A DNA stretch of 32,000 nt from Microcystis aeruginosa NIES-843 (GCF_000010625.1 NC_010296.1:4260001-4292000), one strand, 5' to 3'. Shown: positions 1 to 32,000, numbered from the stretch's first letter. A program made the numbers and translations. Notes: generated by a model not told the origin, from the sequence alone.

Positions 1-100
1 ATGGGAGAATAGCTGCAACAAATAATTAACTATAGCTTATAGTTAAAGGACTATCCGGCAGCGCGACCGCTATCTTGGCAGAAAATATCAAAAAAAATCA

Positions 101-586
101 ATGGAAGCAATTAAAAAGGAATTGAAAAAAATCGGTTCTCTTGCCCTGTTTTTTTTCTTGGCTTTCGGTTATATTCTTCTGATCATGAAATTATTTCTGG
201 AAGAATATTCGATTACTACCTACGTTTTGGGTAAAGCGAGCTTAGGGGCGATCATTGCGGCAAAAACCGTGGCCATTCTCGACGCAGCCATGAAGCTAGA
301 ATGGTTAGAAAATCGACCCCGTTACCTTAGCATTCTGTATCGAACCTTTGTTTATACCCTAGCAGCACTGATTCTCGGCTCGATCGAGGGTTTTCTGGAA
401 GCTTATCGGGTAACGCGGGTAATTTCGGAGGCAATGGCCAAATTTTGGCAAAGGGAAAGTTTCTCTCAAATCCTTGCGGTTACTCTCTGTCTAGCAGTGG
501 TTTTTTGTCTCCACAATCTCTGGCAAGAAATCGATCGCTATTGGGGTAAAGGCAAATTGAGAAAATTTTTTCTCGGTCGCTCCTAG
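101..586 (+). CDS. Hypothetical polytopic membrane protein
   Basis: 161-aa ORF with about four hydrophobic segments (LALFFFLAFGYILLIM, LGAIIAAKTVAIL, FVYTLAALILGSI, ILAVTLCLAVVFCL). No catalytic motif recognised. Confidence 0.45.
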   Translation: MEAIKKELKKIGSLALFFFLAFGYILLIMKLFLEEYSITTYVLGKASLGAIIAAKTVAILDAAMKLEWLENRPRYLSILYRTFVYTLAALILGSIEGFLEAYRVTRVISEAMAKFWQRESFSQILAVTLCLAVVFCLHNLWQEIDRYWGKGKLRKFFLGRS

Positions 587-870
587 AGTACAGCAGTTAT
601 CTTAATGGTGAGATGGCAAGTTTTCCTTTTGGGGAGTCGGGAGATAAGAGTCAGGGATTTAGGGAGATAGGGATTTAGGGAAATTTCAGCTAAATTCCCC
701 ACTACCCCCCGCAACGCGCACGCAGTGACCACCCCACTACCCCACTACCCCACGAAAAACTTGTTCAGCAAACCCTATTTAAGCAGTGTGTGCGATCGCC
801 CTATCTTTCCAGGGCAACCGCTGCTACGATAAAATACGGGTGAAAAATTGCTAATCCAAGGAGTACAGAC

Positions 871-987
871 GTGATTGAACCTTTAGTGCTAGGGATTGTC
901 CTAGGCTTAATTCCCATTACCCTAGCGGGTTTGTTCGTTGCCGCCTACTTACAGTACAAACGGGGCAATCAATTCGGCTTAGACTAA
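871..987 (+). CDS. petG: Cytochrome b6-f complex subunit 5 (PetG), 38 aa, GTG start
   Basis: Hand translation gives [38 protein letters not shown], which matches the conserved PetG sequence as I remember it. It is below the length cutoff of the ORF track. AAGGAG lies 7 nt upstream of the GTG. Confidence 0.85.
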
Positions 988-1018
988 ATCTATCACGCCA
1001 ATCCCCCGAATTGAGACA

Positions 1019-1055
1019 ATCTCCCGTCAAGCTAGGCACTAGACGGGAGATTTTC
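1019..1055 (+). terminator. Rho-independent terminator downstream of petG
   Basis: Stem ATCTCCCGTC (1019-1028) pairs with GACGGGAGAT (1042-1051) across a 13-nt loop, followed by a T run. It sits 32 nt after the petG stop. Confidence 0.55.
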
Positions 1056-1157
1056 AACAGGACAAATTTGCCGCTTAACAGATTGTGGCTGCCGGGGTTG
1101 CCATCCCTGCACAACTCCTCTGTCTTTTTGGGAAAGCGATCGCCAAAAAACCAAAGG

Positions 1158-1709
1158 CTACACGGCTGTTAAACTAGGAAAACGAATGACAGTTTCCGTA
1201 TATTCGGGAACCCATCCGGCGGTACTGGTGAAGTAACGTACTGCTTTAACTCGTTTACTGGCAGTGAGGTGAAACCAGTGTTCGCTATGGGCGGGAACAT
1301 TGATATATTCTTGAGGTTGAATAGTTAATTCCCCCTGAGAACCATCGGCAAAGACAAAGCCAAAAACCCCCTCCCCATCAATGATATAACGCACCTCATC
1401 GTCGGCGTGGGTGTGACAGCGCTCGAATTTTGCCAGTAAAGTGTCGAGATTGGCAATTTCAGGGTGTAAAACGATTAAATCTCTAGCTTGATAACCCGCT
1501 TCTTGCTTTAGTTGCTCAAAATAACCGTCTAAGCTGGTTAAAACTATTTCTTTTTCTTCGTCAGTCAGAGAAGCTTGTTTAAGTAGCTGACGAGTGGCTT
1601 CGTTTTCGATCGGCCAATAGTTTAAAGTAACATTTAATTTGGCTAATTCCAGACTAATATCGGCTAACTGGGTATAGGTTGTCCCATTCTCTAAGCGTAG
1701 TATCGCCAT
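1158..1709 (-). CDS. mtnD: Acireductone dioxygenase (ARD/MtnD-like cupin, methionine salvage)
   Basis: The C-terminal half carries ARD signature blocks: CHTHADDEVRYIIDGEGVF, NVPAHSEHWF, AVRYFTSTAGWVP. Size of 183 aa is typical. Confidence 0.75.
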   Translation of the reverse strand: MAILRLENGTTYTQLADISLELAKLNVTLNYWPIENEATRQLLKQASLTDEEKEIVLTSLDGYFEQLKQEAGYQARDLIVLHPEIANLDTLLAKFERCHTHADDEVRYIIDGEGVFGFVFADGSQGELTIQPQEYINVPAHSEHWFHLTASKRVKAVRYFTSTAGWVPEYTETVIRFPSLTAV

Positions 1710-1840
1710 TAGTTATCATCCTCAAGATTACTTTTTCCATTTTAAAGTTTTCCAGAGAGAAGCCGCTCGATTTTTTGCCCCTCGATCCCTTGCCAGTTCC
1801 TAGGATTTTCTGCTCAAAAATGCTATTATGGTCTATATAT

Positions 1841-1913
1841 GGGGAATTAGCTCAGTTGGTAGAGTGCTGCGATCGCACCGCAGAGGTCAGGGATTCGAGT
1901 TCCCTATTCTCCA
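1841..1913 (+). tRNA. tRNA-Ala (anticodon CGC)
   Basis: Cloverleaf folded by hand: acceptor GGGGAAT/ATTCTCC with the G3:U70 alanine identity pair, D arm GCTC-AGTTGGTA-GAGT, anticodon arm CTGCG-AUCGCAC-CGCAG, T arm AGGGA-TTCGAGT-TCCCT, discriminator A. CCA is not encoded. A HIP1 site lies in the anticodon arm. Confidence 0.85.
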
Positions 1914-1954
1914 TTTTCCAGAGATATTAACCGCTTTTCAAGGTTCAAGAAAGA

Positions 1955-2206
1955 TTATGAACCAGTCTCAACTTCCCAAAAAGGCGTTACTTTTATTTCT
2001 GGGGAGAATAGCAGAGGATTACTGACAGAAAAGCTAAAGGATTTGACTTGTGGTGGTAATTTTCCTTGAAAAAATGCCATTAATTCCTGATCATTTCTCG
2101 GTAAGTGACTAAGGATAACTCCATTAGCTGAATTATCTTGAACAAAGCGAAAATTGGCTTGAGTTCCATCCAGATAATTAACGTTAATTATCACGGGAGG
2201 GATTCT
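1955..2206 (-). pseudogene. Detached C-terminal fragment of the IS-split membrane protein gene (see 3883..5865)
   Basis: After removing the IS (2211..3894) and one copy of the AAAT duplication, codons run ...KKIF-RIPPV-IINVNYLDG... in one frame from 5865 to the stop at 1955. Confidence 0.7.
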
Positions 2207-2210
2207 AAAT

Positions 2211-3894
2211 AGGGTTTGCTGAAAAAGTCATTGAAAAGTACAGGTCTCTTAATCAATGATTTCACTTAGCTACAAGCATAAGCTTTAGTTGTTGATTAAT
2301 TTTTAAATTATAACTTATCCTAATCATTGACCGAGAAAAAGTGCTGTTTTTCCATTTCAGACATAAAAAAGCCCAAAAAACCTGCCTCAACAGGTTAGAA
2401 AGATTCATGACTAAAAAAGTAATAGCAATCGCTGAAAAGGAAGTATGAGGAAGTTTAGCCATCACTTTACCTAAGCTAAATCTTCTTTTCCCTTGTCCAA
2501 ATTTGCCCTCTATACAATTCCGAATCCTCTCATCATCAGTAGCTTGTTTCTTTTGTTCTTTACTAACATTTTTGGCTGGTCTTCCTAATGGGGGACCACT
2601 GATTCTGATTCCCCTTTCTTTACACCAAGCTCGGTTTTCTCTGGTTCGATAAATTTTGTCCACATGAACTGATTCTGGATAGTATCCTGTATAGTCATAA
2701 TAAGCTTCTATTTGTGCTTTTAAATCTCCCGATTCATTAAAGTTATCCCAACTAATCCGGTCTAAAAATATGTAACCATCTATACAGCTTGCTGAGAATT
2801 TGGCCCCAAATTCTACGGGTTTTCCAGCTTTTCCTCTGACTATCGGACGGATGTGGGGTTGAGTTAAGCTGACAATTCTGTCTTCAATACTCTGTTTGTT
2901 ATTTTGGTACATCCAGAGTTGTTGGCGATAAACTTCTGTGACTACTAATAACAGTTTATAGTCTCTTTTTTTCAAGCTTTGTAGAGAGGCTCCTTCTGCT
3001 AAAAGTTGTTCAATATGGTCGAGATTTCTTTTCAGATATTGCAGTTGTCTTTTTAGAGCTTTTCGTCTTTGTTTGACGGTAGGTTTTCTTTTTTTTGCTA
3101 CTTCTAAATAACTTTTTCTGGCCAGGAGACGATAGGTTCTCGGTTTTTGAACAAGTTTTCCTTTTATAGTTTCATAGAGAATATCAATAATTTTTTCGGT
3201 TTGTTTTCTTCCTTGATTTAACAGGTTTAAATCCGTAGGATAACTAATATCTGCGGGCGCACAACTGGCATCTAAAATTAATTTACCTCGATTTTCTGGT
3301 TGACTTTGGGTTTCGCTCTCTAACTTTTTTTCGGTGTTTTCTTCTTCTTTTATTTCTCTCGAATTTTTGACCATAAAGCGATTCACTTTATTAATTAGTT
3401 CCCGAGTGATTCTTTCTCGAAAGTGAACCAACATTGACGCTTCAAACTGGGGTTCATTGCTGTAGGCTGAAAACCCCAAGAAGTATTGTAAATAAGGATT
3501 TTCCTTGATTTGTTCTACCGTTTCTCTATCGCTTGTTCCTAATTTTTCTTTAATAATTAATGCTCCTAGTGCTGTCCTAAATGTTTTGGCGGGTGCGCCC
3601 ATTTCTTCTGAAAAAAGTGATGCGTATTCCGCTTCAAATTCTGACCAGGGAATGAGGTTGGCCATAATTACCCAACGATTATCTTGGGATAATTTCCCCT
3701 CAAAGGGCAGCTCGAAGTTTTCTGGTGGGGTTGAGGGTAACTCGCTTTTACGGTACATTAGCACTAATTAGAGAAGATGCAAGGGTGATGCAAGGGTTTT
3801 AAGAGATTCTAGCAGATTTAAGTGCATTTGGGAAGCTCTCAATCAAGCTAAAAGCCCTTTCCTGTAAGGTTTTTAGATTTATTCAGCAAACCCT
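2211..3894 (-). mobile_element. Insertion sequence (IS5/IS1182-type), 1684 bp, 13-bp terminal inverted repeats, 4-bp target duplication
   Basis: Left end AGGGTTTGCTGAA (2211-2223) is the reverse complement of right end TTCAGCAAACCCT (3882-3894). Direct repeat AAAT is at 2207-2210 and 3895-3898. A single 500-aa transposase ORF lies inside. Confidence 0.8.
2262..3764 (-). CDS. DDE transposase, IS5/IS1182-type (InsH-like N-terminal domain)
   Basis: The N-terminus (FELPFEGKLSQDNRWVIMANLIPWSEFE...ENPYLQYFLGF) resembles the InsH N-terminal domain. Blocks typical of IS5-superfamily DDE transposases: ILDASCAPADISYPTDLNLL, VHVDKIYRTRENRAWCKERGI and IRNCIEGKFGQGKRRF. The exact family is uncertain. Confidence 0.8.
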   Translation of the reverse strand: MLMYRKSELPSTPPENFELPFEGKLSQDNRWVIMANLIPWSEFEAEYASLFSEEMGAPAKTFRTALGALIIKEKLGTSDRETVEQIKENPYLQYFLGFSAYSNEPQFEASMLVHFRERITRELINKVNRFMVKNSREIKEEENTEKKLESETQSQPENRGKLILDASCAPADISYPTDLNLLNQGRKQTEKIIDILYETIKGKLVQKPRTYRLLARKSYLEVAKKRKPTVKQRRKALKRQLQYLKRNLDHIEQLLAEGASLQSLKKRDYKLLLVVTEVYRQQLWMYQNNKQSIEDRIVSLTQPHIRPIVRGKAGKPVEFGAKFSASCIDGYIFLDRISWDNFNESGDLKAQIEAYYDYTGYYPESVHVDKIYRTRENRAWCKERGIRISGPPLGRPAKNVSKEQKKQATDDERIRNCIEGKFGQGKRRFSLGKVMAKLPHTSFSAIAITFLVMNLSNLLRQVFWAFLCLKWKNSTFSRSMIRISYNLKINQQLKLMLVAK

Positions 3895-5865
3895 AAATAT
3901 TTTTTTGATTATTTTACCCAACCAAGAATATTCAAATTTAACTTGAACACGAGTAATCCCACTATTACGAGTAGGTAATTCATAGACTTGATCCCAAGTA
4001 ATATTAGTAGTCTCTCCTAGAGGGGTTGGACTGCAACGACTGACTTTTTGTCTTTCTAGAAGATAAAAGTTGGTTTTGATTGCGGGGATTTGGAAGGGCG
4101 AATTTACCGAGTCAAGTTGATAATTACAAACCACATAGGAAAAGGCTTTAGGTTCATCAAAAAAAGGATGTCTGTCATCAATAGATTGAAAGTGATAAAT
4201 CAGATAATCTCTGGGAGATTGAGATAAGCTTTGATAATTTAGTTCATCCAGTTTTTCTGTATAAGCAGAATAGGATTGAATAATCGGCCTCGGTTTCCAA
4301 TTAAGCTGATTGCCCGGAATAAGTGAAAATTCCCAGGGAATTATATCAATAGTTTTGCCTTGCACTTTTTCCAGCACAGAATCGGGAAGTTTTAGTCTAT
4401 TATTTAACTTAACTAAATTTTCGCTCGTAATCCTTTGAACCTCTGCTTGAAATTTATTGTTATCGAGCAATAAAACAACAATATTTATGTTATTGGCTAC
4501 TTTTGAAGGATTGAGGTTACTAAATTTATAATTTCTAATTATTGTCAATAAACTTAATTTACTCGGTTCATTTATATAGTTTATATAGTTTATTCGTTGA
4601 AATGTAATACCAACACAAGATAGTAATACGATTAAGTAAATCATGTATAATTTTGGTTTATTTTTAACTGGATTATCGTCAATTTTGATCAAGTATAATG
4701 AGATGATTAGCAGGACAATAATACAGAACAGCACTACATGGAAATCCTGACGAACAAATCCGTGCTTAAATCCTAGAAATAGAGTAAATAGTAGGGCAGT
4801 ACCTAGACTAATCGAACCACTATTGCACAGACGAAAAAGTAGATTTATTATCACTGCACAACATAGTATTGCTAATATCAAAGATATGAATGCTCTCTTA
4901 GAACCTGTAAGACTCATGGCACTGGAATAACCTGAAGATATTTGCCAAGAATTGAGTATATATTCATATAAAGAAGGAAAGTTATTTGATGAAAAACTTT
5001 GAATTAATAAAGTTGTATAAAACAGATAAAAAACTAGATAAGGTAATAATTTTTTAAAAAATGTTGTCAGCCTTGTTTTATTCAAAATTTTATCAATAAC
5101 AAAAGCTACTATTCCCGAAATTATAAAATTAACCAATAGTTTTGTTAAAACTGTTATTGATTGCCCAGAATATAAAAAAATACTAGCAACAGAAATAGCG
5201 ATTAAAGTGAAATTAAACAGGGATTGAATATATTTAATCAAATTCTTTAGTTTTTGTTTTCTATAGGCTAGGTAAAAGCCCGAAAATAAAAAGAGATAAA
5301 AAGTACCCGCTATATAAATTCCCAAGGTTAACTTAGTTAAAATAGCTAACCCAGTAAACATACCTACTATAATAGAATTTACTTGTAAATATTTTACAAA
5401 AAATTTCTCAAAACTTAAAACCAGTAAAAATATAGAAAATATTTGATAATCTGTCGTAAATCCTATAGTATTGTCGTAATGAATTCCTAGAACAAATATA
5501 AAAATACAATTAATTAATATCAATATTTTAAAACTATTTGTTTGTAACTTTATGATCCTTAAAATCAATAATCCTAATAGGACAAAATGAACTGCAAATC
5601 TGAAAAGTATAATTTGCTTAAAATTGCTATATAAAGCAGCTCCTTGCGTTAAATATCCCAGAGGCCCATAGGTAAAAACTATCTCTTTTCCAAAAACTAA
5701 CTTTTCCTTGGCTGCTTGACTAATTCCGTAAGACCAAGAAGCATCTAATCCAGGGTTTATTAAGTGTATCGTCGGCAAAAATGCCAAAAACAGGTAAGTC
5801 TGAGTTAGACTAATAATTAAATTAAAAACGATTGTTTTTGAAGCAAGTATTTTGGTGATTTGCAT
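3883..5865 (-). CDS. Large polytopic membrane protein, N-terminal 657 codons native, truncated by IS insertion (last 3 codons and the stop come from the IS end)
   Basis: More than 12 hydrophobic segments, then a soluble C-terminal region. It ends ...KKIFRVC*, where RVC* is encoded by the IS inverted repeat. Very AT-rich: 12/60 and 22/60 G+C in the two 60-nt lines I counted (roughly 20-37%). Confidence 0.7.
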   Translation of the reverse strand: MQITKILASKTIVFNLIISLTQTYLFLAFLPTIHLINPGLDASWSYGISQAAKEKLVFGKEIVFTYGPLGYLTQGAALYSNFKQIILFRFAVHFVLLGLLILRIIKLQTNSFKILILINCIFIFVLGIHYDNTIGFTTDYQIFSIFLLVLSFEKFFVKYLQVNSIIVGMFTGLAILTKLTLGIYIAGTFYLFLFSGFYLAYRKQKLKNLIKYIQSLFNFTLIAISVASIFLYSGQSITVLTKLLVNFIISGIVAFVIDKILNKTRLTTFFKKLLPYLVFYLFYTTLLIQSFSSNNFPSLYEYILNSWQISSGYSSAMSLTGSKRAFISLILAILCCAVIINLLFRLCNSGSISLGTALLFTLFLGFKHGFVRQDFHVVLFCIIVLLIISLYLIKIDDNPVKNKPKLYMIYLIVLLSCVGITFQRINYINYINEPSKLSLLTIIRNYKFSNLNPSKVANNINIVVLLLDNNKFQAEVQRITSENLVKLNNRLKLPDSVLEKVQGKTIDIIPWEFSLIPGNQLNWKPRPIIQSYSAYTEKLDELNYQSLSQSPRDYLIYHFQSIDDRHPFFDEPKAFSYVVCNYQLDSVNSPFQIPAIKTNFYLLERQKVSRCSPTPLGETTNITWDQVYELPTRNSGITRVQVKFEYSWLGKIIKKIFRVC

Positions 5866-5892
5866 AGCTTTATTGTTAGAATTTTTCCTAGT

Positions 5893-6960
5893 TTAAAAAA
5901 TACCTTTTAATTCCTTTTCATGGGTGTGAATCCAATCAAAAATATCTTGGATTAATTTTCTACCGTCTCGCTGGGGTTGCCATCCAGTTACAGAAGTGAT
6001 TTTGCGGGAATCAGTGATAAAAATTGGCATATCTCCGGTGCGATTTTCGGGAATTGCCTCAATCATTATACTATTGCCCGTGATTTCTTGACATAGTTTT
6101 GTGGTTTCGCAAAGAGACAAAGAAAAATCTTGCCCACCCCCCACATTAAAAGTCTGCCCTTTGAATTGTTCTAAATTAGCAATCTGAATATCGATTAAAT
6201 CGAGTAAATCAGCTACATGAAGAAAATCTCTAACCTGTTTCCCCGTACCCCCATAACCGATATATTTTAAGGACTTCTGAAAGTAATGATTAGCCACCCA
6301 AAGGGCAAAAACTCCCTGATCAACTTTTCCCATCTGCCAAGGACCAGTTAAAACTCCACAGCGATTAATTAAAGTTCTTAATCCGTAGGCATCCCCATAT
6401 TCATTAATAATCAGTTCCGATGCTAACTTAGTAGAACCGTAGAGAGAACGGGGCAAATCTAAGGGAAATTGTTCACTGATACCAAAAGCAGAAACCCCGG
6501 GTAAATCTTGCTGTTCAGATAACTGAAAACGAGTATCTGTCTCTGTATAGTTTAATTGATTAAGATAGGCAATAGGATAAACTCTGCTAGTGGAGAGAAA
6601 AATAAAATCAGCTTGGGTTTGTCTAGCTAATTCTAAACAGTTAATCGTTCCAATTAAGTTGGTTTGCAAAACATAGCCAGGGGAAGTATAACCAGCTAAA
6701 ACGGAAGGTTCTGCCGAACATTCTAGGATTAAATCCACTGGCAAAGCGGATGCTTCTAAGTCTTCCGCATTTCTGACATCTCCATGAACAAATTCAATTC
6801 CCGCCTGTTTGAGACGGGGAATATTTAACTCAGAACCGCGACGTTTTAAGTTATCTAAAGCGATAATTTTCCAATCAGGATAACGTTGGGCTAATCCCAA
6901 ACCTAAGGAACTGCCCACAAAACCCGCACCACCAGTAATTAACACTTGCCTAGTCATCAA
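5893..6960 (-). CDS. NAD-dependent epimerase/dehydratase (extended SDR, CDP-paratose-2-epimerase-like)
   Basis: Rossmann motif VLITGGAGFVGSSLG, catalytic YGSTK (YxxxK), 355 aa, and the conserved GTGKQVRDFLHVADL block. Confidence 0.85.
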   Translation of the reverse strand: MMTRQVLITGGAGFVGSSLGLGLAQRYPDWKIIALDNLKRRGSELNIPRLKQAGIEFVHGDVRNAEDLEASALPVDLILECSAEPSVLAGYTSPGYVLQTNLIGTINCLELARQTQADFIFLSTSRVYPIAYLNQLNYTETDTRFQLSEQQDLPGVSAFGISEQFPLDLPRSLYGSTKLASELIINEYGDAYGLRTLINRCGVLTGPWQMGKVDQGVFALWVANHYFQKSLKYIGYGGTGKQVRDFLHVADLLDLIDIQIANLEQFKGQTFNVGGGQDFSLSLCETTKLCQEITGNSIMIEAIPENRTGDMPIFITDSRKITSVTGWQPQRDGRKLIQDIFDWIHTHEKELKGIF

Positions 6961-6984
6961 AAATACTCCTCTAGATGATAATTA

Positions 6985-8256
6985 TCAAACAACTTGATTT
7001 TTTTTCCGTTTGCGCTTATAGTCGCCTCTAGAAAGGTGTTTTTCTAACCAGATAGAGAGAACTATAAATAAATAACGACTGCCCATTTCCTTGAGTTTTA
7101 ACTTGGAAACCCCCGTGGTACGATTGCGCCAAGTGATGGGAATTGTCGTATAGGAATATCCTCGCACGATTGCTTTTAAGGGCATCTCTACTGTTAAGTT
7201 AAAATGGTGAGATAGTAGAGGTGAGATTCCTTCGATAACCTCCTTACGATAGATTTTAAAGGCGTTAGTGGTATCATTAAATTTTAGCCCAAATAAAACT
7301 TGAATGAATAGATTAGCCAAACGATTGACGAATAACTTGTGCCTGGGATAATCAATAACTTTTCCTCCTTTGATAAAACGAGAACCAAAAACGCAATCGT
7401 AGCCTTCTTGGAGTTTATAATAATAGTCCACCATGTTATCGGGAGAGTCGGAATTATCTGCCATTACTACCGCAACTGCATCCCCGCTAAAATTTTCTAA
7501 TCCACAGCGCACCGCAAAACCAAAACCATTGGGATAATAGTTATTGATGTAGCGAATCCGAGGATTTTCTTGGTTGATTTTTTGCAGAACTGCTTCGGTG
7601 TTATCTTTGCTATTGTCATTAACCACTAGGATTTCATAATCAATTTTATCCTCTTCTAAACGTTCAGATATTAAGTGAGTTGTGCTTTCGATGCAATCTT
7701 CTTCGTTGTAAGCAGGAATAACTATTGATAGGGTTTTTACTGCATAGTTATCCCTTGATTGACGTGGGTGAGAGTAACCGTCCATCTGGAAAGCTGGTGC
7801 TAATCCTTCGGGATAGTACATTTCTGTCTCATTAGTCTTATTCTTAGGTTTAAAAATTAGGCTATCACTGGCAACATAATTAATACTGGCCCCCAGTAAA
7901 ACCCCAATCATTGTGTTAACTCCGGGGCTAATTCCTAACCAGTTTAAGAAGGGAAATATCAAGAAAACTCGCAGTAAAACTGCTAAACCTGCCGAGAGAT
8001 GATAGAGAGGAAGTTGTATCAAAATCACATCTCTGATTGTCCAATCTCCTCCAGTCCACACCCAGATTCTATAGATAAAGAAACTAGCAATTAAAGATAT
8101 TTCTATAGAGATAACGTTGGCCACATTCTTCAGAAATGGTGTATTAAATCCCAAGTCATCAATGAACCAATAAATTAAGAATAAGTTGATTAGAAATGCC
8201 ACTCCCCCAGCAATGAGAAATCGGAAAATTTTATTGTTGTAGATTTTAGTTAACAT
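6985..8256 (-). CDS. GtrA-like membrane domain fused to family-2 glycosyltransferase (polyprenyl-phosphate sugar synthase-like)
   Basis: The N-terminal ~130 aa have four TM helices of GtrA type (FRFLIAGGVAFLINL...). The GT2 core follows: LSIVIPAYNEE, ILVVNDNSKDNT, AVVMADNSD. The C-terminal TM segment resembles DPM1/ArnC/GtrB enzymes. Confidence 0.8.
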   Translation of the reverse strand: MLTKIYNNKIFRFLIAGGVAFLINLFLIYWFIDDLGFNTPFLKNVANVISIEISLIASFFIYRIWVWTGGDWTIRDVILIQLPLYHLSAGLAVLLRVFLIFPFLNWLGISPGVNTMIGVLLGASINYVASDSLIFKPKNKTNETEMYYPEGLAPAFQMDGYSHPRQSRDNYAVKTLSIVIPAYNEEDCIESTTHLISERLEEDKIDYEILVVNDNSKDNTEAVLQKINQENPRIRYINNYYPNGFGFAVRCGLENFSGDAVAVVMADNSDSPDNMVDYYYKLQEGYDCVFGSRFIKGGKVIDYPRHKLFVNRLANLFIQVLFGLKFNDTTNAFKIYRKEVIEGISPLLSHHFNLTVEMPLKAIVRGYSYTTIPITWRNRTTGVSKLKLKEMGSRYLFIVLSIWLEKHLSRGDYKRKRKKNQVV

Positions 8257-8279
8257 AAGGAACTCAACTCAATATAAAT

Positions 8280-9701
8280 GGCTCTTCGTTACCCTTTATG
8301 CTAAATCAACATACAAGATGCCAAGATAACATACTTCTAACCCAAAAATTCCGAAAGTTTCTAAAGCCATAGCCTCTCCGTTTTATTAGTTTAAGTTTAT
8401 TGTTGATTCCCTCGACCACCCCATTCGTTGTCCTTCGCTCGAAATAACTAATTATTTCTCCAAACCAGTTTCGGATTGTTTGACAACTCTTGGTAAAAAC
8501 ACTGGAGGATTTTGCCAACCATTCCGAGATGGATAGCATTCCCTCTGTCGGATTCTCTGAGGTTTCATAAATCTTTCTAAATTCTTCCTTTAATTCCTGC
8601 ATCTTTTTCAAATTTGGGAATTTTTCTTTGATAGCTTCTAGTTTAATTTTTTGGGGTTCCGTTAAATCTTCTTCATTTTTTAACAGGCTATATTTACTTC
8701 GCTTTAAAACTTCTAGCTTCGCTTCTTTTTCCGCTTTCTGTTTTTTATTTTTCTGCGCTTCTACGGCTCTTTTTTCTGCTCTTCTCTGTTCGTCTAACTC
8801 TTGATTAATTTGTTTCATTACATGGAATCTATCGGCGACTACTTCGGCCGATGGCATCAATTCTTTCACCAAATTTTTATAAGGCAACCAAAGGTCTATG
8901 CTCACTTCTTCAATTTGCTCTAACACCTCTTTTCCCCAGCCCGTAAGCGTTTCTCTCAACTCTTCTTGTGTTCGCTTCTCTAGAATAGCTATTAGTTTTC
9001 CCGTATCTAAATTTACTAAAACCGCACAGTAATTTTTTTGTCCTTTGACTAGAGCGATTTCATCAATTCCTAGTCTTTTTAATTCCGATAGGTCTGGCTC
9101 TGTAATTTCTTCGGCGATGTCCTCTATCATTCTTTGAATCTCTTCTTCCGTTACGTCATTTATTCGACTAACATTTAAAATATCTCCTTCTTTTAATTGT
9201 TCGAGTATATTTGCGGCTAGTCTTTTCGTATAGGTTCGTTTCTTGGCGACAAAATCTAACTCTTCGCTAAAGGGTCTCTGACAATTATCGCACTTAAATT
9301 GACGACGATTAATTTGTAGGTATACTGGTTGACCTGAGATTGGTAAATCTTTGACTAAATGTCGATGATTTTGGTGGAGTTTATCGCTCTCTAACCCACA
9401 ACGAGGACAGGTTGCTTTTTGATTTTTCGATTCGATTCGGCAAACTATACCGATATTTTCTAGGTGTAGATAGCCTTGAATACAGGTTCCTTTTAGGTTC
9501 AAAAATTTGTCAAGTATCATAAGTAAAATAATCTCGTTTTTGGCTATTATATCAAATCTTAACTCAATTGTCTATCTTTTGGTATTAACCTGTTTGTGCC
9601 TTAAGTCCTTCCCTGTATGGATTTCAGCTACTTTTGAGCGTAGGCGCTCTCATCGAATTTTATTTTAAGTTAATTATTTGCATAACAATTCCCGAAGAGC
9701 C
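8280..9701 (-). mobile_element. ISL3-family insertion sequence, 1422 bp, 22-bp imperfect inverted repeats, perfect 8-bp target duplication
   Basis: IRL GGCTCTTCGTTACCCTTTATGC (8280-8301) against the reverse complement of IRR (9680-9701) GGCTCTTCGGGAATTGTTATGC, 16/22 identical. Direct repeat ATATAAAT is at 8272-8279 and 9702-9709. Confidence 0.9.
8306..9520 (-). CDS. ISL3-family transposase
   Basis: N-terminal zinc-finger pattern CPRCG...CDNC, then LGIDEIALVKGQKNYCAVLVNLDTGKLI and VVADRFHVMK blocks typical of IS204/IS1001/IS1096/IS1165-type transposases. Confidence 0.9.
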   Translation of the reverse strand: MILDKFLNLKGTCIQGYLHLENIGIVCRIESKNQKATCPRCGLESDKLHQNHRHLVKDLPISGQPVYLQINRRQFKCDNCQRPFSEELDFVAKKRTYTKRLAANILEQLKEGDILNVSRINDVTEEEIQRMIEDIAEEITEPDLSELKRLGIDEIALVKGQKNYCAVLVNLDTGKLIAILEKRTQEELRETLTGWGKEVLEQIEEVSIDLWLPYKNLVKELMPSAEVVADRFHVMKQINQELDEQRRAEKRAVEAQKNKKQKAEKEAKLEVLKRSKYSLLKNEEDLTEPQKIKLEAIKEKFPNLKKMQELKEEFRKIYETSENPTEGMLSISEWLAKSSSVFTKSCQTIRNWFGEIISYFERRTTNGVVEGINNKLKLIKRRGYGFRNFRNFWVRSMLSWHLVC

Positions 9702-9725
9702 ATATAAATTACAGATAATTATCTC

Positions 9726-11279
9726 TTATTTACCGTGTCTTGTTGTGTATATATCACAACGTTTGTTAGAAAAAACGGGCTTTTCATTAGGATTATACAG
9801 GCTATCTAAATATTTTTTATCTTCCCGGTTTTCTCTTGTTTTGCGGCAAAAAACTATCGCCTCAACTTGATGATTGGCTCTTGATAACTTATAGAGAGCA
9901 TTCTTAAATTTTTCCTCACTTGCTCGATTATAAAACATTAAGGCACGACGTTGACTGTAGTAAGGTATCAATGAACTCCAATAATCTCCGTAGATTAACA
10001 AAACACCTTCAGGAGAAGTAACAGTTTGGACTTGAGAGGCAATTTCTAAGTAACTGTTACCATGCAATTTTGTCGGATACCAGAAAGCTCGGTAAAATTG
10101 CAGTTGTGATAACAAAATTAAAGCCAGGAAAAACCAGCCTACAGACTGCCAAATTTTCCGTTTTTTCTCTATTAACCCCATGATGGTAAATCCAGAAGCA
10201 CCGAGGAGAAAGATAGCATTAGCATAGGGATAATAGTTATGAACAAAATGCAAATTGGTAAAAATGGCAACTGTCAATATAAATAGTAAACTTAAGCCAT
10301 AACTTAGTAACTTTTTTGAGGTGAAAATTGGTAATATTACTAAAGCCATAACGCTGATTATCAATCCGCCAAAAACGTCATTTAGAGTCCTAGTTAGATA
10401 ATTTCTCCACTCTGACCGAGATAATTTTTGAGCGATAGTTCCAAAGTTCCAATCTCTCAAAGCTTTCGAGGTGATAAGATCTGCTGCCATGGGATTGAGT
10501 AGCTTTTGGGCATCGGCAAAGTTAACCCAAATTTTTGCCAGAAGGAAGGGTATGATGATAAAGACAACGACGGGTATCAATAAATCTTTCGCTAAGTTAC
10601 GAGATGAGTCTTTCTTAACCCAATTAATACCTATCCAGACACAAGCTAAAATTAAAAATCCAGCCATAGTCGTTACTTTAGTCAGACTGGCAGCGATTCC
10701 AAAAAGACAGGCTAATAAGGCAATAATTGGCGATTTATAGCGAAAATAAACAGCAATACAGGCCAGGTAAGCTAAAGAGAAAAATAGGGCGGTTGATTCA
10801 ATCATGAATGTTCGCGCCCAAAACAGATAAAGAGGACTGGCTAAAAATAAACTCAAAAACAGCCAACGGAAAGCTCTTGCTACTTGTAAATAAGATAGGA
10901 TTACATATATAGGAATCAAACTTAAATAAAAGAAAAAAGCACTCACAAATCTACCAGTTTGGTCAATGGGAGTCTGAAAAAGCTTAACTAAAATTGCAAC
11001 TATTCCTTGATAGAGCGGAAACTCCATTGGAATTGACCAAGGCACTCCTAAAACAGGGGTTTCATAGGCTAACCAAGGACTACCTTTGAGTAAATAAAAG
11101 ACCGAGATGGCCGTTTGAGTTTGACGAAAAGCGTGGACATCTATCAAAGGATTATTCCAGCCGCCGCTAATCCCCCAAAAACTATGGATTAAGCAAACTG
11201 CAAAAATTAAAAACAATATTTTCTCAGTCCATGATTTAGAAGCAAGCATATTTGACCATCTCCAGTTTTTTAACCCCAT
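9726..11279 (-). CDS. Polytopic membrane protein, putative GT-C type (ArnT/PMT-like) glycosyltransferase
   Basis: 517 aa with about 11-12 TM segments, an acidic first-loop motif (NPLIDVHAFRQTQTA) and a soluble C-terminal ~120 aa. It sits beside the GT2 polyprenyl-P-sugar synthase. Family assignment rests on architecture and context only. The start could instead be the internal Met (MLASKSW). Confidence 0.5.
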   Translation of the reverse strand: MGLKNWRWSNMLASKSWTEKILFLIFAVCLIHSFWGISGGWNNPLIDVHAFRQTQTAISVFYLLKGSPWLAYETPVLGVPWSIPMEFPLYQGIVAILVKLFQTPIDQTGRFVSAFFFYLSLIPIYVILSYLQVARAFRWLFLSLFLASPLYLFWARTFMIESTALFFSLAYLACIAVYFRYKSPIIALLACLFGIAASLTKVTTMAGFLILACVWIGINWVKKDSSRNLAKDLLIPVVVFIIIPFLLAKIWVNFADAQKLLNPMAADLITSKALRDWNFGTIAQKLSRSEWRNYLTRTLNDVFGGLIISVMALVILPIFTSKKLLSYGLSLLFILTVAIFTNLHFVHNYYPYANAIFLLGASGFTIMGLIEKKRKIWQSVGWFFLALILLSQLQFYRAFWYPTKLHGNSYLEIASQVQTVTSPEGVLLIYGDYWSSLIPYYSQRRALMFYNRASEEKFKNALYKLSRANHQVEAIVFCRKTRENREDKKYLDSLYNPNEKPVFSNKRCDIYTTRHGK

Positions 11280-11325
11280 ATACGCACAGACCCAGATAGT
11301 TTTGACATAGTAATCTAATGCTCTA

Positions 11326-12393
11326 CTATAACCAACGGCTAACGTTTTGACTAAAAATTTCTTTGAGAATATCTGTTACTGTGTAGGTTAACTGCCAATC
11401 AGGATAATGATTTTTAAACTTACTCACATCAGAAATCCACCAGATATGATCACCAATACGATTAGTCTCCACATACTGCCAGTTTAACTTTTTATCCGCA
11501 ATCGCTTCACATTCTTGAATAGCTTCTAACATGGAACAATTACTAAAGCGACTACCACCGATATTATAAACTTCTGCTACTCGCGGGGTCTGATAAAAAT
11601 GATAAAAAGCATTGACGAGATCGTAACTATGAATGTTATCGCGTACCTGCTTACCCTTATACCCATAAATACTGTATTCTTTGCCGATCATCGTACATTT
11701 CATTAAGTAGGATAAAAAACCGTGTAATTGCGTTCCCGAATGACTTGGACCGGTTAAACAACCGCCACGAAAAGAGGCAGTTTTCATCTCAAAATAACGC
11801 CCGTATTCTTGTACTAACACATCCGCCGCCACTTTCGACGCACCAAACAAAGAATGTTTACAAGCATCAATACTCATCAACTCGTCAATACCATGAGCAA
11901 AATAAGGATGATTTTCCGAGATTTCCCAACGTAGTTCTTTTTCTACTAAAGGCAATTCATTCGGTCTATCGCCATAAACTTTATTGGTGGAACAGAAAAT
12001 AAATACTGCTTGGGGACAGTGTTGACGAGTATTTTCTAATAATACTAAAGTTCCGTTAGCATTGACACTAAAATCCATATAGGGATCCTTAGCTGCCCAA
12101 TCGTGGGAAGGTTGCGCCGCCGTGTGGATAATTAAGGATATATCATGACTATAGGTTTTAAATATATCTGCAATAGCTTCATGATCCCGAATATCCACAG
12201 CATGGTGAATGTATTTATCCCCGTAATCTTGCGATAATTTGGCTCGATTCCACTCCGTTGAAGCGTCTTCACCAAAAAATACCTGACGCATATTATTATC
12301 GATGCCAACGACGGTATAACCCCGATCACAAAAAAACCTGACTGATTCGGAACCAATTAAACCAGCAGAACCAGTTACTAGAACTATCGCCAT
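11326..12393 (-). CDS. NAD-dependent epimerase/dehydratase (extended SDR)
   Basis: [15 protein letters not shown] Rossmann motif at the chosen ATG (12393), catalytic FGASK (YxxxK region), [17 protein letters not shown] block. The 31 extra upstream codons in the track ORF overlap coaX and are probably not translated. Confidence 0.85.
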
Positions 12394-12463
12394 AACTATA
12401 TCCTGAATTTTTTGCCTAGTTGTTGAGAAATTTCCCAGGTTGAGAAAACTTTCCCCGACTTTA

Positions 12464-13243
12464 CTAGATATGTTCGCCTTTGTCAATTAAACCCGAGGAG
12501 ATTCCCTTAACTGCGGCAATTCCCTGAAAAATGATCGTCTTATCCACTAGGAGTGATGTAATGGCGTTTTCTTGCCAGTAATCCCTAATTAAGTCCCCAT
12601 CTCCCCCCGTTAAAATTATCCCGCTCTCTGGATATAAATTTAACCATTCCAGACTGAATTTTTCTATTCCCGCCAAAATTGTATAGATTATCCCACTTCT
12701 TATCCCTTCTGCTGTTTCTTTTGCCCACATCTGCGGTAATCTTTCCGGTAAGGACACCTCTGGTAAGGCTGCCGTCCGTTCCCTTAAACTGGCTAATTGC
12801 ACCTTTAACCCGGGTACAATTGCCCCCCCCACTAGCTTTTTATCCCCATCCACTCCCGTAAAAGTTAAGGCTGTTCCCGCATCGATGACTAAACAGGGAA
12901 ATCCGTATTTTTCTCCAGCACCTAAGACAGCTAAAGCTCGATCGATGCCGAATGTCGGATATAAATCCAGTAAAGGAATATCTTTTAAAGTAATTCTCCG
13001 TAAATTGCCATAATTTGCCCATAATTCTCTTTGGTTAGGAACCACGGAGGCGACCATCAATGCACAGTTGCATTTATTTGTCAAGAGTTTAGGGAAAATT
13101 TGTTGCAAAAATTCATTACTTAGGGGTTCCCTCAGGTGAGGAGTATCGAGACAAGCTAACAGGGTTTGACCGCAAAAATACCCCCAATGTAGCCGAGAAT
13201 TGCCGATCATCAAACCTATCCAGTCAGTATCTTGCTCAGTCAT
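12464..13243 (-). CDS. coaX: Type III pantothenate kinase (CoaX)
   Basis: [14 protein letters not shown]-terminus, [14 protein letters not shown] phosphate-binding block, [22 protein letters not shown]. 259 aa. Confidence 0.85.
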
Positions 13244-13345
13244 TTATTTAGTGGGAAGTGGGAAGTGGGGAGTGGGAAGTGGGGAAGTGGGGTGATGGGG
13301 AGAATAAATAAAAATAATCTCCTGACGACCGGCTCCTGACTCCTG
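13244..13345. repeat. Short tandem repeat tracts (GGGAAGTG-type octamers, then CTCCTGA-type heptamers)
   Basis: Read directly: gtgggaagtgggaagtggggagtgggaagtggggaagtgggg, then ctcctgacgaccggctcctgactcctgactactga. Confidence 0.85.
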
Positions 13346-13346
13346 A

Positions 13347-14180
13347 CTACTGAGTCCTGTTGATCAAAGTAATTACCGTCACTTCGGGGGGACAAAAAAG
13401 ACGACCGGGAAAATAGGTTCCTAAGCCTCGATTGACATATAATTGATTTTCCCCGACTCGGTGAAATCCCTCGGACCATTGCCAGTATCGGACTACTCTG
13501 CTAAACTGCCGGTGAAAGGGAACCCATTGACAATATGGTTCCGGCAGCGATCGCCTAAGTTTCTCTAAAACTATCGGTAGGGAACCCATACCCGGGATAG
13601 TCACTTGGCCTCCGTGGGTATGACCGGATAACTGCAAATCCACGCGCCAATCCCTTAAAACCATGGCTGTATCGGGATTGTGGGAAAGGACAAGTCTGGG
13701 TATATCGGGAGCAATTTGCTCAAGGATTTGCGGTAAAAATTCCCCGGACCAATAATCGGCCAATCCGACGATGGGAAAATTTTCGCCGTAGGGTGTGGCG
13801 ATTTCATTCCAGAGTACCCGAATTCCCACGCTAGTTAAGGCTGATCTGACGGTTTCCCTTGCGTGGGGAGGATAACTGTCATGATTTCCTAAACAAGCAT
13901 AAATACCCCCTTGACTTTCGAGAGCTTTTATGCTATCAACTAGGGCAAAAATTGGCCTGGGACTATCGGTAATAAAGTCCCCCGTCAGGAAGATGAGATC
14001 GGGTTTTTCTTGATTAGTAATGGCGATCGCTTCTTGCAGGACAGCTACAGGCAAATGCTGTTCATCGCAGTGCAGATCTGACCACTGCACCAACTTGATC
14101 CCTTGCAGATGTGCCGGTAGGCCGGCAATTGCGATCGTTAATCTTTCTACCTGTAAGGATTCTAGCCAAAAGGGTCGCAT
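13347..14180 (-). CDS. Metallophosphoesterase (calcineurin-like)
   Basis: Ordered motifs SDLHCDE, LTGDFITD, GNHD and SGHTHGGQ. 277 aa. Confidence 0.8.
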   Translation of the reverse strand: MRPFWLESLQVERLTIAIAGLPAHLQGIKLVQWSDLHCDEQHLPVAVLQEAIAITNQEKPDLIFLTGDFITDSPRPIFALVDSIKALESQGGIYACLGNHDSYPPHARETVRSALTSVGIRVLWNEIATPYGENFPIVGLADYWSGEFLPQILEQIAPDIPRLVLSHNPDTAMVLRDWRVDLQLSGHTHGGQVTIPGMGSLPIVLEKLRRSLPEPYCQWVPFHRQFSRVVRYWQWSEGFHRVGENQLYVNRGLGTYFPGRLFCPPEVTVITLINRTQ

Positions 14181-14291
14181 CGGTGAGCCGTTGTCGGTGA
14201 GTAGTTACCGAAAAATTGGGTGTGTCAACAGTCTATCAATTCCCGATGGGGTTGTTGGGGGATGCTTCCGCAAACATCCCTCTTTTGACCA

Positions 14292-15527
14292 TTAGCCTGG
14301 AAATTTACTGATAATTCTTTCCATAGCGGCCTCGACGTTGGCACGACTATTAAAAGCCGACAGCCGGAAATAACCCTCTCCGGCGGCCCCAAAGCCGGAT
14401 CCGGGGGTCCCCACCACATTACAGGTATGTAGCAGTTTATCGAAGAAATCCCAACTCGATAGACCTTGGGGCGTTTTTACCCAAACGTAGGGCGCATTTA
14501 CGCCGCCATGGACTTCTAAACCGGCAGCGGTTAATTTTTCTCGGATAATTGTTGCATTTTGTAAATAAAACTTGACAAGTTCTTCTACTTGTGCTTGTCC
14601 TTCCGGGGAATAAACCGCCTCGGCCCCCCGTTGGACAATGTAGGAAACGCCGTTAAATTTGGTCGATTGCCGACGATTCCACAGTTTCCAGAGTTGCACA
14701 TCGCTGCCGTCGGCCGCTTTGGCCGTGAGACTTTGGGGAACCACGGTTAAAGCGCAACGGGTCCCGGTAAAACCAGCATTTTTAGAAAAAGAGCGAAATT
14801 CGATCGCACATTGCCGCGCCCCCTCGATTTCGTAGATGGAATGGGGTAAACTGGCATCGGTGATAAAGGCCTCGTAGGCCGCATCAAAAAAGATAATCGA
14901 TCCGTTAGCCCTAGCATAATTAACCCAAGCTGTCAAGTGTTCTTTGGTAGCCGTGGCCCCGGTGGGATTGTTGGGAAAACAGAGATAGATTAAATCGACT
15001 TTTTCCGCCGGAATCTGGGCAGTAAAGTTATTTTCGGCGGTAATTGGCAGATAAATCAAGCCCTCGTATTCGCCGCGGTCGTTGGCCTCTCCCGTGTGTC
15101 CGGCCATAACGTTAGTATCAACGTAAACGGGATATACTGGGTCTGTCACAGCGATCGAGTTATTATCTCCAAAAATATCGAGAATATTGCCCGTATCGCA
15201 CTTAGAACCGTCGGAAATAAAGATTTCATCGGCACTTATCTCACAACCGCGAGCCTGAAAATCATGGACGGCGATTTTCTCCCTTAACCAAGCATAACCC
15301 TGTTCGGGCCCGTAACCCTTAAAGCTAGAGCGATCGCCCATTTCCTCCACCGCTTTGATCATTGCCTCACGACAAGCTAGGGGCAAAGGTTCGGTGACAT
15401 CCCCAATCCCCAGACGGATAATATTAGCATCGGGATTAGCTGCCGCAAAAGCTTGGACTCGTCGGGCAATTTCCGGAAAAAGATAACCCGCTTTTAGTTT
15501 TAAGTAATTACTGTTAATGGTTGCCAT
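14292..15527 (-). CDS. dapL: LL-diaminopimelate aminotransferase
   Basis: N-terminus [24 protein letters not shown] and the [26 protein letters not shown] (PLP lysine region) blocks match DapL. 411 aa. Confidence 0.9.
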
Positions 15528-15680
15528 AATTATTCTCGTTTCAGTCGCAACCTTTAATTCTATAATAGTCGGTCATCAGCCGTCAGTTTTGATCGCCCTC
15601 CTTCACGGACTGGGAGTGAGTGTAGGCGGTTGTCTTTCGATATACAATCAGAGAAAAACCTCTTAATAACTGACATTAGT

Positions 15681-15893
15681 ATGGGTGAATCAAAACGTCG
15701 TCAATCGGCCCTGGGTGATAAGTATGGACAGGAAGAAAACATCCTGCCTTGGCTACCGATTACCAAAAGTCAAGCATCCCAAGCTTACAAGTTAACCACT
15801 AGGGGTGCCTGGATTGGTATAGGAGTTTTAGCTGGGGTTTGGGTAGTTATTCGCTTTGTCGGGCCGGCCTTCGGTTGGTGGAATGTCCAATAA
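15681..15893 (+). CDS. Small conserved cyanobacterial membrane protein (possibly DUF2839 family)
   Basis: Starting at the ATG at 15681: MGESKRRQSALGDKYGQEENILPWLPITKSQ...GAWIGIGVLAGVWVVIRFVGPAFGWW with one TM. The longer TTG-started version in the track is less likely. Confidence 0.5.
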   Translation: MGESKRRQSALGDKYGQEENILPWLPITKSQASQAYKLTTRGAWIGIGVLAGVWVVIRFVGPAFGWWNVQ

Positions 15894-15909
15894 CTGGTTA
15901 AAGCTGCAT

Positions 15910-15937
15910 CAGTTATCAGTTATCAGTTATCAGTTAA
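15910..15937. repeat. Heptamer tandem repeat CAGTTAT x4 (STRR-like)
   Basis: Read directly: cagttatcagttatcagttatcagttaa. Confidence 0.9.
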
Positions 15938-15988
15938 GTAGCTGGTTATAATTAAATTAAAAATGGATTTTAGGTTCGATCCCCCCTG

Positions 15989-16055
15989 CCCCCCTTGATA
16001 AGGGGGGTGCCGATCCCCCCTTAGTCCCCCCTTAATCCCCCCTTGATAAGGGGGG
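15989..16055. repeat. Two copies of the G/C-run hairpin CCCCCCTTGATAAGGGGGG between convergent genes (possible bidirectional terminator)
   Basis: Hairpins at 15989-16007 and 16037-16055. This is the reverse orientation of the hairpin inside the 37-bp repeat at 30604-30822. Confidence 0.7.
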
Positions 16056-16112
16056 TGTCTGACAACTTTTAACGCCTACCTACTTATCAGTAAAAAACTC
16101 CCCACCAAAAAA

Positions 16113-17054
16113 TTAATTTTGTTGGTTTGCCAAGATCTGGTCATCGATCGCCAAGTCTATTTCTTGCCGATCGCGACCGGAAGGGAGATAATCATTCTGG
16201 AAGGAGTCTGTTAAACCACTGACGAGATCATATTCAGGCTGCCAGTTTAACTCCCGGGTGGCCTTATTAATATCAGCGTAAAAATGTTGAACCCGCAGGG
16301 GGAAAGGTTTCTTTTTGCCGAAGTCAAATTTTTTGGGGTTATAGTTAACAATCTCGATTTCCTCGGCATTTTTCCCCATCGCTGCCGCGCAAGCTTTCGC
16401 TAAACCGTTAAAAGTTACATAGCGATCGCCAGAAATATTATACACTTGACCGATAGCCTGAGAATTACCCAATACTGCGGCCATGGCCTTGGCCAGATCG
16501 ACAACGTGACCAAATTGGGTAAAATGTTCCCCATGACCCGGTATAGGAATAGGACGATTACGAACCAAACGGTCAAAAAACCAAGCTTCTAGGTCATTAT
16601 AGTTCCCCGGTCCGTAGATATAAACCGGACGGATGGAAGTCCAGGGTAAACCCATCTCGCTTAAGTAGTTTTCTGTCTCGTGTTTTCCCTTGTGGCGACT
16701 TTTGGGATCTAGTTTATCCCCTTCTTTATGGGGCATTTGGTCGGATTTTAGATAAACCCCCGCCGAGCTAACATAGACAAAATGCCCGATTCTTTCCCTA
16801 AAAATCTCGACGAGGGGCTGAGTATCACTTAATTCTCTGCCATTATTATCGAAAATTGCCTCAAAACTTTCATTTTTAAGCTTTTCTTTCAGTTGCGCTG
16901 GGTCAGTGCGATCGCCGTGAATCTGTCGTACTCCAGCAACCGGAGCGGGTTTATTGCCACGATTGAATAATACTACTTCATGACCCTGTTCTACTAACAC
17001 TTTAGTCAAAGAAACACCGATAAATCGGGTTCCACCCATAATTAAAATTTTCAT
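16113..17054 (-). CDS. NAD-dependent epimerase/dehydratase family protein, CSP41-like (annotated mRNA-binding protein in some cyanobacteria)
   Basis: MKILIMGGTRFIGVSL Rossmann N-terminus. Overall it resembles the cyanobacterial/chloroplast CSP41 family as I remember it. An alternative start is at 17063. Confidence 0.75.
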   Translation of the reverse strand: MKILIMGGTRFIGVSLTKVLVEQGHEVVLFNRGNKPAPVAGVRQIHGDRTDPAQLKEKLKNESFEAIFDNNGRELSDTQPLVEIFRERIGHFVYVSSAGVYLKSDQMPHKEGDKLDPKSRHKGKHETENYLSEMGLPWTSIRPVYIYGPGNYNDLEAWFFDRLVRNRPIPIPGHGEHFTQFGHVVDLAKAMAAVLGNSQAIGQVYNISGDRYVTFNGLAKACAAAMGKNAEEIEIVNYNPKKFDFGKKKPFPLRVQHFYADINKATRELNWQPEYDLVSGLTDSFQNDYLPSGRDRQEIDLAIDDQILANQQN

Positions 17055-17145
17055 AGTCGCCATTGTCAATATCAAGGTTATATTATCCCTCGATCGGTGC
17101 AGTTTAAAAACTGTGCTTTTTAGGTTTGTGTCATCAATCCAGTCT

Positions 17146-17200
17146 TTTGGGGGGTTCTACCCCCCAAACCCCCCGTTGGGGACGCAAGCGCCGTCCCCAA
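17146..17200. repeat. Two G/C-run hairpins in a divergent promoter region
   Basis: TTTGGGGGG-ttcta-CCCCCCAAA (17146-17168) and TTGGGGACG...CGTCCCCAA (17176-17200). Confidence 0.7.
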
Positions 17201-17431
17201 ACCCCTCGCGCATTAGCTTTTCGGTGGGATGCTTACACGCGGCTGTTCATACATTTGTAGCAGTTTAAGAGTGACTGATAATTGCTGATTATCGGTATTT
17301 CCGAAAATGTGAGATGCACCCAAACCGAGCGACTTTTAATGCAAGTTTTAAGTAAGCGCCAATTCAGACTTAAATTGTTGGCCAAGTTTCGGTAAAATAA
17401 AGGTAATTAGTCAACAGAGCAGCTCAAAATT

Positions 17432-17877
17432 ATGACTTTAGCCAAGGTAAAAAATCTTTATGATCAAGATTTTGCTTTGTGGATAGAAGCAACCGTCAAA
17501 CAATTAAAATCTGGGGATTTATCTCAAGTTGATTTAGAGAATTTGATCGAGGAGGTGGAATCTTTGGGAAGACGAGATAAAAGAGAACTTAAAAACCGTT
17601 TAATTACATTATTTGAACACGGTTTAAAACGGCGTTATCTTCATTTTCCGACTGTTATCGAGGTTGGGAAGTAACAATTAAACGCTGTCAATCGAAGTTA
17701 AAAGATATCCTGAAAGATTCTCCTAGTTTATGCAGTTTTTTAACCGATATTTATGATGATTGTTATCAGGAAGCAGTGGAGAATATGCGAATTAAATATG
17801 ATGCTAGTTTTCCCGATTTTTGTCCTTTTTCTAAGGATATTGATGTTTTATTAAATCATAAGTTTTGGGAAAGTTAA
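17432..17877 (+). pseudogene. DUF29 family gene inactivated by a 1-nt frameshift near 17649
   Basis: Frame 1 ends ...LKRRYLHFPTVIEVGK*. Shifting one nt gives DCYRGWEVTIKRCQSKLKDILKDSPSL...FPDFCPFSKDIDVLLNHKFWES*, colinear with the intact paralog (PDCYWGWEIEIRNF...LLNHKFWEYEK). Confidence 0.75.
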
Positions 17878-17991
17878 ACTCTGATAATAAATCCGTTGAG
17901 TAGAGGCAATAGGCGGAATAAATAATCAGTCTTTAATAACCAGACTTAGTGTGATTTTCAAGAAATTAATTTAAGTTTAATAAGGAGAAAA

Positions 17992-18450
17992 ATGATGACT
18001 TTAGCCAAGGTAAAAAATCTTTATGATCAAGATTTTGCTTTGTGGATAGAAGCAACCGTCAAACAATTAAAATCTGGGGATTTATCTCAGGTTGATTTAG
18101 AGAATTTGATCGAGGAGGTGGAGTCTTTGGGGAAAAGTCAACCCAAAGCGGTTGATAATTTTTTAACTCGTTTATTAGAACATTTATTAAAACGTTGTTA
18201 TGTGGTTCTTCCCGATTGTTATTGGGGGTGGGAAATTGAAATTAGAAATTTTCGCAAGGAGTTGAAGAAGGAATTTAAGTATTCTCCTAGTTTAAAAAGG
18301 TTTATGATCGAGATTTTAGAAGAATGTTATCGAGAAGCTTTAGAAGCGGTGAAAGAGGATTATCCGGACTCTAATTTTCCCGATGTTTGTCCCTTTGCTG
18401 AGGATATTGATGGTTTATTAAATCATAAGTTTTGGGAGTATGAAAAATAG
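17992..18450 (+). CDS. DUF29 domain protein
   Basis: Typical DUF29 pattern LYDQDFALWIE...LDLENLIEEVESLGKS...SPSL...ECPF-like ending. The true start is probably the second ATG (17995), by comparison with the paralog. Confidence 0.8.
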   Translation: MMTLAKVKNLYDQDFALWIEATVKQLKSGDLSQVDLENLIEEVESLGKSQPKAVDNFLTRLLEHLLKRCYVVLPDCYWGWEIEIRNFRKELKKEFKYSPSLKRFMIEILEECYREALEAVKEDYPDSNFPDVCPFAEDIDGLLNHKFWEYEK

Positions 18451-18458
18451 TTAAAACT

Positions 18459-19247
18459 CTAATCCTTGGGGGGAATTGCCATCACTTGATTATCATTAAC
18501 CACAATCAATTTACCGCCCAATTTTTCGATATTTTCCTTAGCTAACCTGCGGGTTTCTTCGTCTTGGCTATTTATCCAGACTAACATCCAAGCACCGACT
18601 CTAGGAGCGCGACTATCGGGATTAGTTTCTAAAAATTTTACTGTTCCCCTAGCGGATTTTTCGATAAATTTATTACCGGCAATTTTCGCCCAATCGGCGG
18701 CCATTTGATAGGATTTTTTCGCTGCGGGAATATCACCTAAAAATAATAGTTCATCCACTCCTTTATATAACCAAAGAAAATAGGCATCGGTGACATCAGG
18801 AGTGATTTTTGATAAACCTTTATTCATAATCTCAACGGTTCTTTCCGGTTTACCAGCATTCAGGGAAGAAGCGACAGACATCATCAAATAGGCGCGGACA
18901 AATTTGGGGTCATTTTTGGTGACAATTTCCATAAAATCGGGACTTAAACCGTAACCAGTTTCCCTACGAGCATCCACATCGCCATAGTATTGTATAAACT
19001 GCAACATTGACCAATTGGCTAACATATTGTCAAAGCCAAAGGAAGGTATATTTTTTAATAACTCAACCTGAGCATTTTCTAGGCGAGACTCTTGACGATA
19101 ATTTCTATCTAATAACTTTTCTTTGGTCAAGGTTTTCACCTTTTCCTGTTGCATTTCCACAATAGCTATGATTAGTCCACCGATGACGGCGACTAAACCA
19201 AGAGTTTTAAGTAAGGATAGATTGAGAGATTTTTTTGCACCTACCAT
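18459..19247 (-). CDS. Hypothetical protein with N-terminal membrane anchor
   Basis: 262-aa ORF with one N-terminal TM (LGLVAVIGGLIIAIV) and a helical soluble domain. No motif recognised. Confidence 0.55.
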   Translation of the reverse strand: MVGAKKSLNLSLLKTLGLVAVIGGLIIAIVEMQQEKVKTLTKEKLLDRNYRQESRLENAQVELLKNIPSFGFDNMLANWSMLQFIQYYGDVDARRETGYGLSPDFMEIVTKNDPKFVRAYLMMSVASSLNAGKPERTVEIMNKGLSKITPDVTDAYFLWLYKGVDELLFLGDIPAAKKSYQMAADWAKIAGNKFIEKSARGTVKFLETNPDSRAPRVGAWMLVWINSQDEETRRLAKENIEKLGGKLIVVNDNQVMAIPPKD

Positions 19248-19274
19248 AGCTTTAAATAAAAGTCAATAATCAGT

Positions 19275-19411
19275 GTAGGGTTAATTCATGAATTAACCCT
19301 ACCATCGCGGTTAATTCATGAATTAACCCTACGATGAATTAACCCTACGATGAATTAACCCTACGATGAATTAACCCTACGATGAATTAACCCTACGATG
19401 AATTAACCGAC
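19275..19411. repeat. 28-bp perfect palindrome followed by a half-palindrome and a 16-bp tandem array
   Basis: GTAGGGTTAATTCATGAATTAACCCTAC at 19275-19302. A second partial copy starts at 19309. GATGAATTAACCCTAC occurs 4 times at 19333-19396, plus one degenerate unit. Confidence 0.9.
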
Positions 19412-19477
19412 AAATCACGCCCTTCATAATTATAACCATTTACTTATCAACAAAAATAAAAGATTTTTGGGGTTATT

Positions 19478-19984
19478 TTAATTAATTTTAATGCCATTAA
19501 CACAGCTAAGAACACCGGCGGAATTACTGGTAGAAACATTATCTTCTAAAGGAGTTTCATCCTCGCAAACAATACCAGTATAGGCCCCGGCTGCCGTTTG
19601 TCCAGACGCTCCGGCATAATTTTTAATATCGTCAGCAAATGGAGTCAAAGCATCCAATTCATAGGCGACTCCAACAGGATTGCGAGTTCCTACTTCGCTG
19701 ATATTATAAAATGTTAGGGAAATAGTGGCAGCTTCCAGAGATAGTTCAGATAAAGTAGCAAAAGTCCCTTTTTCATAACGATAACCCTGTTGGGCGCGAT
19801 TGATTAATCCCAGTGCTGCGCGCGCTTCTGCTTGCCTACCTTTGGCGATTTGTCCTAAGAGACTCGGTAAACTGATGGCAGCGAGAACCCCCAATAAAAT
19901 CACCACTACTAACAATTCTATTAGAGTAAAACCCCTCGCTTTTTTTGCCTGTGATTTGATTGCTGAAAAAAGAAGGTATTTCAT
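19478..19984 (-). CDS. Type IV pilin (prepilin with G/FTLIE cleavage-methylation motif)
   Basis: From the ATG at 19984: MKYLLFSAIKSQAKKARG/FTLIELLVVVILLGVLAAISLPSLLGQIAKGRQAEA, with a C-terminal Cys pair (IVCED...LSCVNG). The 86 upstream codons in the track ORF are translated octamer repeats. Confidence 0.8.
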   Translation of the reverse strand: MKYLLFSAIKSQAKKARGFTLIELLVVVILLGVLAAISLPSLLGQIAKGRQAEARAALGLINRAQQGYRYEKGTFATLSELSLEAATISLTFYNISEVGTRNPVGVAYELDALTPFADDIKNYAGASGQTAAGAYTGIVCEDETPLEDNVSTSNSAGVLSCVNGIKIN

Positions 19985-20015
19985 GGTTAGGCCCTGGCAA
20001 TATTGACTATATTTT

Positions 20016-20252
20016 GGGTGTTGGGGTGTTGGGGTGGTCACTGCGTGCGCGTTGCGGGGGGTGTTGGGGTGTTCGGGTGTTCGGGTGTTCGGGTGTTGGG
20101 GTGTTCGGGTGTTGGGGTTTTGGGGTGTTCGGGTGTTGGGGTGTTCGGGTGTTGGGGTTTTAGTTGAAATTCCCCCACTTCCCCACTTCCCCACTTCCCC
20201 ACTTCCCCACTTCCCCACTTCCCCACTTCCCCACTTCCCCACTTCCCCACTT
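20016..20252. repeat. Octamer repeat tracts filling the inter-pilin spacer (GGTGTTSG units, 31-bp unique core, then CCCCACTT x10)
   Basis: CCCCACTT occurs 10 times at 20173-20252. GGTGTT(C/G)G units span about 20016-20160. The core at 20031-20061 is the reverse complement of 705-735. Confidence 0.9.
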
Positions 20253-20369
20253 CCCGAAAAAAATCAAAAGCGCAAGGTTTCCAAGAGAAAATTTCCCTGC
20301 CACCTTCCGCTAGAGTATCAATTGTTGGTTGTTATGCCAGAAAGCTTTTAGGCAATCTGGGAAGAATAT

Positions 20370-20894
20370 CTATCTGACCCGGGTACCAGTAGTGCAGGTA
20401 GCAGCAGTTGTTGCTGCTGCTACTCCAGCAGTAGGATGAGTTGCTTCACAGATGATTGATCTGAAAACACCAGCGGCGTCTTGAGATACCGCAGCAGAGT
20501 AGTCGCGAATATCGTCGTCGAAGGCGCCGATAGCTGAAGCATTAGTTAGAGCAGAAGTGGTACTGGTGGCGGTAGGTCCGGTATAATTATAGTATTGAGG
20601 TTCTATAGATACGGGCAAGTCGCCGGTACTTACACTGCCAGCAGCGGCAGTAAATAGTCCAAAATTTCCCTGTTCTAAGCGGTAAGCCTGTTGAGCGCGG
20701 TTAACGGTACCGAGGTGGGTGCGAGCTTCCGCTTGTCTGCCTTTGGCTATCTGACCGAGGAGGTTGGGGAGAGCGATGGCGGCGAGTACACCGATGATGA
20801 TAACGACAACTAGGAGTTCGATGAGGGTGAAACCTTTGTTACCGTTCTTTTTGTTGAGAGCTTGGATGAGTTTGAATTTGAAGGTGGAGTTCAT
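20370..20894 (-). CDS. Type IV pilin (prepilin), second paralog
   Basis: From the ATG at 20894: MNSTFKFKLIQALNKKNGNKG/FTLIELLVVVIIIGVLAAIALPNLLGQIAKGRQAEA, with a C-terminal Cys pair (IICEA...ATCTTG). Confidence 0.8.
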   Translation of the reverse strand: MNSTFKFKLIQALNKKNGNKGFTLIELLVVVIIIGVLAAIALPNLLGQIAKGRQAEARTHLGTVNRAQQAYRLEQGNFGLFTAAAGSVSTGDLPVSIEPQYYNYTGPTATSTTSALTNASAIGAFDDDIRDYSAAVSQDAAGVFRSIICEATHPTAGVAAATTAATCTTGTRVR

Positions 20895-21021
20895 GGGTAT
20901 ATCCTTTGGTAAGTGTTTTTTGTTCTCTATGAACAACTTACCCACCTCTTTCAGAAAACCTATCACTCTTGGGAAAAATTTTTTTTGGGGTGGTGGGGGA
21001 GGCTGTTTCTAGAAGCCACTT

Positions 21022-21476
21022 CTAGGGATTGGGGAAAAAACCGAAAAGTTTAGCGGCACCTCCCAAGACAGCAACCACCAAAGCTAAGCTAAACGGCTTT
21101 TACTTCGGATCACCGATATAGACTCCAAAAGGGTTATAGCTATTGGATCATGCAGGTTAAGCGCCGTTTAGCTTATCAAAATCCCCCGGTTGGTAAATTC
21201 CTGATAACCAACCCGTACCGTTAATCCCTCGATTTTCTCGTCTAATACTTTAATATCGCCTTTTAACTCTGCTTTGAGTTCGGCCTGTCCGATTTCTACT
21301 TTCGTCAACCGGTCCTCTACCTTGTCAAATCTCTCATCTACCTTGTCAAATCTCTCATTCATCCGCTTTTCAAGGGAGTCGATTTTCTCATCCATCCGTT
21401 TTTCAAGGGAGTCGATTTTACTCTCAATCCTAGTTAGGACAGCTTCTAGGGAATAGGTGACGGTTTCGTTGGACAT
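21022..21476 (-). pseudogene. Array copy A: small coiled-coil tail-anchored protein gene interrupted by a MITE
   Basis: The ORF stops at 21168 inside the insertion. Removing 21087-21173 plus one TA restores ...NRGILI-ALVVAVLGGAAKLFGFFPNP*, identical to the C-terminus of copies C-E. Confidence 0.8.
21087..21173. mobile_element. 87-bp MITE-like insertion with 11-bp perfect terminal inverted repeats and TA duplication
   Basis: AGCTAAACGGC (21087-21097) pairs with GCCGTTTAGCT (21163-21173). TA is at 21085-21086 and 21174-21175. The uninterrupted site in the paralogs reads GATAGCTTTGG on the coding (minus) strand. Confidence 0.8.
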
Positions 21477-21529
21477 TTGCTAAACTCCTAAAGTTATCAA
21501 TAGTTTTCGGGGTGTGAGACTAGAGAATT

Positions 21530-21859
21530 TTAGGGATTGTTACCGAGGAAAAGAATTCTGATAGCAACGGTGATAATTGCACCGATAGCGGCACTCATGG
21601 CACCGATAAGGATAGGGACAATCAGACCTCGAAAACCCTGTAGGTCAGAAATAGCCTTAACTAGAGTGTATTGCTCATTTTCTACTTTTTCTAGTCTTTT
21701 ATCCATCCCTTCGACTTTCTCAGTTAGTTTAGCTTGTCCTACCTTTAAATCATTTACATCTCTTTGCAAGGTGTCCATTTTCTGATTGACTTCCTTGATG
21801 CTGTCTTTAATTTCCTTAAGGACCGATTCTAGGGAATAAGTTACAGTTTCGTTAGACAT
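21530..21859 (-). CDS. Array copy B: small coiled-coil protein with C-terminal TM anchor (divergent paralog)
   Basis: It shares the N-terminus MSNETVTYSLESVLKEIKDSIKEVNQK with copies C-E, then diverges. The coiled-coil region ends in the TM LIVPILIGAMSAAIGAIITVAI and ...GNNP. Confidence 0.7.
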   Translation of the reverse strand: MSNETVTYSLESVLKEIKDSIKEVNQKMDTLQRDVNDLKVGQAKLTEKVEGMDKRLEKVENEQYTLVKAISDLQGFRGLIVPILIGAMSAAIGAIITVAIRILFLGNNP

Positions 21860-21910
21860 TTTGCTATACTCCTATAGATTTTCGGGTTTTTGATAGCCAT
21901 TTATTATAAG
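21860..21910 (-). promoter_or_regulatory. Putative RBS and -10 box of array copy B
   Basis: On the minus strand, AGGAG (21869-21873) lies 9 nt before the ATG and TATAAT is at 21903-21908. Confidence 0.35.
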
Positions 21911-21943
21911 CCTAAGGGCTGTAACCGTTTCTAGGAGACACTT

Positions 21944-22375
21944 TTAGGGATTGGGGAAAAAACCAAAAAGTTTAGCGGCACCTCCCAAGACAGCAACCAC
22001 CAAAGCTATCAGAATCCCCCGGTTGGTGAACTCCTGATAACCAACCCGTACCGTTAATCCCTCGATTTTCTCGTCTAATACTTTAATATCGCCTTTTAAC
22101 TCTCCCTTAAGTTCGGCCTGTCCGATTTCTACTTTGGTTAGCCGGTCTTCTACCTTGTCAAATCTCTCATCCATCCGTGTTTCAAGGGAGTCGATTTTCT
22201 GATTGACATCTTTTTGCAGGGTATCGATTTTCTGATTGACATCTTTTTGCAGGGTATCGATTTTCTGATTGACATCTTTTTGCAGGGTATCGATTTTCTG
22301 GTTGACTTCTTTGATGCTGTCTTTAATTTCCTTAAGGACTGATTCTAGGGAATAGGTGACAGTTTCGTTAGACAT
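21944..22375 (-). CDS. Array copy C: small coiled-coil tail-anchored protein, 143 aa, four 11-aa repeats
   Basis: NQKIDTLQKDV x3 plus NQKIDSLETRM, then a coiled coil and the C-terminal TM ILIALVVAVLGGAAKLFGFF-PNP. Confidence 0.75.
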   Translation of the reverse strand: MSNETVTYSLESVLKEIKDSIKEVNQKIDTLQKDVNQKIDTLQKDVNQKIDTLQKDVNQKIDSLETRMDERFDKVEDRLTKVEIGQAELKGELKGDIKVLDEKIEGLTVRVGYQEFTNRGILIALVVAVLGGAAKLFGFFPNP

Positions 22376-22428
22376 TTTGCTATACTCCTATGGGGTTTTC
22401 GGGTTTTTGAGCGGCCATTTATTATGAT
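22376..22428 (-). promoter_or_regulatory. Putative RBS and -10 box of array copy C
   Basis: On the minus strand, AGGAG is at 22385-22389 and CATAAT at 22421-22426. Confidence 0.3.
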
Positions 22429-22461
22429 CATAAGGCCTCTAGCCTTGCCTAGGAGCCACTT

Positions 22462-22893
22462 TTAGGGATTAGGAAAAAAACCAAAAAGTTTAGCAGCACC
22501 TCCCAAGACAGCAACCACCAAAGCTATCAGAATCCCCCGGTTGGTAAATTCCTGATAACCAACCCGTACCGTTAATCCCTCGATTTTCTCGTCTAATACT
22601 TTAATATTGCCTTTTAACTCTCCCTTAAGTTCGGCCTGTCCGATTTCTACTTTGGTGAGCCGGTCTTCTACCTTGTCAAATCTCTCATCCATCCGTGTTT
22701 CAAGGGAGTCGATTTTCTGATTGACATCTTTTTGCAGGGTATCGATTTTCTGATTGACATCTTTTTGCAGGGTATCGATTTTCTGATTGACATCTTTTTG
22801 CAGGGTATCGATTTTCTGGTTGACTTCTTTGATGCTGTCTTTAATTTCCTTAAGGACTGATTCTAGGGAATAGGTGACAGTTTCGTTAGACAT
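22462..22893 (-). CDS. Array copy D: as copy C, one amino-acid difference (D to N)
   Basis: The 143-aa product is identical to copy C except GDIKVL becomes GNIKVL. The cassette is offset 518 bp from C. Confidence 0.75.
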   Translation of the reverse strand: MSNETVTYSLESVLKEIKDSIKEVNQKIDTLQKDVNQKIDTLQKDVNQKIDTLQKDVNQKIDSLETRMDERFDKVEDRLTKVEIGQAELKGELKGNIKVLDEKIEGLTVRVGYQEFTNRGILIALVVAVLGGAAKLFGFFPNP

Positions 22894-22943
22894 TTGCTAG
22901 ACTCCTATAGATTTTTGAGTTTTTGATAGCCATTTCTTATAAT
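22894..22943 (-). promoter_or_regulatory. Putative RBS and -10 box of array copy D
   Basis: On the minus strand, AGGAG is at 22902-22906 and TATAAG at 22936-22941. Confidence 0.3.
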
Positions 22944-22976
22944 CCTAAGGCAAGTAATCGTTTCTAGGAGCCACTT

Positions 22977-23375
22977 TTAGGGATTAGGGAAAAAACCAAA
23001 AAGTTTAGCGGCACCTCCCAAGACAGCAACCACCAAAGCTATCAGAATCCCCCGGTTGGTGAACTCCTGATAACCAACCCGTACCGTTAATCCCTCGATT
23101 TTCTCGTCTAATACTTTAATATCTCCTTTTAACTCTCCCTTAAGTTCGGCCTGTCCGATTTCTACTTTGGTGAGCCGGTCTTCTACCTTGTCAAATCTCT
23201 CATCCATCCGTGTTTCAAGGGAGTCGATTTTTTGATTGACATCTTTTTGCAAGGTATCGATTTTCTGATTGACATCTTTTTGCAGGGTATCGATTTTCTG
23301 GTTGACTTCTTTGATGCTGTCTTTAATTTCCTTAAGGACTGATTCTAGGGAATAGGTGACAGTTTCGTTAGACAT
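22977..23375 (-). CDS. Array copy E: as copy C but lacking one 11-aa (33-bp) repeat, 132 aa
   Basis: The sequence equals copy C minus one NQKIDTLQKDV unit. Confidence 0.75.
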   Translation of the reverse strand: MSNETVTYSLESVLKEIKDSIKEVNQKIDTLQKDVNQKIDTLQKDVNQKIDSLETRMDERFDKVEDRLTKVEIGQAELKGELKGDIKVLDEKIEGLTVRVGYQEFTNRGILIALVVAVLGGAAKLFGFFPNP

Positions 23376-23426
23376 TTGCTAGACTCCTATAGATTTTCGG
23401 GTTTTTGAGCGGCCATTTATTATGAT
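23376..23426 (-). promoter_or_regulatory. Putative RBS and -10 box of array copy E
   Basis: On the minus strand, AGGAG is at 23384-23388 and CATAAT at 23419-23424. Confidence 0.3.
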
Positions 23427-23459
23427 CATAAGGCCTCTAGCCTTGCCTAGGAGCCACTT

Positions 23460-23601
23460 TTAGGGATTGGGAAAAAAACCAAAAAGTTTAGCAGCACCTC
23501 CCAAGACAGCGACCACCAAAGCTATCAGAATCCCCCGGTTGGTAAATTCCTGATAACCAACCCGTACCGTTAATCCCTCGACTTTCTCATCTAATACTTT
23601 A
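23460..23601 (-). pseudogene. Array copy F: 3' remnant only (about 46 C-terminal codons)
   Basis: Encodes ...LDEKVEGLTVRVGYQEFTNRGILIALVVAVLGGAAKLFGFFPNP*. Similarity to copies C-E stops at 23601. No start codon or 5' half is present. Confidence 0.8.
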
Positions 23602-24423
23602 ATCTTCTTGACAGGCTTCTTGGACAAGATGGACAACAATTGTCGGCTCGGCGGCGGAAGCCAGTAACATGGTAATAAGACTGCCTATTTCACCCTCTGC
23701 TCCCACCGCTAGGAGCTCCCCAACAAGTGCAGAGGTCAGAGGACATTGCTGCTCAACAAGAGCGATGGGAAGTTTCTCCCAAGGGTCAATTCCTTGGCGT
23801 TCTGCTGCCAGAATTCTCTTGAAGACCTCTTGAAGAGTCGTCTGGTCCTGAAGCGAAGGCATGAGTCGTACTACGGCGAGAGCGCAAACAGGTTTTTTGA
23901 GTGCCTCTAGCAACGCATAAGCAGCGTTGAAGGAACGAGTCTGGTGGTTTAATTCTCTTAAGGCTTCTATCATCAGCGTTCTAAACAACTCTTCATCACA
24001 TCGTTGAGCGACCAGTTCTTGGACCGCCCGCGCCCGTGCTAGGTTTTTTGAGGTGAACCAATCAGGGCATGAAGCCAGAAGCACTCGTACATCCTCAAAA
24101 TCAAGGATTCGTGGCGGCTTGAAGTAAGCGAGCAGCTCAGTTCGCAACAGTTCATCAGTAGCCGATGAGTAAACCCGCTCTCGCACAATCTCGACCAGTT
24201 GTTGTTGAATGCCCTCATCAGCGATCGCTAGAAGCTGAAGGTAGGCTTTGAGAGCAGCCGAATAATCGCCCTGTTTAAGCTGGTGCAAGAGGCACTCATA
24301 GCGATCTTGTTCTTTCTCGACCGGGTTTCCACTGCCCAAGGCATTGAGGTACACTTCCCTGTCCGAGTCAGTTTCAGCAAATCCCGCCAGCCGCTCAAAA
24401 ATTCTTCGAGAAAAACTTTCCAT
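23599..24423 (-). CDS. Hypothetical all-helical protein, no recognisable family
   Basis: 274-aa ORF. G+C in four hand-counted 60-nt lines was 33, 23, 30 and 31 (about 49% on average), above the neighbouring array. Its TAA stop (23599-23601) lies within the array-F remnant. Confidence 0.55.
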   Translation of the reverse strand: MESFSRRIFERLAGFAETDSDREVYLNALGSGNPVEKEQDRYECLLHQLKQGDYSAALKAYLQLLAIADEGIQQQLVEIVRERVYSSATDELLRTELLAYFKPPRILDFEDVRVLLASCPDWFTSKNLARARAVQELVAQRCDEELFRTLMIEALRELNHQTRSFNAAYALLEALKKPVCALAVVRLMPSLQDQTTLQEVFKRILAAERQGIDPWEKLPIALVEQQCPLTSALVGELLAVGAEGEIGSLITMLLASAAEPTIVVHLVQEACQED

Positions 24424-24461
24424 GATTAACTCTTTTTGCGCTCGTCTTCAAACCTCAAACT

Positions 24462-24495
24462 CAGTGAACTGATAACTGATCACTGATCACTGATT
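24462..24495. repeat. Heptamer tandem repeat (CTGATNA type, STRR-like)
   Basis: Read directly: cagtgaactgataactgatcactgatcactgatta. Confidence 0.85.
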
Positions 24496-25552
24496 AAAGT
24501 ACCATTTCTCTGGTGGCTTCTGCATCTATGGGTTTAATCAGATACAATCGCAGGAGATCCCCGACCATACCTAACTGTAAGGGTAACTTACCCATTGTTT
24601 TTAGCCATTGGGGAACGCTACTTTCATCGATCGCTTTTAATTGTAAATTACGTTCGGCACAACGGTTTAAACGGGGGAAAAATTGGGGATGGTCCACATT
24701 TAAAATAGTTGGAAAAGCGCGAGCGGAGGTATTATTAGTCTGACGAATTACCTCTTGATCAAAAGCGATCGCATCCATTCCTAAAGCATCATAAAAGTCT
24801 GAGCGTTCCCGTACAGTTAAACTATGGGTAGCAAAGACGGAAAGCAGGAAAAAACGGCTCCATAATCTCGATCGCCAATTATTCCACAATTGCGGTTTAG
24901 CGCGCAGTAAGGTTTTAAAGATATCTCCGTGGCGATTTTCGTCTTGACACCAACTCTCGAAGTAATTAAAAAGAGGATTAAATTTATACTGGGGATGTTC
25001 TTCTAAATAACGATAAATGAGAATATACCGCCAATAACCGATTTTTTCGGAGAGATAGACCGTATATAACACCCATTCAAGGGGGAAAAAGGTGTAGGTA
25101 CGGGTTTTAGTAATTTTGGCTAAATCGAGGGAAATATTAAAGTCAGCCATGGCTTTATTGAGAAATCCTGCATGGCGCGCCTCATATCTAACCATAAGAT
25201 GAAATATCTCCCCTAACAAGGGATTACGGCTTTTTAGTTGTCGTGACAGTTCCTTAAATAACAAAAAGCCAGAAAATTCGGAGATACAGGAGCGTTCTAG
25301 GTAATCTATAAAGGCATTTCTCGTTTTTTCATCGAGATTATCTTGATAGTTCTCAAATTCTTGCTGACGTTCAAAGTGATGCCGGTTGTAATCGGTCCGC
25401 ATCTCCTCTAACATCGCTTTGATTTCGGTTTCTTGCAGAGAAAGGTCAAAATTAGCGGCAGCCTCAAAATCGGTGGTATAGAAACGAGGAGTGAGGATAG
25501 TTTCGCGCAGAACAGCTTTTTTCTGGGAGGGGGGTTCAACGGTAGTGACCAT
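24494..25552 (-). CDS. acsF: Mg-protoporphyrin IX monomethyl ester (oxidative) cyclase, AcsF family
   Basis: Hallmark N-terminus ETILTPRFYTTDF, di-iron carboxylate-type blocks (EFSGFLLFKELS, EARHAGF, DENRHGD). 352 aa. Confidence 0.9.
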   Translation of the reverse strand: MVTTVEPPSQKKAVLRETILTPRFYTTDFEAAANFDLSLQETEIKAMLEEMRTDYNRHHFERQQEFENYQDNLDEKTRNAFIDYLERSCISEFSGFLLFKELSRQLKSRNPLLGEIFHLMVRYEARHAGFLNKAMADFNISLDLAKITKTRTYTFFPLEWVLYTVYLSEKIGYWRYILIYRYLEEHPQYKFNPLFNYFESWCQDENRHGDIFKTLLRAKPQLWNNWRSRLWSRFFLLSVFATHSLTVRERSDFYDALGMDAIAFDQEVIRQTNNTSARAFPTILNVDHPQFFPRLNRCAERNLQLKAIDESSVPQWLKTMGKLPLQLGMVGDLLRLYLIKPIDAEATREMVL

Positions 25553-25636
25553 GATGGAAATTACTTGACTACATAGCTATATAGGATTTTAAACATAAAT
25601 AGGTAAGCCAATGATAATTATTAAGTTTTATCAATA
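25532..25636. repeat. 105-bp acsF start/upstream segment, copy 1 (partner at 27875..27979)
   Basis: Aligned by eye with 27875-27979: 105 bp with 7 internal mismatches. It includes the acsF ATG and the first 7 codons. Confidence 0.85.
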
Positions 25637-25683
25637 GTTATCAATAGTTTTCGGGGTGTGAGACTAGAGGATTTTAGGGATTG
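25636..25683. repeat. 48-bp fragment derived from the small-gene array (matches 21492..21539)
   Basis: agttatcaatagttttcggggtgtgagactagagGattttagggattg versus 21492-21539, one mismatch. It covers the A/B intergenic spacer plus the last 10 nt (TAA stop, the two C-terminal codons N-P and one further nt) of a B-type copy. Confidence 0.85.
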
Positions 25684-25759
25684 CCGCTCAAAGATTGGGT
25701 ACTATCCAAGCAAGTACCTAAAACTAGAAAAGGGATGAAGTGGCAGTTTTTTGCGATGC

Positions 25760-27724
25760 TTAAAATGTGACTGCGATAATTAAACCGGAGACTAATAAGC
25801 CAAAACCGCTAACCAAAGACCAAAAACGGGGATAAAACCGAATATTTCCGCCAGAGTGAGTTATTTGACTCCATTCGAGACGAGGAGATAAATCGCGACG
25901 AAACCAACCGAGAACTCGTACAGATGTATTATTTATTGCTGCCATGGGGGAGTTAGTAGTCCTGATTTTATGCCAAAAACCAAAACGATAGTTAGGAGCG
26001 AGGGGAATTATGCCGGTGCTATCTTTAAGAAAGAAATTCTTTCCTTGAGCAATTAACTCACCGCGGAGTCGGACGGGGATAGCTGGGAGGGGATGACTGT
26101 AAGGATTATCAGTTAAAGAAAAAATATCGCTGAAACCAGCATTGTTGAGACGAGGATAACTGGCTAATCGATTGATAATTATACCCAAACCCCCACCGAC
26201 TAAAATTAGGCCCAATGCACCCCAAGAGCTAAATTTCAGCCAAAGAAAACCAGCTATGACAACCCCAATAATAAAGCCTAGTCCCGAAGCATAATATAAA
26301 CACAGTCGTAGACAAAAGTTTTGATAGAGTTTCTTGGGATTTAATTCCATTTTTTTGCGTAATACTTCCCCCAGACTAAATTCTATATCCAGATCCATCT
26401 GTCGGGCATAGTTAGTTAAAGCGCGAATCCTTTCACCAGTCAGGGGATGATTAGATTGCAACTCTAACCATTTTGCCCAAGGGTTATATATATCCCAGAG
26501 AAAACTCTGTCCGATCCGGCGAGACTCCAATGCGATACCATAAACGTTACCGGCAATGATCGCATCCTGCTCCAGGGCAATATTTAATACTTTTGTACTC
26601 AATAACAGGGGACTAAACTGGGCAGTTTCTTGGACTAAACCAAAGGCAATTTTTACTAAAGCGCGGGCCAAAGCATTGGGATTACCGGTAACTTGGGCAG
26701 CAAAATGATCGGCGAAGTATTCTCTAGTACGAGACAGATAAAGACAGCAAAAAACAATAATTGGCCTAAAAATAGTGATAATTGATGAGAGAAGGGCTAG
26801 AAAAACTGTGTCTTTAAAATTATTACCTTGATTTTGGGCAAAAGAATCGAGATAACAGCTTAAATGGTCGAAACTAGCACAGATAGTCATCAGGGCAAAG
26901 TCTCCCTGCCAAATATGCCCTAATTCATGAGCATATACCGTCGCTAGTTCCTCATCGTCGAGATAGGTAAATAAACCTCTGCTAACTACTAAGCGAGCAT
27001 TACCCCGTCGAGAGCCATAGGTAAAAGCGAGGGGCTGTCCTTCTTCGATAATGCCTAGTTTTGGCGGTTTTAACCCTTTTTCTCGGCATATACGCCCAAT
27101 TACCGCCGCCGATTCTGGGCTATACCGTTTAATTTCCGCTAAGGACACCCAATGCACTCGATAAAGACGTTTTTGTGTCCAATCAATTAGATTCGGGGCG
27201 ATAAAAAGGATGAGTCCGCCTAAGAAACCGCTCAAGAGCAAGGCAATAATTACACCCGTCCCCGCAGGGATGAGGAGCAAACGGGTAATTACAAAAAAAA
27301 GACCACAGACTATAGCATAAAAAGCCGTAATTGTCAATAGTTTAGCAAAAATAAGTCTATTTTCGGGGATAGTCCGGGATAACCGGACACTTACCCGTGC
27401 TGCTCGTGCTGCCTTGGGCAGCGCTCGAAATTTGACCCCATTAGTGACAATACCGATGGTTTTTTGTTCAGCACTAAAGATTGTCAGTAATCGTTTGGCC
27501 CACTGACTAACTTCCTGATCAAGATGATTTTCTAATTCCAGAGCTAGGGCGATCGCTTGTTGCCGTTGATTATTGCTGCGATAGGCCCGAACAAGAGCCA
27601 TTTTAGCTTGAATATATAAGGGAGAATGAAAATTAGCCGACTGTTGGCAATATTCTTCCAGTAATTCTACAGCCCTTGCGTAATCCTTTAGGCGTAGATA
27701 TTTTAATCCTTCTTCCAGTGACAT
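25760..27724 (-). CDS. M48-family zinc metalloprotease with N-terminal TPR-like segment and multiple TM helices
   Basis: HEXXH motif in VYAHELGHIWQGD, a downstream EYFADHFAA (third-ligand Glu region), and several TM segments. 654 aa. Confidence 0.8.
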   Translation of the reverse strand: MSLEEGLKYLRLKDYARAVELLEEYCQQSANFHSPLYIQAKMALVRAYRSNNQRQQAIALALELENHLDQEVSQWAKRLLTIFSAEQKTIGIVTNGVKFRALPKAARAARVSVRLSRTIPENRLIFAKLLTITAFYAIVCGLFFVITRLLLIPAGTGVIIALLLSGFLGGLILFIAPNLIDWTQKRLYRVHWVSLAEIKRYSPESAAVIGRICREKGLKPPKLGIIEEGQPLAFTYGSRRGNARLVVSRGLFTYLDDEELATVYAHELGHIWQGDFALMTICASFDHLSCYLDSFAQNQGNNFKDTVFLALLSSIITIFRPIIVFCCLYLSRTREYFADHFAAQVTGNPNALARALVKIAFGLVQETAQFSPLLLSTKVLNIALEQDAIIAGNVYGIALESRRIGQSFLWDIYNPWAKWLELQSNHPLTGERIRALTNYARQMDLDIEFSLGEVLRKKMELNPKKLYQNFCLRLCLYYASGLGFIIGVVIAGFLWLKFSSWGALGLILVGGGLGIIINRLASYPRLNNAGFSDIFSLTDNPYSHPLPAIPVRLRGELIAQGKNFFLKDSTGIIPLAPNYRFGFWHKIRTTNSPMAAINNTSVRVLGWFRRDLSPRLEWSQITHSGGNIRFYPRFWSLVSGFGLLVSGLIIAVTF

Positions 27725-27874
27725 AGAGATCCCTTAGCTGTTTATCTATCTTTAGAGATACCCAAAATCGTAGGAAAGATTAAAGGAGTTGGTTGGGGAA
27801 GTGGGGGTGTGGGGGTGTGGGGATTTTTCAGTGAGCAGTAAACAGTAAACAGTAATCAGTGAACTTAAAACTCT

Positions 27875-27979
27875 GGGTTCGACGGTAGTTACCATGATAG
27901 AAATTACTTGACTACATAGTTATATAGGATTTTAAGCATAAATAGGTAAGCCAATGATAATTATTCATTTTTATCAATA
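27875..27979. repeat. 105-bp acsF start/upstream segment, copy 2, located upstream of the M48 protease gene
   Basis: See 25532..25636. It retains ATGGTAACTACCGTCGAACCC (MVTTVEP) on the minus strand, opening a 47-codon ORF (27752..27895) that runs through repeat DNA. Confidence 0.85.
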
Positions 27980-28084
27980 TTTTGGGCAGTAGCGATCAAG
28001 GGAATCGGACAAGGGAGCGAGCCGATTAGGGAAATAGGGAGTAGAATAGAAAGGTTGTGAGTCTATAACTATCGTTAAAATACT

Positions 28085-28267
28085 ATGGCTTGTCCCAAGA
28101 AGAAAACCTCAAATGCCAAGCGCGACCAACGGAGAGCGCACTGGAGAAAGCAAGCGGCTCGGGAAGCGCAAAAAGCCTTATCTTTGGGTAAATCTGTCCT
28201 TTCTGGTCGTTCTAACAGCTTTGTCTATCCCACTAAAGAGGAAGAAGAAGGGGAAGACGAGGAATAA
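28085..28267 (+). CDS. rpmF: 50S ribosomal protein L32
   Basis: [24 protein letters not shown] is the conserved L32 N-terminus. 60 aa with an acidic tail. Confidence 0.9.
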
Positions 28268-28355
28268 CTTGATGGTGGGGAGTGAGGTAGAGAAAACCTT
28301 TTCGCTCCCTAATATTTTAAGATTTGTTGAGAATTTTCGTCGCGAGTCTCAAATA

Positions 28356-28955
28356 ATGTTAGGCAAATTCTTTAAAAAACCAGAATCTCCCGATCAAGAC
28401 CGAGTTCCCCCGGGCCAATATCTCGCTAGTGGTTTTCCTGTGCTTACCTACGGGGATACTCCCCAAATCAAGACCGAGAACTGGTTATTCAAGGTTTGGG
28501 GAAAGGTGGCCACGACTAAAACTTTTAACTGGTCGGACTTTATGGCCCTACCGCAGTCGGAATTTACCAAGGATTTTCACTGTGTAACCCGTTGGTCAAA
28601 ATTAGATGTGACTTGGACGGGAGTTAAGGTATCGGATTTTATGGCCTTAATTGACCTGTTGCCGGAAGCTACCCACGTTATGCAACACTGTTACGGGGGT
28701 TATACCACTAACCTGACCCTAGAGGAATTCCTGCACGAGGATAATTTTTTCGCTTTTCAACTGTTTGGTCAACCTTTACCCCCCGACCACGGGGGGCCGC
28801 TGCGCTTAGTTGTCCCCCATCTCTACGCTTGGAAAAGTTCTAAATGGATTAATGGCTTAGAATTTCTCGATCGAGAGCAATCCGGTTTCTGGGAACGTAA
28901 TGGCTACCATCGACGGGGTGATCCCTGGTTAGAGGAACGTTATGGCGGTTTTTAA
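28356..28955 (+). CDS. Sulfite-oxidase-like molybdopterin-binding oxidoreductase (small, ~199 aa)
   Basis: From the ATG at 28356: MLGKFFKKPE...RVPPGQYLASGFPVLTYG, FHCVTRWSKLDVTWTGV, GGPLRLVVPHLYAWKSSKWI, GFWERNGYH. The upstream part of the track ORF overlaps rpmF and is rejected. An alternative start is at 28272. Confidence 0.8.
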   Translation: MLGKFFKKPESPDQDRVPPGQYLASGFPVLTYGDTPQIKTENWLFKVWGKVATTKTFNWSDFMALPQSEFTKDFHCVTRWSKLDVTWTGVKVSDFMALIDLLPEATHVMQHCYGGYTTNLTLEEFLHEDNFFAFQLFGQPLPPDHGGPLRLVVPHLYAWKSSKWINGLEFLDREQSGFWERNGYHRRGDPWLEERYGGF

Positions 28956-29071
28956 CCAGTTTTGGCTTAAAATCGGGTGAGATAAGCAATCAAGTCCGGT
29001 AATTCCTAGCATTAAAACAAGCAAAAGTCAAGGGGGAAGCAACAAATTTTTACACGATCGCAACTGGGTAA

Positions 29072-30514
29072 TTATAATCTCCGAATTGCCTGATCACAAT
29101 ATTGAACATATCCTGCTAACCCCAATGCTTGATATAATTCCCGCGCTTGAAGATATGCTTCTTTCGCTTCCGATATACGATCGAGTTTATAGTAGGTAAA
29201 CCCCAGATTAAACCAAGATTTCGCTTCACCCCCCCGATCACCGATTTCCCGTTTGATTGCTAAGGACTGTTGATAAAACTCGATCGCTTTTTGGTATTCT
29301 CCTAGGGAATAGTAAACATTGCCTAAATTACCGTAGGATTTCGCTTCACCCCCCCGATCATCGATTTCCCGTGTGATTGCTAAGGACTGTTGATGAAACT
29401 TGATCGCTTTTTGGTATTCTCCTAGGGAATAGTAAACAGCGCCTAAATTATTGTAGGAATTCGCTTCACCCCCCCGATCACCGATTTCCCGTTTGATTGC
29501 TAAGGACTGTTGATAAAACTCGATCGCTTTTTGGTATTCTCCTAGGGAATCGTAAACAGTGCCTAAATTATTGTAGGAATTCGCTTCTCTCGACGGATCT
29601 TCGATTTTCTGAAAGATTGCTAAGGACTGTTGGTAAAACTCGATCGCTTTTTGGTATTCTCCTAGGAAATAGTAAATACCTGCTAATGAGTCGAGACTTG
29701 CAACTAAATCAAGTTCTAGATTTAACTCTTTTTGTAAATCGATCGCTTTTTGATAATACTCGATCGCAAGCTGTTGTTCCTGACGATAATCTACCAATGG
29801 CGATCGATATAATAAACGAAGGTTATAAATCTTAGCTAAACTGGCATATAAACTCGCTAGTCTTGGCTCTTTTTTGCCTTTATTTACCTCGATTTGCTCG
29901 ATTAGTTCTAACAAGTCTTCCTTAGAGATTGAAGGAATATCTTTATCTATAGTAATTTCGTCAAAAGATTGTAAAATTGGTAAAAATTCCTGAGAAGGTA
30001 AAAAGTTACTTGGAGGAGAAATAAAGCGAAAAACTCCTTTTCTCCAACTCCAAAAATCGGGGGACTTTTTGCGTAAATTTACTTCCACTGTGTTTGTTAC
30101 CCAAAGAACAATGGAATAGGGAAATTCTCGCAGTCCTTCCCTTGTCCATTGCAGATAACCAAAAAATTTATCTAGTTCCGATTTTTCCCGTTGCCATTCG
30201 ATCGAGTGTAATTTTTCCACTCCTGTGGTTGTGATCACGGCGTTTTTGCTTTGTAATAACTCTGGTTTTCTGGAGACTAAACTAGCAATTGCTGCTCTTA
30301 AACTCGGTTCTTTTTGATCTAAATCAATCCGATAACAAGGGATTACTGGTTCTAATTCTTTGCTATAGCGATCGATGATTTCTTTTCGCAATTTTTCCTG
30401 ATCACACACACAAATCAATATATTTAATCTCTCTTGATTTGCCTCTAGAGACACGATTAAACCTTCGTATTCTCTTTCATTTTGGTCAATAATTGAAGAT
30501 GTTTCATTATTCAT
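29072..30514 (-). CDS. TPR-repeat protein with uncharacterised ~230-aa N-terminal domain
   Basis: The C-terminal half contains at least five 40-aa units (GEYQKAIEFYQQSLAIKREIGDRGGEANSYNNLGxVYYSL). The N-terminal domain has no classic Walker A but carries a SPDFWSWRKGVFRF motif that I have seen in cyanobacterial STAND-associated proteins (from memory, unverified). Confidence 0.75.
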   Translation of the reverse strand: MNNETSSIIDQNEREYEGLIVSLEANQERLNILICVCDQEKLRKEIIDRYSKELEPVIPCYRIDLDQKEPSLRAAIASLVSRKPELLQSKNAVITTTGVEKLHSIEWQREKSELDKFFGYLQWTREGLREFPYSIVLWVTNTVEVNLRKKSPDFWSWRKGVFRFISPPSNFLPSQEFLPILQSFDEITIDKDIPSISKEDLLELIEQIEVNKGKKEPRLASLYASLAKIYNLRLLYRSPLVDYRQEQQLAIEYYQKAIDLQKELNLELDLVASLDSLAGIYYFLGEYQKAIEFYQQSLAIFQKIEDPSREANSYNNLGTVYDSLGEYQKAIEFYQQSLAIKREIGDRGGEANSYNNLGAVYYSLGEYQKAIKFHQQSLAITREIDDRGGEAKSYGNLGNVYYSLGEYQKAIEFYQQSLAIKREIGDRGGEAKSWFNLGFTYYKLDRISEAKEAYLQARELYQALGLAGYVQYCDQAIRRL

Positions 30515-30557
30515 AATAAGTGGATAAATGTTAAAAACTGTCAGATACCCCCCTTAG

Positions 30558-30585
30558 GTAGGGTTGATTCATGAATCAACCCTAC
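30558..30585. repeat. 28-bp perfect palindrome, variant of the element at 19275
   Basis: GTAGGGTTGATTCATGAATCAACCCTAC. It differs from 19275-19302 by one change in each arm (A to G, T to C) that keeps the palindrome perfect. Confidence 0.9.
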
Positions 30586-30603
30586 GGATCAAGGAGTGAT
30601 CCG

Positions 30604-30822
30604 CACCCCCCTTATCAAGGGGGATCCCCCCGCCTATCGGCACCCCCCTTATCAAGGGGGATCCCCCCGCCTATCGGCACCCCCCTTATCAAGGGGGATC
30701 CCCCCGCCTATCGGCACCCCCCTTATCAAGGGGGATCCCCCCGCCTATCGGCACCCCCCTTATCAAGGGGGATCCCCCCGCCTATCGGCACCCCCCTTAT
30801 CAAGGGGGGCAGGGGGGATCCA
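30604..30822. repeat. 37-bp tandem repeat, about 5.9 copies, built from nested hairpins
   Basis: The unit CACCCCCCTTATCAAGGGGGATCCCCCCGCCTATCGG starts at 30604, 30641, 30678, 30715, 30752 and 30789. It contains the CCCCCTT-ATC-AAGGGGG hairpin and the GGGGATCCCC palindrome. Confidence 0.9.
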
Positions 30823-30857
30823 TCTTCAATTTAATTATAACTACTTATTTATCCCAT

Positions 30858-32000
30858 TCAAATTGTTCCTCTTTTTTTCATTAACTCAACTACAATCGGA
30901 TGCACGTTATACCAGAGATCGCCATTGCGGTATTCCAAAATATATAAACCATGCAACAGATCTAGAAAATTTTGATCCTTGAGATCCTTCGGTTTTGACT
31001 TTTTATAAACAGTTTTAATAATTTCCTCATCTGCTGTACCGATACTTTCAGCAAAATCGAGACTAAGTTCTGTGATTGATTGTTCTAAAACAGCTTGATT
31101 AATTTTTAGGGTATTATCATCAGGATAACGACGAACCGATCGCAAACAAACCCGACAGCAATCATTAGTAATGCGAATTAATTCTCGTAACACTCCCCCA
31201 CTGTAAAGACAAATTTTTTCGAGGGTGTCAGGATCGATTAAAGCGGGATCGATGCGCTTAGTGATAATCTCGGTTAAAGTAGCAATAATTTGCGGATCGG
31301 GTATAGCATTAGGTGAATTAATGTCTCCCTGTTTAAAGAGTTTATATACAGGCATTTGTACGATCTGATCGTTGGTTTCTGTTTGGAGAGTTGCCTTTAA
31401 AGCTACTTCTCTTAAAGCGGCGATCGGAATAGTCATAATAATCCGAAAACTGGGCAACATAATCGCTTTAATATGGGATTGAAAAATATCCCTTACCTGT
31501 GCCAAGTCAATTTTATCAATGTCATCAACAATTACTAAGATTTTTTTCTGACTTTGGGACTCGATCGCACTAGCTATAATGTTAATTTGGGCAACTAAAT
31601 CGTTAATTCTCCGCTCATACTTTTGTTTGATTTCCTCCCGAATAGTCGAATTAATCTTGAGAATTCCTTTAATGTGAGCTAGTAAAGAAGAAAAGTTAAA
31701 ACCCGTTTCGACAGTGGCATCTGCTTGATTGGTTTCGGTGCGAATTTGTTCAGCAAACCATTGATAAAAGCTTTTTTTAATAGAATCTTTAATAGTTAAA
31801 TTTTGGGCTTCCGCTTCTGACATCATCTGAACGGCGATCGAGAATAAAATATTAACATGATTTACGTCTGACATTTCGATCGTGTCTGAGATCGAGAAGA
31901 AAACAACAAAATAGCGATCATCTAACTTTCTTTTAAATTCGTAGAGTAGGGTTGACTTACCACAACCCCGATGTCCTGCTAGAATAATTTTTCCGTCTTC
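30858..32000 (-). CDS. P-loop NTPase (AAA/STAND-like), 5' end outside the window
   Basis: The frame stays open upstream of the track Met to the window edge. Hand translation gives EDGKIILAGHRGCGKSTLLYEFKRKL (Walker A GxxGxGKS). A Walker-B-like KKILVIVDDIDKID follows, then a helical C-terminal region. Confidence 0.75.
   Translation of the reverse strand, partial: EDGKIILAGHRGCGKSTLLYEFKRKLDDRYFVVFFSISDTIEMSDVNHVNILFSIAVQMMSEAEAQNLTIKDSIKKSFYQWFAEQIRTETNQADATVETGFNFSSLLAHIKGILKINSTIREEIKQKYERRINDLVAQINIIASAIESQSQKKILVIVDDIDKIDLAQVRDIFQSHIKAIMLPSFRIIMTIPIAALREVALKATLQTETNDQIVQMPVYKLFKQGDINSPNAIPDPQIIATLTEIITKRIDPALIDPDTLEKICLYSGGVLRELIRITNDCCRVCLRSVRRYPDDNTLKINQAVLEQSITELSLDFAESIGTADEEIIKTVYKKSKPKDLKDQNFLDLLHGLYILEYRNGDLWYNVHPIVVELMKKRGTI

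Follow-up and report, generated by a model that had tools for sequence, protein, structure and literature searches.

A tandem array of genes for small, predicted tail-anchored coiled-coil proteins in Microcystis aeruginosa and its cyanobacterial relatives

Positions 21,022 to 23,601 of the window (the whole stretch of 32,000 nucleotides from Microcystis aeruginosa NIES-843 analysed here, GCF_000010625.1 NC_010296.1:4260001-4292000) hold a tandem array of paralogues belonging to a cyanobacteria-wide family that has no curated placement. The reading that we favour, with confidence that is about evenly balanced, is that the encoded proteins are tail-anchored, oligomerising stalks that face the cytoplasm and would hold their tip ~10-16 nm from the membrane. 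The array is described first, followed by the proteins and their relatives, the competing explanations and the role that the stalks may play.

Layout of the array

The ORF list and the sequence give five cassettes (A to E) and a 3' remnant (F), all on the minus strand, which bears out the head-to-tail array of six cassettes reported by the first-pass annotation. The features of the region and its surroundings are the following:

19478..19984, minus strand: type IV pilin-like gene 2, likely start MKYLLFS at 19984
20370..20894, minus strand: type IV pilin-like gene 1, the downstream neighbour of the array, likely start MNSTFKFK at 20894 (N_methyl 36.9 bits, Pilin_GH 68.4 bits)
21022..21086, minus strand: displaced 3' end of copy A, encoding ...ALVVAVLGGAAKLFGFFPNP and then a stop codon
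21087..21173, no strand assigned: MITE, 87 bp, terminal inverted repeats AGCTAAACGGC...GCCGTTTAGCT
21174..21476, minus strand: 5' part of copy A, with a TRIESKIDSLEKR-type N-terminus
21485-21489: AGGAG of copy A
21530..21859, minus strand: copy B, 109 aa, type 2
Beta-type spacer before B: AGGAG at 21869-21873, TATAAT at 21903-21908
21944..22375, minus strand: copy C, 143 aa, type 1
22376-22461: alpha-type spacer before C, AGGAG at 22385-22389
22462..22893, minus strand: copy D, 143 aa, type 1, three perfect 11-aa units
22894-22976: beta-type spacer before D, AGGAG at 22902-22906, TATAAG at 22936-22941
22977..23375, minus strand: copy E, 132 aa, type 1
23376-23459: alpha-type spacer before E, AGGAG at 23384-23388
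23460..23601, minus strand: cassette F, a 3' remnant encoding ...KVLDEKVEGLTVRVGYQEFTNRGILIALVVAVLGGAAKLFGFFPNP, with start codon and stalk absent
23599..24423, minus strand: upstream gene, 274 aa, without family match

Copies A to E share the start MSNETVTYSLE(S/A)VL, and the C-terminal ends read ...LGGAAKLFGFFPNP in A and C to F and ...ILFLGNNP in B. The DNA of C and E is 98.3% identical, and F is 94-97% identical to the corresponding part of A, C, D and E. The first bases of F (its 5' edge) overlap the stop codon of the 274-aa gene, which is the conserved left border of the array across Microcystis strains. Repeats of 33 bp were detected by TRF in C (3.7 copies), D (3.7) and E (2.9), while A holds 33-bp and 21-bp repeats, two copies of each; copy E encodes two perfect 11-aa VNQKIDTLQKD units and one degenerate unit. 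The first 27 N-terminal residues of copy B agree with those of C, D and E, and its C-terminal half is distinct (GMDKRLEKVENEQ...SDLQGFRGLI, then a longer transmembrane segment and GNNP). Copy B is misnamed 'shikimate dehydrogenase' in public records. The cassette period had been given as 515-518 bp, a value that holds for D (515) and C (518) only, since E measures 483 bp, B 414 bp and A 419 bp, or 508 bp when the MITE and the TA duplication are counted.

The interruption of copy A was attributed to a MITE from the start, and several lines of evidence confirm this. The element is short and non-coding, its terminal inverted repeats are 11 bp each, and it is bordered by a TA target-site duplication (21085-21086 and 21174-21175). 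It breaks the frame of A and leaves a truncated 102-aa ORF ending at 21168, whereas other strains have an empty site and an intact 103-aa copy A. Metagenomes contain 121 further copies, each of exactly 87 bp with TA on both flanks, in 107 flank contexts, so that the element occurs at many unrelated places.

Two spacer alleles (alpha-type and beta-type) alternate along the array, which therefore looks like a duplicated two-cassette unit. The AGGAG motifs announced for B, C, D and E are present, but A has one too, and all five lie 8-9 nt before the ATG. The -10-like boxes also exist as claimed (TATAAT before B, TATAAG before D, CATAAT/TATGAT before C and E) and sit 42-51 nt upstream of the ATG; the alpha-type spacer before C additionally contains the palindrome TTATGATCATAA at 22422-22433. 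A consensus scan of the minus strand in all spacers found neither a full -35/-10 promoter nor a terminator between cassettes, so that separate expression of each copy, as suggested by the first-pass annotation, is no more than a possibility.

Protein architecture and breadth of the family

The family proteins are made up of four parts: an N-terminal tip, T(V/L)TY(S/T)LE-x-(V/I)L (TVTYSLExVL), conserved across the whole family; a stalk made of repeats of 11, 7 and about 18 residues, all in frame; a juxtamembrane motif, KR-x-D-N-Q-E-F-x-N-R-G, likewise conserved; and a hydrophobic C-terminal helix of ~20 residues (LGGAAKLFG) that closes in NP and is followed by only 2-5 residues. Among 73 diverse members, the residues R99, E104, F105 and R108 show no variation. 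The AlphaFold2 monomer model is a single continuous helix over residues 10-125 (mean pLDDT 92), and the stalk, with a hydrophobic period of ~3.6 and 43% charged residues, appears to be a mix of heptads and hendecads. In about 100 relatives, the best 19-residue C-terminal window has a Kyte-Doolittle score of ~2.0-2.6, usually with four residues after it. This predicted helix and hydrophobic window support the initial description of small coiled-coil proteins anchored to the membrane by their C-terminal end. No signal peptide was found in the sequences, the N-terminus being hydrophilic, and no prepilin motif was found in the family proteins. Since the signal peptide is absent and almost nothing follows the single C-terminal transmembrane helix, the proteins are predicted to belong to the tail-anchored class, of which a very short tail is also typical. 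The positive-inside rule does not settle their orientation, because the hydrophobic segment contains a conserved Lys.

Homologue searches with copies E and B as queries (cut-off E<=1e-3) recovered 1094 and 565 matches respectively, and clustering at 50% identity yielded 322 representatives, nearly all of them small (56-211 aa). One of the relatives (P0007) is identical to copy E. The host genomes belong to Microcystis, Crocosphaera, Cyanothece, Pleurocapsa, Xenococcus, Pannus, Snowella, Woronichinia, Dolichospermum, Aphanizomenon, Anabaena, Cuspidothrix, Pseudanabaena and Leptolyngbyaceae, and a genome may have up to 12 copies, in core chromosomal positions. Microcystis members form a length ladder from 110 to 153 aa, in which repeat units were gained or lost in frame and every length variant keeps the frame. 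Repeat number had been said to vary among the paralogues; it does so among strains as well. Whole copies were also gained and lost (3-8 cassettes per strain at this locus), and N-terminal and C-terminal modules have been shuffled among paralogues, so that the DNA, with one of its copies inactivated by the MITE, acts as a recombining array. Far from being single-copy and invariant, the homologues found elsewhere often stand in arrays with variable repeat number. Arrays with 2-8 tandem copies are found repeatedly: in Microcystis, where strain BLCC-F210 has 8 and 4 copies, M. ichthyoblabe 5 and a second Microcystis locus 3, and in Crocosphaera and Cyanothece, which have 2-4.

Kinship and neighbourhood

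Several explanations other than the cytoplasmic stalk may be considered. One of them, which we regard as unlikely, is that these are XhlA-like membrane proteins that permeabilise the membrane, with holins or as holins, in lysis, vesicle release or programmed cell death. XhlA (PF10779; XhlA of B. subtilis PBSX, XpaF1 of Bacillus phages) is a membrane protein predicted to work synergistically with the holin XhlB, and the production of membrane vesicles needed xhlA, xhlB and xlyA, all three (PMC5589764). Like the cyanobacterial proteins, XhlA is small, has no signal peptide and shows a polar/aromatic/Arg motif where it meets the membrane (NTTWILR, compared with NQEFxNR in this family). As far as predictions go, the architecture is that of XpaF1 from phage J5a, in which an N-terminal coiled coil runs directly into a single C-terminal transmembrane helix that is rich in Gly, has a Lys near its end and is followed by a tail of a few residues. 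Of the 73 members, 15 match the Pfam model weakly at E<1e-3, the best of them at 4.6e-7; PHROG 937 ('hemolysin') is matched by copy B at 9e-6 with the whole profile covered; and hhalign of the family against the XhlA alignment gives a probability of 71% (score 31.9 over 66 columns, including the transmembrane helix). Nevertheless, the copies of the window reach only 26.3 (A), 18.4 (B) and 18.3 bits (C), below the gathering threshold of 34.7, and the positive control, XpaF1 of phage J5a, obtained 48.6 bits on the same model. Full column shuffles score 13.9 +/- 3.1 in hhalign, but shuffles of heptad blocks or transmembrane columns, which preserve periodicity or composition, score 25-26 +/- 3-4 with maxima of 33-34 and so reach the real value.

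The genomic context also argues against a lysis factor. XhlA genes sit in phage lysis cassettes, those of Bacillus phages adjoining a holin and, in three of six, an amidase as well, whereas the cyanobacterial genes are chromosomal and, among about 80 loci, none adjoins a holin or an endolysin. Searches of IMG/VR and of 50,697 GenBank phage records turned up no intact copy, and up to a dozen copies in the core chromosome would be odd for a protein of this kind. A conserved tip at the N-terminus, repeats that are polymorphic and an arrangement in tandem further set the cyanobacterial family apart. The resemblance to XhlA that was pointed out initially thus stands as architecture, while membership fails at the curated threshold.

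The neighbours of some family genes suggest another role, which we consider improbable: the proteins would be thylakoid NDH-1-associated factors whose stalk extends to the peripheral arm of the complex or organises it in the membrane, which we take to be a specific version of the tether idea. Family genes adjoin genes of NDH-1 subunits, the identities of which were confirmed by NCBIfam equivalogs, in three arrangements. At 10 loci in Crocosphaera, Cyanothece and unicellular cyanobacteria related to them, the family gene lies downstream of ndhH, separated from it by 94-281 bp; at the second locus of Microcystis (L002-L005) it lies downstream of ndhD; and in L011 it is divergent from ndhF1. A rough, informal and post hoc estimate puts the number of such adjacencies expected by chance at ~0.5. 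Yet most loci, this window included, have no NDH-1 neighbour, and since synteny is inherited within a genus, few of the observations are independent.

A type IV pilus or cell-surface accessory or variation module, co-expressed with the two downstream pilin genes, is quite improbable. The array does lie ~130 bp upstream of the two pilin-like genes, on the same strand and with no terminator-like site in between, and the synteny is retained in other Microcystis genomes (L006, L008, L010, L083-L088). The longer listed ORF of pilin-like gene 2 reads through octamer repeats. However, pilins flank this one syntenic locus only and are missing from the second Microcystis locus and from more than 60 loci of other genera, so that the link to the pilins drawn by the first-pass annotation is not supported; pilin-like gene 1 is context and not a partner of the family. 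Surface or envelope variation fares no better, as proteins that lack both signal peptide and prepilin motif and end 2-5 residues after the transmembrane segment should expose their variable part to the cytoplasm rather than on the surface. The suggested interaction with phages finds no support in the phage records mentioned above, and the PADLOC defence models gave no significant match, the coiled-coil segments of ZorA, LmuB and Leo (13-24 bits) being coiled-coil noise. The remark that no enzymatic partner is adjacent proved correct, and no conserved partner gene was found among about 80 family loci. The term 'undescribed system' was therefore an overstatement for what is a stand-alone gene family.

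True homology to the Bdr proteins of Borrelia, i.e. to the KID-repeat family (PF02524), is highly improbable and largely refuted already. Both groups consist of multicopy paralogues with a central, variable run of 11-residue KID-type (K-I-D) repeats and a hydrophobic anchor at the C-terminus, which in Bdr attaches to the inner membrane, and both have the same weak coiled-coil Pfam matches; copy A obtains 18.5 bits on the Pfam KID repeat model and hhalign a probability of 67%. Yet this best score of the window is below the gathering threshold of 20.8, a true Bdr control (B31 cp32-1) obtains 70.6 bits, and the hhalign match covers 27 coiled-coil columns only, without the Bdr N-terminal domain or anchor. 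Bdr proteins have ~200 aa, a distinct N-terminal domain and genes on cp32 and linear plasmids, while the cyanobacterial ones have about 100-150 aa, chromosomal arrays and a conserved tip and juxtamembrane motif missing from Bdr. The likeness in copy number, repeats and anchor is organisational and not evidence of homology, so that the parallel proposed at first sight is valid for architecture and organisation but fails for membership.

Other coiled-coil families do not place the proteins either. CCDC90/MCUR1-like proteins (PF07798, formerly DUF1640) have a head domain, a trimeric coiled-coil stalk and a C-terminal transmembrane helix, and share with the cyanobacterial family the succession of stalk and helix. 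Weak matches exist in 5 of the 73 members, and CCDC90B appears at E=0.16 in a PDB profile search, but no match is significant, and the cyanobacterial proteins have no globular head, their tip being only ~10 residues long. We know of no repeat polymorphism or arrays in the CCDC90/MCUR1-like family. DUF4164 (PF13747), likewise a short coiled-coil protein, gives 20.3 bits for C and 17.0 for A against a threshold of 27.2, and membership is not supported; 'DUF4164' is the NCBI name for type-1 members and carries no functional information. With NPV_P10 (PF05531, threshold 29.8), the scores are 34.5 (B), 28.9 (C), 28.0 (E) and 17.1 bits (A) over the coiled coil only. The excess of copy B is read as a compositional match to a coiled-coil model and not as membership in baculovirus P10. 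Thus, no family of known function was matched confidently in the profile searches, in agreement with the first impression that the family could not be placed.

The protein sequence of the last 45 codons is nearly invariant in intact Microcystis type-1 copies (pS 0.18, pN 0.02, for copies chosen by their C-terminal sequence; a looser choice gave a pN/pS of 0.44, because truncated and misregistered copies entered). The probability that the array is non-functional repetitive DNA, with ORFs that are not genes, is close to negligible: one copy is broken by the MITE, another is a remnant and our literature search found no expression data for members, but the frame, both termini and the invariant residues are kept in Microcystis, Nostocales and Pseudanabaena alike, every indel preserves the frame, intact copies show far more synonymous than non-synonymous change, and strong Shine-Dalgarno motifs are present (SD-like motif upstream of 59 of 130 family genes, versus 15% of background ORFs).

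A proposed stalk at the cyanobacterial membrane

The favoured reading remains that of a tail-anchored stalk. The proteins would insert into the membrane after translation, with the stalk in the cytoplasm, and would form homo- or hetero-oligomers, probably via the stalk and the small-residue transmembrane helix. In that case ~10-16 nm would separate the conserved tip from the thylakoid or plasma membrane on its cytoplasmic face, a distance that would suit a spacer, a tether or a scaffold, which is a generic role. The tandem copies may supply dosage and a mix of stalk lengths, and the array probably changes by unequal recombination. A more specific version, in our opinion unlikely, is a cyanobacteria-specific 'molecular ruler', in which oligomerised stalks would hold an N-terminal docking peptide ~10-16 nm away from the membrane. 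The docking partner might be a large complex, for instance NDH-1, or a second membrane, and paralogues of varied stalk length, reshuffled by recombination, would let populations tune this distance.

The combination of conserved ends with a length-polymorphic single-helix stalk is, to our knowledge, a rare design in bacteria. Our literature search found nothing on the family, nor any report on the expression, localisation or topology of one of its members, and its genes go by misleading database names ('shikimate dehydrogenase', 'DUF4164', 'phosphomannomutase'). Many of the contigs that carry family genes measure only 0.5-3 kb, which would fit assemblies that break at the array and makes the array a likely assembly hazard. 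On the other hand, array and repeats together make the locus highly polymorphic, and it could resolve Microcystis strains in long-read data. The family is undescribed and widespread in bloom-forming and nitrogen-fixing cyanobacteria (Microcystis, Dolichospermum, Aphanizomenon, Woronichinia, Crocosphaera). If it is true that the length of the stalk sets a distance at the photosynthetic or plasma membrane, these proteins would offer a handle on the organisation of cyanobacterial membranes.

Composition of the array and its surroundings

The array extends over window positions 21022-23601 on the minus strand. As the first-pass annotation had proposed, the ORF list and the sequence contain head-to-tail cassettes A-E plus a remnant, F, and the five complete copies all open with the common start MSNETVTYSLE(S/A)VL.

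Features of the array (window coordinates)
23460-23601, minus strand, remnant F, the 3' piece of a cassette, abutting the stop codon of an upstream 274-aa gene
22977-23375, minus strand, copy E, 132 aa
22462-22893, minus strand, copy D, 143 aa
21944-22375, minus strand, copy C, 143 aa
21530-21859, minus strand, copy B, 109 aa
21174-21476, with a displaced 3' end at 21022-21086, minus strand, copy A
21087-21173, MITE insert in copy A, 87 bp, with 11-bp terminal inverted repeats and a TA duplication

Identity among copies C, D and E is 95-98%, and A matches them at about 81%; B is common to the other copies over its first ~100 nt only. Tandem repeats detected by TRF measure 33 bp in C, D and E, and both 33 bp and 21 bp in A. 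The previously described period of 515-518 bp holds for D (515 bp) and C (518 bp), but not for E (483 bp), B (414 bp) or A (508 bp, or 419 bp once the insert and its TA duplication are removed). Two spacer alleles alternate, alpha ahead of E and C and beta ahead of D and B, and because of this alternation the array looks like a duplicated two-cassette unit. Family loci of other strains (L083 and L085) keep both the length of the upstream gene and the remnant ORF, so that, judging from these sequences, the border of the array is old and fixed and its interior varies. In the window, the stop codon of the 274-aa gene (23599-23601) coincides with the first bases of the cassette homology of F (...GAAGATTAAAGTATTAGATGAG).

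Copy A had been called MITE-disrupted, and correctly so: the insert has inverted repeats and a TA duplication, and the empty site found in other Microcystis strains leaves an intact copy A of 103 aa. A metagenome scan recovered at least 121 further copies of this element on at least 119 contigs; those listed are all exactly 87 bp long, all flanked by TA/TA and placed in 107 different contexts. The element is very abundant in Microcystis-containing metagenomes, and its TA duplication suggests that an IS630/Tc1-mariner-type transposase mobilises it.

Every complete copy has an AGGAG motif 8-9 nt ahead of its ATG, and B, C, D and E are also preceded, at 42-51 nt, by -10-like hexamers. A consensus scan of the array detected neither a full -35/-10 promoter in the minus-strand spacers nor a terminator between cassettes, and the putative separate expression of each cassette is plausible. 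A perfect 12-bp palindrome, TTATGATCATAA, occurs at 22422-22433 and 23420-23431 in the alpha-type spacers before C and E, where GGCC...GGCC encloses it and where it shares bases with the -10-like hexamers; the beta-type spacers, which precede B and D, lack it. This candidate operator or hairpin could make alternate cassettes differently regulated. Rfam gave nothing credible in window 18000-25000.

Two type IV pilin-like genes, pilin 1 (20370-20894) and pilin 2 (19478-19984), lie downstream on the minus strand. Between them are two back-to-back octamer arrays, (G/C)GGGTGTT x12.6 at 20058-20158, which is G4-prone and resembles telomere repeats, and CCCCACTT x10.4 at 20173-20255. These arrays inflate the listed ORF 19478-20242 by an extra N-terminal 'GKWGSGEV' repeat, and the true start of pilin 2 is probably MKYLLFS at 19984; together they could act as a length-variable regulatory spacer upstream of that gene. 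The gap between pilin 2 and the next gene contains, at 19270-19408, a 16-bp tandem repeat (ATGAATTAACCCTACG x5.7) that follows a 29-nt inverted repeat and for which a terminator, a MITE or a HIP-like element are among the candidates.

A cyanobacterial family with conserved ends and a variable stalk

The array is made up of recombining genes of an undescribed cyanobacterial family. At E<=1e-3, copy E retrieved 1094 relatives and copy B 565, and when 1.84 billion representatives were searched exhaustively, 322 clusters emerged at the 50% identity level, almost all of small proteins (56-211 aa). Among GTDB species genomes, the family is found in Microcystis, Crocosphaera, Cyanothece, Pleurocapsa, Xenococcus, Pannus, Snowella, Dolichospermum, Aphanizomenon, Anabaena, Cuspidothrix, Pseudanabaena and Leptolyngbyaceae; Woronichinia also carries it. 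The few matches in bins labelled as non-cyanobacterial are mostly on short contigs that were probably assigned to the wrong bin. The names in the source records are incorrect or say nothing about function ('DUF4164 family protein', 'shikimate dehydrogenase', 'phosphomannomutase', 'transketolase', 'hemolytic enterotoxin'). Type-2 members, which resemble copy B, are widely called 'shikimate dehydrogenase' in NCBI and 'phosphomannomutase' in UniRef (P0122-P0237); nothing in the type-2 sequence supports either name, and these wrong names appear to have spread through the databases. Literature searches on tail-anchored, DUF4164, tandem coiled-coil and XhlA topics returned no publication on the family.

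Several observations indicate that the copies are real genes. All length variants are in frame, and both termini are conserved across cyanobacterial orders. In intact Microcystis copies the last 45 residues are almost invariant, with pS 0.18 and pN 0.02 in a set that is biased by sequence selection; a looser, unbiased selection gave a pN/pS of 0.44, a value due to misregistered truncated copies that contaminate the set. SD-like motifs precede 59 of 130 family genes, as against 15% of background ORFs.

In alignments of diverse members the N-terminal tip is conserved and the middle varies; then come a conserved block, G-x-x-K-R-x-D-N-Q-E-F-x-N-R-G, and a hydrophobic helix, L-G-G-A-A-K-L-F-G, and the proteins frequently end in NP. 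Residues R99, E104, F105 and R108 do not vary across 73 sequences. The family has a C-terminal hydrophobic anchor: among the 50% identity representatives, the best hydrophobic window falls at the extreme C-terminus, typically with four residues after it. In a second subtype, which includes copy B, the juxtamembrane segment differs and the transmembrane helix is longer. All four pairings of N-terminal with C-terminal module types are present in paralogues, which indicates recombination between copies. Microcystis type-1 proteins (the kind of C, D and E) form a length ladder of 110-153 aa, built with 0-4 11-mers, 0-4 7-mers and 0-2 larger modules.

The conserved ends are thus joined by a length-polymorphic stalk, which is predicted to be a single helix: AlphaFold2, run with the 73-sequence alignment, modelled residues 10-125 as one uninterrupted helix (pLDDT 92). 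In the stalk, hydrophobicity repeats with a period of ~3.6, heptads being mixed with hendecads, and 43% of the residues are charged. With a rise of 1.5 A per residue, the part in the cytoplasm would reach ~10-16 nm depending on the paralogue. The proteins would be inserted in the membrane as tail-anchored proteins with the stalk in the cytoplasm, and the stalk and the transmembrane helix, with its small residues, would probably mediate oligomerisation. As a membrane-anchored spacer, tether or scaffold, such a protein would present its conserved tip at a fixed distance.

Comparison with known families

The window copies and 73 relatives were scanned with profiles from Pfam, NCBIfam, PHROGs and PADLOC. 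The family-library matches were of coiled-coil type, and none exceeded its curated Pfam, NCBIfam or PHROG threshold except NPV_P10 for copy B (34.5 bits, threshold 29.8), a match that covers the coiled coil only. PADLOC returned no defence-system model for the family. DUF4164, the NCBI label, scored under its threshold. A sequence-profile search of the PDB gave only weak matches, mostly to trimeric viral or adhesin coiled coils (best E=5e-4), and Foldseek found no PDB match for the single-helix model. The earlier placement of the proteins as undescribed, with stalk plus anchor, is reasonable.

Bdr and XhlA, two families suggested for comparison, both scored below threshold. The KID profile reached 18.5 bits (threshold 20.8; real Bdr 70.6), and the Bdr hhalign alignment spans only 27 coiled-coil columns; homology to Bdr was rejected. 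The window copies scored 18-26 bits with XhlA, as against a threshold of 34.7 and 48.6 for genuine phage XhlA. An hhalign comparison of the family with the XhlA alignment gave a probability of 71%, yet shuffles that keep the heptad blocks or the transmembrane composition equalled the real score, so that homology to XhlA is not demonstrable. Given these threshold, shuffle and column results, Bdr, XhlA and CCDC90-like proteins are architectural analogues and not families that include this one. An XhlA-like role in membrane permeabilisation is plausible since the architecture fits, but the lysis context is absent from the family loci: XhlA genes adjoin a holin and often an amidase, whereas the family genes do not.

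Genomic neighbourhoods and possible roles

Tandem arrays are common in the family. In Microcystis BLCC-F210 two neighbouring arrays, one with 8 copies and one with 4, run in opposite directions (L006 and L009, NZ_CP169647.1 ~1.979-2.004 Mb, the fetched regions being <1 kb apart), that is 12 family genes in ~25 kb, a layout that suggests whole-array inversion or duplication. M. ichthyoblabe carries an array of 5 copies and a second Microcystis locus one of 3; metagenomic Microcystis contigs have 3-4 or more copies, and Crocosphaera and Cyanothece 2-4.

Clustering of all neighbouring ORFs did not find a partner conserved across genera. ABC ATPases lie near 13 loci; as they belong to unrelated subtypes (MacB-, GlnQ-, DrrA- and LivF-like), their presence was attributed to chance. 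Synteny with kaiB, kaiC and ndhH is confined to the Crocosphaera clade. NDH-1 subunit genes adjoin family genes in three arrangements: ndhH, with the family genes downstream in Crocosphaera and Cyanothece and kaiB and kaiC also nearby (L020-L065); ndhD, with the family genes downstream at the second Microcystis locus (L002-L005, 7597-8650); and ndhF1, with a divergent family gene in a Microcystaceae MAG (L011). This adjacency is a lead and not a finding, and the gene neighbourhoods argue weakly for an NDH-1-associated factor.

The array region has no plasmid match, nor any match in GenBank phages, and IMG/VR has no intact gene. The sole IMG/VR match is a fragment of 17 codons from the C-terminal anchor, 88% identical (L093 8001-8051, IMGVR_UViG_3300049043_000107); it adjoins host-like genes and is probably a leftover piece in a contig that derives from the host or was misclassified. 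Plasmid and phage origins were accordingly rejected, and the first-pass idea of phage interaction is not supported. A pilus or surface module is equally unsupported, since the pilins flank a single syntenic Microcystis locus and surface variation is contrary to the predicted cytoplasmic position of the stalk.

A role in membrane spacing that depends on stalk length, or a connection with NDH-1 or the thylakoid, would, if demonstrated, give the family greater significance.
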